Origin: a virus
DNA length: 50,791 bases
Strand: one strand, 5' to 3'
UHGV virus genome: UHGV-0205652
The notes under the pieces were generated by a model that saw only the letters and a program-made list of their open reading frames with translations, ran no database searches and was not told the DNA's origin. The stretch's first letter is position 1; each line of letters opens with the position of its first letter. A program made the translations under genes and the position numbers. Shown one piece after another: positions 1-50,791 of this stretch.

Positions 1-711
1 ATGAAAAAGAAACCGATCACAGAAGAACAAAAAGCTGATGCTCTTCGCCTGAAAAATATCTTTGAGGCAAAAAAGAAAGAGCTTGGCTTATCACAAGAAA
101 CCCTAGGCGATTCAATCGGCATGGGGCAGAGCGCTGTTGCTCAGTTATTGAATGGAGTAAACGCTCTAAACATAGAAAACGCGGCAAAGTTAGCTGAGGC
201 GTTACAAGTTACCGTTGATGAATTTAGCCCATCCCTAGCTAAAGAAATTAGAGGCATGTTTAAGGCTGTCAGCCCATTAAAAACACCAAGCATGGATGAG
301 AAATATCAATACCCTCTATTCACTAAGGTACAAGCTGGCGCTTTCTCAACAGAATTTAACTCATATACTCAGAAAGATGCTGTGTCGTGGATACCTACAG
401 CTAAGAAAGCCAGTGAGCGCGCTTTTTGGTTAGAGGTTGAAGGCCAATCAATGACAGCGCCACCAGGAGGAAAGCCAAGTTTTCCTGAAGGAATGCTTAT
501 CTTGGTTGATCCTGATGAAGAGGTTGAGTTCGGAGACTTCTGTGTTGCTCGTCTACTGAATGATGAGTTCACATTCAAGCGATTGATTAGAGAAGGTGGA
601 GTTGAGTATCTAGAGCCATTAAACCCACGCTATGACCTGATCCCTATTAACGGGAACTGCACAATCATAGGTAAGGTAATCAAGTCACAATGGCCTGACG
701 ACACGTTTTAG
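1..711 (+). CDS. cI: CI-type prophage repressor (N-terminal HTH_XRE, C-terminal S24/LexA-like peptidase); Ala112-Gly113 autocleavage site, catalytic Ser (GQSM) and Lys (FKRL) visible
   Basis: Translation shows the HTH ('[19 protein letters not shown]'), an AG cleavage dyad at nt 334-339 and the S24 Ser/Lys dyad. The gene is divergent from cro across the window junction. It has no SD and sits 6 nt after a TAAAAT -10, so the mRNA is probably leaderless like lambda pRM-cI. Confidence 0.9.
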
Positions 712-963
712 TGTGTGGGACAATAAGGTAAAAATATTTTCTGCGTTTTATCAACAGGTTTTGATAAATTGATCATAAATAAGGAAAATACATCTTAATT
801 TTTATATTCACATAGTGTAAGTTATCGCACCATTAAGAAAGTTATACACAGTTTTTACTATATACTACTTGTAAAACTGGAATAGAATCTATATATATAG
901 TGTATGTACTATTTTTAACCACTCATCTATTTCAGTATTACTGTTGTTTAATTAATTTTTTAA

Positions 964-1350
964 GTGGTTAACATGACTGAAATAGAACAAGCTCGTTTTG
1001 AAAAAATTGTAAACGTTGTTCACGGCACTCTTAATGGCCTTTCTGCTTTGTTTAGAGAGTTTGGAATTGATGGCATGCATGAATTAACAAACCCATCAAT
1101 TGAACAGCTAAAAGAGCTAGTCGCAAAAATGAATAGTGACGCAAACTCTTATGAAAAACAGCTTTTATCGTCCGATGACGAGAATGCAATTATGGCTAGA
1201 ATGTTCCTACAAAACGTGAAGCAGGGTCTGCTATATGCTGAATCTCTACTGATAGGTGTAGAGAAATTTAACCTAGAAGCTTGTAATAAAGCGCATGATG
1301 ACATTCAGAGTAGCGCCTTAATAATTCCAATATGGCAAAAGCCAGATTGA
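964..1350 (+). CDS. Hypothetical 128-aa protein immediately downstream of cI and upstream of the operon terminator (rexAB-equivalent position); no recognisable domain
   Basis: Intact ORF with no TM segment or known motif. It follows an AT-rich 250-bp gap and lies before the terminator at 1524-1548. Confidence 0.6.
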   Translation: MVNMTEIEQARFEKIVNVVHGTLNGLSALFREFGIDGMHELTNPSIEQLKELVAKMNSDANSYEKQLLSSDDENAIMARMFLQNVKQGLLYAESLLIGVEKFNLEACNKAHDDIQSSALIIPIWQKPD

Positions 1351-1400
1351 TGTAATTTACCAACGTACCAGATAGTTACGATGGATAATAGGAGACATAT

Positions 1401-1505
1401 ATGAACCATTTAAATAACTTATACACTAATGCACTTAAGCTTGAAAAACTCATGAATGAAATTTATGAAAGAGCAGCTAAAAAACGCCTTGAAAAAGTAG
1501 CGTAA
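1401..1505 (+). CDS. Small 34-aa ORF (MNHLNNLYTNALKLEKLMNEIYERAAKKRLEKVA) with SD 'AGGAGA'; ends just before the terminator
   Basis: An ATG at 1401 is preceded by aggagacatat. The ORF is below the track cutoff, so the coding status is uncertain. Confidence 0.3.
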   Translation: MNHLNNLYTNALKLEKLMNEIYERAAKKRLEKVA

Positions 1506-1523
1506 ATTCATCAGTGTAAAAAA

Positions 1524-1548
1524 AGCCCTCCCCGCGAGGGCTTTTTTG
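1524..1548 (+). terminator. Rho-independent terminator (GCCCTCCCCGCGAGGGC + T6) ending the cI operon; an A-run upstream makes it potentially bidirectional
   Basis: Perfect GC-rich hairpin agccctccccgcgagggc followed by tttttt. Confidence 0.65.
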
Positions 1549-1630
1549 TGCCCTCTCCCCTCCAAATAAGTGACCTACATTCCAATCTGAGATTTTTTTG
1601 AAAATAAATTATCTGAAAATACAACAAATT

Positions 1631-1700
1631 AACACCGCCAGTTATATTATTATCACCTGCGGTGTTGACTTATAAATCACCGCTGGTTATATTTATCACA
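1631..1700 (+). promoter_or_regulatory. OL/pL-like region: three 17-bp lambda-type operators (AACACCGCCAGTTATA, TATCACCTGCGGTGTTG, AATCACCGCTGGTTATA) overlapping a strong sigma70 promoter TTGACT(1665-1670)-17-TATATT(1688-1693), reading rightward into the N operon
   Basis: The half-site TATCACC/GGTGATA is the same as in the operators at the 3' window end (50718-50758). The promoter hexamers and spacing were read directly from the sequence. Confidence 0.65.
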
Positions 1701-1734
1701 TCGAAGGCAAGGAGCCATAGATAAACAGGATGTT

Positions 1735-1777
1735 CGCTCTTTTACAATTAGGAACGCTCAGAATAAATTTTCAGAGC
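1735..1777 (+). promoter_or_regulatory. nutL candidate: boxA CGCTCTTTTA (1735-1744) plus a 23-nt imperfect inverted repeat CGCTCAGAATAAATTTTCAGAGC (boxB-like, TAAAT pentaloop)
   Basis: boxA matches the lambda/P22 consensus CGCTCTT(T)A. The same boxA plus 23-nt element recurs downstream of cro on the other strand (nutR, 50459-50502), with the A.A mismatch at the same position. Confidence 0.5.
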
Positions 1778-1796
1778 AACCACTGAGTGGTTTTTG
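1778..1796 (+). terminator. Small hairpin AACCAC-TGA-GTGGTT followed by T5 (tL-like terminator subject to N antitermination)
   Basis: 6-bp stem and T-run directly after the nut element. Confidence 0.35.
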
Positions 1797-2005
1797 GGAT
1801 TGGTGAATGCTAAGGCTGATTGGCAGGTTTAAAAGCTAACAGTTTCCGCAAGCGAGCGATACCAGCTAAGTAGTGTCATATGCCTTCGGGTACTGGATCG
1901 TAATAACTGATATTGAGGGAGGCGAAAGCTGTTTACCTCGGCATGGCTTGCAAGTAGGAGATCAGCACCTACCGCCAATCACCAAAGATCACTTAGGAGG
2001 CAAAT

Positions 2006-2278
2006 ATGGCAACGATAACTTTTAAAGAGAACTCAAAAATTCGCAGACGCAGAAAGCAAGGTGAGTTTTTGGCTCGAAAGATAGCTATGAGAAGTCGCTC
2101 AGTGGAAGAAATTTGGGATTCAATATTTGGCGTTGAGAAGAAAGAACGCCCTGTTCTCTCTCTCAAACCAACAAAGCATTATCCAAGTGGAGATAACTGT
2201 TGCTTACCTAATGTAGCAGTATTTTCAGGAGTTAAAACAAAGCAGCCGAGCAGTGAGTTCGGGGTTACGGCGAGATAA
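2006..2278 (+). CDS. N: N-like transcription antiterminator (P22 gp24-like) with an N-terminal arginine-rich motif
   Basis: First gene after pL. ARM 'KIRRRRKQGEFLARK'. Recalled similarity to P22 gp24: 'IWDSIFGVE' vs 'IIDSIFGCD', and the C-terminal 'LP.VA....G.K.KQ...TAR'. The SD is AGGAGG. Confidence 0.75.
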   Translation: MATITFKENSKIRRRRKQGEFLARKIAMRSRSVEEIWDSIFGVEKKERPVLSLKPTKHYPSGDNCCLPNVAVFSGVKTKQPSSEFGVTAR

Positions 2279-2292
2279 ATAGGAGAAGTAAG

Positions 2293-2610
2293 ATGAAATT
2301 TGAAGATTTAACAGAAGCGTCTCAAGAATCGGCTCGTGCGGTTCTATCAGCCATGCTGGTTGATAGTTATCGACGCAATTTTAAATTAACTCGTGATGAT
2401 ATTTTAGAATTAGGTCATAGAGTTAGAAAGGCATTTGTGACCTTGGAAAGCGAAGAGCCTAAAGCTGAATTATGTTCTGGTTCAGGTATGTGTAGTGACT
2501 TACATCCTGATGCCTCGTTAAGCGTAGGAGGGCTTGGCATTCAGCAAGGGCATGGAATTGCTATGAGTGAAAATAACGCAAATCAGTTAAGAAAAAAAGG
2601 AATGCTTTAG
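2293..2610 (+). CDS. Hypothetical early protein (105 aa)
   Basis: ORF with SD AGGAGAAG, translationally adjacent to N. Confidence 0.55.
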   Translation: MKFEDLTEASQESARAVLSAMLVDSYRRNFKLTRDDILELGHRVRKAFVTLESEEPKAELCSGSGMCSDLHPDASLSVGGLGIQQGHGIAMSENNANQLRKKGML

Positions 2611-2621
2611 TTAACTAAAAT

Positions 2622-3233
2622 TCATTTATTAAAATATCCAGTGAATTGCCTAACGCATTCTGAGTAATAATCGGGATTAATTATAAACTCATTGGTATGC
2701 CTCATACTCAAATGCTTTGACGAATCATGGAGAATGTCTTTATCCAACAGTGAGTTAATAACAGGGTCATTTCTCTTTCCACCTAGAAACTCCTTGCCAG
2801 TGTCAATGAACATGGCTAGGTAATCCTTTTCATCCTCAGAAAGGCTTGAAATAACAAATGATATTTTGTGCTGATTATTACGCTTTATTGATTTTAACTT
2901 TACGGAATTAATTATACCAAAAGTTAATAAATATATTCTTTTTGTTATATCTGAAAGAAAGAAGCTAACAGGAATAATAAAAAGAACAGCATTGATATTA
3001 TTTACCGAGCCAAAAATTGGCTTTGCGTTAAGAAAATCAAAGAATGATTCAGGTAAAAATAACCACAGACTGACCAGATATAACAACCACACCATAGTAA
3101 ACCTCAGTGAAACTTGGTTTTTCAAATAGGCAATCACTGCCTCAATCCAATTCGGCATGGTTGATAATCTCTTATTCTGTAGGGGTAAGTGGATTATAGC
3201 CGATTTCTCGCTGTAGGGGTACACGAGAACCAC
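2622..3233 (-). CDS. Membrane protein (2 predicted TM helices near the N-terminus, soluble C-terminal domain) encoded antisense to the pL operon; SieB-like superinfection-exclusion candidate
   Basis: Hydrophobic stretches 'MVWLLYLVSLWLFL' and 'AVLFIIPVSFFL'. The size (about 180-203 aa) and the position next to N resemble sieB of lambda and P22. The region is visibly AT-rich. No motif-level confirmation. Confidence 0.5.
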   Translation of the reverse strand: MVLVYPYSEKSAIIHLPLQNKRLSTMPNWIEAVIAYLKNQVSLRFTMVWLLYLVSLWLFLPESFFDFLNAKPIFGSVNNINAVLFIIPVSFFLSDITKRIYLLTFGIINSVKLKSIKRNNQHKISFVISSLSEDEKDYLAMFIDTGKEFLGGKRNDPVINSLLDKDILHDSSKHLSMRHTNEFIINPDYYSECVRQFTGYFNK

Positions 3234-3324
3234 CTCGCCTGACGTGGCTAAAAGCAGGCACAGTTAACTAATTACAGTCCATTCTGTGAGCTGTGGTGAG
3301 TTGATTAATAGATAGGAGATAGAG

Positions 3325-3600
3325 ATGGAAATATGGTTTAAGGAATTTGAGTCGCATGGGCGTCAGATTCTAATCAAGAAAGCTCATAACGCCGATGAGT
3401 CAAAAATCGGGGTGCAATATTGCTGGCCTGAGAAGATTTTCGATGTCGAATTTGGATTATGGATAGATTACGACGACGATGACGAGGAAAGCTTTGATAA
3501 AGCGGAAGAAGCACGTAACAAGCTATTCGACATCATCGATCAGGAAGCGGTAGATACCGAGGTGAGTAACTTAATTCAAAAACTCAAGCTTGATAATTAG
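3325..3600 (+). CDS. Hypothetical acidic protein (91 aa)
   Basis: ORF with SD GGAGATAGAGATG. Confidence 0.55.
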   Translation: MEIWFKEFESHGRQILIKKAHNADESKIGVQYCWPEKIFDVEFGLWIDYDDDDEESFDKAEEARNKLFDIIDQEAVDTEVSNLIQKLKLDN

Positions 3601-3629
3601 CATCGTGTTTAGTTAATAACGGAGTAAGT

Positions 3630-3869
3630 ATGACAGATAAAACAGGTGGAGCAGCTTTTCCTGCAAGTGGACATCCAGATATGCAATTTGTAGCGCAGGA
3701 AGGCATGTCATTGCGAGACTATTTCGCTGCTAAGGCTATGAATGCTGATTTATCAAATAGTGATGAATCTCTTGCTGGTTATGGCTCTCAATTTACTGAC
3801 GCTCAGTTAGAGAGCTTTGCAGCATTCTACTACCGCATGGCAGATGCAATGTTAAAGGCTAGGGGGTGA
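3630..3869 (+). CDS. Hypothetical protein (79 aa)
   Basis: ORF with SD GGAG. Confidence 0.55.
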   Translation: MTDKTGGAAFPASGHPDMQFVAQEGMSLRDYFAAKAMNADLSNSDESLAGYGSQFTDAQLESFAAFYYRMADAMLKARG

Positions 3870-3870
3870 T

Positions 3871-4014
3871 ATGAACGAAAAATATAACGGAGGAGTTAAG
3901 CCTGATAATACAAAAGAAGCTAAAAAGCTCAATCGTGATTATCAAGTTAAACGCCTAATTGCTAAAGGCCACACAAAGAAGTTTGCCCGCCAACAAGTTA
4001 AACGCATTAAATAG
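3871..4014 (+). CDS. Small basic protein, 47 aa (MNEKYNGGVKPDNTKEAKKLNRDYQVKRLIAKGHTKKFARQQVKRIK)
   Basis: SD GGGGGTGA and an ATG overlapping the upstream stop (TGAtATG). Below the ORF-track cutoff. Confidence 0.4.
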   Translation: MNEKYNGGVKPDNTKEAKKLNRDYQVKRLIAKGHTKKFARQQVKRIK

Positions 4015-4088
4015 CAAGCAGTAACCCATCACTTAATCATTCATATCGCTATTAATAGTGATGAATACGCACATAAGGAACATAGGAA

Positions 4089-5030
4089 ATGGCAAATGAA
4101 TTAGTCGTAATTGAACAAGCAACAGCGCTAGATTTATTTACAGCACCAGAAAAAGTAAATCAGATGCTAGAGCACATTAAATCTCTTGCAGAAGAAGAGC
4201 GTAAAGAACTCGACAGTGATTTCTCAGTAGCTAAAAACCGAAAGGCTTTTGCATCTCTGGCGTACAAAGTTGCTCAAACAAAAACGTATATCGACAAGGA
4301 AGGTAAAGCAGTTGTCGATAAGTTAAAAGAGCTACCTAAAAAAGTTGATGCTAATCGCAAGATATTTCGTGATGAACTAGATGCATTAAGCACAGATATT
4401 CGCAAGCCACTAACAGAGTGGGAAGCACAAGAAAAAGCTCGCGAAGAAGCTGAGGCGCTTAAGAAGCAAATCGAAGTTGATCACGAAGAAGCTCTGCAAA
4501 TGAACGAGTTGTTTGATTTGCGCAAAGCCGAAGAGGAACGCAAACGCATTGCTCGTGAAGAAGAAATGAAGCGACAAGCTGCGGAACAGGCAAGACTTGA
4601 AGCTGAGCGCAAAGCACAGCAAGAAATTGAAGCAGCAGCACGGCGCGAACGTGAAGCAAAAGAAGCTGCCGAACGTGCAGAGCGTGAAAAGCAGGAAGCT
4701 ATTCAACGTGCAGAGCAAGCGGCAAAAGAAGCTAAGGAAAAGGCAGAACGTGATGCTAAAGAAGCTCAGGAACGAGCCGAACGTGAAAAGCAATTAGCTA
4801 TCGAAGCTGAGCGTAAGAAAGTACAGGAAGCAGAACAAGCGCGATTAGCAGAGGAAGAACGTAAGCGTCAGGAAGAAGCTAAACGTCAGGCTGATAAGGA
4901 ACATCGTCGCAAGTATAACCAAGAAACATTACAGGCGTTAGTCAGTAACGGATTTGATGAAAAATTAGCAACTGAATTTATTAAGTTAGTAGCTAGTAAT
5001 AAAATCCCCCACATGACAATGAACTACTAA
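4089..5030 (+). CDS. Early protein: structured N-terminal domain followed by an approximately 140-aa E/R/K-rich single alpha-helix or coiled-coil segment with internal repeats (AERAEREKQ.AI)
   Basis: Low-complexity periodic ERK composition seen in the translation, with repeated 27-nt units near 4672-4700 and 4768-4800. Several antisense ORFs in the track are artefacts of this repeat. Confidence 0.7.
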   Translation: MANELVVIEQATALDLFTAPEKVNQMLEHIKSLAEEERKELDSDFSVAKNRKAFASLAYKVAQTKTYIDKEGKAVVDKLKELPKKVDANRKIFRDELDALSTDIRKPLTEWEAQEKAREEAEALKKQIEVDHEEALQMNELFDLRKAEEERKRIAREEEMKRQAAEQARLEAERKAQQEIEAAARREREAKEAAERAEREKQEAIQRAEQAAKEAKEKAERDAKEAQERAEREKQLAIEAERKKVQEAEQARLAEEERKRQEEAKRQADKEHRRKYNQETLQALVSNGFDEKLATEFIKLVASNKIPHMTMNY

Positions 5031-5085
5031 TACCCACCTCACCAACACCAGATAACCACCCTATCGCTCACCTAGCGAGGTAACA

Positions 5086-5261
5086 ATGAAAACTAACTAT
5101 TACAGCGCTATGCGTGATTGCATGGCGGTGCGTATCACTACGCCTTTTTTACAACTCGCACGTCAAGCGGCAAGGATAGCCGTCTCGACTAATAACAAGG
5201 ATGTCTGGCGGCTGGCGAGTCAACTACAGAAGATGGCTTACGGGAGGAAAATATGTCACTG
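5086..5261 (+). CDS. Small hypothetical ORF (58 aa)
   Basis: ATG at 5086. Weak SD. Overlaps the next gene start. Confidence 0.25.
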
Positions 5262-5528
5262 ACTATACGTTACACCTATGCAGATATGACCAGTAGAAAC
5301 CGAAATAATGGCACGGAAATAGCTTTTCAGAATCTTAACGATGTCCGAATTGAAACAGAATCATTCAGGGAACTTACTCAATATTACCAACCTGAGCCAT
5401 CAGAAGTCGTTGATTACGTCGTTAATCAGTATGACGCAAAGTCACTCGCAGCAGCTATTCATCTCTCAGGACGAGGGGAAGTAGTCGCAAAGATACTCAA
5501 TGAGTTGTATTTCAGGAGGGTTGCGTGA
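5253..5528 (+). CDS. Hypothetical protein (91 aa)
   Basis: SD GGGAGGAAAATATG. Confidence 0.55.
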   Translation: MSLTIRYTYADMTSRNRNNGTEIAFQNLNDVRIETESFRELTQYYQPEPSEVVDYVVNQYDAKSLAAAIHLSGRGEVVAKILNELYFRRVA

Positions 5529-5677
5529 CACAGCATCAACAATGGTTAGAAGAATTACGCAGGAAGCGTAAAGAATCGCAGGAGCGCGAACACGATGAAT
5601 TTATGTATCAAACGGAAGTGTTAGGACGACAAGGACTGTCGATACCAACAAAGGACTTTGCAGGAGATTTTCAATGA
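5525..5677 (+). CDS. Small hypothetical protein (50 aa, GTG start, translationally coupled at both ends)
   Basis: GGAGGG then 4 nt then GTG. The stop overlaps the next ATG (ATGA). Confidence 0.4.
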   Translation: MTQHQQWLEELRRKRKESQEREHDEFMYQTEVLGRQGLSIPTKDFAGDFQ

Positions 5678-5994
5678 ACGTTTCTAACTCATACCCTACC
5701 GATAAATACCCTCGCCTAACATCACCGTCATTAGCAAAAAACAGAGAGGAAGCTCTGGCTCAAGCTATTGCAATGATTGAGGGGCATTTGCCGAATACGA
5801 GTGTGAAGGAGAGAGAAAAGCGACTTGCAATGGAACTGCTACACATGAACTTGGACGCATCGAAAAATCACCCTCCTATTCCTCCACATATTCAAGCATT
5901 ACGTGATGCAGAAAGGAATTCTGTATCTGGGAATAAGGTTGAAATCGATTACTACGGAAGCGATCGACGTTCTGGTCAGTATTTGGGGGATTAA
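5674..5994 (+). CDS. Hypothetical protein (106 aa)
   Basis: ORF coupled to the upstream gene. Confidence 0.6.
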   Translation: MNVSNSYPTDKYPRLTSPSLAKNREEALAQAIAMIEGHLPNTSVKEREKRLAMELLHMNLDASKNHPPIPPHIQALRDAERNSVSGNKVEIDYYGSDRRSGQYLGD

Positions 5995-5995
5995 T

Positions 5996-6673
5996 ATGAC
6001 ATATCGAGTAGTAGATACAGAGACTTGTGATTTTGACAGCGGAATAGTTGAGATTGCAAGCATTGACATAAACAACAATGAAATCGATTACACATCTCAG
6101 AAGTCACACTTTGTAAACCCACAGAAACCAATCTCAATAAGCGCTATGGCTATTCATCACATCACTGATGAAATGGTTGCCAACTCTCCGCTCATTGATG
6201 ACGTTATAGGTAATTACAAGGGTTCTGATTATCTGGTTGCACATAATGCCGAATTCGATAAGCGAATGATGCCGGAAATGGATGTTCCGTTTATTTGTAC
6301 GTTAAAGCTGGCAAGACGCTTATATCCAGAGTTAGAAAGCCACAGCAATCAATATCTACGTTACGCGCTAAAGCTGAAAGTTCATGTGCCAGATGGATTA
6401 CACGCACACAGAGCGCTATATGACTGCATTGTTACAGCGTCATTATTTAAACGAATCAAGGATGATTCAGGGTGGTCGGACAAGGAAATGTTAGAAATAA
6501 CAAGTCAGCCATCACTATTAAATAAGTTGCGTTTCGGTAAGTACAAAGGAATGACATTTACCGAAGTTAAGAAAGAAAACGCTGGGTATTTAACTTGGTT
6601 GCTAGGTCAGCCTGATTTAGATCCAGATGTTGAGTTTTCAATTAAATACTGGATGGAGAAAAGAGATGAGTGA
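5996..6673 (+). CDS. DnaQ-like 3'-5' exonuclease (DEDDh family)
   Basis: Motifs 'VVDTETCDF' (Exo I), 'HNAEFDKRM' (Exo II) and 'HRALYDC' (Exo III). The start is taken at ATG 5996 (SD GGGGGA), not the longer 5903 ORF. Confidence 0.8.
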   Translation: MTYRVVDTETCDFDSGIVEIASIDINNNEIDYTSQKSHFVNPQKPISISAMAIHHITDEMVANSPLIDDVIGNYKGSDYLVAHNAEFDKRMMPEMDVPFICTLKLARRLYPELESHSNQYLRYALKLKVHVPDGLHAHRALYDCIVTASLFKRIKDDSGWSDKEMLEITSQPSLLNKLRFGKYKGMTFTEVKKENAGYLTWLLGQPDLDPDVEFSIKYWMEKRDE

Positions 6674-7283
6674 AGTATACAAGGCAATAAGTAATGTTGC
6701 TAAGGAGTTGGCTGAAAAAGGCATTAGTAAGGAAAAGCCCAGGGGAGGTGGCGTAAATTATGCGTTTAGGGGTATTGATGCGGTTTATAACGCCCTAGCC
6801 CCTGCATTAGTTAGGCACGGATTACTTATTTTAACTCGCTGTACTGAGCGTTCTGTATGCGAGAGAACCAGCAAGAGCGGAGGTGTATTAAATTATGTCA
6901 CTGTTAAGGCTGAATTTGACTTTGTGTCTGTCACGGATGGCAGTAAACACACAGTCATGACATATGGCGAGGCTATGGATAGCGGAGATAAAGCCACAAA
7001 TAAAGCCATGTCGATTGCATATAAATACGCTGCATTTCAAGCGTTCTGTATTCCAACAGAAGAAACAGCAATTGATGCAGATGCGGAAATTCATAACGTA
7101 GCACCACGAACGGCAGATCAGATATTGGCTGATTACACTAACTTTCTTGGTACAGCTACGAACCAATCACAAATCATGGATGAGTACAAAAAAGCATGGA
7201 ATGCATTGTCTGGCACTGAATCACAAAAGGAATGTGAGCGTTTAACAGGAATTCGGATTAAAGAACTTAAGGAAGTAGCATAA
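6666..7283 (+). CDS. erf: Erf-family single-strand annealing protein
   Basis: '[25 protein letters not shown]' is typical of the ERF superfamily. It lies adjacent to the exonuclease and SSB genes, forming a recombination module. Confidence 0.8.
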
Positions 7284-7792
7284 TGGCAAGTAAAGGCGTG
7301 AATAAATGTATTCTCATTGGTCACTTGGGGCAGGATCCAGAAATCCGTTATATGCCATCAGGTGGCGCAGTAGCAAATCTCACACTGGCCACATCGGAAT
7401 CGTGGCGTGATAAACAAACCGGTGAGATGAAAGAAAAAACCGAGTGGCATCGAGTGTGCATCTTCGGCAAATTAGCAGAAATTGCAGGTGAATATCTGAG
7501 AAAAGGAAGTCAGGTGTATATCGAGGGTTCTCTTCAAACTCGTAAATGGCAAGATCAGAACGGTCAAGACAGATACACAACGGAAGTAGTGGTTAATGTT
7601 GGCGGAACAATGCAGATGCTGGGCGGTAACGGTGGTAATCAGGCAGGGAGCCAACAACCAGCGCGACAACCTCAGCAGTCACAGCAAAGGCAACCAGCTC
7701 AGCAAAATGAGCCACCTCAAGATTGGGATGAACCAATACCTTTCGCCCCTATCGGACTCCCCTACCCACGCCACGCTATTTATGTGATTTAA
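7283..7792 (+). CDS. ssb: Single-stranded DNA-binding protein (SSB) with an unusual 15-aa extension after the conserved IPF tip
   Basis: Near-identical N-terminal OB fold to E. coli SSB ('[35 protein letters not shown]'). The C-terminus reads '...[23 protein letters not shown]' instead of ending at IPF. Confidence 0.9.
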
Positions 7793-7807
7793 CCAAAGGA
7801 TATAAAC

Positions 7808-8086
7808 ATGAGCATTGATTACGAACCAAAGTTAATTGTTGGTGCTGATATGGATAAAGTAACTATTAATGAAGAGGAAATCGACGATTTACTGAATGAG
7901 GATTACACACGACACGGATCATATTTCAGCGGGCGGTTTAGTTTTATTGGTAAGGAGGTGAGCGTAGAGGAAATTAATGACCCTAATTTCATGCTGAAAT
8001 ACATATCTCTCAAGCACGAGGTAGCAAAAACATTAGGTGTTACACCAGACGACATCACGCTAAGGAATGGCGTGTTAATCATGTAA
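7808..8086 (+). CDS. Hypothetical protein (92 aa)
   Basis: SD AAGGATATAAACATG. Confidence 0.6.
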   Translation: MSIDYEPKLIVGADMDKVTINEEEIDDLLNEDYTRHGSYFSGRFSFIGKEVSVEEINDPNFMLKYISLKHEVAKTLGVTPDDITLRNGVLIM

Positions 8087-8125
8087 TTAATAGACTCAGT
8101 GCAAGGATGCAAACAGGAGATAGAT

Positions 8126-8290
8126 ATGACTATTGAACAATTACAAGAAGAAAATACGAAGTTGAAAAAGGCGATTATTGCTATACACAGTAATTGCGAG
8201 GAATGCGAATACCAAGGATATGGAACATTTTACGCCGTAGAGCAAGACTACGTTAATGATGCGTATGAATTAGTGGAACCAGCGGAATAA
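8126..8290 (+). CDS. Small hypothetical protein (54 aa, CxxC pair)
   Basis: Start chosen at MTIEQ with SD CAGGAGA. Confidence 0.45.
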   Translation: MTIEQLQEENTKLKKAIIAIHSNCEECEYQGYGTFYAVEQDYVNDAYELVEPAE

Positions 8291-8324
8291 TTTAACTCTC
8301 AGGGATGCAATAAGAGGAATAAAT

Positions 8325-8498
8325 ATGAGTAAGCAGATGGTTTTAGTTGCAAGGACAAACAAGGTTGGCTCTGACTCTGAATGTGGGCTGGGCATTACTG
8401 AGGACGAATGGGATAAATTAACCGAAGAAGAGCAATCAGGATATATCAATACTGCAATTGATAATCTTGTTGGTTGGTATGTGAAGACAGAGGGCTAA
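8325..8498 (+). CDS. Small hypothetical protein (57 aa)
   Basis: SD AAGAGG, 7 nt before the ATG. Not in the track (below 60 aa). Confidence 0.45.
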   Translation: MSKQMVLVARTNKVGSDSECGLGITEDEWDKLTEEEQSGYINTAIDNLVGWYVKTEG

Positions 8499-8507
8499 GG
8501 TGGAGTG

Positions 8508-8801
8508 ATGGATAAATCAAGGCAGCAATTTGAAGAGTGGCGCAGTAAGAATAAATCATCAACGATAAATCTATTCGATGTATGGCAAGCATCACGCGAG
8601 AGTTTGGAAAAAGAACGTGACGAAGCCATTAAGCATTTAATTCTAGTTTTCCAGCAATACGCAAATAATGACCATTTATTTATGTCGGCTGGTGAAGATG
8701 CTTGCGAGTTTTTAGGTGACTTAGGCTATGGTATTGATACTGGTCGAACTCTTGAATTAACCGATAAAGGTAAGCAATTAATTAAAGAAGATTGGGAGTG
8801 A
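8508..8801 (+). CDS. Hypothetical protein (97 aa)
   Basis: SD GGTGGAG. Confidence 0.6.
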   Translation: MDKSRQQFEEWRSKNKSSTINLFDVWQASRESLEKERDEAIKHLILVFQQYANNDHLFMSAGEDACEFLGDLGYGIDTGRTLELTDKGKQLIKEDWE

Positions 8802-8810
8802 AAATAAAAG

Positions 8811-9047
8811 ATGAATAAAAATGAACTTCAAGTATTAATCGATTATACCAAAGGCATGATTGCAGATAATAAGGAGCCAGAAAAGAAAGTTATTGTTGCA
8901 TTGTGTGATGAGTTGGAGAGAGTTATTGGTAAATATCCAGTCGGTTTTGTTTCTGAAAAAGAACTTAGAAATTTAAATATTAAATTTACTACGCTATATC
9001 CATTAAAAAATAGCAACCATAATATACCACTCTACCGCCTAGATTAA
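8811..9047 (+). CDS. Hypothetical protein (78 aa)
   Basis: ORF coupled to the upstream gene. Confidence 0.55.
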   Translation: MNKNELQVLIDYTKGMIADNKEPEKKVIVALCDELERVIGKYPVGFVSEKELRNLNIKFTTLYPLKNSNHNIPLYRLD

Positions 9048-9049
9048 AT

Positions 9050-9208
9050 ATGAAACTAATAATCGGATATGTATTACTCATGCTAATACAGGGTTCTGCT
9101 GTGCCTGTAACTGAGCAAATATACACACAGCAAGAATGCGAGAGCCGTGCCAGTCAATTAATGCAGGTGCTGGATGTTGAGATAGTTTGTGGGGAGGTGT
9201 GGCGATGA
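9050..9208 (+). CDS. Small protein with a signal-peptide-like N-terminus (52 aa)
   Basis: Hydrophobic 'LIIGYVLLMLIQGSA'. The stop overlaps the next ATG. Confidence 0.3.
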   Translation: MKLIIGYVLLMLIQGSAVPVTEQIYTQQECESRASQLMQVLDVEIVCGEVWR

Positions 9209-9366
9209 AATTTAAAGTCGGCGATAAGGTTAAAGTTAAGGGGTATGAGAAAATTGGGGTTATTGAATTGGTTCGAGAAGGACTTTACGCGCCCTACTTA
9301 GTGCACGATTGGTGGGACAACCGAGATTGGTACAATGAGAAAATGCTGGAGTTAATCAATGAATAA
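9205..9366 (+). CDS. Small hypothetical protein (53 aa)
   Basis: SD GGGGAGG. ATGA overlaps on both sides. Confidence 0.45.
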   Translation: MKFKVGDKVKVKGYEKIGVIELVREGLYAPYLVHDWWDNRDWYNEKMLELINE

Positions 9367-9715
9367 ATACACCGAACTATCTGACTTCGAGATTAATAAA
9401 AAGGTTGCTGAAAAATTAGGACTGGCGTACGAAGTCACAAGGTACGGCGTGGTTACAAGGATGAGCAATAAAGAGCAGTGGCGTGAATTCAATCCCTGCA
9501 ACAACCCAGCCGATGCAATGCCGATTATTATTGAGAACAATATCTCATTGCACGCCCCTCACTTAAGGGAAGGCTGGATGGCTGAGTATACCGGTAGTGG
9601 TGACGATGTTAATGACGGGCTTCAGGCTGATTATTTTGATGCACATCATAAAAACCCACTACGCGCCGCTATGGAAGTGTTCTTAATGATGAAGGATGCG
9701 GAGAATGAGGACTGA
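9359..9715 (+). CDS. Phage protein, DUF2591-like
   Basis: The 'FNPCNNPADAMPII' motif is recalled from DUF2591 family members. This rests on memory, not a search. Confidence 0.5.
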   Translation: MNKYTELSDFEINKKVAEKLGLAYEVTRYGVVTRMSNKEQWREFNPCNNPADAMPIIIENNISLHAPHLREGWMAEYTGSGDDVNDGLQADYFDAHHKNPLRAAMEVFLMMKDAENED

Positions 9716-10250
9716 TTACGGAGGTAGCCATACACCAAAGGAATTGCGTGATAGATGGCAAACTCCCCTACCTTTATTCACGGCACTGGACGCTGAATTT
9801 GGTTTTTATTTAGATGCCGCTGCCGATAAAAATAATGCCCTCTGTTCTCATTACCTCACCGAAAAAGACGACTCGTTAAATTGCGACTGGGAAAGTTATG
9901 GTGCTATTTGGGTGAATCCCACGTACAGTGAAATTCAGCCTTGGGTTAATAAATCCGCCGAACAATGCAAAAAACAATTACAGCCTATCGTGATGTTAAT
10001 TCCTGCTGATACTTCTGTCGGTTGGTTTAATTCGGCATTAGAAACAGTTGATGAAGTGAGATTAATTACAGGAGGAAGAATTTCATTTATTAAAGCTGAA
10101 ACTGATAAAACTAAAAATGGTAATACTAAAGGCTCAATGCTTTTAATATGGCGACCTTATATTAAACCAAGAAAGATAATTAACACTGTCGATAGAGACG
10201 AGTTAATTAATATCGGCAATAAAATATTAAATGAATGGAAAATAGCATAG
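9696..10250 (+). CDS. dam: Phage DNA N6-adenine methyltransferase (Dam, T1-type family)
   Basis: 'TPLPLFTALDAEFGFYLDAAAD' and an NPTY (motif IV-like) signature as in phage Dam methylases. Confidence 0.75.
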   Translation: MRRMRTDYGGSHTPKELRDRWQTPLPLFTALDAEFGFYLDAAADKNNALCSHYLTEKDDSLNCDWESYGAIWVNPTYSEIQPWVNKSAEQCKKQLQPIVMLIPADTSVGWFNSALETVDEVRLITGGRISFIKAETDKTKNGNTKGSMLLIWRPYIKPRKIINTVDRDELINIGNKILNEWKIA

Positions 10251-10257
10251 GTGAATT

Positions 10258-10452
10258 ATGGACATTATCGACTCAGCAAATGAAACAAACGAACTATATA
10301 TTCAAGTGTCATTATCAAATCGCAAGGCAGCAATTAAATCATATAGCGGAATGTGTATCTGGTGCCACCAAGAACCAGTCGCACCTAATGGCGCATATTG
10401 CAGTAAAGATTGCGGCGATGATCATGAGCAATATAAACGGAAGAATGGATAG
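10258..10452 (+). CDS. Small Cys-rich (zinc-ribbon-like) protein (64 aa)
   Basis: CxxC...CxxxC pattern. SD TAGGTGA. Confidence 0.45.
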   Translation: MDIIDSANETNELYIQVSLSNRKAAIKSYSGMCIWCHQEPVAPNGAYCSKDCGDDHEQYKRKNG

Positions 10453-10462
10453 GAGAATGAAA

Positions 10463-10654
10463 ATGACTAACTCAGATTTAATTGTAGAAAAGGATGTTTA
10501 CGAATGGATCGGCGTTAAACGTACCGCATTGTGGCGTTTAAAGAAAGAGTGTGGATTCCCTAAGCCAGTCCTGTCTAGACCAGCAAAATATAAAAAATCA
10601 GCGATACAGCAGTGGATAGATAACGGTGGAATTAACCAGAAGCCAGCTTCTTAA
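10463..10654 (+). CDS. xis: AlpA-family excisionase/transcriptional regulator
   Basis: 'VYEWIGVKRTALWRLKKECGFPKP' is a typical AlpA HTH. Start set at the ATG with SD AGGAG, not the long 10235 ORF. The 3' end overlaps the int 3' end. Confidence 0.75.
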   Translation: MTNSDLIVEKDVYEWIGVKRTALWRLKKECGFPKPVLSRPAKYKKSAIQQWIDNGGINQKPAS

Positions 10655-11807
10655 CATGCCAGAATATTTTATCTGCATACATCTCATAAGCGCTTCTCTG
10701 ATCATCTATCCAATCATGTTTATTGTAAACAGCCATTACCCCGCCAAGTTCATGCCCCAGCATCTTTTCTGTCACATGGGGCATCACGCCTTCACTAGAT
10801 AGGTTCGTCACAATAGAACGTCTAAAGTCATGTGTACGCCACTCAGGAATATCAATTGATTTTCTAAGCTTATTCATGAATTTATTAGCTGACGACCTAT
10901 CTATCGCTTTATCTATCTCCTGTCCGGCAAATAAAATCTCATTACCGTTATTTAGTAACCTTTCTATATATGGCTCGACCTGTTTGAATATTGGGCGCCT
11001 AATAATATTACCCATTTTTGAGTGCTCTCTTGGCGTTGTCCAGATCATATCTTCCATGTTGAATTCAGAGGCGTTTGCCATCCTCATCTCAGAAAGACGA
11101 GAACCATACAGCATTAGCATCTGATGAAGCAGTTTATTGGAAGTGACTATTTTACAGTTTTCCAAAGCAAGCCAGATTTTAGCGAGTTCTGTGTACGTAA
11201 GAACTCGATCGCCAATATCGGGACGCTTACCAATAGTTTTAGGGCTTAACTTAAGTACTTCGCAAGATGAAATAAATTGACGACTAATACACCAGTTAAT
11301 AACAGATCTGAGTTGCATTAAAAGCACCCTAGCCTTCTTTGGGTTTGTTTTTTCTTGTTTATCGAAAAATTTAACCCACGATGAAATGGGTACATCAGCA
11401 ACAGGAGTATTTGAAAATTGTGTGTACATCGTGTTGTACACGATCGACTTATATAATGTCTTGGTGTTCGGTTTTAGCTGTGACGCATATTTATCCCACC
11501 AGTAATCTAGGCAATCTTTTAATGACGCCTCGGTCTCACCTTTTGAAAAATATATTTTGGGGTCAATCCCTTTAGTGTACAATTCACGCATATTTCCAAT
11601 AATGACCCTAGCCTCTTTTAGGGATATCGCTGGATAGTGGCCGACAGTCAACCTGACAGCCTTACCATTCCAGCGATATCTATATTGAAATGCTATTGTT
11701 CCGTTAGGGGATATGCGAGCGCTAAGGCCGTCACCATCGGTTAACTCTGGTTTTCCTGAGTATGGTTTATTAAAAAGGCTTCTTAGTTTGGTGTCGCTTA
11801 ATGCCAT
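10632..11807 (-). CDS. int: Tyrosine integrase, P4-like family (arm-binding N-terminal domain plus catalytic core)
   Basis: N-terminal 'LSDTKLRSL...GDGLSARISPNGTIAFQYRYR' and C-terminal R...HxxR...Y pattern ('THDFRRS', 'LGHELGGVMAVY'). Confidence 0.9.
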   Translation of the reverse strand: MALSDTKLRSLFNKPYSGKPELTDGDGLSARISPNGTIAFQYRYRWNGKAVRLTVGHYPAISLKEARVIIGNMRELYTKGIDPKIYFSKGETEASLKDCLDYWWDKYASQLKPNTKTLYKSIVYNTMYTQFSNTPVADVPISSWVKFFDKQEKTNPKKARVLLMQLRSVINWCISRQFISSCEVLKLSPKTIGKRPDIGDRVLTYTELAKIWLALENCKIVTSNKLLHQMLMLYGSRLSEMRMANASEFNMEDMIWTTPREHSKMGNIIRRPIFKQVEPYIERLLNNGNEILFAGQEIDKAIDRSSANKFMNKLRKSIDIPEWRTHDFRRSIVTNLSSEGVMPHVTEKMLGHELGGVMAVYNKHDWIDDQRSAYEMYADKIFWHVKKLASG

Positions 11808-12193
11808 CGCTTTATCTCATGTACACAATGAATATTTCGTTAATGTACTCAATATGTACAAAATGGCAAGCGAACCAAGACATAAAACATAAAAACACAA
11901 GAAAACACAAAAGAACAAAAATGAACTAACAACTTGATTCATTCACCACAAAAACGGTACTATACGGACACTGAGAAACAGTTAAGCACCCTCTCGCAAA
12001 ATGTTCCCTTAGTTAAATGGATATAATGAGTAAAATATATAACCTACTGTATTTACTACCATAAATAACAGGTGAGCATATCAAAAAGTACACTTTTATG
12101 TACACAATATAAAATGCAACCCTCAAAATTACCGTTTTTTACCCATCAATTCTCCCACCCTGCTATACTCTCCAAAAACTAACCGGATCTACT
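11808..12193. other. Putative attP: non-coding AT-rich region upstream of int with four copies of an 11-bp arm-type repeat ATGTAC(A/T)CAAT (three clustered at 11819-11865, one at 12097-12110)
   Basis: Direct repeats read from the sequence. The 3-plus-1 arrangement about 280 bp apart resembles P' and P arm clusters. The core was not identified. Confidence 0.45.
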
Positions 12194-12424
12194 ATGAACC
12201 TCGCAAACCTAACTCAAGAAGAAAAAGACAAGATTAATGTCGATTTAGCCGCTTCAGGTGTCGCATACAAAGAGCGACTCAATATGCCAGTTGTCGCCTC
12301 AGAAGTTGAACGACAACAACCAGCACATTTGAGAGCATACTTTAATGAACGATTGACGTTTTATCGTGAGAGAAGTAAGAAGTTGCCGGATGGAAAATCG
12401 GTGCAGTATTTGAAGACAGAATAA
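12194..12424 (+). CDS. Hypothetical protein (76 aa) in the b-region between attP and the tail fibre, on the opposite strand to the late operon
   Basis: Isolated + strand ORF. Possible moron or lysogenic-conversion gene. Confidence 0.45.
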
Positions 12425-12428
12425 TTAA

Positions 12429-13832
12429 TTATAGCAATACGTCATTTTCACCTAACCCGAATTGTGCTTTCATCTCCTCTTCTTTTTGTCTGCGTTCCTC
12501 TTCCGCTTTCTGTACCTCTTCCATCTCATGCATTCTCACGTTATAGATTGATTGCTCTGGCATCTGCACACGAACAGAGATAAAACGGCCATCAGGAATA
12601 TCAATTGGGTCTCCGTCATTGAAACCGTTAATGTCATTACGAGCAAAGTCAGGTGCGTTAGGATGAGTACGATGATACGTTTTAACGAGAATAGAGCCGT
12701 CTTTGTTAATTTCAGCGTCAACCCAAATAAGAGGCTGTTTATTAACATCAAGTGGAATTTCAATACCACCATCAACACCGCCCCAACCTGCATCTGAGTT
12801 AAAGCCTAAAACGCCTTCGATAAGATATTCACCCTGAGCTACTCGAGTAACTGTAGCACCTTCTGATTCGTCGTTAGTGGTGAATGTGCCGTCGGGATTG
12901 ATGTCGATGATTGGAGAGGCGCGTTTAATAAAACCTTGAGGGTCTGTTGTAGTGTTAATACTTCCCCATAATGTATTAAACAGCTCACTCCCATCATTCA
13001 ACCTCCTGCTAACAACCATTGTTGAAGTAGCCCTAATGAACATTCTAGCGATAAGGTTATTGCTATATCGAATATTCAATCCAGCGCCGTATGTCCCGAA
13101 TTTATTATCGTCACTCCCTCCACCTTGACGAAAAAATATTGTAGGCATAGACATATCATCTAATTCAGAATTAGTCATTGCTACGGATGTACCACCAACA
13201 CCATAATCACCAGAAATTAATAGTGTTCCTGTTTTTTTTGGTATTTGAATTCCGTTATAACCCGATGCAGAATTTAGTTCGATATTGGTTCCACCTGCAT
13301 TACTGGTCGTCAATGATATTGATGTTTTACCATCTGCTGATTTTGAAGTTAGTTTCGTTGTTGCTTCTATCGCTGATGTGAATGATTGTGTTTTTGATAA
13401 GGTTAAATCAGCTTTATTACTAATATCCCCCTGCATCTTCTTAATGCTATCGAGTGTGACCTTTTGCCCATTAGATAGCTCTACTGTCACCACACCGTTA
13501 TTCATCATCCATTGGTCCATTGCTCGCAGAAAATACGTCGTATCTGATGCAATAGCGGTCATACGATTATTAGCGTCGCTGTATGAGTTCGGCTCAGTGA
13601 GATTAATACTGTAACTGGTGTTTTTTACGGTAAATGTAGCCGGCTGTGAAATGACTAATTCTGTATCGTTATTTACCCTATCGACCATATAGGGGTAATT
13701 CATATTGCCGTTTTTAATTAAAATTAATGTTCCTGCTCGAATAGCGGGATTATTTACGGTCCATTTGGTGCCTGTGCCAGAGACAATAGCAGACCCTGAC
13801 ACTGTGCTAACAGTGCCTGTTGTGTATATCAT
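12429..13832 (-). CDS. Tail fibre / receptor-binding protein
   Basis: Immediately downstream of J. Ser/Thr/Gly/Asn-rich and beta-rich, with a charged coiled C-terminal tail. Confidence 0.65.
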   Translation of the reverse strand: MIYTTGTVSTVSGSAIVSGTGTKWTVNNPAIRAGTLILIKNGNMNYPYMVDRVNNDTELVISQPATFTVKNTSYSINLTEPNSYSDANNRMTAIASDTTYFLRAMDQWMMNNGVVTVELSNGQKVTLDSIKKMQGDISNKADLTLSKTQSFTSAIEATTKLTSKSADGKTSISLTTSNAGGTNIELNSASGYNGIQIPKKTGTLLISGDYGVGGTSVAMTNSELDDMSMPTIFFRQGGGSDDNKFGTYGAGLNIRYSNNLIARMFIRATSTMVVSRRLNDGSELFNTLWGSINTTTDPQGFIKRASPIIDINPDGTFTTNDESEGATVTRVAQGEYLIEGVLGFNSDAGWGGVDGGIEIPLDVNKQPLIWVDAEINKDGSILVKTYHRTHPNAPDFARNDINGFNDGDPIDIPDGRFISVRVQMPEQSIYNVRMHEMEEVQKAEEERRQKEEEMKAQFGLGENDVLL

Positions 13833-13834
13833 GA

Positions 13835-16800
13835 TTATGAATTCCTAAATGATGAAGAGTTTGACTTACTGGCAGTGATGATGCAGTCGAATAGCTTAAC
13901 GTAAACGCGCCCTCTTCCGGTGGTTTCCCCGTTAATGATTATCTCTACATTTTTTCTTCCTGCTGGAATTTTGAATGAATACTGAGAAAATGAGTACAAC
14001 CCTTTGGCTTGCTCTGCGGTATTAGCAACATCAAGGTACTTTTTTTCCCCATCAACTACTATTGACACCCTAACGCCGGACAGATAGGTCGCCTCACCCA
14101 TGACGATAACTAACGGTATAGTAATCATTACATCGTATGGCACACCCCCAGCATAAATAACTTTGGATGAAGTGACCTGTGTTTGATAACTACCGTAAGT
14201 GCCCTCTGATTCCGAGCCCTTTATAACATAACTCGTAGATACATCACCGATTAACCTCTCAGCATAAACGGTTCCCTTGAAATTACCATCAGCTCCGTCG
14301 ATAGTTCCTCTAAATGTCGCATTATTAAATTCGGCGTTACCAGTATTTGCATCAATGATAAACCCAGCTTTACCTAATTCGTAATTCTTGGACTTAATGG
14401 CTTCAGATAACACCATTTCACGTACATTTGCTTTATCTAAAAACGCTTCTTTGATAAAGAACTGCCCATTTTTGGCATACATAAACAATTCCATCTTGCC
14501 ATTTACAGGATTATACCAAGCAAAGTTATTCGCGTTATAACCGATATAGGACTCCAGTTTCCCGTTCTTAACCTGAGCGCTAATCACTTGCCCTGCTGCG
14601 TTATAACTCACGCCATTGTGTTTAATCGTGATATTAATCGAGTGGGTAACTACACCGTCACCGGTTTGCTCAAACGTGGCCTGCATTTTTTGGTTAATCA
14701 TGCCCTGCTGTTTGCCGAATTGCGCTTGTACCTGCTCTTCGGATTTAGCCATGGCTTTATTCGTTTCAGATATCGCCTCTTTATTCGTTAAAACATCAGC
14801 ACGAATACGGCCGACTTCTTTATCTGTATTGCCTAACTTCTGGTTGGTATCATCAATGCGTCTATTTGTTGCATCATTGGTTGTTTTTAACTCTGTGCGG
14901 ATCTCCGTAGTTGTTTGGCCGAACGCCTTGTTTAACTCGGTTATTGATGTTTGAGTTTCTTTAATTTCTGCACGTAAGGCTTTATCGTTATCCTCTATTG
15001 ATGCATATACACGCTTAATATCCTGCGCCCAGGCTTCATTATCAGAAACTCGGAGTTGTTGTAGTTGAGTAATACCGGCCTGCGCATTAGCGGAATATCG
15101 CAATACATCCGTAGATAGCGAATAGGTGGCATTAGTTAGTTCAGCAATAGACTCCGTATTCCAATTCAATTTTTCGTCAAGTTGTTTACCTGCCTCTGTT
15201 GCCATGAATTGGCCGTCTAACTCATCGAGAATAGCCTCCGTGTTATCATCAGCTTGCCCCTTAGCCTCCACAAAATGAGACTTTCCATATTCATTTACGC
15301 TTCTTACATAAAACCAGTAATCGCGCCCCGCCTTTAATTGCCCTTTTGTCCAAAACTTAGCGCGACCTAAGAAATCAGCCTTTGACTCTATTTCATTAAC
15401 ATTGTCTATTCTTCTTTCACCAGAAAACCAGAACTCAAACTCGGTATTTAGAGTGTGTGGCGCGGCGATATGAGGGATTAACTTTATTTCAAAAAAACCA
15501 GACTCAACAATTATTGAGCTAGGCGCACTTGGCGTACCAATAACCATCTGGACTTTTGATTCATTACCAAGCATCCCATTAGTATCTCTGCCTCTTACAC
15601 CGACAAGATAGTCACCAGCTTCAAGCCCATTAAAGTAGTAATCTAAATCTGTGGTATTACCAGTAGATACAACCTTACTGTCTTTATAAAGAGTGACATT
15701 AAATGAAATATTTCTGTTGATGGTTGTTGTCATCCACATTGCCCTAGCCTGAACTTGTGAGCTGTCATTGACATAGGCAATGGAAAGTCGCTCTATATTA
15801 GGGATCCTGATAACGTTTTGCGTTGGAGGGCTTCCAGTAAAATCAACACCATTATCAACAATACGCTCTTTTTGCGGTTCGTGTTGAATGCAGTTATATA
15901 AATAAATCCCGTCTTTGTCTTCCGAAATGGTAATGACTCGAAACAATCCTGTTTTTAGCGTGCTTTTGGTAATGGAAAACACACCATATTGTTTCAGTCC
16001 ACGAGGAATCTCACGCAAAGTGACAATATCACCATCGATAGATTGAATGTCTATTTTCTCGAACCCGCCTGATGACCCTAAAAATGAGAAAGCACCTTTA
16101 TCGTCATATTCCCAATCTATAGGCGCGTCAATAGTAATAGTGCTACCATTAACTGATAAAACCCGACCTCCTACCTTCACTCCTGCAAAGCTATCGTCTG
16201 CTACTTCAATAATATCGCCAGAGATGCAGTTAATCCCCTCTCTTCCTGTTGGGAATGTAACGCCATCTTTCTCCAGCTTTTCTGTCTGTAATATCCACTT
16301 ACCCACTCTGTGAGCCTGTCCGCGACTAGTGCAACCAAAAGCAGTAACTTTCTTAACATTTACACCGCCGAATCGCTGAATAAGATCATCATCTTGGATA
16401 AATTCTCTTTCTTCACTCCATCCATTACTCGGGTTTACCCATGACACCTCGATAGCATTATGACGGGCTGATTTCGCTGTTGATGTATATTTAAATTTTC
16501 CATCAATAACATTTGAGTTTGTGTACGTCCATACTGGATCTGATGGTCTATCTTGAAAGCACGTTAATTGCTGTCCGTCCCATAAAGGCATACCGCGAAA
16601 TACAGACGCTAAGTCATCAAGCACTTCTTTGGCTTTTCGTTGAGAGGTAATGTAGGCATTAAAAGTAAAGCGAGGCTCTTTGTTGCCAAACCCATCATCA
16701 ACCAATTCATCACAGTAACGAGCAATGGCATATAGCGCGAATTTATCAACGCCAAACGAGCCGATCATCTCTCCTATGCCGTATCGTTCATTGGTGACTA

Positions 16801-17632
16801 AATCGTAAAAAACCCATGCAGGGTTATTAGACCATGCTGGCTTGAATCGACCAGTCCAGATGCCTGTATAAGAACGGGACTCGGGATCATAGTTATCTGG
16901 AACTTGGATAATCATCCCTTTGATATGATAGGTGCGATTGGGTGTATCACCGTATTGGGATTTATCGATTTTCATCCCGACGACAGCAGAATTAGGGTAA
17001 GAGAATTTAGCGTCAGTTATTTCTGTGTAGCTTGCCCATACCGTTCCGTTTTTCAGTAGATCACTTTTACTATCATCTGTTAATCGTGAAACTCTAATTT
17101 GGAAAGGTTTCTTTTTAGGCGCATCAATGATATATGATTCTAAATATTGACCACTGATTTTTCCGGTTATTTTTGCTGTTTCTGCATGTGTCCAACCAGA
17201 ACCATCATTAACTTCAATAAGCATTTCTACTGTAGCATCGTGCTGATTTCCCTTGTCATCTTGACTAACAAGAGCAGAAACACCCAAAGTGAATCTAACG
17301 CGGTCAGTTTCCTGATCTGAAATAGTGCGTAAAATTGGTGTGCTTTTTTTTACCTCTACATTGACAGGAATTTCTTTTTCTACAAAAGGAAAATCCTCTA
17401 ATGGTTCTTGCGTTTGCGTTCCTGATCGCCACTGAACCTCAACACCATGAATATTCGGATTGCCATCTTCATCTACAACAGGCGTTCCATTCAATAAAAA
17501 TCCTGACATACCACCGACAGGGCCTTCTATCGGCCCTTCTGAAACTAAATCGATGACATTAAGAAATTGTTTGTTTTTTAAGTTGTCATCGAGCAACCTA
17601 GGAGTGCTTCCTCCACCGCCACCTTTGCCCAT
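13835..17632 (-). CDS. J: Central tail fibre / host specificity protein J (lambda gpJ-like)
   Basis: N-terminal 'MGKGGGGGSTPRLLDDNLK..LNVIDLVSEGPIEGPV' closely parallels lambda J. 1265 aa. Confidence 0.9.
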   Translation of the reverse strand: MGKGGGGGSTPRLLDDNLKNKQFLNVIDLVSEGPIEGPVGGMSGFLLNGTPVVDEDGNPNIHGVEVQWRSGTQTQEPLEDFPFVEKEIPVNVEVKKSTPILRTISDQETDRVRFTLGVSALVSQDDKGNQHDATVEMLIEVNDGSGWTHAETAKITGKISGQYLESYIIDAPKKKPFQIRVSRLTDDSKSDLLKNGTVWASYTEITDAKFSYPNSAVVGMKIDKSQYGDTPNRTYHIKGMIIQVPDNYDPESRSYTGIWTGRFKPAWSNNPAWVFYDLVTNERYGIGEMIGSFGVDKFALYAIARYCDELVDDGFGNKEPRFTFNAYITSQRKAKEVLDDLASVFRGMPLWDGQQLTCFQDRPSDPVWTYTNSNVIDGKFKYTSTAKSARHNAIEVSWVNPSNGWSEEREFIQDDDLIQRFGGVNVKKVTAFGCTSRGQAHRVGKWILQTEKLEKDGVTFPTGREGINCISGDIIEVADDSFAGVKVGGRVLSVNGSTITIDAPIDWEYDDKGAFSFLGSSGGFEKIDIQSIDGDIVTLREIPRGLKQYGVFSITKSTLKTGLFRVITISEDKDGIYLYNCIQHEPQKERIVDNGVDFTGSPPTQNVIRIPNIERLSIAYVNDSSQVQARAMWMTTTINRNISFNVTLYKDSKVVSTGNTTDLDYYFNGLEAGDYLVGVRGRDTNGMLGNESKVQMVIGTPSAPSSIIVESGFFEIKLIPHIAAPHTLNTEFEFWFSGERRIDNVNEIESKADFLGRAKFWTKGQLKAGRDYWFYVRSVNEYGKSHFVEAKGQADDNTEAILDELDGQFMATEAGKQLDEKLNWNTESIAELTNATYSLSTDVLRYSANAQAGITQLQQLRVSDNEAWAQDIKRVYASIEDNDKALRAEIKETQTSITELNKAFGQTTTEIRTELKTTNDATNRRIDDTNQKLGNTDKEVGRIRADVLTNKEAISETNKAMAKSEEQVQAQFGKQQGMINQKMQATFEQTGDGVVTHSINITIKHNGVSYNAAGQVISAQVKNGKLESYIGYNANNFAWYNPVNGKMELFMYAKNGQFFIKEAFLDKANVREMVLSEAIKSKNYELGKAGFIIDANTGNAEFNNATFRGTIDGADGNFKGTVYAERLIGDVSTSYVIKGSESEGTYGSYQTQVTSSKVIYAGGVPYDVMITIPLVIVMGEATYLSGVRVSIVVDGEKKYLDVANTAEQAKGLYSFSQYSFKIPAGRKNVEIIINGETTGRGRVYVKLFDCIITASKSNSSSFRNS

Positions 17633-18198
17633 TAAACAGTCTCCAAACCTTGTGATATTACATTTGAACCCACAACCATCTCGCCATAACAGATAGGAAC
17701 CGGATAACCTTGACCGACTCTATTTGATAGCGAGCTGAAATACTGGTTACTCTCTGAGTTTCGCCCCTCTATACTTGGCGCTGGCGGTGTTTTAGTTAAC
17801 ATGGTTGCCAATCCAGCGGCGGCCACACCTACACCAGCGGCAAATAATGCAGTCGATGTCATCGTTGCCAGAAAACCGCCCGGTATTAAAAATGACGCAC
17901 CAATTAAAGCCGCTCCACCAATAATGCCTAGCCACCCACCGGATTTGGCGCCACCAACTATAGGGACGATCGTAATAACATCGCCTTCACTTAATGGCGT
18001 ATTTAGTCCCGCAGAAATACTATCCTCGGTCATATCATTACCTGCGATACGAACGCGAAACTGACCTTGGTTAATCTCTTTTTTCAACCCATCTATTTGA
18101 TAGCAAAGACAGCGTAAGGCCTCACCTGCATTACTTACCTCAAGCTCGAACCTGCGTCCAAATCTGCGTAAATAGCCTGCAAACTGTAATTTGACCAT
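17632..18198 (-). CDS. I: Tail assembly protein I (lambda gpI-like)
   Basis: Position and the Gly/Ala-rich C-terminal segment. Confidence 0.75.
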   Translation of the reverse strand: MVKLQFAGYLRRFGRRFELEVSNAGEALRCLCYQIDGLKKEINQGQFRVRIAGNDMTEDSISAGLNTPLSEGDVITIVPIVGGAKSGGWLGIIGGAALIGASFLIPGGFLATMTSTALFAAGVGVAAAGLATMLTKTPPAPSIEGRNSESNQYFSSLSNRVGQGYPVPICYGEMVVGSNVISQGLETV

Positions 18199-18854
18199 TG
18201 TTTATGCCTCCAAATGCTGTGAGTGTATTTAAACCAGTAACCACCGTAAGTATCTCGCTTACTCAATCTGTCTGGCCTGTGATGCAATATCTCTTGATTA
18301 CCTAAGTACAACGCAGCGTGACAAGGTTTTGATGTTCCTAAGCAAATCAATATCATATCGCCTGATTGAGCCTCTTCTACTTGATAAAATCCCTGCTTGT
18401 CCGTGTTATCAAGATAGAGATTTTGTTCTGTGTACCACCATTCATCGGGACGAATAAAATCATCTAGCTGAATGCCTGACAGATGATAGGCATCACGTAT
18501 AATGGAATAACAATCCTGCTCACCATGCTTAAACTCTCTACCTAACAGTGGCGCTATTGGCCTGAACTTATGGATCTCTCCATCACATACCAACCACCAA
18601 GGCAGATTTGTTTTCCTTTGTATTGTTCTGTCGCCAGAACTCAGGAAAGGCTTTCCGTCAGGGTGACTATGAACAATAGCTTTGATTTCTGAATAGCACT
18701 CTGCCGTCATCCAATCGTCTGGGTTAATTTCAAAATAGTTTTGCGGATCGGGATGTATGTTTCTGCAAGGGAAATACCTGTCACCCGAAATTAAGCCGCA
18801 AGACTCCCTTACTCCTTCCGCTTTCGCGTGAGCGATAATGTCTTTCTCAATCAT
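18135..18854 (-). CDS. K: Tail assembly protein K (MPN/JAB plus NlpC/P60 domains)
   Basis: 'HSHPDG' JAB motif and a C-terminal Cys/His NlpC-like region. Lambda gene order. Confidence 0.85.
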   Translation of the reverse strand: MIEKDIIAHAKAEGVRESCGLISGDRYFPCRNIHPDPQNYFEINPDDWMTAECYSEIKAIVHSHPDGKPFLSSGDRTIQRKTNLPWWLVCDGEIHKFRPIAPLLGREFKHGEQDCYSIIRDAYHLSGIQLDDFIRPDEWWYTEQNLYLDNTDKQGFYQVEEAQSGDMILICLGTSKPCHAALYLGNQEILHHRPDRLSKRDTYGGYWFKYTHSIWRHKQWSNYSLQAIYADLDAGSSLR

Positions 18855-18857
18855 GGA

Positions 18858-19556
18858 TTAACCTAATTTATTTGAGCCTAAATACCCGCCGAATGGCATA
18901 TTCCCTTTGTGTCTTAATTTGCACCCGCTGTATTTATGAGAGCATTTGTCTTTTAAGGGATCGGTTGTTGGTTGGTCTTTTTCATCTGCAACAGGTGGTC
19001 CATCATAACCACAATCAAATCCTCGGTATCGCCACGAGCAGATATCAGCCTGAATAACTCGCCTAGGTATCAGGGCGTTATCTGTTTCTGTTGGAAGTGC
19101 TAATATATACGTCACAAAATCAGAATCTGAACTTTCTCGCTGTTCGATAACATATTTTTGAACGGCTTCTCTTGTTGGATCTGCTTGTGGGTTTCCGTTG
19201 GGAAAATTAACAGCATCGAGATATTGCTCTAAAACCTGCCTGCGAGTAACGACAGCGCCTAGCGCATCATCATAGTCGTTGTTAATCGCAGTTAACATTC
19301 CGTCAAAGTTAGCAAACGTCATTTTAGGTCTGTCTGATGCACCCTGAGCTGTTACACTAAACCCTGTAACCTGAACAGGATAAGGCTCATATCGTAAGCC
19401 CTGCCAAATAATAGGTTTTAATAAGCCATTCATGCCGTCATGAAACCGGTAAACGTCACCACCAAAACGACTCAAATCGACCTCATACAAATCTAACATT
19501 GCATTTTGCTGTAAATCTGCAACATCTATGCGCATCTCTTGAGGTATATCCCTCAT
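18858..19556 (-). CDS. L: Minor tail protein L
   Basis: Lambda gpL-like, including the C-terminal Cys cluster 'CSWRYRGFDCGY...C..C'. Confidence 0.85.
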   Translation of the reverse strand: MRDIPQEMRIDVADLQQNAMLDLYEVDLSRFGGDVYRFHDGMNGLLKPIIWQGLRYEPYPVQVTGFSVTAQGASDRPKMTFANFDGMLTAINNDYDDALGAVVTRRQVLEQYLDAVNFPNGNPQADPTREAVQKYVIEQRESSDSDFVTYILALPTETDNALIPRRVIQADICSWRYRGFDCGYDGPPVADEKDQPTTDPLKDKCSHKYSGCKLRHKGNMPFGGYLGSNKLG

Positions 19557-19882
19557 GCAATAACCTCCTCAAATGTGCAATCTATCTGCCATGCCGTCGC
19601 TCTTGGCGTTACCTGCCAGCCACGGCAAACAAATTTACGTTTAGAGTTATCATCACTGGTTAGCCATAAGAATGATTCAACTGCACCTCTAGCCTTAAGA
19701 AACTCATCAATCTGTTTCCCAATATCAGCATGTTTAATAAATGAGAGTTGATAAGTCTTTAGTTGGTTGTTGATCCCGTCTTTGACTCTTTGTTCGTAAC
19801 CGTTACCAAACTTGGCCACTTTCACTTTAGGCTCATTACCCACCTGATAAGCTGTTTCAGGTCGCCATTTAAACTCTTCCAT
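19553..19882 (-). CDS. M: Minor tail protein M
   Basis: 'FKWRP...KFGNGYEQR...LKTY.L' parallels lambda gpM. Confidence 0.85.
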   Translation of the reverse strand: MEEFKWRPETAYQVGNEPKVKVAKFGNGYEQRVKDGINNQLKTYQLSFIKHADIGKQIDEFLKARGAVESFLWLTSDDNSKRKFVCRGWQVTPRATAWQIDCTFEEVIA

Positions 19883-19895
19883 TGGTTACTCCAAT

Positions 19896-19925
19896 AAAAA
19901 AGGCGACACAAAGCCGCCTGATCAA
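19896..19925 (-). terminator. Rho-independent terminator on the - strand immediately upstream of the gpM RBS
   Basis: The reverse complement reads AGGCGGCTTTGTGTCGCCT + T6. Confidence 0.4.
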
Positions 19926-20027
19926 ATATCAGGATATTAATAAATATCCATTAGGTTATTTTATATATTCAGCCCAGAGAAACTTGCCGAAGGAATGGCT
20001 GATTTACTTCGGTGTGAGGGAATAAAA

Positions 20028-20324
20028 ATGAGTAATAAATTTTTAGATCCACTAAAACCATCTCACGAACAACTTGATATTGCCATACCTAAATTACTAG
20101 ATGCAAAATCAGTTCTTGATGAGGTGTTACCTTTTTACATTGCCTTTACAGCAAAAACATCCAAAGACCCAGAAGCTTTTTACCCATTAATAATGAAATG
20201 CTTAGAGGCTATTTTTGGGGTTGATAAAACCAAAAGAAATATAAAAGATAACGAGATAGCAGACTACGCCTACTCATTGGAAATGAAATCAAAACAAATT
20301 TTCGATAAGATAAAAGATATTTAA
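20028..20324 (+). CDS. Hypothetical protein (98 aa; track ORF from 19995) in reverse orientation inside the tail operon (moron)
   Basis: SD GAGGGA before MSNKF. AT-rich. Flanked by terminators. Confidence 0.55.
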   Translation: MSNKFLDPLKPSHEQLDIAIPKLLDAKSVLDEVLPFYIAFTAKTSKDPEAFYPLIMKCLEAIFGVDKTKRNIKDNEIADYAYSLEMKSKQIFDKIKDI

Positions 20325-20335
20325 CCATAAAAATA

Positions 20336-20372
20336 AAGCGTAACAATGTCAATTTTGTTGCGCTTTTACCAT
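20336..20372. terminator. Bidirectional hairpin terminator between the convergent ORFs 20028-20324 and 20349-20627
   Basis: AAAGCGTAACAA...TTGTTGCGCTTTT with A- and T-runs on both sides. Confidence 0.4.
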
Positions 20373-20627
20373 TGTATGAAAATAATTTCGAGCATATTCC
20401 TCCGCTCTGCCAAAAAAGTGCTTTAACCCCTCATCAGGATTAAAATCTTCTTCATATCGCAATGTCAGGCTAGAATTATCATCATCAGATAAAATCTTAG
20501 TAATAACAACTTTTGATTCCAAGGTGGCTACAGTTCCCGTGGAAAAATTTAAGCTACCTTTAAATTCTTCAATAGCGCCATCTGTGAATCTAAATGACTT
20601 AATTGGAAATCCAACTTCAATTTTCAT
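20349..20627 (-). CDS. Hypothetical protein (92 aa) between the tape measure protein and gpM; not present in the lambda layout
   Basis: ORF directly after the TMP stop. Confidence 0.5.
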   Translation of the reverse strand: MKIEVGFPIKSFRFTDGAIEEFKGSLNFSTGTVATLESKVVITKILSDDDNSSLTLRYEEDFNPDEGLKHFFGRAEEYARNYFHTMVKAQQN

Positions 20628-20642
20628 AACTACCTCTCTTAA

Positions 20643-23600
20643 TTACCAACCTCTTACTTTTTCCAAAGCACCACCGCTACGCATTTCGTTACCAAGTACG
20701 TCATAAACCGTACCTCTCACCATTTGCTGTATCTGTTGTGCTTCCTTTTGAGTGATGCCATTAGGTGCTTGAACTTGGAATGTAAAGTTCATATCACCCA
20801 TGCTGACACCATTACCGCCTTTACCCATTTGTCGATTACTAATAACTCGACCATTATCGCCCGGTATCATGTACTGACTACCGTTAGATGCCTTGAATAT
20901 CTCAGGCTTACCACCTTCACCCACTCGATACATAGAGCCAGCATTTACGGGGCCACCATTTTTACGAGCACCAGCAACCAACCCCATCGTTTTACTAGCC
21001 GCCATAGCCGCCGTATATGATGATGTTCCCGTTGCCACTGCTGCGCCTAATGTGGCTATTGATGCGCTTAACGCCGCTGGTGCCCATGCCGCTTGCGCTG
21101 CCGCAGCCTGAGCCAATGCAGATGCTTGAGCGGCTGTCGCCATACTTTCACCCATAACCATATTCTTAACCTGTTGCATACCCATTTGAACCAGAGCGCC
21201 AACAGCTTGGTCTACAATGGTTAATGCGACATTACGGAAAGCATCGTTAAGGGATTGTGTTTGAGTTAATAGCCCCGTGAGTACGTTAGTAGAGCGTTGT
21301 CCTAATGCGTCCAACCCATCAGCTAAGAATTGATTAGCTTGGCTCTGATTACGCCATATCTCCCATTGAGCATTCATGCGGTCTTGCTCATATTGAGTAT
21401 TGGCGGCATTCATTAACTCTAAGCCACGCTGAGTAATAGCGCCTTTTTCTGTTTCGAATTGGCGGATCATCTCAAGTTTCTTAGCGTGTTCGTTAGCCAG
21501 TGCTTGTATCGGGTCGTATTGCCCTTTGGCTTCAGTTATTGGGTCAATAACCGCGTTTATTTTTATTTCAGCCATTCCAGCATCAAATGCCTTCATTGCT
21601 TTATTGCCTAACGCCTTAAACGTTTCTTCATCAATGAAATCATTATCAAACATGCGTTTAAGCTCTTCAGACTCTTGTCTAAATGCTCTTGCAAGTTTTA
21701 ACTCCGGTGTGATTTCTTGTGACTTAATAAAGTCATCGACTTTTTGCTTGAGGTCAAAAACTTCGGCGGCTTCTTTAGCAATAGCTTTCTTTTGCTTGTC
21801 TGTCGCATCAGCCCCCAGACTTTGAACAGCGTTAAAAATAGCCATCTCTCTATTTACGTTAGCTGCGCCAGAACTCAATAATTCAAATTCTTTTCTTAAC
21901 GCCTCAGTCTGTTGTTGTTGTTTTTTAATGGCATCGTCAATGCGTTTAGCTTCGTTATTTCCTGATTTTGATTTCTTGTTTTGATTTGTTAACTTTTCCC
22001 TAGCCTCGGTTTCTTCTTTAATCAGTTGTATATAACGCTTTACCTGTCCCTCATCAGTCATGCCCATTTGAGCCGCCGCAACTTTTGCACGGTACTCTAT
22101 AGCCGCATCCTTACCTTTTTCCATTTCAAGTCTTAGTGCGGTTACATTAAGCTCTATTCCTTGTAGCATCACTTCAAAGTTATTTGATAACTTCGCTTCT
22201 AATGCTGTTCTGAGGTTCGAAATAGCATCTTTCGCCTCTTTAGGTGGAATTTTAGCATCCTCTAACGCCTTGGAAAGCTTAGCTACTTGGATTTCTATAT
22301 CTGCAATAGCAGGCGAACCTGACTCTAATGTTTTCAACAATAATTCATTAGCTTCGCGAACTCCGCCAACGGATTTTAGATATAAAGCATTAGCTTCTAT
22401 TTGTTCGTCGGTTTTACCTGTCCTTTCTTTTTCTGTCTTGTTTAATAATTCCAGTGATCGGGAATAATGCTTGTTTTCTTGTGTTAGGTTTGCCTTCTGC
22501 TCTTCAAGTAATTTAAGTTTTTGCCTTAATTCATCTACAGTTTTTACATCCTTTAATATATCACCAGCCCACCACTTCTCATTTTCCATACTATTAATCA
22601 AATCACGTATGGAATTAATTCTCTCCTCTAACAAATTTATGTCTTTAGTATTTGTCCTAATGACTATTTCTGCCTTTGTTGCATTTGCCGCAGCTTGTTT
22701 CGCGTTAAGTTCATCTAGCTTATTAATAGCTTCATCAATTTTTGACTTATAATCATCTATAGATGAGTTATCACTCATTGATTGATAAAGCGCATACACC
22801 CCTGCTGCGGCCAACATAAACAATCCAGTAGGACCACCCAATAATGCCATTGCGCTTTTCAATCCATTCATGGCTATAGATTGAGCTCTTGTAGCTAATG
22901 TTACTTTTTTTGATGCCTCCTCTACAGCCTCATTTGCTGACTTTAAGGTTGCTTTACCTTTCTGCTCTAGCGCTATTGCTGCGTTTAACCGTTTAGTTGC
23001 AAGCGCTTCCGCCTCTTTTGCTGCTGCAATACGAGCCTCTATTGCGGCTATTTCTTTACCAGTAACTGACAACTGTGTCTTTATTTTATTTTCGGTAGCG
23101 TAAAGTGCATTTTTTGCTTTAGTTACCGCCATTAAATTCTTTTCGCTAGCCGTCATCTGGTAGTTTTCTTCCGCATCTTTAACCATCAAAATTTGACGCT
23201 GACGAAGTGCCTCCAGATCCTTCATTTTTGCATCTGTAGAGCGCTCTATTTCAGTAATAGTGCTTTTTTCAGCACTAACTGAGGCTAACTTGCTTTGAGC
23301 TTCCTCTTTTGCTGCTTTTGCATTTAATACTTGCTGAGATGCGGCAGCTTGAAGTGCTTCTGCTTCTTTTTGCGCTGATTTAGCGTGTTCTAATTCTGCT
23401 TGAGTGGCTAGGATCGCGGCTTTTGTGTGCTGAACAAGTTGACTAGTTGCACTACCAACATTGCTAACATAGCCAGCGCCAAATGTTCCTGACACGGTAC
23501 TTAAGACGCCAGCAAATCTATTGTTCACCTGAGTCGCTTTCTCTGTTTTTGCTGACTGAGCACCAATACTGCCAGCTAACTCAGACATTTTTCTGGATAG

Positions 23601-23798
23601 CTTGTTTATCTCTGGCATTTTTAGAGAGGAACCAACATTAGCGGCTGTTCTATCTAGCTTATTAAGCGCTTCTGTGGTTTTTTTTGTTGAGTTATTCATT
23701 TCCTCTAGGGATTTACTTACTTCCTTTTCACCTTGTAATAAAGGCTTTATATCCATTGATACTTGGTAAACAATACCGCCAACGTTTTGTTCTGACAT
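20643..23798 (-). CDS. H: Tail tape measure protein (gpH-like)
   Basis: 1051 aa, long Ala/Gln/Lys-rich coiled-coil, C-terminal Gly-rich region. Start set at MSEQ (SD AGGAG). A terminator lies within the longer track ORF. Confidence 0.9.
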   Translation of the reverse strand: MSEQNVGGIVYQVSMDIKPLLQGEKEVSKSLEEMNNSTKKTTEALNKLDRTAANVGSSLKMPEINKLSRKMSELAGSIGAQSAKTEKATQVNNRFAGVLSTVSGTFGAGYVSNVGSATSQLVQHTKAAILATQAELEHAKSAQKEAEALQAAASQQVLNAKAAKEEAQSKLASVSAEKSTITEIERSTDAKMKDLEALRQRQILMVKDAEENYQMTASEKNLMAVTKAKNALYATENKIKTQLSVTGKEIAAIEARIAAAKEAEALATKRLNAAIALEQKGKATLKSANEAVEEASKKVTLATRAQSIAMNGLKSAMALLGGPTGLFMLAAAGVYALYQSMSDNSSIDDYKSKIDEAINKLDELNAKQAAANATKAEIVIRTNTKDINLLEERINSIRDLINSMENEKWWAGDILKDVKTVDELRQKLKLLEEQKANLTQENKHYSRSLELLNKTEKERTGKTDEQIEANALYLKSVGGVREANELLLKTLESGSPAIADIEIQVAKLSKALEDAKIPPKEAKDAISNLRTALEAKLSNNFEVMLQGIELNVTALRLEMEKGKDAAIEYRAKVAAAQMGMTDEGQVKRYIQLIKEETEAREKLTNQNKKSKSGNNEAKRIDDAIKKQQQQTEALRKEFELLSSGAANVNREMAIFNAVQSLGADATDKQKKAIAKEAAEVFDLKQKVDDFIKSQEITPELKLARAFRQESEELKRMFDNDFIDEETFKALGNKAMKAFDAGMAEIKINAVIDPITEAKGQYDPIQALANEHAKKLEMIRQFETEKGAITQRGLELMNAANTQYEQDRMNAQWEIWRNQSQANQFLADGLDALGQRSTNVLTGLLTQTQSLNDAFRNVALTIVDQAVGALVQMGMQQVKNMVMGESMATAAQASALAQAAAAQAAWAPAALSASIATLGAAVATGTSSYTAAMAASKTMGLVAGARKNGGPVNAGSMYRVGEGGKPEIFKASNGSQYMIPGDNGRVISNRQMGKGGNGVSMGDMNFTFQVQAPNGITQKEAQQIQQMVRGTVYDVLGNEMRSGGALEKVRGW

Positions 23799-23809
23799 TT
23801 TAAGTCTCC

Positions 23810-23840
23810 TAAAAAAGAAAACCCTGCCAAAATGACAGGG
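23810..23840 (-). terminator. Rho-independent terminator closing the cargo island, just upstream of the TMP RBS
   Basis: The reverse complement reads CCCTGTCATTTTGGCAGGG + TTTTCTTTTTT. Confidence 0.5.
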
Positions 23841-23925
23841 TCTTATGCACAAAGGTATTAACTTGTATTTGTAGATGTTTGATAATCACAAAATAAAAAC
23901 ATTATTAGTTCTATTGCAAAGAGAA

Positions 23926-24282
23926 TTATCTCCTTTTTAAAATCTCTCTTATCTTTTCATGGTTTGTACCTTGCGGTGCTTGCTTATTATTCACATCACT
24001 ATCTTTTTTTGCTTTATTTTTTTCAGCTAGCTCAGTTAGGTATTTAGAGTTATCAAGAGAACCAAGTATGTGACTAGTATTCCTATCAATCGCTTCAACA
24101 ATGAAACCACACCCTGTAAATATAGCTCCTATCAATGCAATAAGGAGTGAAAGAGAGACATATGCCATTCCCTCTGCTGGGTTAAATTTATCGAAGTAAC
24201 TTGTTCCTGTAGTAGATGTCACATAGAAACCAAACACAACGCTTAATATTAATATAACGATGCCAACATACTTTAATCTCAC
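23926..24282 (-). CDS. Small membrane protein (2 TM helices, GTG start); last gene of the cargo cassette
   Basis: 'VGIVILILSVVFGFYV' and 'YVSLSLLIALIGAIFTGCGFIV'. Confidence 0.55.
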   Translation of the reverse strand: MRLKYVGIVILILSVVFGFYVTSTTGTSYFDKFNPAEGMAYVSLSLLIALIGAIFTGCGFIVEAIDRNTSHILGSLDNSKYLTELAEKNKAKKDSDVNNKQAPQGTNHEKIREILKRR

Positions 24283-24375
24283 AACACCATCCTCGTTAGT
24301 TAATTTGTTATTAGTTTAGCTGTTTGTGGTGCAAATGGGAGCAAACAAAAAACCTGCCGAAGCATGTTTATAGAA

Positions 24376-25044
24376 TTATGATACCAATTCTGATGAGAAC
24401 AATCTTTCTAAAAACTTTTTATTTATTAAATATTCTATATTTTCATTTAGATATAAAAATGAATACTTTATGTCTTCTTTATTATTAATTAGCAAAAAAT
24501 TATCTAGTGACGACTGCACTGAAACGAGGTCATTACATAGATTTCTGCTTTTTTTCTTTTCAAAAATCTTGGATGAATCAATGTATTTATAGCTTTTTGA
24601 TACATCAATATCAGCCTTGACATTGTTATGAACGTAATTACATGCATCAGAATATACCCTAGTAAGTGCGCTAACACCGTCTACACCTTTATATCTTTCT
24701 TTAAACTCACTGAACATCCTTGTAACACCGATCTCATCATCATTATCTTTGTTCAACAAGAATCTAATTGAATTTTCAATGCATGACCTTATATTAAAAT
24801 AAAAGTATCTATCTTCATTTTTTTTTATTGCTGAAATACAACCTAAAAAATCATAGATGACGCTTAATAAGTGTCTATTACCTCTCAAAGATTTTTCGTG
24901 AATTATCTTCAAAAAAATAGACTTTTTTACCGCTGATATTAACGAGTCAACAACATATTGGTCAGGAATTACTTTTAGGTCTTCTTTGAACTTGGACACT
25001 GTTCCCAACACGTTGTAAGGGTCAATAGTAAGGAAGTTACTCAC
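24376..25044 (-). CDS. Uncharacterised alpha-helical protein (222 aa), cassette gene 3
   Basis: No recognisable motif. The start overlaps the upstream gene stop by 8 nt. Very AT-rich. Confidence 0.65.
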   Translation of the reverse strand: MSNFLTIDPYNVLGTVSKFKEDLKVIPDQYVVDSLISAVKKSIFLKIIHEKSLRGNRHLLSVIYDFLGCISAIKKNEDRYFYFNIRSCIENSIRFLLNKDNDDEIGVTRMFSEFKERYKGVDGVSALTRVYSDACNYVHNNVKADIDVSKSYKYIDSSKIFEKKKSRNLCNDLVSVQSSLDNFLLINNKEDIKYSFLYLNENIEYLINKKFLERLFSSELVS

Positions 25045-25456
25045 CCCTAAACCCCTTTATCCACTTTGAGATACTTTCTGTTGTAGTATTTTTACCTTTT
25101 CTCTTTTTATTTTCTTTCTTTTTCGCTTCTAAAGCGATATCGTTGATTGGCAGCTGATCTAGCTTTTCATAAATGATATTGACAACAGTATTTTTAGCTG
25201 TGAAATGATTTCCATCAGAATATTTTCTAACTATATCTTTCGCAAGCCTAGAGAACATAAGGGTTCTTGAGGATACAACGTATCTTTTATATTCTATCTT
25301 AAATGCATCTTTAATAAATTCACTCAATTCAAAATTCGACTTAAAAATTTCTTTGGAAAATATTACTAAAGATAGAAACCCGATCATAAACTCAAGCGAT
25401 TCAGAATCTTTTAGTTCCATTAATTTCTTTTTAGTTATTAATTTATTCTGATTCAT
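25037..25456 (-). CDS. Uncharacterised protein (about 139 aa) with a C-terminal Lys-rich tail, cassette gene 2
   Basis: Start placed at the MNQNK ATG with SD AAAGAGG. The track ORF extends upstream into the ParA gene. Confidence 0.55.
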   Translation of the reverse strand: MNQNKLITKKKLMELKDSESLEFMIGFLSLVIFSKEIFKSNFELSEFIKDAFKIEYKRYVVSSRTLMFSRLAKDIVRKYSDGNHFTAKNTVVNIIYEKLDQLPINDIALEAKKKENKKRKGKNTTTESISKWIKGFRGE

Positions 25457-26294
25457 CATCAACCTCTTTAAGCTTAGCCTCGAGTTCCGTACATATTCTA
25501 TCAATGATTTCTTTAGACTGAGAATACGCTGACGCAAAATTTAATTGCTGACCAACCTGTAAATCCCTAACCTTTGAAAAATGATTCTTGAAGAAATATA
25601 GATCCCTGATTCCTTTTTCGGTTTCTATAGCCGTCTTAATTGCTCTGGTCTTCTTGGTCAATCTTTTTGGTGCAGTATCGGTATAAATAACACCCAACGG
25701 CTTTATTGTAAGTCTTTGATCTCTAGCCAGCTTAGAAACAATTGATAGCAAATTGTTACTCCCTAATACTGAATACTGATCTATTCTCATTGGCATTATA
25801 TAATGTGTAGATGCCATTATGGACGCTTCGGTATACATCGAAATGGTAGGCGGACAATCAATAAAAATATAGTCGTAGATTTCTCTTAACTTATTGTCTT
25901 CAATGAAATTTCTTATCCTAATCAATCTAATTGTATCTACCGTGTTATGCTCAAACATTATGTTTATATCACCAGGGATTATATCTAGATTTGGATATAC
26001 ACTGTAAATAACATCTTCTTTTTTTAATACTGCATCTTCATCATATATAGAAGCATTTACTTCAAATATTCTCTTGATTGTCTTTCTTTGTTTTACTAAA
26101 GATAAGTACTCACTTATTTTATCATGCTTACCCATAAAAGATTGTGTTGCATTAAACTGAGGATCAATATCTATTATTAATACTTTTTTATCCTTATAGT
26201 TTGCTAAATACTCACCAATACTAATACATAGAGTGGTCTTTCCCACCCCACCCTTCATATTAATAAAGCTAATTACAGGCGCATTCATGTGCAA
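25443..26294 (-). CDS. ParA/MinD/Soj-family P-loop ATPase (small type-Ib-like, no N-terminal HTH)
   Basis: Deviant Walker A 'KGGVGKTT', then 'IIDIDPQFN' and 'IFIDCPP'. Confidence 0.85.
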   Translation of the reverse strand: MHMNAPVISFINMKGGVGKTTLCISIGEYLANYKDKKVLIIDIDPQFNATQSFMGKHDKISEYLSLVKQRKTIKRIFEVNASIYDEDAVLKKEDVIYSVYPNLDIIPGDINIMFEHNTVDTIRLIRIRNFIEDNKLREIYDYIFIDCPPTISMYTEASIMASTHYIMPMRIDQYSVLGSNNLLSIVSKLARDQRLTIKPLGVIYTDTAPKRLTKKTRAIKTAIETEKGIRDLYFFKNHFSKVRDLQVGQQLNFASAYSQSKEIIDRICTELEAKLKEVDDESE

Positions 26295-26388
26295 GCTCCA
26301 AAGAAAATATCAAAATATATTACAGGCACTAAAAAATTTTACATTCCTGTTTTTTATACAGTAACAACAAAATAAAATGTGATATTAG

Positions 26389-26646
26389 TCACTTTTTACC
26401 CTCATTCATTTTCTTGATAGTTTCCATGAACAGTTCTTTGAACTTTTCAGGATCAAGCTGTGACAACTCATTTAAGTTTTTATGGGTGCTATCCTCATCC
26501 ACTGCAGACTGAAGAATCATAACCATTTCAGCATTAAGAGATCGCCCATTCTTACTTGCCCTTTGCATTAACTTTTCCTTCAGAGTATCAGGCATTCTAA
26601 GGCTATAAGGCGTTATATCTCTTATTCTCGTATTTTTTTGTGACAT
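26389..26646 (-). CDS. mnt: Mnt-like ribbon-helix-helix repressor
   Basis: 'YSLRMPDTLKEKLMQRASKNGRSLNAEMVMILQSAV' aligns with the recalled P22 Mnt 'FNFRMPMEVREKLKFRAEANGRSMNSELLQIVQDAL'. Divergent from arc-ant. Confidence 0.8.
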   Translation of the reverse strand: MSQKNTRIRDITPYSLRMPDTLKEKLMQRASKNGRSLNAEMVMILQSAVDEDSTHKNLNELSQLDPEKFKELFMETIKKMNEGKK

Positions 26647-26759
26647 ACAACCACCAGTAAAGTCATTGTGATATCACAATATAGTCAATTATTCGTTGAC
26701 TATATAGATTCACATTGATATCTTTGTGATGTCACATAGACACATAAAAGGATGAAGAT
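26647..26759. promoter_or_regulatory. Divergent promoter/operator region: perfect 14-bp palindrome TTGTGATATCACAA (26666-26679), a 24-bp palindrome ATAGTCAA-N8-TTGACTAT (26681-26704) and the imperfect TGTGATGTCACA (26725-26736)
   Basis: Palindromes read directly from the sequence. The arrangement parallels the Mnt and Arc operators of P22 immI. Confidence 0.5.
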
Positions 26760-26921
26760 ATGAATACCAATAAAAAAACAGGAAAATTTCAACTCAGATT
26801 AACAGAGGTGTTAAAAAGTAAAGTGGTAGAACTCTCAGCGAAAGATGGTATTTCGCAAAACTCAATAGTTAATCAAGCGATAGCTTGGTATGTGAAAGAA
26901 AGAGAAAAACGTGTCAACTAA
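26760..26921 (+). CDS. arc: Arc-like ribbon-helix-helix repressor, 53 aa (MNTNKKTGKFQLRLTEVLKSKVVELSAKDGISQNSIVNQAIAWYVKEREKRVN)
   Basis: Translated by hand; below the track cutoff. It has the beta-strand 'FQLRL' then two helices, like P22 Arc, and lies directly upstream of ant. Confidence 0.7.
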   Translation: MNTNKKTGKFQLRLTEVLKSKVVELSAKDGISQNSIVNQAIAWYVKEREKRVN

Positions 26922-26990
26922 AACAGCGAAGCCCCAACTATTTGCGGTAGCTAGGGCTTCTAATTTGTCAGAAACTACGGAGTAACCGAC

Positions 26991-27824
26991 ATGACTAGTG
27001 TATCAACAATTAACGTACCTTTCCACGGTAACAACCTGTATGTAGTAAATTTCAACGGCGAACCATATGTACCAATGAAGCCAATAGTTGAAGGCATGGG
27101 GTTAACTTGGCAATCTCAATTTGAAAAGCTAAAACAAAGGTTTAGTAAAGGGATCACGGAAATCGTGATACCTTCAAAAGGCGGTGAGCAATCAATGCTT
27201 TGCCTAGCTCTCCGTAAACTTGCAGGCTGGCTTCACACTATCAGCCCTAACAAAGTCAAACCAGAGATCCGCGATAAAGTAATCAAGTATCAAGAAGAGT
27301 GTGACGACGTACTTTATGAATATTGGACTACTGGTGAAGTTAAGAAAAAACACAAATCAACTGTTCAAGAACGCAACCCATTAAAGAATGCTGTTAATCT
27401 ACTGGTTAGTAAGAAAGGCATTATGTACCCAGAAGCCTATTCTCTTGTTCACCAGAAATTTAATGTTAGTAGCATTGAAGAGCTAACAGCAGATCAGATA
27501 CCCGATGCGGTTGAGTATATTCACAAGTTCGTTCTTGAAGGTGAATACATTCCTAAACAGGAAGAAAATATACTTTTTGAGCCAAATCAAAACTCAATCA
27601 CTGTAACCATACCCAAAGAAGGCAGATGGTTAGTTTCTTATAAAAATGGAAAGCAACAAGTAGTTAGCGTTGATGGTCATAACGTTGTCAGTGTTGAATA
27701 CATTCAAAAATTACAACGTGACTCTAATGCTCTTATTGAGTTACTGCAAAACTTCCGCTTACGCACCCAAGTTATGCAAGGTGAGAAAAGCGGAGATATT
27801 TTAAACACTCCGTTAATTGCATAA
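26991..27824 (+). CDS. ant: Antirepressor (P22 Ant-like N-terminal domain plus C-terminal domain)
   Basis: N-terminal 'INVPFHGNNLYVVNFNGEPYVPMKPIVEGMGLTWQSQ' is a typical AntA/P22_AR N-terminal domain. Follows arc. Confidence 0.8.
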   Translation: MTSVSTINVPFHGNNLYVVNFNGEPYVPMKPIVEGMGLTWQSQFEKLKQRFSKGITEIVIPSKGGEQSMLCLALRKLAGWLHTISPNKVKPEIRDKVIKYQEECDDVLYEYWTTGEVKKKHKSTVQERNPLKNAVNLLVSKKGIMYPEAYSLVHQKFNVSSIEELTADQIPDAVEYIHKFVLEGEYIPKQEENILFEPNQNSITVTIPKEGRWLVSYKNGKQQVVSVDGHNVVSVEYIQKLQRDSNALIELLQNFRLRTQVMQGEKSGDILNTPLIA

Positions 27825-27880
27825 CAACAGTAGTAACGCCCAAGGATGGGCACTTATGTTATATAGATAGTGATGCAAAA

Positions 27881-27945
27881 CAAAGCAAAAAGCCTCAGTT
27901 AAGAGGCGTGGTGAAATTTGGGCAACAAAAAACCCACCGGAGTGG
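27881..27945 (-). terminator. Two tandem - strand terminators (GCCTCTTAACTGAGGC+T5; CCCACTCCGGTGGG+T6) after the DUF3800 gene
   Basis: Hairpins and T-runs read on the reverse complement. On the + strand the same structures follow ant. Confidence 0.5.
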
Positions 27946-27946
27946 G

Positions 27947-28771
27947 TTAGTTGAATTTATTTAAGAGCTCAGTCAGCTTTTGAGTCGACGCTGGTCTGTC
28001 TATGTTATTCCTGACATTACTTCGCTTCTGCGCTCTGGCTATTCGGTCACCAAAATATTGTTTAAATAATATATATTCTGGCTTACTCTCAGGCTCAACA
28101 TCAAAGTAAGATATCTTTCCATACAGTGCACAAAGCCAATCTGCACATTGAATAGTCTGATACAATTTACTGTCTACCTGAACAGGTGCTTCCAGCAGCT
28201 GATACTTATCGCATTGATGCATTTCATATATCGAACGCTTTACAATTTCTTTTCTTATCTCATGGTCATCCATAAAAATAAGAAACTGAGCGTCTTGGCC
28301 CTTGAATTCATCATCAAGCCTTTTAATAACTTCTTTTAGACTGGATTTGTATACGCCTTGAGGATTGTGCTTCTCTATTCCCCTTTTTTTAGCTTCTCCA
28401 ACATAAAACAAAAAACCACCCATCTTGGTTATATTGTTTATAATTCGTCCAGTGCTGCCAATCAGAAAGCTTTTATAATTTTTTAAGTTGGCTACAGAAT
28501 ACTGTTTTGACCCTTTCTTTTCCCAGTTAGACAGTTGAAATTTTCCACCAGCCTCTTCTTCTTTCTTCCTTGCGGCAGGAATCTCATATTTACCAAAAAG
28601 ATTTTGTTTTAACTTAAAGAAGAAATGAGAGAAGTCTCGAACTCTATTAGCAGGAATTACAAACCCACCTAGTCCGAATACTGGGTGAGTGTTATGAAGC
28701 TCATGATCATGTGATATGAATGGACCGTCATGGCCAAATTCATCTAGATATACTATGTATAACTGAGACAT
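27947..28771 (-). CDS. DUF3800-family protein (predicted RNase H-like fold)
   Basis: N-terminal 'LYIVYLDEFGHDG' matches the Y.D.SG signature recalled for DUF3800. Own promoter and double terminator. Confidence 0.65.
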   Translation of the reverse strand: MSQLYIVYLDEFGHDGPFISHDHELHNTHPVFGLGGFVIPANRVRDFSHFFFKLKQNLFGKYEIPAARKKEEEAGGKFQLSNWEKKGSKQYSVANLKNYKSFLIGSTGRIINNITKMGGFLFYVGEAKKRGIEKHNPQGVYKSSLKEVIKRLDDEFKGQDAQFLIFMDDHEIRKEIVKRSIYEMHQCDKYQLLEAPVQVDSKLYQTIQCADWLCALYGKISYFDVEPESKPEYILFKQYFGDRIARAQKRSNVRNNIDRPASTQKLTELLNKFN

Positions 28772-28869
28772 GTTATTTTTCTATAGGTTTAAATACACGG
28801 AAGCCCGACTATAAATAGCCGAGCCCCGGAATCAGCAGCAGAGAATTTTCACCCCGCCTCTGACTTAAA

Positions 28870-28899
28870 AGTCTATTACCTTGAGGTTAATGGTGTCAA
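28870..28899 (-). promoter_or_regulatory. Candidate sigma70 promoter for the DUF3800 gene (TTGACA-18-TAGACT on the - strand)
   Basis: Hexamers read on the reverse complement. Confidence 0.3.
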
Positions 28900-29103
28900 G
28901 ATCTTTTTATTGCAGAATTACTCATTAAGCGTATAATTCGCGCCCCGTGAGATTGTCATATTTTGTATTATGTAACGAATTCAATTACCTAACCCTCACT
29001 TCATACCAAACTTTTATATATATCTTCCTCTGACAGAATGACACAAACTTGCTGTTCGGCTATCTTCGGACAAGGTTGGGATTACCGCTTTCAGAAAACG
29101 AAC

Positions 29104-29793
29104 CTATCTCTTCCTACTCACCAATCTGCGCTTACCACTGATCAGCTCATTATTACGCTTATCATCTTGCTTCATGATGTTGTCATATTCTTCTTTGGTG
29201 AAACCCTTCTCATCAGGGTATTTAGCTTTGAGCATCATCTGAAATTCAGTCATGGTTAACTGTTCGGCTTCCTCTCGATTCATACCAAAATGAGCGCGAG
29301 CAGAACTAATGTAGTCAATTGCCATAAACTCATCTGAGAATTCATTTTTGCCTTCGTTACGTTGAAGTTTGCGGATCTTAGCTTTACCGATAATTCCGTG
29401 AGTAAATAACTCTCTGGCAATGACGATAATGTCAGCGATTGGCATCTTGCCGTTTTTATAGACGATACCGCGTTTACCCGATCTCCATTCGCCAATGATT
29501 TCAGAACAATCATCATCACAGCACGCCTGCATAACCATCATTGCAGTTTGTAGAATATTGCGTCCGTATGTTGGCTTGCTAATGGCTTTTATTAACCACT
29601 CAGGAATAACCCTGTAGCTCATTACGGCGCGTGCAATTAACTCTTGCACCTCAGCGCCATTTAATTGACCGTAGGCTTTCACAATCTGTTTAGGCTCACC
29701 GATTCTTGTCATATTGATGAACGATGGTCTAAATAAGTAATCATTTTTATCAGTAGAGATAACCATCTCCCCGATTTCTAAAATAGGCGTCAT
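29104..29793 (-). CDS. Putative tail assembly chaperone (positional call; between the major tail protein and the TMP)
   Basis: Position only. No frameshift partner identified. Confidence 0.4.
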   Translation of the reverse strand: MTPILEIGEMVISTDKNDYLFRPSFINMTRIGEPKQIVKAYGQLNGAEVQELIARAVMSYRVIPEWLIKAISKPTYGRNILQTAMMVMQACCDDDCSEIIGEWRSGKRGIVYKNGKMPIADIIVIARELFTHGIIGKAKIRKLQRNEGKNEFSDEFMAIDYISSARAHFGMNREEAEQLTMTEFQMMLKAKYPDEKGFTKEEYDNIMKQDDKRNNELISGKRRLVSRKR

Positions 29794-29842
29794 AATCCCT
29801 CCTGAATATTATCAAGGGCACTCGAAAGCACCCTTTGTAATA

Positions 29843-30598
29843 TTAAGCAGCGGTAACATTGACCACGCATTTTGCTGTTTTACTACCATCTTCAGATGTG
29901 ACAGTGATATTTGCAGTACCTTCAGCAACACCACGCACAGTGACCACATTCACAAGCTGGGTAACTGTTGCAAAATTCGGCTTATCGCTTACAGCAGTGT
30001 AGTTTTTGTTCGTCGCATCGGTTGGGGTAAATTTGACGGTAAATGTCTTAGTTTCACCCACTTTTACAGACAGAGTGGCTGGTTCTACTGCGACACTTTC
30101 AACCACGATTTCTTCTTGTAGCCATTCAACCGTTTCTGCATCAGCAACTTTCAATTCACCTGAGTAAGTGGAAATTTCTTTTGTTGGAAATTCCATAGAC
30201 CATGATGTGAAAGTCATATAACCTTCGATTACATCAGTTCCATCGCCTTTCATATCTAACTGCACCCAATATGACGGCTGACGACCGGCTTTAACTTCAT
30301 CAAGGATTTCTTTAGCAATATCAAACGCGGAAGTAGAACCGGTTACACCAGCTTTTTTCAATTCACCGTCAAAGCTAATTGTCACATCAGCACCGGTAAC
30401 AATGGACTCCGACAATCCTTTTGTATCATCTGCGTTAGATGTCACTGTTTCCATACCGAAGTCTGTAGACTTACTTGTCAGCGCACCTAGTCGCATATAT
30501 TGGTTTTGTAATGGTCTTTGATTAGAACAGCCTTTTGCAATGCGCAGAATACCTGCGTTACCCATCACTAGGCCTTTATCATCAGGGCATTGTGCCAT
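29843..30598 (-). CDS. Major tail protein with a C-terminal Ig-like (Big_2) domain
   Basis: C-terminal 'VAVEPATLSVKVGETKTFTVKFTPTDATNKNYTAVSDKPNFATV...GTANITVTSEDGSKTAKCVVNV' is Big_2-like. Position after the neck genes. Confidence 0.8.
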   Translation of the reverse strand: MAQCPDDKGLVMGNAGILRIAKGCSNQRPLQNQYMRLGALTSKSTDFGMETVTSNADDTKGLSESIVTGADVTISFDGELKKAGVTGSTSAFDIAKEILDEVKAGRQPSYWVQLDMKGDGTDVIEGYMTFTSWSMEFPTKEISTYSGELKVADAETVEWLQEEIVVESVAVEPATLSVKVGETKTFTVKFTPTDATNKNYTAVSDKPNFATVTQLVNVVTVRGVAEGTANITVTSEDGSKTAKCVVNVTAA

Positions 30599-30611
30599 GT
30601 TATAACCTCTT

Positions 30612-30650
30612 TATTTGCAAATAAAAAAAGGCCGCATAAGCGACCTGTTA
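30612..30650 (-). terminator. Hairpin plus T-run on the - strand upstream of the major tail gene (possible attenuator)
   Basis: The reverse complement reads AGGTCGCTTATGCGGCCT + T7 (one mismatch in the stem). Confidence 0.3.
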
Positions 30651-30663
30651 AGATGTGTTTAAT

Positions 30664-31035
30664 TTAAGATGTACAGCGGAAAGAAAGCGGGATAATAAAC
30701 CTACCTTCTGTTGTTTGAATTGGATTAACAAAACCAGATGTATTGATAATAAAACCAATGTTATGACTTCTAGAGTGACACCTTACATACTCTAGTATTT
30801 CGTTAGCTCTCTGAACAATAAACTCAATCCACGCCTTACCAGATATGAGTGAAACGGTGAAGAAATCATCACCACTTAAATCATCAATGCGACCAGTTCC
30901 GTTTGGTTGCTGAAATACGATATATGAATCTGAATCATTACCTTCTTTTTCATTCCAAATATAATCCTGCTGAATGAAGCCATCAGATAACCCTGATTCA
31001 GAAAAATAGCTTTTCAGTCTCTCAAAGGTCGTCAT
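30664..31035 (-). CDS. Hypothetical neck/tail-completion protein
   Basis: Position in the head-tail joining block. Confidence 0.5.
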   Translation of the reverse strand: MTTFERLKSYFSESGLSDGFIQQDYIWNEKEGNDSDSYIVFQQPNGTGRIDDLSGDDFFTVSLISGKAWIEFIVQRANEILEYVRCHSRSHNIGFIINTSGFVNPIQTTEGRFIIPLSFRCTS

Positions 31036-31400
31036 ATTTTAAATTCCTCAGCAACAGCCTGATCAATCATTTGCTTCGTTTCCTCAAATCCTTTCAAGAG
31101 GAATTCTTTCTTAGCAGTAGATCTACGGAAACTTTGCTTAACATTAGGATCATGAACGAAAACAGCATATGAAGCAGAATAACCAACGCGACCAGTAAAT
31201 AGTGTGCCTTTTACTTTTACATCTCTAAATTGTGAATTAATGAGCGTTTTAGTGTCAATTGGCGTGTATATTGCAGCTTGCCTACCACCAATATCTAGCG
31301 CTCTATGCATGGCTCGAGCTATCTTCTTTGATGCTATGCTTCCAACCAGAGAGTTTAAGTTAGATATCGCATTACCTATTCCTTTTACTTTTGCCCCCAT
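31032..31400 (-). CDS. Head-tail joining protein (HK97 gp10-like)
   Basis: Position and size. Weak recollection of gp10-family features. Confidence 0.45.
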   Translation of the reverse strand: MGAKVKGIGNAISNLNSLVGSIASKKIARAMHRALDIGGRQAAIYTPIDTKTLINSQFRDVKVKGTLFTGRVGYSASYAVFVHDPNVKQSFRRSTAKKEFLLKGFEETKQMIDQAVAEEFKI

Positions 31401-31402
31401 AG

Positions 31403-31744
31403 TTACACCGCCGTTGTTAGTGTGTAATCATCTAGACCGCCATTAATATCACGGTCTCTATCGATAGACTTAACCCTACTAGCACCATGCAAAAATGGAT
31501 CTCTGTCTTCATGCTTACCAATGGCGATATAGTCTTCTTGAGAAGCTTCGCTATACTCAGTCCAAATAACATTCTTAATAATTATTTCAGTACCAATAGT
31601 TTTACTGCCATCTTTAAAGCTACTTCCGTAATCACACCGGATATGGATTGGCTCTGAAAATATAGGTTTACCATATTTATCTTTACCCTCAACTTTCCAG
31701 ATGGTTGCCCACCCTTTGCAAAATCGTCGCAGGATTTTCCCCAT
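31403..31744 (-). CDS. Hypothetical head-tail connector protein
   Basis: Position. Confidence 0.45.
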   Translation of the reverse strand: MGKILRRFCKGWATIWKVEGKDKYGKPIFSEPIHIRCDYGSSFKDGSKTIGTEIIIKNVIWTEYSEASQEDYIAIGKHEDRDPFLHGASRVKSIDRDRDINGGLDDYTLTTAV

Positions 31745-31745
31745 A

Positions 31746-32129
31746 TCACCCCCGAACTACATCAAACTGAATGACACCTACGGGGCGTTCAATAGGAAGG
31801 CTATTAGTACATCCATTGGTATCTAGGGAAGACAGCATTTTTAGCAACGTTTTTCTGCCATCAGAAAAATACTGATATGAAACAGAAGCGCCAGAAGGTG
31901 CGTGCTCTGACGCGATTTTACGAACATCAGCAGATGATAATATAAGGATAACCGAATACAGTTTAATTAAAGCAATTACCGCATCTGAATACCCTGCGCT
32001 ATCAAGGCAAGTATCAATAGTGTCCACTATAGATATAGCAGAGTTTATGACAAGACTTGTTGCCTCAAACCCCATCACCTCTAATTGCTCATTAACTTGC
32101 TCAACCGTAATCGCAATAGACATGCACAC
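31746..32129 (-). CDS. Hypothetical head completion/decoration protein
   Basis: Position after the coat protein. Confidence 0.45.
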   Translation of the reverse strand: MCMSIAITVEQVNEQLEVMGFEATSLVINSAISIVDTIDTCLDSAGYSDAVIALIKLYSVILILSSADVRKIASEHAPSGASVSYQYFSDGRKTLLKMLSSLDTNGCTNSLPIERPVGVIQFDVVRG

Positions 32130-32165
32130 TCCTCATGGATAAATAAGGGGCGGCGGCCCCTCACG

Positions 32166-33116
32166 TTACCCACCAACGCTAGTATCTTTGCCAAATGAAA
32201 CCATAACACCAGCAGTATCTTTAATATCAGTAGCAATTTGCTTCCAGTTAGCTACCGTGGCAATCTGTTCGTTAGTTGGCGATTTGATGCTATCTTTGCT
32301 CCACTGGTAACCACGCAAACCAATAGTAAAGTCGTACTCACCTTGCATTAGTGCCTTAATATTTTCTTGCCCTAATACATCCTGAGCCTTCATGATTAGT
32401 GGTGATGTTTGAACCGCAGCAGCACCAGTCACTAAACCTAGCGAATGTTGTTTGTCTGCATCTGATAAAGCTGGGATATCAGAAATAACAAAACGGCGTC
32501 CAAGGTTATCTTGTTTAATGGCGACGTTACCAATTTGGAATAGGTTATTTGCGTTGGTTAATGTCTCATCCATAAAGTCGTTGAACGTAGCGCCATCCAT
32601 TAACCAAGCGACAATACGCGAATATGCATCACCGAATGGGCGTGTTGCCTTATTTAAACCTCTTAATGATGGCGTTTCACCTCCAACAGTAACGGCTGTT
32701 TTATTACCAGAAATAGCTGCTTTTAATGCCGCGCCAGTAGTATTCAGGTAATCTTGTAACATGGCTTCTGCTGATTGAGCAGCAACTACCGCAGCCGCTT
32801 CTGATACATCCTTACCTAATCGCTTCATCATTGTCGGGGTAACTGAGACAGGGCCAATACGACCATCAATCTTAATCATACGGTCAAGGATTTGCCCCAA
32901 TTCTTGTGGCGTTAGATTACCTGAACCATATGCATTGCGTCGCTGAGCCAACCCACCAAGCAACTGCCATGATGTTTGCTCAATGTAATCACCGATATGA
33001 TCACCATCGCCAATAACTAAAGCACCACCAGATGCTTCGTTAAATTGACGGACAGCCTGAGCAACCAACTCTGTTGCCGCTAGAGACACTTGTTTTTGAA
33101 AAATATATAAAGACAT
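32166..33116 (-). CDS. Major capsid (coat) protein
   Basis: 316 aa directly after the scaffold gene. SD GGAGG region. Confidence 0.75.
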   Translation of the reverse strand: MSLYIFQKQVSLAATELVAQAVRQFNEASGGALVIGDGDHIGDYIEQTSWQLLGGLAQRRNAYGSGNLTPQELGQILDRMIKIDGRIGPVSVTPTMMKRLGKDVSEAAAVVAAQSAEAMLQDYLNTTGAALKAAISGNKTAVTVGGETPSLRGLNKATRPFGDAYSRIVAWLMDGATFNDFMDETLTNANNLFQIGNVAIKQDNLGRRFVISDIPALSDADKQHSLGLVTGAAAVQTSPLIMKAQDVLGQENIKALMQGEYDFTIGLRGYQWSKDSIKSPTNEQIATVANWKQIATDIKDTAGVMVSFGKDTSVGG

Positions 33117-33121
33117 ATAAA

Positions 33122-33808
33122 TTAATCCTCTTGGATATTAGCAATGATTTCACGTGCGCTGTCCACTAACGGATTCGCGCTTTTGGGTTTTTCACTGCCT
33201 CCGGCTGGTGATTTCCCTTTACCGCCGTCCCCTCCGGTTCCGGTGGCTTTACTACCAATAATTACTGGAGCAAATAACGGGTTACTACGAAATTCTTTTT
33301 CTAAATCATCAATGGTAAATGCAGAAGGATGACCGTTAGCATCAACCACTCGCGTTTTACCGTCCTCTACTGATAATCGAGATTTAATGTGTGGCATGAT
33401 TAACGGGGCAGCGTCACCAGCAAGCTTTGTAGCCACGGTTTGAGCAACGTTATCAACTAATAGCGTATGTAGACTCGCATCTTTCTCCTGTAGCTGTGCT
33501 AATAGCTCGTTTTCACGCGCCTTTAACTTTTCAGCCCAGCTTTTTTCTAGTGATTCGATATCGCCATTTTTACGCGCTTGATCTTCTGCTGCTTTTTTTG
33601 CAGCCTCTTCAGCTTGCCGGCGTTTCTCCTGCTCTGATTTTTTCTCAGAAAGTAATTCATCAACTTTCTTTTGAAGTCCTGACACATCTGGAATTTCTGG
33701 CATACCTTCGATTTGAAGTTGGTAATTACCACCAGACTCTTTGTAAAGAGCCTTTTGCTCATCAGTTAATGCGTCAAATTCTTCTTTCGTTAATAAATAT
33801 TTAAACAT
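33122..33808 (-). CDS. Capsid scaffolding protein
   Basis: Charged coiled-coil protein between the MuF-like gene and the coat gene. Confidence 0.75.
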   Translation of the reverse strand: MFKYLLTKEEFDALTDEQKALYKESGGNYQLQIEGMPEIPDVSGLQKKVDELLSEKKSEQEKRRQAEEAAKKAAEDQARKNGDIESLEKSWAEKLKARENELLAQLQEKDASLHTLLVDNVAQTVATKLAGDAAPLIMPHIKSRLSVEDGKTRVVDANGHPSAFTIDDLEKEFRSNPLFAPVIIGSKATGTGGDGGKGKSPAGGSEKPKSANPLVDSAREIIANIQED

Positions 33809-33882
33809 CGTAAAACCTCTGGTTTAGATGGTGCAGTCTCTAACTGCAGATAATAAAAAACCCACTCAGTGGTGGGCCTGTG

Positions 33883-34953
33883 TTATTTCAATTCAATTCC
33901 TGCTCGCTCAAACGCTTTAGGCGCAAGCTTTTGCATATCTTTAAGTGTCATTGGTTTAAAGTTTTTATGTAACTGCAACTGTGCGAATCGCTCTGGAGAT
34001 AAACCACCATCACGAAACAACTTCCCTCTAGTCGGACCCAATATTAAATCCTGTCTTTTGGCCGGTTGCCTAGATAGCCACTCATAATAGCTTTCTTCTC
34101 CCCATTCAGATCTTCCTATTGGTTTAGTTATTATCAAATTAGCAAATTTATCATTAAGTATTGGCAATCGCTGACTTCGGCAGCTTGGGTGTAATGGTGG
34201 CATTGGGCCAACCCCAACAGGATATCGGTTTCCTGATAAAGCCCTACACGTCGATGATGTTTTGTTGTCCAGTATTGCGCTGAACTCTTCCTCTTTAATT
34301 AAATCGTCATTCTCCTTATAAAATTCCTGAGCCGCACATGTATGAGCATGCTGAATTGCCGTATTTGCAATTGTTCTGTAGTTGTAAGTAATTCGAGATA
34401 TCGTCGATGTAGAGACCTGTGTTTTATCAATTGCAGCCCCATTAATAGTGGACTGTAGAACTTGAATGTTACTTTGAGCAGCCATAGCCAAAACAGTCTG
34501 ATTCTCTACTTGCTGGATAGAGCTAGTCACCCAAGATGATATAAATTTCTTGAGAAATAAAGAGCCGCCCCAAGCGGTTAATATCAGCGGCACATTTAAA
34601 ATGGCTTTTTTAACTTTCTCAGCATCAGGCTTGCTTACTTCATTTGTTACTATCTGCGATAAGCTATCAACTTCAAGTTGGCCTGACTCAACACCGATAT
34701 CGAGAACAGATTGCAGCAAATACTCAGAGTAACCGGTCAGCACTGGAGATAACTCTCGCTTTAATTCAGCGATTATGGCGTTTAGTTTTGACCTCGATGT
34801 TATCTGACCTGAGAAATTAGCTAACGCCTTTGCAACCGAAGCTCTTAGTTCTCTTTGCATTTCCTCACTATCAACAATGCCAGCTTTGAGACGCTCTAGG
34901 AGAATTTGGATCATCATTGAGTTATCTAACATCAATTGTGATTGCATATTCAC
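33883..34953 (-). CDS. Head morphogenesis protein, SPP1 gp7 / Mu F-like
   Basis: C-terminal 'ILDNKTSSTCRALSGNRYP...PLHPSCRSQ' matches the Phage_Mu_F signature. Confidence 0.85.
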   Translation of the reverse strand: MNMQSQLMLDNSMMIQILLERLKAGIVDSEEMQRELRASVAKALANFSGQITSRSKLNAIIAELKRELSPVLTGYSEYLLQSVLDIGVESGQLEVDSLSQIVTNEVSKPDAEKVKKAILNVPLILTAWGGSLFLKKFISSWVTSSIQQVENQTVLAMAAQSNIQVLQSTINGAAIDKTQVSTSTISRITYNYRTIANTAIQHAHTCAAQEFYKENDDLIKEEEFSAILDNKTSSTCRALSGNRYPVGVGPMPPLHPSCRSQRLPILNDKFANLIITKPIGRSEWGEESYYEWLSRQPAKRQDLILGPTRGKLFRDGGLSPERFAQLQLHKNFKPMTLKDMQKLAPKAFERAGIELK

Positions 34954-34955
34954 CT

Positions 34956-36332
34956 CTACATCATTGAGTTAGCACGCGATAATTCTATCTCTTCGATAAC
35001 ATCCTCAGGCTTCTCATCTTGTGGAATAATATTGATACTTTGCAGGTACTTAACAAAATCAATCAATCGCATAGTGCCAGACTGTAAAGCAGCAAGTAAT
35101 GCCGTAATTGCTTGAGAATCTAATTTAGCAATGTCGTAAACTTTATTTAGCTCAATAGTCGCCTCACCACTCCCCTCAAACTGAATGCAGAAATTAAGTG
35201 CTCGGTTAACGGCCTGTTCGACGTTTCCGGAACATAATGAAAGCACTGAATTATCTGTTTGAGCCTCATCCTGCGCCTGAGTTGCTGTTCTTGCTGATGT
35301 TCCGCGCTCGACTAACTTAGCGCCCAGCATTGCCATCTGCTTTTCTCTGCGCTCGGCTAGGGTTATCTGAATATTCCTATCTTCGGGCTGTGCAAACTTC
35401 ATGTCACCACCTTGTGGTAGTAGCACCCCTTTACGCGAGCCAACAGTAAATCCATCAGACATATAGTTTTTAACCCAATCGTCTGTAAGCCCCGTTAATG
35501 CGACCATTGGTTGTCCGACGGTATGTGCAGACTCTGCAATATCAGCTTCAGCCTGGTAATGTTTGATATTCACATATGCAATATCAGCAAGAGGTGGAGC
35601 GTCAGGAGTGTGATCGTTATTCATTGAGCCAATCCATGACCAAGGAAGCTCCCTTAATGGAATGCCGTGCGCATCCTTTAATACAACCCACTCTGTAACT
35701 TTTATATCTCCATCTTCATGCCAGCGACGAGAGCAAGCTACATTGTTAACAAGCCTTAATTCAATCCAGTTATTCTGCATTTGCAGTTCAAAATCATCTG
35801 TATCTACTGGCTCTTGATATTTGAGAACAACGAGGGATGTTTTCCCGTTCGTTACACGCCAATTAATAATTTCTTTTGCTGTAAACAACCGAATATAGGA
35901 GCGACCTTTATTAGCCTCTGACTGAATACCTGAGCCACTAAAATCACTTAATAAACCTGCTCGACCACGCTGTAAGTTTTGCGATAACGCATCCCTTATC
36001 ATTTGAGTAAGTGGCTGACCTTGACCGTCAATATCAGTTTCTAAATACTCAACATCACCACTAATACTAATCTTTACTGGCTTACTGAAAGCAATACCAA
36101 GCAAACCACTAAGTGTCCTACCCGTGGCATTCAGAAATGATGCTCTAGCTAAATAGCGCTTATAACGCTCATTACCCTTATCATCTTCACCTTCGTTATC
36201 TGCTGGATGAGGGAGATATTTCTCTTTTTTGCTTTTAACAACTCGCTCGCCATCAACACAATCGCCGATCATGTCCCACTCAGGCAAAAACTCATTGTAA
36301 GCTGGATGCTTATAATCAACGTTTGTATTCAT
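34956..36332 (-). CDS. Portal protein
   Basis: 458 aa immediately after TerL. Typical order TerS-TerL-portal-MuF. Confidence 0.8.
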   Translation of the reverse strand: MNTNVDYKHPAYNEFLPEWDMIGDCVDGERVVKSKKEKYLPHPADNEGEDDKGNERYKRYLARASFLNATGRTLSGLLGIAFSKPVKISISGDVEYLETDIDGQGQPLTQMIRDALSQNLQRGRAGLLSDFSGSGIQSEANKGRSYIRLFTAKEIINWRVTNGKTSLVVLKYQEPVDTDDFELQMQNNWIELRLVNNVACSRRWHEDGDIKVTEWVVLKDAHGIPLRELPWSWIGSMNNDHTPDAPPLADIAYVNIKHYQAEADIAESAHTVGQPMVALTGLTDDWVKNYMSDGFTVGSRKGVLLPQGGDMKFAQPEDRNIQITLAERREKQMAMLGAKLVERGTSARTATQAQDEAQTDNSVLSLCSGNVEQAVNRALNFCIQFEGSGEATIELNKVYDIAKLDSQAITALLAALQSGTMRLIDFVKYLQSINIIPQDEKPEDVIEEIELSRANSMM

Positions 36333-36333
36333 G

Positions 36334-37818
36334 TTAATTCCAGTTAAATTCTATTTTCTTAGTCAATCGTTTAGTATTTCTTCTGCTCACCGCAAAATAC
36401 CTAAATCCGTCAGCATCATGTGACGTGTAATCGTGAAGCGGTTTATCTTTCCAACAGCCCCGTTTGTCATCCCACTCTTTGCGATAAGCTTCTAGATGAG
36501 CAATGCCTTCACTACATTTATGCTCATCGAACACGCAAAGTGGCAGAATTTCACGCACCGCCTCGATACCTTCATCAACTGAAAGCTTCGGCACTACTTC
36601 AAATCGGATTGAGTAAATTTGTCCATCGATTTCGTACCCTTCACGCGCTAACTCACGTCGAGATTTCGCATCCGAGCCAAACTCACGGTTATCGATATCA
36701 TGAGGGCCATTGTGACTTGCATATGTGTAGCCTTTGTCTTTTAACACTTTCATGTAGTGCCGTAGACCTTCACCACTGTTTGAGTAGTGGTCTATAATGT
36801 GGAACTCCTCGCCCACTTCACGAATAAACCAAATTGACGTTGAGTCACCCACACCAATATCCCAGTAAGTATGCACAGGTAAGTGTGAATTATCAGGAAG
36901 CGTACCAATGCGTTTATTTTCGTAGAGAAAGCGGAATTGCTTAGCGTAGTAAGCGCCTTCAACCGATTGTTGGAATGCCTCGGATGGTATTGACGGGTAT
37001 TCCCGTTTCATATCATCGCCAAGCGTTTTCTCTTTGGCGTAATACCATGCTTTTTGACGCTCGTTTAATTGAACACCATGTTTGCTGGCTATCTCATCGA
37101 AATAATCAACTAACCGTTGCGGTAATGGCTCAACAGGGTTGATGGCATACTCTGGATTCTTCCACCATGAGAAGAAAAAGAACTTCCAGTCTAGGTTAGA
37201 GAGAGTCTTATTCTGAATTTGCGCTTTCTCAGCAGACTGGCAATAATCGAAGAAATAACCTGCTCGACCCTCCGCTGTGCTTTCAATCGTCGTAAAACAA
37301 TCGCTTGATACCGCCTCAAATGCGCCAGTGACAATCTCACGGGCTTTCTCTGGATACTTAGCACATATCTTACCGAACTCAGAAACGTGCAAATAACGGA
37401 GCGTACCGCCACGAAATGACGTGCTGATATAAAGTGACCCACCTTTACTAAAAACCAACTCACCAGACGCGTCATTACTTGCCGGGTTAGCCGCTTTGAT
37501 TTCATCAGGTAACTTTTCATAGGCATACTTTATCTTTTCCCTGAATAGTCGCTTAGCATCGTTAAGTGTGTGGGCTATCAATGCACATTTAGCCGCCTCA
37601 AATAACGCTGCGTCTAGCTGGATGATGCAGACCTCAGTAGTGAAGCCAAGCTGACGGGCTTTAAGGATAATGTTTCGCGTGTGCATCCCTTCAAAATATT
37701 CGAGTTGCTCAGGCGTCATTTTAAATCGGACTGGCTTGCCTTCTTTATTGGTTATCCAGTAGAGGTGATTTAATCGCCAGAGCTTATCTCTCAATAATGC
37801 AAGATGTTCTGGCTTCAT
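36334..37818 (-). CDS. terL: Terminase large subunit (pac-type)
   Basis: Walker A-like 'LKARQLGFTT', then the ATPase and nuclease ('DIGVGD') regions. Confidence 0.9.
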   Translation of the reverse strand: MKPEHLALLRDKLWRLNHLYWITNKEGKPVRFKMTPEQLEYFEGMHTRNIILKARQLGFTTEVCIIQLDAALFEAAKCALIAHTLNDAKRLFREKIKYAYEKLPDEIKAANPASNDASGELVFSKGGSLYISTSFRGGTLRYLHVSEFGKICAKYPEKAREIVTGAFEAVSSDCFTTIESTAEGRAGYFFDYCQSAEKAQIQNKTLSNLDWKFFFFSWWKNPEYAINPVEPLPQRLVDYFDEIASKHGVQLNERQKAWYYAKEKTLGDDMKREYPSIPSEAFQQSVEGAYYAKQFRFLYENKRIGTLPDNSHLPVHTYWDIGVGDSTSIWFIREVGEEFHIIDHYSNSGEGLRHYMKVLKDKGYTYASHNGPHDIDNREFGSDAKSRRELAREGYEIDGQIYSIRFEVVPKLSVDEGIEAVREILPLCVFDEHKCSEGIAHLEAYRKEWDDKRGCWKDKPLHDYTSHDADGFRYFAVSRRNTKRLTKKIEFNWN

Positions 37819-37820
37819 GA

Positions 37821-38423
37821 TTATTCCTTAGATAAGTCGTCCATTAGTTCTGATAGCTGACTAGCTGTCTTATTCGGCTGAACATCATCAAGACCGTATG
37901 CTTGGCGCTCAAGCCCAACCAAGTTTTTGAGTGTTTCACTTAATGCTTTGGCTGACTTAACGCGCTCAGGGAGAGATATGATTGAATGATAAATTTCATT
38001 GAGTTTGTCGCGTCCGTTATCATCAGGATTAAACATTAACTCGCCAAGCTTTCTTAAGGCTGGCACATCAGCACATTCAGCAGATAGTTCATCAAATAAG
38101 TTATTAGTTAATTCTCTAGCCCTTCGAATATCACCTCTATGCTCCATGCGGACATTAGCGATAACCTCGGCATTAGCCTCAATAAGTTGCCGTTCTGAAA
38201 TAGCCTTTTCGGTGGCAACCAGACTGGCAACCTCCCTTTTGGCAACCAAGTTTTCAGCCCTAGCTTTAACCTTTGCCTTTAGATCTCGCTCCCATCCTTC
38301 TTTCTTGGCGCGCTTACTTATCGCCTGATGGGTTATCTCGTATTGAGAGGCTATTTCCCTTATGGACATCACGCCAGCTCGGTAAGCCGACTCGATGGCC
38401 TCCCAATCTGGTCTTTTAGCCAT
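37821..38423 (-). CDS. terS: Terminase small subunit (HTH-containing)
   Basis: 'SIREIASQYEITHQAISKRAKKEGW' HTH. Start set at MAKRP (SD AGGAATG). Confidence 0.75.
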   Translation of the reverse strand: MAKRPDWEAIESAYRAGVMSIREIASQYEITHQAISKRAKKEGWERDLKAKVKARAENLVAKREVASLVATEKAISERQLIEANAEVIANVRMEHRGDIRRARELTNNLFDELSAECADVPALRKLGELMFNPDDNGRDKLNEIYHSIISLPERVKSAKALSETLKNLVGLERQAYGLDDVQPNKTASQLSELMDDLSKE

Positions 38424-38433
38424 ATCCATTCCT

Positions 38434-38571
38434 TTAAATTTCTTTAAACACAATTTCTTTCTTGTAGCAGAGCTTCACTAACCAAATGCTGTTAATTAAA
38501 GCGCCGATAATAAACAATGGATACATATAACGGCGCAGTGTCATTTTGTAATGCAGTGTTCCTGTTTTCAT
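38434..38571 (-). CDS. Small hydrophobic 45-aa ORF upstream of terS
   Basis: 'YPLFIIGALINSIWLV' TM-like. The stop overlaps the terS RBS. Uncertain. Confidence 0.25.
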   Translation of the reverse strand: MKTGTLHYKMTLRRYMYPLFIIGALINSIWLVKLCYKKEIVFKEI

Positions 38572-38601
38572 ATTCCACCCAATAAAAAAGGCCGCTAGGG
38601 C

Positions 38602-38760
38602 CTATTTGGTTTTCTGTTTGTTGACTAACTTGCCTAACTCGCGCTCGACGATTTCAGCAACTATCCGCCCCTCATCAACTCTGCCACAGTGTAAGTATTC
38701 AAGTGATTGCTGTAATTGACGATGGAGAGTATCTAGCCAGTCTTTTTCTTGTTTGGTCAC
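38602..38760 (-). CDS. Small 52-aa protein (GTG start, SD AAGGAG), followed by a terminator at 38582-38603
   Basis: GTGA overlap with the upstream stop. Hairpin AGGCCGCTAGGGCCT + T6 on the - strand. Confidence 0.4.
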   Translation of the reverse strand: MTKQEKDWLDTLHRQLQQSLEYLHCGRVDEGRIVAEIVERELGKLVNKQKTK

Positions 38761-38963
38761 GCCTTCTCCTTAGCAAATTTACTCGCCCACACTTTGGCAA
38801 TATGTAAGCAGTCGTCAAACATTCGCCCTTTTCTACTTGCTTGAGAGCTTCGGCGATAATGATCTACCGCCATGTAACTTGCTCTACGACAAACAGGTAA
38901 AGAAAAGCCGAGCTTTTTTAACTCGGCTAGTACGTTCTGCTCTATGAATTGTTCGTGGTTCAT
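38757..38963 (-). CDS. Hypothetical protein (68 aa)
   Basis: ORF coupled to the Bro-N gene. Confidence 0.5.
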   Translation of the reverse strand: MNHEQFIEQNVLAELKKLGFSLPVCRRASYMAVDHYRRSSQASRKGRMFDDCLHIAKVWASKFAKEKA

Positions 38964-39544
38964 GCCGGCTCTTCTCCATCTGGAAATTCGCCCATATCAG
39001 GTAAGGTTAATTGTGATAGTTCTTTAATTACCTTCTTCGCTTTGCGTATTTTCTTTAAGTGACGCTTGCGTAAATTCATTAAGTCACTACCTTTCCTGCC
39101 AAAGTTCTCGAACGACCAGTTATCGGCTGCCACTAATCTATTTTGCATTTCATTGATAGTCAGGCTTTTAAGCTCATTCATGTCAAGGTTTGCCAACCCC
39201 GTTTGTGGTTTTGACTCTTTTTCAGCTAGATCAAGTAACCATCGACGCAAGGATTTCGCTACATCTGTATTAGCTAACATTCCGATTAGATGCGCACCTC
39301 TAACAGAAAAGATCCTGACCTTTTTCTTACGTAAGTTGTTGTTTATTCCATTGGTCATTGTTTCAGTGACCATTGTCATATCATCAGAAAACTCGTCTTT
39401 GTTGGCGTTATATAGATTGGTTACTGACTTCTCATTTTTGTATTCGAGAAGCTTAGCCATCTGAGAGCTGGTAAACCAAATCTTATTATCACCATTATCA
39501 AATGGAGTAATTTCATTACCTTTGAAAACTAATGATTTGCTCAT
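38960..39544 (-). CDS. Bro-N/KilA-N-type DNA-binding protein (antirepressor-like) in the lysis-to-terminase moron slot
   Basis: N-terminal 'LVFKGNEITPFDNGDNKIWFTSSQMAKLLEY' resembles the Bro-N/prophage antirepressor fold. Basic C-terminus. Confidence 0.6.
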   Translation of the reverse strand: MSKSLVFKGNEITPFDNGDNKIWFTSSQMAKLLEYKNEKSVTNLYNANKDEFSDDMTMVTETMTNGINNNLRKKKVRIFSVRGAHLIGMLANTDVAKSLRRWLLDLAEKESKPQTGLANLDMNELKSLTINEMQNRLVAADNWSFENFGRKGSDLMNLRKRHLKKIRKAKKVIKELSQLTLPDMGEFPDGEEPA

Positions 39545-39965
39545 GGTGTAAATCCTTATAGAAAAGCGAACCTGTTCACCAGAAATAACCGCCCCACAGA
39601 AAACACCATTAACGGGATTTCTCAGGCTCGACTTTCTGTAAGGTTCTGTGAGTATTTTAATTGCGCGGTGAATGCGCCGGTGAAATGCGTGGAGTTCGCA
39701 GCTTAGCGATACACTGCTAAGCCACTTCTAGTCTGTTCCTAGCAGTCAAGATATGATCACTCTCCTTAATGGATAAACGACTTATCTAATTGCTGATATA
39801 TATATTTACTTAAGCTATACTAAGTAATTATCACTATACTTTGATTAATATCCTGTTAGTTTGCCCATGCACCCATGCTGGGCTTTTTTTATTCTTTTGG
39901 AATGCTTTTATCCAATTCTTCACGGAATTTAACTGGATTATCTGAACCTTCTACTGCCATGATAT

Positions 39966-39990
39966 TTCTCCATTAAAAAGCCTCTAATTA
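39966..39990 (-). terminator. Rho-independent terminator on the - strand (GAGCCTCTAAGTAATTAGAGGCT + TTTTTAA) after the 77-aa gene
   Basis: Perfect 9-bp stem read from the sequence. Confidence 0.45.
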
Positions 39991-40039
39991 CTTAGAGGCT
40001 CGTTGTTGTTCAATTTCCCGTATTGCTTTCCTGTCTAAG

Positions 40040-40273
40040 TCAATCTTTCCAAGTGATGGCTTTCACTGCCCACATTTGAGCATCCATGATGCGACGTATG
40101 GCTTCATTGTGGATCATTAACGATTCTTCTGATGTAGCTTTTTGCATGCTGTCCTGAATTAAATCAATTGTATCTGCTGCGTTTTGCTCTACAGCATCAA
40201 CAATTATATTTCCGCTAGGGTTGAAACTAATGCCTACTAGTTTTTGACCTAAAGTCTGACTCATTTTAAACAC
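40040..40273 (-). CDS. Hypothetical protein (77 aa) downstream of Rz
   Basis: Start overlaps the Rz stop. Confidence 0.5.
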   Translation of the reverse strand: MFKMSQTLGQKLVGISFNPSGNIIVDAVEQNAADTIDLIQDSMQKATSEESLMIHNEAIRRIMDAQMWAVKAITWKD

Positions 40274-40725
40274 TCCGTTCTAATGTAATCTTGTAGCCCT
40301 AATATCATTTGCTCTGACTGTGTAATTCGTTCTCTGAGTAACCAATAATTTCGGATAGCGGTGTCAGTAGGTCGGGCGGTGGTTGCATCATCCATGCTGG
40401 CGGTGGAAGTGGTGGTGCTTTTTGGACACTCGGCTTTGATGTACACCCTGTCAGGATTACGCTCAGCACTAACGCGCAACCTATCAATTTCATTCTTTGC
40501 ACTGGCTAACTCCTGAGTGTATTTAATATCGAGTTGATTTAGTCGAGTGATACGGGCTTGATAGTCTTTGTTGATTTCGACTTGTTGTGATAATTGAGTG
40601 GTTAGTTCAGCATTTGAATCTTTCAGCTTATCAATTCTGCCGCTCTGCCACTCAATAGTGATGATCATTGCCAAAATAACGCCCACGGACACTATTGTTT
40701 CGCCTAGATTCATAACAACAACCAA
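40261..40725 (-). CDS. Rz: i-spanin (Rz-like): N-terminal TM plus periplasmic coiled-coil
   Basis: 'VSVGVILAMIITI' TM then a coiled-coil. Position after the endolysin. Confidence 0.8.
   Translation of the reverse strand: MVVVMNLGETIVSVGVILAMIITIEWQSGRIDKLKDSNAELTTQLSQQVEINKDYQARITRLNQLDIKYTQELASAKNEIDRLRVSAERNPDRVYIKAECPKSTTTSTASMDDATTARPTDTAIRNYWLLRERITQSEQMILGLQDYIRTECLK
40305..40502 (-). CDS. Rz1: o-spanin (Rz1-like lipoprotein) fully embedded in a different frame of Rz
   Basis: Signal plus lipobox 'LSVILTGC'. Pro-rich mature part 'PPLPPPAWMMQPPPDLL'. Confidence 0.75.
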   Translation of the reverse strand: MQRMKLIGCALVLSVILTGCTSKPSVQKAPPLPPPAWMMQPPPDLLTPLSEIIGYSENELHSQSK

Positions 40726-41114
40726 GCATCTTCAAATACTTTCTGACTGTATGGCTGATACCCAAGCTCAACGCCAACAATCGCTGTAGCTAATGCGATA
40801 GCAACCGGTTTAGATGAAACGTTAATAGATTCATTTACACTAACGCCGATATCTTTAGCTGCGCGATTAATGTAGCCAGTAGTGTTGTTTTCATTTGGAG
40901 GAGCATACCGATCGATAATCGACTCGACAGTATTGAGTTCGTATTTATTTTGGTACGTCTGCAGTAATTTATAGATAGCCCGAATACCGTACTCAGGTGA
41001 TACAAATTGGCAGAAGCTCGGATCTGTTTGCTGTGGAGATAGTCCTTGCCATTTTGAACCATGCCGAATATTGCCCGGATTGTTATTGCGCTCACCGCGT
41101 GCTGGTCTACTCAC
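40710..41114 (-). CDS. Putative endolysin (small; phi6 P5/peptidase-U40-like 'NNPGNIR' motif), positional
   Basis: Between the holin and Rz. The motif recollection is uncertain. Confidence 0.5.
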   Translation of the reverse strand: MSRPARGERNNNPGNIRHGSKWQGLSPQQTDPSFCQFVSPEYGIRAIYKLLQTYQNKYELNTVESIIDRYAPPNENNTTGYINRAAKDIGVSVNESINVSSKPVAIALATAIVGVELGYQPYSQKVFEDAWLLL

Positions 41115-41416
41115 TTCTTACCCCCTGTAAACTTATCCCAGAAGAAATCCAATGCTAAAGAGCCAGCGGAACCACATAAGCCAGCCGTAAATAACGTGTA
41201 GTAGAATGAGGCGTTAAGCTCTATTGATATAAGACCACCCATCATTCCAGCAAAGCCAGATACGAACATTTGCATAATTGCTCCTACCCAGCTCCACCGA
41301 TAACCATTACGTTTATTGTCAATAATGTATCTAGCCAATCCGCCGTATAGGGATATAGCGAATATGACACCCCATGCGGTGGCACTGAATTTGTCTTTCT
41401 CGTCCATTCGTGTCAT
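41111..41416 (-). CDS. Holin (101 aa, 2-3 TM segments)
   Basis: 'WGVIFAISLYGGLA', 'WVGAIMQMFVSGFAGMMGGLI' and 'LFTAGLCGSAGSLAL'. First gene after pR'/tR'. Confidence 0.7.
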   Translation of the reverse strand: MTRMDEKDKFSATAWGVIFAISLYGGLARYIIDNKRNGYRWSWVGAIMQMFVSGFAGMMGGLISIELNASFYYTLFTAGLCGSAGSLALDFFWDKFTGGKK

Positions 41417-41751
41417 ACCGCCTCCTTTTTGGAGGAATTAGTTAATAGAACGCCGACTCACAGCTCTTGTGTGAGCGTGAGGTGTTGTGATTGATTCTGT
41501 GGTCGGCATATACGAAAAAAGACCGCCTAGGCGATCTTCAAAATGAGTTGTTCGGAATAACCGAATATGTGAACTATCCGGAAATTCCGGATGGTTGGAT
41601 TACCACAATGCAAATAAGCACTCTGGATAAATATCAATAACTTATTCCCTCGAATTCGGGGGAATTAAAATAGAAAGCCCCAAACGTATCGCAAACCAGA
41701 TTTCTCCGTTCTACGTAGCGGTTATGAGGGGCACTGTTCTGATTTCAGATA

Positions 41752-41845
41752 CAAAAAAGCCCGATATCTCTATCAGGCTTTCAGTGCTCTTTGTTTTACT
41801 GCCCGAGCATATCACAAACTATACACATAAAATTCGCATTTGCAA
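41752..41845 (-). promoter_or_regulatory. Late promoter pR' (TTGCAA-16-TATAGT; -35 at 41840-41845, -10 at 41818-41823) driving a roughly 60-nt 6S-like leader ending at a strong terminator (stem AAGCCTGATA/TATCGGGCTT + T6, 41755-41786); presumed Q-utilisation region
   Basis: Hexamers and hairpin read on the reverse complement. Lies between the Q-like gene and the holin, as in lambdoid phages. Confidence 0.5.
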
Positions 41846-41861
41846 TATATATTTTAAATAT

Positions 41862-42476
41862 TTATGAAATCAGACATAACTCCCTTTCTAATTCATGTTT
41901 CATTGCGTAAAACATCTCCTCTTCAAGAATGCTTTCCGCCCAGCCGATCCTCCTCACCGCTTGCTGTATGCTGATTTTAGTTTGATAACTCAATTCACGC
42001 GCCATCTTTTGCGGGTATTTGCGCTCACAATATCGTTTAATAGCTACATGACGAATCGGATTGTTTTTAGCAAATGTCTTCGTTATTACATTTTCTACAA
42101 AAGCGGCATCATCTGATTCTTTGGCGAGAGCAATGAGGTCGCTTATTTTATTTTTAGGATTTAATATCTCATGTGACTTTTTGAATAACTCCTCTCCTTG
42201 ATATCCCATTTTATACAAGTCTTTTACAACTTTTATTATTCTTTCCCCTTCTGTTTCGCTCCATTCCGTCCTAATCATTAATCGTCCAATGACACTATCT
42301 GACCCAGAATGAGGGTAGTCATTGCCACCGTACTCCTTTCCCCACGTCATTAGCATGTAGCGAACCCAGACTCGCTTACTGTCTAATGCGTTTTTTCGAT
42401 TAGAACCCCAAATCCGCCTTAATTCATTTTTACTTGAATAAAGAGACAGTAGATTGAACGGATCACATTCCCTCAT
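41862..42476 (-). CDS. Q: Putative late antiterminator Q (positional; 204 aa)
   Basis: Last gene of the nin block, immediately before pR'/tR'. No confident family motif recognised. Confidence 0.45.
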   Translation of the reverse strand: MRECDPFNLLSLYSSKNELRRIWGSNRKNALDSKRVWVRYMLMTWGKEYGGNDYPHSGSDSVIGRLMIRTEWSETEGERIIKVVKDLYKMGYQGEELFKKSHEILNPKNKISDLIALAKESDDAAFVENVITKTFAKNNPIRHVAIKRYCERKYPQKMARELSYQTKISIQQAVRRIGWAESILEEEMFYAMKHELERELCLIS

Positions 42477-42667
42477 CTCGCCTCCGGTAATACTGTGTGA
42501 TAATCATCATTCGCAGTTGTATATAAAACCCTGACACCATCCATCAGCCCGCTGACTACTTCCATATAGTTCATAATCTGCATTACACAGAAGTTAACTC
42601 GACCGCCTGATTTGGATTTTAAATATCTTGCTTCTTCAATAGCTGCGATTAAGTCAGTGAACATCAT
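42473..42667 (-). CDS. Hypothetical protein (64 aa)
   Basis: ORF overlapping neighbours by 4 and 14 nt. Confidence 0.5.
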   Translation of the reverse strand: MMFTDLIAAIEEARYLKSKSGGRVNFCVMQIMNYMEVVSGLMDGVRVLYTTANDDYHTVLPEAR

Positions 42668-43019
42668 CTATCTCCCATATCGTGATATCTAATGAGCCAT
42701 CTTTAACTTTTTCACCCCAGACAATCTTTATGCTTTTAAACATACTATCGTCAGCAATTACACCGCTTTGCGTCAGTGCGTCTAATGGGGCTTTAAGGAG
42801 GTTGTCTAAGTCACGTTTTCTTCGGTCTGGAGGGTTGGCAATAATCTTGATTTTTAACTTGCCAGATAGGTTGTACTGCTGATTTGCTTTGGTGATTTGA
42901 GTAATTACTGCATCGTTGAATTTTCTACCTTTCGTGCTTTTTACTTTTCTCCCCCTTGCTATTGTGTATAGATGATTTGTTTGCGGTGGCCACGGCAATT
43001 TTAAGTGATACTCGTTCAT
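42654..43019 (-). CDS. rusA: RusA Holliday-junction resolvase
   Basis: 'LPWPP..N' and 'PDRRKRDLDNLLKA..DALT' parallel E. coli RusA. Confidence 0.85.
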   Translation of the reverse strand: MNEYHLKLPWPPQTNHLYTIARGRKVKSTKGRKFNDAVITQITKANQQYNLSGKLKIKIIANPPDRRKRDLDNLLKAPLDALTQSGVIADDSMFKSIKIVWGEKVKDGSLDITIWEIDDVH

Positions 43020-43306
43020 ACCTTAATCTTACCCTCCTTGATGAGAATATCCTGAGTACGAATAACGCCTTCTAAATGACATTGCTTTGCGTATTCCGCG
43101 TCAGTACTTCGTGTCCTTCGGTCTATTTCATCGTGACAAGCACTACATGCCCACGCACCAAAAATATCATTAGGTTTTATTCCAGTACCGCAAATGCCAG
43201 ACATTCGATAATGAGCTAAGACGACAGTTTCAGAATTACCGTTACATACACCCGGTATTCTAATTTGGCATTCACGGCCTCGAGCTTCTTTGCGTAAGTT
43301 CGCCAT
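43016..43306 (-). CDS. YbcO-like protein (DUF1364), putative nuclease
   Basis: 'LRKEARGRECQIRIPGVCNGNSETVVLAH...CSACHDEIDRR' closely parallels DLP12 YbcO. Confidence 0.8.
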   Translation of the reverse strand: MANLRKEARGRECQIRIPGVCNGNSETVVLAHYRMSGICGTGIKPNDIFGAWACSACHDEIDRRTRSTDAEYAKQCHLEGVIRTQDILIKEGKIKV

Positions 43307-43421
43307 CTCCCTCTCCTTTTATTTTATCCATCACTTCCAAATGAGCGTATTCATCAGCACACTGAGCACACACGTAAACCTCATCATCTGTTAGTTGTCT
43401 ATTGCATGATTGGCAGTTCAT
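43251..43421 (-). CDS. Small Cys4 zinc-ribbon ORF (about 56 aa) between the nuclease genes (NinE-like position)
   Basis: 'CQSCNRQ...CAQCADE'. ATGA overlap with the upstream stop. The 3' end overlaps ybcO in another frame, so the extent is uncertain. Confidence 0.25.
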
Positions 43422-43915
43422 TGAACAACTCCCTTCGGTATTCCTTCATATATTTCATGTAAGTGACCACGAATTTGTAACCTACGAAGGGCGCTATACA
43501 TGTGATCACACTCGGCCTGTTTGTTTGCATTAAATGGTTTTCTGTCATGCCAATATGTATTGGGAGGCCAGCCATGAACCTTGAAAACTCTTTTCCCTTT
43601 CACGTGCAAAAGCCCCCACCCATCAGGTAAGTCTTCTGGTTTAATGACATCTGGAGGTGATATGAAAAACCGCCAATCACCCATACCCCTATCAGGATCT
43701 ACTCGAAAATGTTTTTTCTTATCAGCAAGGAAATCTGAACGACTCACTTTCGCTTCTAATAAGCAACTAACCCCACATCTAAACCCAATTGCATCTGGTT
43801 GCTCGCCAGTTCCATTTCTAGACTGAAACTTGTCACCAAAGGCAACCTTGAATCCATTACTTTGCAGAAATTTGATAGCTATTTCACATAGGTCATCATG
43901 GGTTAACTCGCTCAC
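43418..43915 (-). CDS. PD-(D/E)XK-superfamily nuclease-fold protein (nin region)
   Basis: 'PDAIGF' ... 'LLEAKVSRSDF' matches the D...(D/E)xK catalytic arrangement. Confidence 0.5.
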   Translation of the reverse strand: MSELTHDDLCEIAIKFLQSNGFKVAFGDKFQSRNGTGEQPDAIGFRCGVSCLLEAKVSRSDFLADKKKHFRVDPDRGMGDWRFFISPPDVIKPEDLPDGWGLLHVKGKRVFKVHGWPPNTYWHDRKPFNANKQAECDHMYSALRRLQIRGHLHEIYEGIPKGVVQ

Positions 43916-44358
43916 ACCCTCACCTCACTCAATAATGAATCAAACTTCATCAACATCGGATTACCCATGCCTGAGACATCAGCCTTGTCGACAAACTTTA
44001 ATCTGCACTTAAAGTCATCATCTTGTTGCTTTGGCTGTTTTGGTTCTGTCTCCTTGGCCTTTTTAATCTTAGGGAAAACCGGTAAATTGGCTCGGCGCTC
44101 TCTTTCAAATTGCATTCTCAGTCGAGTAATTGCGTCATCTTTAACAGCGTAGTTGCGGATCATTTTGGTACCAGACCCTCTTTCGCTACTAACCTCTCGG
44201 ATACATTTAAATTCAAGTAGTTTTCTGATAACTGTTCCTGAACGGTGAGGAGTTAAGCCAACTACCGATGAGATAGTTTTATGGTTGAATGATGTAAATT
44301 CGCGAACTGCTACTATTACATTTGCATAGTTTTTGTATTGTTCGTCAGTCATGATCAT
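43912..44358 (-). CDS. Hypothetical protein (148 aa), possible wHTH
   Basis: ORF only. Confidence 0.55.
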   Translation of the reverse strand: MIMTDEQYKNYANVIVAVREFTSFNHKTISSVVGLTPHRSGTVIRKLLEFKCIREVSSERGSGTKMIRNYAVKDDAITRLRMQFERERRANLPVFPKIKKAKETEPKQPKQQDDDFKCRLKFVDKADVSGMGNPMLMKFDSLLSEVRV

Positions 44359-44473
44359 TTCCTGTTTAAGTTGTAGCGGTTAATATGCTCACGGCGACTT
44401 TCTTCGATAAATCGAACCAATTTCTGAGCCTCCTCTAACTTCTCGTCATATTGCTTTAACTTTTCTTCTAGCG

Positions 44474-44704
44474 TCATTTATCAGTCTCCATCTCACTAAC
44501 CATCCGTTCCATATACCAGCGTGCTTTTTTCAAATCTTCGACTGGATTAATTTTCTTTTCGTATCGCCAGACATACTTTTGAATATTGCCTTTGAGATAG
44601 CCAAGAAACGCTTCCTTGGTCATACTGGCTTTAATGGCATCGATGCACTCGATATCACCTGATGCGTAGTGTGGTGGGTTGTTTACGTTGTCTGTCATAG
44701 TCAT
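44474..44704 (-). CDS. DUF3310-family protein
   Basis: 'NPPHY..GDIE.ID' and 'GN..KY..R' recalled for DUF3310. Confidence 0.55.
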   Translation of the reverse strand: MTMTDNVNNPPHYASGDIECIDAIKASMTKEAFLGYLKGNIQKYVWRYEKKINPVEDLKKARWYMERMVSEMETDK

Positions 44705-45147
44705 TACTCCCTGTGACCGTAGTAGTTGTATTCATAACGAGTTGTACGCAGTTTTACGCCACTTTGTACCGCCCAAGCTGTCGAGTATTCAATTAAGCTA
44801 CTCATGCGCTTCTTCCCCATTTGAGACGTGCTCTCGCGTATGTTTAATAGCTCACCTTCAATTCCCCTAATTAACGGTGACTCCTTCGCTCCTGTAGTAA
44901 CCATCCAGTGGCCAGAAACAAAGACATTCTTCCACTGCCATAATTTCAGCGGTTCATTGTTGAGTGTCATTTGCTTTGATACATCACCACATAGCGCATG
45001 GAACATGTCGTTCTGCGGTAGTGTTCGGCTGGATTCTGAGATTTTTACTTCTAGGGGGAATTCTTCGTTGAGGGGTAAATTATCTAGTACGGCTTTAAGG
45101 TTTTTTAGTATCTGGGTATTCCTGAGTAGGAATGTTTGCTTCTGCAT
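44704..45147 (-). CDS. ninB: NinB (Orf) recombination mediator
   Basis: 'LPQNDMFHALCGDVSKQ' vs lambda NinB 'LDQNRKLWACLGDVSRQ'. Same length class. Confidence 0.85.
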   Translation of the reverse strand: MQKQTFLLRNTQILKNLKAVLDNLPLNEEFPLEVKISESSRTLPQNDMFHALCGDVSKQMTLNNEPLKLWQWKNVFVSGHWMVTTGAKESPLIRGIEGELLNIRESTSQMGKKRMSSLIEYSTAWAVQSGVKLRTTRYEYNYYGHRE

Positions 45148-45298
45148 TATTCCTCCTGTACTTAATGTTATATCTCCATAAGGTCATGCCACATCGAGAG
45201 CAAAAGAAATATGATCCGTCATTACAGCAGTTTTCTTGCTTTTCGAATTTATGACCAGTGAAAAAACATCTGATTGTTGTGATTGCTGAAATGCTCAT
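45095..45298 (-). CDS. Small Cys-rich protein (67 aa)
   Basis: 'CCNDGSYFFCSRCGM'. The 3' end overlaps ninB. Confidence 0.4.
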   Translation of the reverse strand: MSISAITTIRCFFTGHKFEKQENCCNDGSYFFCSRCGMTLWRYNIKYRRNNAEANIPTQEYPDTKKP

Positions 45299-45314
45299 TT
45301 CTTATCACTCACTG

Positions 45315-45563
45315 TTAGCCCCCTTGAATTTCTGAATATGCCTCAATCCAGTATCTAGCTTCTTGGATCCATTCTTTTTTCTTTTTGCGGATTTGTCTTT
45401 TAGTTGGTTTGCTTGGGAATTTATAGTGTTCCTCAATCCAACCTACATTTATTTTCAACATCCAAAATCTGCTATTCGCATTGAAGTTAACGTAATAGAC
45501 CATGACTTCTACTGGATCACTCACCGTTAGCTCTCCAATATGATGAAACCCTGACACCAACAC
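45315..45563 (-). CDS. Hypothetical protein (82 aa)
   Basis: ORF only. Confidence 0.5.
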   Translation of the reverse strand: MLVSGFHHIGELTVSDPVEVMVYYVNFNANSRFWMLKINVGWIEEHYKFPSKPTKRQIRKKKKEWIQEARYWIEAYSEIQGG

Positions 45564-45641
45564 TTAGGGCACATTGAGTTTTTGAATTCAGGCGGATGCA
45601 GTCTTTCACTTTTGAGATGGATATGACCACACCCTACACAT

Positions 45642-45839
45642 TTAATTTTCACTGTTAGCTCTCCTGTTCCATGCTGCGATTGCCATAGCTATTTTACCTT
45701 TCCCAATCATTTGAGCTGATTGTGCATCGCAATTATGACAACGCACTATCGCTGAACGATCAGGGCAATCTTCTTCATACTGACAAAAAGCTTCTACGTT
45801 ATTACTCCCGCAAAACGGGCATTTCTTGAGTTCGTTCAT
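45642..45839 (-). CDS. lar: Lar-family restriction-alleviation protein (zinc ribbon)
   Basis: 'CPFCGS' ... 'CHNCDA' ... 'AIAAWNRRA' matches the Lar family signature as recalled. Confidence 0.6.
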   Translation of the reverse strand: MNELKKCPFCGSNNVEAFCQYEEDCPDRSAIVRCHNCDAQSAQMIGKGKIAMAIAAWNRRANSEN

Positions 45840-45932
45840 ACTACAACTCCCACCATTGATATTTTTGCTTAGCTTGTAAAATTAGCTCTTGCCAAATTGC
45901 TACGGCTTCTAGTTTTAATCTGCGATCGTCCA

Positions 45933-46190
45933 TCATTCACCCTCTGGCATTGGTGGGAGTAGTAAAGGCATCCAGTGCGTTATTGGGTAATTATCATCTT
46001 CAATAAACTCATCACTATCGCTGATAAAATGACTGTAAGAACGCGACCAAATCCAACCTTCTCCACATGTATCAGAACGCATGAAAACGTGGTATACAAA
46101 CTCCCCATTACCTCTGAACCATCCAGCAAATACTGGCGCGTCTAGTTCTGGCAATGTCTCACTACACTTAACCCAATTAGTTCCCTGCAT
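45933..46190 (-). CDS. Hypothetical protein (85 aa)
   Basis: ORF only. Confidence 0.5.
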   Translation of the reverse strand: MQGTNWVKCSETLPELDAPVFAGWFRGNGEFVYHVFMRSDTCGEGWIWSRSYSHFISDSDEFIEDDNYPITHWMPLLLPPMPEGE

Positions 46191-46450
46191 TAGATAGCCC
46201 CCTTCCTTACTGTTACTTTTAGCTGTAACGCTTTAAATTTCGCCATTCTAGACGCGTTTTCAATATCATTGATTCTCTGATACGCCTTTCCTCTCGGCCT
46301 ATGCTTATCAGCTGCCAATTCAAGCTCAAAAAATATTGAGTCTGTTTTATCTCTGAAATATTTAACGTTGGCATGAATATATCGACCCGCTATGAATCTA
46401 CCTTGGCGTAAGTACGCTTTATTCAGCTCTGTTAACGTTGTTCCTTTCAT
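46190..46450 (-). CDS. Hypothetical protein (86 aa)
   Basis: ORF coupled to neighbours. Confidence 0.5.
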   Translation of the reverse strand: MKGTTLTELNKAYLRQGRFIAGRYIHANVKYFRDKTDSIFFELELAADKHRPRGKAYQRINDIENASRMAKFKALQLKVTVRKGAI

Positions 46451-46462
46451 CTGGAAATCCCT

Positions 46463-46735
46463 TTAATTGAAGTGCGTAGAATAATGATATTCAAACTGTT
46501 CTCGTAGCCATTCAAGGTCATCAAGATATTGCCAGATATCTTTTTGGGATTGGTCTTTTATGACTTGCCAGCGCCACCCGTTACTATCCCGCACACGGCG
46601 AACCATCAAGAGCCACTCTGTGTATTCCCCATAACGTAATCCGTCACACAAATAAACGCGAACAGGAATAGCCCTATACATTTTTGGTAACTGTCGATTT
46701 CCGTTCATGTAATCATTGATATAAACTTCTTTCAT
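46463..46735 (-). CDS. Hypothetical protein (90 aa)
   Basis: ORF only. Confidence 0.5.
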   Translation of the reverse strand: MKEVYINDYMNGNRQLPKMYRAIPVRVYLCDGLRYGEYTEWLLMVRRVRDSNGWRWQVIKDQSQKDIWQYLDDLEWLREQFEYHYSTHFN

Positions 46736-46745
46736 CTAAAAATCC

Positions 46746-46949
46746 TCACGATTCCCACTCATAGCCGACTTTAATTGCCTTGGCTTGCTCAAGAGTATTT
46801 GTCATCACTTTCGTGTTAGAAATATTACCCCAGCAATCACACTCAACTGGAGTTAGGTAATATTCATTTTCTGTTCCATCATCGCTTTTGTAGGTATGAC
46901 GAATTGGATTATTTAAAACCTTGGTGACGGTATGTGTTAGTAAGTTCAT
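46746..46949 (-). CDS. Hypothetical protein (67 aa, CxC...)
   Basis: ORF only. Confidence 0.45.
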   Translation of the reverse strand: MNLLTHTVTKVLNNPIRHTYKSDDGTENEYYLTPVECDCWGNISNTKVMTNTLEQAKAIKVGYEWES

Positions 46950-47285
46950 CTAAAAACCCTCTTGCTTATCACACTGGCACCCACTGTTATCAATACCCCA
47001 AGGGAATAAAGTGTCTAACTCAGTAAACCAACTTTTACATTTGTCACAGTAAAACACTTCCCACGGCATTCCGTACTCAAGAAGCCATTCAGTAACTTGT
47101 GGGGTGATTTGTATTGGTGGGATGCAAGAAACATCGAAGTTTTTAATTTCCAGTTCTCGCTGCAGTGATTCGATTTCTAATCGTTGGTTTGATATTTTTT
47201 GTCTTGAGATAATTCTGTCTGTTTTCAGCTCTCTGTTTTCCTCTGTGAGCCGTTTACATTTTTCAAATAAACTTTCTGTGTTCAT
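46950..47285 (-). CDS. Hypothetical protein (111 aa), coiled-coil N-terminus and Cys-rich C-terminus
   Basis: 'CDKCKSW...CQCDKQ'. Confidence 0.5.
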   Translation of the reverse strand: MNTESLFEKCKRLTEENRELKTDRIISRQKISNQRLEIESLQRELEIKNFDVSCIPPIQITPQVTEWLLEYGMPWEVFYCDKCKSWFTELDTLFPWGIDNSGCQCDKQEGF

Positions 47286-47308
47286 TCATCTAAAAATCCT
47301 CTTGCGTG

Positions 47309-48685
47309 TTAACACTCAATTTCTTCATCTGCGTATTCGTTGCTTAGATTGCTTAAAACAGCCTGATCTAAACCACCACGAGCGTTAGTGAAGTAATATG
47401 TTTTTTCTGCACCGGGTGCGTGTCGTGATTTCGTGCAAATAACCTCAGTGATCCCTTTTAGCTCTGACTGAGGATTATATTTTTCATCACGATAAATCAT
47501 GAAGATAACGTCTGCCTCTTGCTCAATAACGCCAGACTCTCTCAAATCAGCATTGACGGGGCGTTTATTGGTTCGTTGCTCTAAGTTACGGTTTAACTGA
47601 GCAAGTGCGACTACAGGGCATTTAAGCTCTTTTGCTAGGTTCTTTAACCCTGTTGCAATTTCACCTACTGACTGATTCATATTTTCAGGGTTGGTCATTT
47701 TCATTTTCTGCAAGTAGTCAACGATAATGACACCTAAACCACCTGTTTTTTTGTGCATCTTTCTAGCGTCAGCACGTATTTCATGAATGCTCATTGATGG
47801 TCGGTCATTGATATAAATCGGTGATTCCTGGATGTCAGCAAGCGCATGAGATAACTTAGCCCAAGCCTCATCCATGTTTATTTTCGATTTATCATCACCT
47901 AGCAAGTCTTGCTTGTTAACCCCTGCGTGATGAAATGAAATGCGTTCTGATATCTGCCATGACGGCATTTCAAGGCTATAAAAAACAACGGGTTTCTTTT
48001 GTTTCAATCCAATCGCTTTTGAGATTGCTGTACTGAACATGGTTTTACCCATACCTGGACGTCCACCAATAATAATCAAGTCAGTATTGTTAAATCCCCC
48101 AAATGCTTTATCGATATCAGGTAAGCCAAACTGAGTTTTATATTTCCAGATATCACCGTTGATCATCGACTCAAGAATATTTATCGACTCGTTCACTCCG
48201 TCCATGATGTGCTGTGTTTCAACAACACTACCTGTGTCCATTGATGAGATTGTGGATTGAACCTCACCGACAACATCAACAAGATTACTAACGTTTGATG
48301 AGCTAATCTTCGCAATGCCTTCGTTAAGAACAGCAAGAGTTTTTCGTGCCGTGGTTAGATCCTTAATCTTTTGAACATAACCGGGCAACATTTGAATGCT
48401 TGATGTGTTTTTCGTGCATTCAGCAAGATAGCCAAACCCGCCAGTAATTACTGAGTTTCCTTGCTGTTCAAGCTCTCCATTCAGTAAAACCAAATCAACC
48501 TTAGAGCCATTTCTAACGAGGCTTTGCATAGCTTTAAAAATAGCCTTGTGAGCCGATGATGTGAAATCATCAGCAACTAAACTTTCAATCGCTGATATGG
48601 CAATCTCTTCGGTTTCAGATGTAGCAATCAGTATTCCACCAATGACAGCCTGCTCTGAATAATAATCCGTGAATTTATTTTCCAT
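47309..48685 (-). CDS. Replicative DNA helicase (DnaB family)
   Basis: Walker A 'GGRPGMGKTMFS' and the RecA-like core. Start set at MENKF, overlapping the O stop. Confidence 0.9.
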   Translation of the reverse strand: MENKFTDYYSEQAVIGGILIATSETEEIAISAIESLVADDFTSSAHKAIFKAMQSLVRNGSKVDLVLLNGELEQQGNSVITGGFGYLAECTKNTSSIQMLPGYVQKIKDLTTARKTLAVLNEGIAKISSSNVSNLVDVVGEVQSTISSMDTGSVVETQHIMDGVNESINILESMINGDIWKYKTQFGLPDIDKAFGGFNNTDLIIIGGRPGMGKTMFSTAISKAIGLKQKKPVVFYSLEMPSWQISERISFHHAGVNKQDLLGDDKSKINMDEAWAKLSHALADIQESPIYINDRPSMSIHEIRADARKMHKKTGGLGVIIVDYLQKMKMTNPENMNQSVGEIATGLKNLAKELKCPVVALAQLNRNLEQRTNKRPVNADLRESGVIEQEADVIFMIYRDEKYNPQSELKGITEVICTKSRHAPGAEKTYYFTNARGGLDQAVLSNLSNEYADEEIEC

Positions 48686-49773
48686 TAAACAATCCCTTTT
48701 TTCCGTTCGGTATATTCGCGCTTGGCTTGTTCGTAGGTTTGCGACCATCTTGTCGGTGTTAAGATCCAGTCAAGAGTTAACCATCCCTTGTCTTGCAGAC
48801 CAGTGAGTAAACTTGATTGCGATATCAGCTTGAAGCAGGTGTCCATATGTTTTACTTCACGCCACTGTCCCTTGTTGGTTTTGCCATTCCAGACAGCCTC
48901 CAAATCTTTGTAGGCAGGTCTGCGTGATGTCCACTCATGAAAATCAATGGCTCTTTCAGGAACGTATTTATTCCAGATTTTAATTAATTCTTCATGAGGG
49001 CAATCGACAGGGTTAATGCCGTCTCGATTTTTCCACTTGATCGCATCTGACAGGTAACCATCAAAGCGAGTCATTCGACACAAGTTCTGAGGTTTTAAGT
49101 CCTTCCCTTTAGTCCAAGTCTTAACAGCCCACTCCATCACAAGTTTAATTTCATCAGCTGTGTAGCATTCGCCTCTAGCTTTGATGGTATTAAGCGCTTT
49201 TAGGATGGGTTCCGTAGATTGAAATTTAGAATTGGTTAGCTGATTAAAATAATCGAGAATTTCTAGAGCGATATCTTCCCCAACGGGGGTAAGGGGGATC
49301 TTTTCTTTCTTTTCTTTTGTAATAGTTTCTTTTGTGTTTAGCTGACTTGGCTTATGTGAATTAGCCGTTTTAGCTAATGTTTTATTAGCTGACTTAGCTA
49401 ATGTTTCGCTAACTTGGCTAATATTGAAATTCCACTCAGTAAAATCTTTGTTAATTCCAATTTTATTACCTGATGAAATAACAATATTCATAGCAATCAT
49501 TTCATTCTTCGCTTTGCAAACATGAGTATGATGAATGCCCGTCATTTCAGCTATTTGAGTATTTGTAATACGGTCTAACTTTTTGCCGAAGCCGTATGTC
49601 TTTCTGATGATCGCCATAACGACTTTTAGTTGTCTTGCTGTTAAATCTGCACACATAACAGCTTCAAATAGGTCGTTGGCTATTCTTGTGTAACCATCTT
49701 CAAGATTTGCCACTGTTGACCTCTCTTGCCGTCGTTGATTACCAAAGTCAGCGTATGCAACATTGCTATTCAT
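48685..49773 (-). CDS. O: Replication initiator, lambda O-like (Phage_rep_O N-terminal domain) with ori iterons embedded in the linker
   Basis: 'ANLEDGYTRIANDLFEAV...LTARQLKVVMAIIRKTYGFGKK' matches the rep_O N-terminal domain. Confidence 0.85.
   Translation of the reverse strand: MNSNVAYADFGNQRRQERSTVANLEDGYTRIANDLFEAVMCADLTARQLKVVMAIIRKTYGFGKKLDRITNTQIAEMTGIHHTHVCKAKNEMIAMNIVISSGNKIGINKDFTEWNFNISQVSETLAKSANKTLAKTANSHKPSQLNTKETITKEKKEKIPLTPVGEDIALEILDYFNQLTNSKFQSTEPILKALNTIKARGECYTADEIKLVMEWAVKTWTKGKDLKPQNLCRMTRFDGYLSDAIKWKNRDGINPVDCPHEELIKIWNKYVPERAIDFHEWTSRRPAYKDLEAVWNGKTNKGQWREVKHMDTCFKLISQSSLLTGLQDKGWLTLDWILTPTRWSQTYEQAKREYTERKKGIV
49335..49430. repeat. Origin-like iterons: about 5 direct repeats of TTAGCT(A/G)A(C/T)(T/G)T within the O gene, followed (in the gene's direction) by an A/T-rich tract (49290-49330)
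   Basis: Repeats ttagctgacttgg / ttagccgtttt / agctaatgtttt / ttagctgactt / agctaatgtttc / ctaacttgg read from the sequence. They encode the 'LAKSANKTLAKTANS' linker. Confidence 0.55.
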
Positions 49774-49933
49774 CGCTTTTACCTCCTAGTACCTGTTGAC
49801 GATGTTCAGTGCGTATTTTCGCATCTTCAAGCATTGCTCTTAGACACTTAACACCGTCCTGAGTCACCAATCTGTTAAAGCGATTTCTAGCGTTGTTTTT
49901 ATGCACAGCACTATGATTAAATCGTTGTTTCAT
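49766..49933 (-). CDS. Small basic protein (55 aa) between cII and O
   Basis: The stop overlaps the O start. Translated by hand. Confidence 0.35.
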   Translation of the reverse strand: MKQRFNHSAVHKNNARNRFNRLVTQDGVKCLRAMLEDAKIRTEHRQQVLGGKSDE

Positions 49934-50049
49934 GGTATAATTCCCTTATTCCTAAGCTGTATCAGACAAGAGAAACCTAAATTCCCCTTGTCGTAATTAC
50001 TGGTTATTGATACAGTGTATTTGTTAAGTTAAATGGTTAAGTCCATTTG

Positions 50050-50376
50050 TTAATGCGCCTCGGTTGCTCCAACAATCGGGGCGTTTTCTTTTGTTCTCAT
50101 CTGAGAAAGCTCACCTATTTGTTTCCATAAAAAGCGGTATTCTTCCTCTGATATTTTCCTCTCACCTTCCATCACAAAATCGACTATCCCTGATGCGACT
50201 AATGTCTCGCATATCTCAGGATATTTTTCAGTTCTGCGTAGGATAGTTGAGTCATGAACACCTAATGTTTTAGCGACCACTGACTGAGTTTTATTTCTCA
50301 ATGCCTGTAATGCCGAAGCCATCAAGTGATTTGAAATGAATTTATTAAATTGTTTGCGTGTATTTGTGTATTCCAT
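50050..50376 (-). CDS. cII: CII-like lysogeny regulator (HTH)
   Basis: Position after cro and nutR. HTH 'QSVVAKTLGVHDSTILR'. A TTGC-N6-TTGT box in its 5' end, as for lambda pRE. Confidence 0.55.
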   Translation of the reverse strand: MEYTNTRKQFNKFISNHLMASALQALRNKTQSVVAKTLGVHDSTILRRTEKYPEICETLVASGIVDFVMEGERKISEEEYRFLWKQIGELSQMRTKENAPIVGATEAH

Positions 50377-50390
50377 GGTTTAATTTCCTT
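50354..50390 (+). promoter_or_regulatory. pRE-like CII-dependent promoter: TTGCGTGTATTTGTG (50354-50368) within the first codons of cII, oriented toward cro/cI
   Basis: Resembles lambda TTGC-N6-TTGC. The flanking 'CCATGGTTTAAT' resembles the lambda pRE -10 context. Confidence 0.4.
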
Positions 50391-50458
50391 ATTAAATTAC
50401 TTCTCGTTAGAGAACAGCAGTAATGATCCGTGGCTCATTCCATATGAGCGGATTGTTT

Positions 50459-50502
50459 GCTCTGAGAATTTACTCTGAGCGGTCTAGCGATGTTAAAGAG
50501 CT
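50459..50502 (-). promoter_or_regulatory. nutR candidate: boxA AGCTCTTTAAC plus boxB-like CGCTCAGAGTAAATTCTCAGAGC on the - strand, just downstream of cro
   Basis: Near-identical to the nutL elements at 1735-1777. Confidence 0.5.
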
Positions 50503-50510
50503 GGTGATAC

Positions 50511-50696
50511 TTATTTACCTGATGGGAACGGTTTAACTTCTTCAGCTTCAACTGTTCCATCTTGTTTTCTGATAACGAAAATATTTCGTTTTTTTAAAAT
50601 TGCTTTACTTATCGCACTTTGCCTAACACCTAACAATTCAGCCGTTTTGTGTTGTCCTAGCTCAGTAGCAAATTTAGTTAATGGGACTCTTTCCAT
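50511..50696 (-). CDS. cro: Cro-like repressor (61 aa HTH)
   Basis: Start at MERVPLTKF with SD AAGGAGA (track ORF extended to 50747). HTH 'TAELLGVRQSAISKA'. Confidence 0.8.
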   Translation of the reverse strand: MERVPLTKFATELGQHKTAELLGVRQSAISKAILKKRNIFVIRKQDGTVEAEEVKPFPSGK

Positions 50697-50710
50697 AGTT
50701 TCTCCTTTTT

Positions 50711-50791
50711 TAATTATTATCACCGCAAGTGATAAAATAGTCAACACCTGCGGTGATTGGTAAATATTCCATTTGGTAATAAAATTGCAGT
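50711..50791. promoter_or_regulatory. OR/pR/pRM region: pR on the - strand (TTGACT at 50739-50744 rc, 17-nt spacer, GATAAT at 50716-50721 rc); operators TATCACCGCAAGTGATA (50718-50734) and CAACACCTGCGGTGATT (50742-50758); weak pRM-like TAAAAT (50780-50785) placing the cI AUG at +1
   Basis: Read directly from the sequence. The operator half-sites are identical to those at 1631-1700. Divergent cI and cro are only juxtaposed across the window ends. Confidence 0.65.

Follow-up and report, generated by a model that had tools for sequence, protein, structure and literature searches.

An immI-like cassette of mnt, arc, a probable sar-like RNA and ant in the tail gene cluster of a lambdoid Proteus siphovirus

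Does a siphovirus with lambda-like tail genes carry, in the midst of these genes, a second immunity region of the type known as immI in phage P22 (PMC2629481, PMC3121763, PMC11016777)? The question is raised by positions 26389 to 27824 of the virus genome UHGV-0205652, a stretch of 50,791 bp that we refer to as the window. A first-pass annotation had proposed that two divergent ribbon-helix-helix repressors and an antirepressor reproduce here the complete logic of P22 immI. Homology tests on each element support this proposal, and a predicted sar-like antisense RNA would make the module more complete than had been claimed. We consider it quite probable that the region is a functional, four-part second-immunity module of the immI type (mnt, arc, a sar-like RNA and ant), belonging to a lambdoid Proteus siphovirus.

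The window is a circularly permuted lambdoid Proteus phage, of the siphovirus type, and encodes an integrase. Tail genes J, I, K, L and M, the tape measure gene and the major tail protein gene surround the module (PHROG matches), which bears out the lambda-like tail background described earlier, and the module itself is placed after the genes for the tail assembly chaperones are passed on one side and before the tape measure gene on the other, at the junction of the two. The primary repressor gene, cI, is outside the module proper, at 1..711 on the plus strand; its 236-aa product contains HTH_3 and Peptidase_S24 domains (Pfam) and is 99% identical to the cI adjoining an identical cro region in contig L063. 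Its place at the very start of the window is due to the circular permutation, and cro is found at about 50511..50696. With both genes located, the description of the module as a second layer of lysogeny control, beyond cI and cro, is correct.

The three protein genes

All three open reading frames named by the first-pass annotation are present, and encode proteins of 85 aa (26389..26646, minus strand), 53 aa (26760..26921, plus strand) and 277 aa (26991..27824, plus strand). Alignment to P22 Mnt and Arc had been suggested as a check on the two smaller proteins, and homology is found in both cases, directly for the 85-aa protein and through a family profile for the 53-aa protein. The 85-aa ribbon-helix-helix repressor has a Mnt-type C-terminal region, and matches the Pfam Arc model (PF03869; 37 bits), the Mnt structure 1MNT in the PDB (E=3.3e-7, residues 9-77 aligned) and P22 Mnt itself (BLASTP; 36% identity, E=6e-12). 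On these alignments, it is a full-length Mnt homologue, encoded divergently from arc on the opposite strand, 113 bp away. Orthologues in Providencia are 72-73% identical and retain the N-terminal strand RIRDI(T/I)PYSLRMP; dN is 0.16 in this comparison, with dS saturated, and mnt is judged to be under purifying selection.

The 53-aa protein is a ribbon-helix-helix repressor encoded by the first gene of the ant operon, with an AGGA sequence 6 nt upstream of the ATG. It is an Arc homologue at the profile level only: pairwise BLASTP against P22 Arc gave no alignment, the Pfam Arc model gave no match, and a single-sequence search of the PDB gave only a weak antitoxin match. On the other side, the protein matches PHROG 582 ("Arc-like repressor"; 7.5e-9), and a family profile from which P22 Arc was left out matches the P22 Arc chains in the PDB (E=2.4e-5 to 3.6e-5), with positions 1-48 aligned to 1-48. 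Ungapped alignment with P22 Arc, which is likewise 53 aa long, gives 23% identity, and residues L12, R13, G30, S32, N34, S35 and Q39 are invariant in the Arc comparison. The dN/dS values of 0.06-0.09 against Providencia orthologues indicate purifying selection. In the loci examined, the gene that follows the arc-family gene always encodes an antirepressor.

Directly downstream of arc, as first proposed, is a P22-type antirepressor gene. The 277-aa Ant protein has a P22_AR_N domain (Pfam; 2.1e-44), matches PHROG 524 ("anti-repressor Ant"; 2e-79) and aligns with P22 Ant at 48% identity (E=4e-71) through residues 1-224, which include the N-terminal domain and a conserved middle part. The last ~53 residues, beyond 224, do not align with P22 Ant, and no Pfam match to P22_AR_C was found at E<=0.1; the C-terminus is unrelated to that domain, which is present in some Providencia relatives. 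Among related Proteus contigs, similarity within ant ends at about 27557-27566, and the C-terminus of Ant is therefore exchangeable. A terminator-like hairpin (27838..27851, plus strand) lies 3′ of ant, at the right edge of the conserved cassette.

Candidate operators, promoters and the sar-like RNA

The divergent control region (26647..26759) had been described as a palindrome-rich stretch of 113 bp between the two repressor genes, and both its size and its palindromes are confirmed. The close Proteus relatives, being 98-100% identical, are too similar to be used for covariation in this region, and the comparisons were therefore made with the Providencia copies and with distant phages. Conserved blocks are visible between the control region and its Providencia copies, although synonymous sites are saturated. 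Of the two palindromes reported earlier, both exist; the first is perfect (TTGTGATATCACAA, 26666-26679), and the second spans 23 bp, rather than the 24 bp given for it.

The first palindrome extends to a perfect 16-bp palindrome in the mnt leader (ATTGTGATATCACAAT, 26665..26680), which we term A1. A second copy, A2 (TGTGATGTCACA, 26725..26736), was not listed in the first-pass annotation; it lies over the -10/+1 region of the candidate promoter Pant, where the P22 annotation places the Mnt operator. In three related contigs, A2 reads TGTGATATCACA and is a perfect copy of A1, and in Providencia it reads TGTGACATCAC(T/A), with the half-sites mostly kept and the central dinucleotide altered. A partial third copy, also previously unlisted (TTGATATC / TGATATCT, 26715..26722), overlaps the Pant -10 element 12 bp upstream of the A2 centre; it belongs to direct-repeat family D1, and its sequence TTGATA(T/C)C is conserved in Providencia. 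The shared motif TGTGANNTCACA (TGTGA-NN-TCACA) has exactly two perfect matches in the window, both inside the 113-bp region, where a base-composition estimate predicts ~0.06 perfect matches per whole window by chance. E. coli phage 611R6, whose Mnt strand residues are the same and whose Arc is different, shares the motif; KP12, in which the Arc type is the same and Mnt is different, lacks it. Across nine loci, representing few independent lineages, the motif goes with the strand residues of Mnt rather than with the type of Arc. Because the motif follows the Mnt type across phages, the TGTGA-NN-TCACA sites are probably Mnt operators, including A1 in the mnt leader.

Palindrome B (ATATAGTCAA-N7-TTGACTATAT, 26679..26705) has 10-bp arms, the right one of which includes the Pant -35 box, and its 23-bp core (ATAGTCAA-N7-TTGACTAT, 26681-26703) is unique in the window. 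By position and elimination only, we put it forward, weakly, as a candidate Arc operator. ATAG occurs in both of its arms and in both half-sites of the annotated P22 Arc operator. Against this assignment, the symmetry is partial in Providencia (7 of the 10 arm positions, ATAT-N3-CAA-N7-TTG-N3-ATAT) despite the conserved Arc strand residues, and the TAG cores span 21 bp, as opposed to 13 bp in the P22 Arc operator. No Arc operator of P22 geometry (TAGA boxes spanning 13 bp) was found between the Pant -35 and -10 elements, and no LexA box (CTGT-N8-ACAG) was seen on reading the control region.

The candidate Pant promoter (26696..26724, plus strand), found by consensus scan, consists of TTGACT, a 17-bp spacer and an extended -10 element (TG-n-TATCTT), with a predicted start near 26731, within A2. 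It fits the consensus well, its pattern is conserved in Providencia (TTGAC(T/A)-17-TG-n-TA(T/C)CTT), and its layout is the same in 611R6, phiv205-1, PhiR12_5 and P22. The candidate Pmnt promoter (26701..26730, minus strand) was read from the sequence as ATCACA, 18 bp and TATATA; it is a weak consensus match that was missed by the promoter scan, and its Providencia counterpart is GTCACA-18-TATATT. The two candidate promoters overlap face to face, like those in the P22 annotation, and A2 and B occupy P22-like positions at Pant +1 and at the Pant -35/spacer, respectively. We also considered a leftward promoter whose -35 element would be the left arm of B; its -10 element is poor and not conserved, and we preferred ATCACA-18-TATATA.

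The sar-like RNA is predicted to run leftward from 26992 to ~26920 (minus strand, ~70 nt), and is complementary to the arc-ant spacer, the ant start codon and the ant Shine-Dalgarno sequence (GGAG, 26979-26982). It matches the Rfam sar family (RF00262) over its full length (1-68), on the expected strand and in the expected place, with a score of 24.1 bits (E=0.19) that is below the gathering score of 43; the corresponding scores are 97.8 bits for P22, 87.7 for 611R6, 69.4 for PhiR12_5 and 30-34 for Providencia. The predicted fold has two hairpins (-29.4 kcal/mol, z=-4.9), of which the terminator hairpin lies at 26928-26960 and is accompanied by a T-run. The Providencia and P22 sar sequences, each folded singly, have the same two-hairpin architecture, although the sequences of their 5′ stems differ. 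When six sar sequences were folded jointly with RNAalifold, the terminator hairpin alone was recovered, because the alignment mis-registered the 5′ stem. The candidate Psar promoter (26997..27025, minus strand) lies within the first 12 codons of ant, with -35 TGGAAA (27025..27020) and -10 TACACT (27002..26997). Measured from the start codon of ant, the latter is in register with the -10 element annotated for P22 Psar (TATACT), and it is conserved in Providencia as TACA(C/T)T, even where the body of ant is of a different family.

Related systems, mobility and cargo

The module closely resembles P22 immI in its arrangement: mnt, arc, the sar-like RNA and ant occur in the same order and on the same strands, with mnt divergent from arc-ant; the arc-ant spacer is 69 nt (68 nt in P22); the candidate antisense RNA promoter is inside ant; and a candidate repressor site covers Pant +1 where the predicted divergent promoters overlap. 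There are also differences. P22 is a podovirus with the region placed between gene 16/sieA and the tailspike gene, whereas here it is placed at the chaperone/tape measure junction of a lambda-like Proteus siphovirus. The control region is 113 bp and has an extra upstream Mnt-type site (90 bp in P22), the putative operators are TGTGA-NN-TCACA rather than GGTCCACGGTGGACC, Arc is very divergent, and Ant does not contain P22_AR_C. The "ant moron" of P22-like phages (epsilon34, ST64T, HK620 and others) is a variable late-operon insert, usually composed of mnt, arc and ant plus accessory genes that differ by phage, such as sieA in P22 (PMC2629481). The present cassette is also flanked by variable cargo, but the ant moron was described for podoviruses, at the gene 16/tailspike junction, and the cargo here is of other kinds.

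The first-pass reading overstates how rare the arrangement is: arc/ant or mnt/arc/ant sets in lambda-like tail clusters are already known, and the same arrangement is annotated in Salmonella phage vB_SosS_Oslo, E. coli phage PhiR12_5, Stx phage 2851 and many Proteus and Providencia prophages. Phage Oslo (an ES18-like siphovirus) has its set (gp17-gp19) in the same genomic slot, in the order major tail protein, DUF6246, Mnt-like, Arc-like, Ant and tape measure, and its Arc is 43% identical to the 53-aa protein. It differs in that the Mnt-like protein is of another subtype (125 aa), the operators are GGTTCTAGAACC and TAGCACCA...TGGTGCTA, and arc and ant overlap, which leaves no space for an RNA of the sar type. 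In PhiR12_5, a lambda H-M-L-K-I tail cluster contains mnt, arc, ant and a sar that exceeds the Rfam threshold (69 bits), and phage 2851 has arc-ant in the same place. There, the insertion is between tail genes L and K instead of between the chaperone genes and H, and Mnt and Arc have a common strand type (P-L-G-I-R-I-P) and a common operator motif (TGTAGCA).

Mosaic acquisition, which had been suggested from the lambda-like tail background, is supported. The 1.46-kb cassette is 98-100% identical in ~30 contigs that have differing flanks and even two different tail modules, and 27851 is the end of the conserved block in 20 of 29 Proteus loci that are related. We regard the cassette as a mobile unit with variable cargo genes on either side. 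The Providencia copies of the regulatory cassette drive antirepressors with a different N-terminal domain, ORF6N.

Downstream of mnt in the window is a three-gene cargo (24376..26294, minus strand) encoding a ParA-like ATPase (283 aa; Pfam AAA_31/CbiA) and proteins of 166 and 222 aa, which is associated with the module and outside its core parts. The ATPase gene is on the strand of mnt and begins 95 bp downstream of it, no terminator-like site was found between the two, and the cargo is probably co-transcribed with mnt. Another cargo type encodes a DUF3800 protein. A PADLOC scan of all island genes identified no known defence system, and the ATPase gave only a short P-loop match to the candidate model PDC-M28B. 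A speculative and rather doubtful extension would be that mnt, the operators, arc, sar and the first ~10 ant codons form a portable regulatory chassis, found at the chaperone/tape measure junction in three or more unrelated tail modules of Proteus and Providencia siphoviruses and driving interchangeable antirepressor bodies (P22_AR_N, ORF6N, with or without P22_AR_C). The Mnt promoter may then also express variable downstream cargo in the lysogen, and the ParA-like triad would be a new prophage exclusion or defence system carried on the mnt transcript.

Two other identities for the repressor genes were weighed. With a ParA-like ATPase gene so close behind mnt, the 85-aa protein might be a ParG-like centromere-binding partner of the ATPase, and the palindromes a partition site; the best PHROG matches of the protein are indeed named "partition protein ATPase". 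That name is an annotation artefact, since P22 Mnt carries it too, and the protein aligns with P22 Mnt along its full length. In about 20 of 38 related loci, mnt-arc-ant are kept without the ATPase gene. Between Proteus and Providencia, identity is 95-98% for the ATPase cassette and no more than 73% for Mnt, which implies separate histories. Type Ib partition systems have obligate pairing with the ATPase gene first, whereas the ribbon-helix-helix gene is upstream here, and this phage has an integrase. On distribution and divergence we reject this reading, which we regard as very unlikely. Even less credible is that the 53-aa frame encodes the antitoxin of a toxin-antitoxin pair, of the HicB type or another ribbon-helix-helix type, or is no real gene. 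The frame is already called in NCBI genomes, where its cluster is named "HicB family antitoxin", and Pfam HicB (PF05534) scores 21.3 bits, barely over the cutoff of 21; this match, however, is confined to the C-terminal end of the model (positions 16-51 out of 51), leaving out the HicB N-terminal domain, and neither HicA nor any other toxin domain was found in the genes neighbouring arc. The family profile matches P22 Arc, an antirepressor gene is constantly downstream, and the strong purifying selection and fixed 53-aa length argue for a genuine gene. The antitoxin reading is rejected for want of a toxin partner and for its partial HicB match, and we retain the assignments as Mnt and Arc.

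Proposed regulation and significance

By analogy with P22, the parts whose homology, layout and conservation are described above would operate as follows. In the lysogen, Mnt expressed from the leftward promoter would bind the TGTGA-NN-TCACA sites, with A2 and the adjacent partial copy covering Pant -10/+1 to hold arc-ant off, and A1 in the mnt leader probably serving for autoregulation. Upon infection or loss of Mnt, Pant would fire, and Arc and Ant would be produced. Arc would then shut Pant, and probably Pmnt too, its likeliest site being the palindrome overlapping the Pant -35 element. The antisense RNA, beginning just inside ant, would pair with the ant ribosome-binding site and reduce Ant translation. 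The presumed target of Ant, as in P22, is the phage's own lambda-cI-like repressor (1..711), which Ant would bind non-covalently to tune the establishment of lysogeny; Ant could also derepress its own or related prophages without RecA.

The target of Ant is the step at which another account deserves weight, although we judge that account unlikely. The regulation may be as described, with Ant acting in trans on other prophages or superinfecting phages, or otherwise (e.g., by modulating late-operon read-through into the tape measure gene), and not on its own cI. P22 Ant is dispensable for induction and for the lytic or lysogenic pathway, its role being incompletely understood, and the biological role of Ant is unsettled even in P22 (PMC3121763); a literature search on Proteus prophage antirepressors found nothing. 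Ant has a C-terminal part with no relation to the P22 protein, and this part is swapped among close relatives, the same regulatory cassette drives ORF6N antirepressors in Providencia, and a cI with an S24 domain is presumably inducible without Ant. However, Ant is 48% identical to P22 Ant across 224 residues, P22 Ant binds C2 and other lambdoid repressors (PMC3121763, PMC11016777), and tight three-layer repression fits best a protein that is harmful to lysogeny. We therefore favor cI as the presumed target. The antirepressors of Gifsy and Fels prophages, and Tum of phage 186, offer a partial parallel: these are small proteins that inactivate the primary repressor by binding, with trans action possible, and they are repressed by host LexA and provide an induction route for non-cleavable repressors (PMC3121763). 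The module described here differs in that the phage itself encodes the predicted regulators, Mnt, Arc and an antisense RNA, and in that cI has an S24 domain.

These results leave the understanding of P22-type second immunity systems unchanged, and their value is modest. They correct an annotation, in that the 53-aa Proteus gene named "HicB antitoxin" at NCBI is an Arc repressor; they add to the sar RNA family divergent candidate members from siphoviruses of Proteus and Providencia, which score below the Rfam threshold; and they provide a candidate operator (TGTGA-NN-TCACA) for a new Mnt specificity class with strand residues P-Y-S-L-R-M-P. The sole remaining lead is the variable cargo beside mnt, including the ParA-like three-gene cassette. 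The immI cassette is a conserved anchor at the tail chaperone/tape measure junction with variable cargo on both sides, and this anchor may aid the mining of Proteus and Providencia prophages for accessory or defence genes.

Genes of the module and their genomic setting

The three ORFs of the module lie at the positions and on the strands proposed in the first-pass annotation: an 85-aa ORF (26389..26646, minus strand), a 53-aa ORF (26760..26921, plus strand, with AGGA 6 nt 5' of its ATG) and a 277-aa ORF (26991..27824, plus strand). The 85-aa protein scores 37 bits against Pfam Arc, matches the solved P22 Mnt chain 1MNT across both the ribbon-helix-helix and the C-terminal parts (E=3.3e-7), and aligns with P22 Mnt at 36% identity (E=6e-12), as expected of the Mnt-like protein that it had been taken to be. 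In RefSeq phage records (P22 NC_002371), and likewise in PHROGs 795/2685, P22 mnt and its homologues go under the name "partition protein ATPase", an error that is spreading to new genomes.

For the 53-aa protein, Pfam returns HicB alone, at the cutoff, and a single-sequence PDB search gives no useful match. Its proposed likeness to P22 Arc yields no alignment in pairwise BLASTP, but is recovered by profiles: the best PDB matches of a family profile built without P22 Arc are the P22 Arc chains (E=2.4e-5 to 3.6e-5, residues 1-48 to 1-48). The protein also matches PHROG 582 "Arc-like repressor" (7.5e-9), P22 Arc matches the same PHROG families, and the Salmonella phage Oslo protein annotated as an Arc-like repressor is 43% identical to it. 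The P22 and window proteins are both 53 aa long and align without gaps, with L12, R13, G30, S32, N34, S35 and Q39 invariant. The ORF had been missed by the ORF track; its dN/dS of 0.06-0.09 against Providencia orthologues, with synonymous sites near saturation, indicates a translated gene under selection, and it is already called in NCBI genomes, under the name HicB antitoxin. That reading, with which the Pfam match agrees, fails for want of a toxin domain in the neighbouring genes and because of the Arc profile match, and a decayed remnant is unlikely because of the selection and conservation. The NCBI label of Proteus arc, "HicB family antitoxin", is an error similar to the mislabelling of mnt.

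Directly downstream of arc, a P22-type antirepressor had been predicted, and the 277-aa protein indeed contains P22_AR_N (Pfam, 2.1e-44) and, along residues 1-224, shares 48% identity with P22 Ant. Its C-terminus is unrelated to that of P22 Ant and lacks P22_AR_C. In five close relatives (L019, L030, L032, L036, L039) ant is shared to about residue 190 and then diverges (window 27557-27824), so the C-terminal ~85-90 residues form an exchangeable segment. Antirepressors in the same slot of Providencia prophages carry ORF6N as their N-domain, and P22_AR_C is present in some of them and missing from others.

The window is a complete, circularly permuted lambdoid phage genome (~50.8 kb): it opens with the cI start codon at position 1 and closes with the cI-cro operator region, which takes up the final 95 bp. 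A second layer of control beyond cI/cro had been suggested, and both genes are present: cI (1..711; 236 aa, HTH_3 and Peptidase_S24) and cro (about 50511-50696). This cI is 99% identical to that of a related contig, L063, where it adjoins an identical cro region, while another, L061, has an identical cII (100%; window 50050-50376) with unrelated cI and cro, so that the immunity region is itself mosaic. On the minus strand there follow replication genes, terminase, head, major tail protein, tape measure, M, L, K, I, J, tail fibre and integrase, in keeping with the lambda-like tail background described earlier. The early-left region holds ordinary lambdoid accessory genes, namely a SieB-type superinfection exclusion gene, a Dam methyltransferase (SieB-type/Dam entries at 2622-3233, minus strand, and 9696-10250, plus strand), an ERF recombinase, an SSB and an RNase T-type exonuclease. 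The host is Proteus; 94-95% identical Mnt occurs in P. mirabilis ATCC 29906 and a P. vulgaris strain, and 98-100% identical arc in 27 IMG/VR contigs.

The control region and a putative antisense RNA

Several repeats occupy the 113-bp gap between the 85-aa and 53-aa ORFs. A1 is a perfect 16-bp palindrome (ATTGTGATATCACAAT, 26665-26680), and B has 10-bp arms around a 7-bp centre (ATATAGTCAA-N7-TTGACTATAT, 26679-26705); both had been noted before, although the core of B is 23 bp rather than 24, and a second A-type site, A2 (TGTGATGTCACA, 26725-26736), had been overlooked. A partial third A copy (TTGATATC) lies at 26715-22. Exactly two copies of TGTGANNTCACA are present in the window of 50,791 bp, both of them in this region, and B occurs once; in three related contigs A2 is TGTGATATCACA, a perfect copy of A1. 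No LexA box (CTGT-N8-ACAG) was seen on reading the control region.

Since arc and mnt have reached saturation at synonymous sites between Proteus and Providencia, conserved non-coding blocks are informative. These comprise A1 (as TTGATATCACAAT), A2 (as TGTGA(CA)TCAC), the partial third copy (TTGATA(T/C)C), the skeleton of B (ATAT-N3-CAA-N7-TTG-N3-ATAT) and a candidate rightward promoter, Pant (TTGAC(T/A), 17 bp, TG-n-TA(T/C)CTT), which a promoter scan also found. A weaker candidate for the leftward promoter, Pmnt, has the form ATCACA-18-TATATA on the minus strand, with GTCACA-18-TATATT as its Providencia version. It and Pant overlap face to face, as the two promoters are annotated to do in P22. 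These promoter calls are consensus matches.

To assign operators to proteins we compared nine loci. The A motif (TGATATCA; TGTGA-NN-TCACA) accompanies an Mnt strand of the form P-Y-S-(L/V)-R-M-P, which is found in the window, in Providencia and in E. coli phage 611R6, whose Arc is yet of a different type. In phiv205-1 the motif is altered to TTTGATATCAAA; there the Arc is of the 611R6 type, but the Mnt strand reads P-T-T-V-R-I-P. It is absent from KP12, which has the window's Arc strand (F-Q-L-R-L) and a different Mnt type, Oslo, of the same type as KP12, has partial matches only, and P22, Edno5 and PhiR12_5 lack it. The motif thus follows the Mnt strand and not the Arc type, and the A sites are most likely Mnt operators, an assignment that draws on four or five independent lineages; A2 also covers the Pant +1, the position of the P22 Mnt operator. 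B overlaps the -35 of Pant and the -10 of candidate Pmnt and has ATAG in each arm, a sequence that the P22 Arc operator also contains in both of its half-sites. With low confidence, by position and elimination, we consider B a candidate Arc operator; its symmetry in Providencia is just 7/10, and its half-site spacing differs from that in P22.

A fourth part, not listed in the first-pass annotation, is a putative sar-like antisense RNA. The Rfam P22 sar model matches full-length at 26925-26992 (minus strand; 24.1 bits, E=0.19, below the gathering score of 43), which is the arc-ant spacer (69 nt, 68 nt in P22) and the opening bases of ant. A scan placed a terminator-like hairpin with a T-run at 26960..26928 (minus strand), with a stem (GAAGCCC...GGGCTTC) near-identical to its P22 counterpart. 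A candidate Psar -10 box, TACACT (27002..26997, minus strand), is placed relative to the ant start codon just as the -10 annotated for P22 Psar (TATACT) is, and in Providencia the first few ant codons that bear it are kept even where the remainder of ant is swapped. The 76-nt transcript is predicted to fold into two hairpins (-29.4 kcal/mol, z=-4.9), which are also predicted for the Providencia and P22 copies despite differing 5' stems (UGUCGG/CUGACA, UAGUUCG/CGAGCUA, UGUUGGU/ACUGACA). Scores against the sar model grade from P22 (97.8 bits) through 611R6 (87.7) and PhiR12_5 (69.4) to Providencia prophages (30-34), and therefore the window copy is the far end of a continuous series.

Mobility and variable cargo

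The module lies in a low-GC island (23.9-29.1 kb; 31-33% GC vs about 40% elsewhere) bounded on one side by a DUF6246 gene, located after the major tail gene, and on the other by the tape measure gene. Just upstream of the latter are a terminator-like structure (23811-23901, minus strand), which the Rfam rnk-leader model matches below threshold (28.6 bits), and a 118-aa ORF without family match (23926-24282, minus strand). Oslo and Providencia have a similar-sized gene at this position, and the ORF may be a tail chaperone-type gene split from DUF6246 by the island.

In about 30 Proteus contigs the block 26389..27851 (or as far as about 27557) keeps 93-100% identity, while both flanks vary. A 100% identical cassette occurs in a different tail module (Phage_tail_3, TAC_4, DUF1799, lambda-type tape measure), again with the chaperone genes on one side and the tape measure gene on the other. 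Judged from this distribution the cassette is mobile, which agrees with the mosaic acquisition suggested earlier. Providencia prophages have the same mnt, arc and putative sar in the same slot (Mnt 72-73%, Arc 78-85% identical).

Cargo varies on both sides. On the mnt side it is a ParA-like three-gene cassette in the window and elsewhere a HATPase/MPN635_N protein, small proteins or KilA-N. The three-gene cassette (24376-26294, minus strand), just downstream of mnt, encodes a ParA-like ATPase (283 aa, AAA_31/CbiA) and then 166-aa and 222-aa proteins that have no Pfam or NCBIfam match; in PADLOC only the ATPase has a match, a short one over the P-loop, to candidate model PDC-M28B. The exact ATPase sequence is listed for 563 blocks of a public collection and lies beside mnt/arc/ant in 6/6 of the places displayed. 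A ribbon-helix-helix protein beside a ParA-like ATPase could be read as a partition system, but this reading fails on distribution and divergence: the cassette is 95-98% identical in Providencia prophages, where Mnt is only 73% identical. The cassette could be a lysogen-expressed accessory or defence unit.

On the ant side the window has a DUF3800 protein (274 aa, 27947-28771, minus strand; PHROG 26069), convergent with ant and separated from it by terminator-like hairpins on both strands (27892-27948). In relatives this slot is empty or holds SocA_Panacea, a YafO toxin, Trypsin_2/SEC-C, DUF2335 or DUF4760, and it behaves as a second cargo hotspot. Most Providencia loci examined have an extra 81-aa Arc-family gene, plus-strand and situated towards the island's DUF6246 end (L047 8547-8792, L049 7691-7936, L051 8090-8335, L054 7079-7324), with no equivalent in the Proteus window between 28772 and 29103.

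Proposed function and known systems

All functional statements here are inferences, the dynamics being drawn from P22 (PMC2629481, PMC3121763, PMC11016777 and the classic studies that these cite). Mnt would hold Pant shut in a lysogen; upon infection or loss of Mnt, a burst of Arc and Ant would issue from Pant, after which Arc would close the promoters and the antisense RNA would block the ant ribosome-binding site. Ant would bind cI. SOS induction is probably independent of Ant, because cI has an S24 domain. A less likely alternative is that Ant has its main role elsewhere than on this phage's own cI.

This is not a rare arrangement. In Oslo the slot between DUF6246 and tape measure likewise holds genes for Mnt-like, Arc-like and Ant proteins (annotated 2012), in E. 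coli phage PhiR12_5 a set of mnt, arc, sar and ant lies between L and K of the lambda tail genes, and Stx phage 2851 and many other Stx phages have arc-ant in the L/K position. The late operon of P22-like phages includes a variable region described as the "ant moron" (PMC2629481). Particular to the window's module are its divergent Arc, new operator specificity, very divergent putative sar and cargo. As in P22, the module may form a second layer of control, one that adjusts the establishment of lysogeny and permits action in trans.
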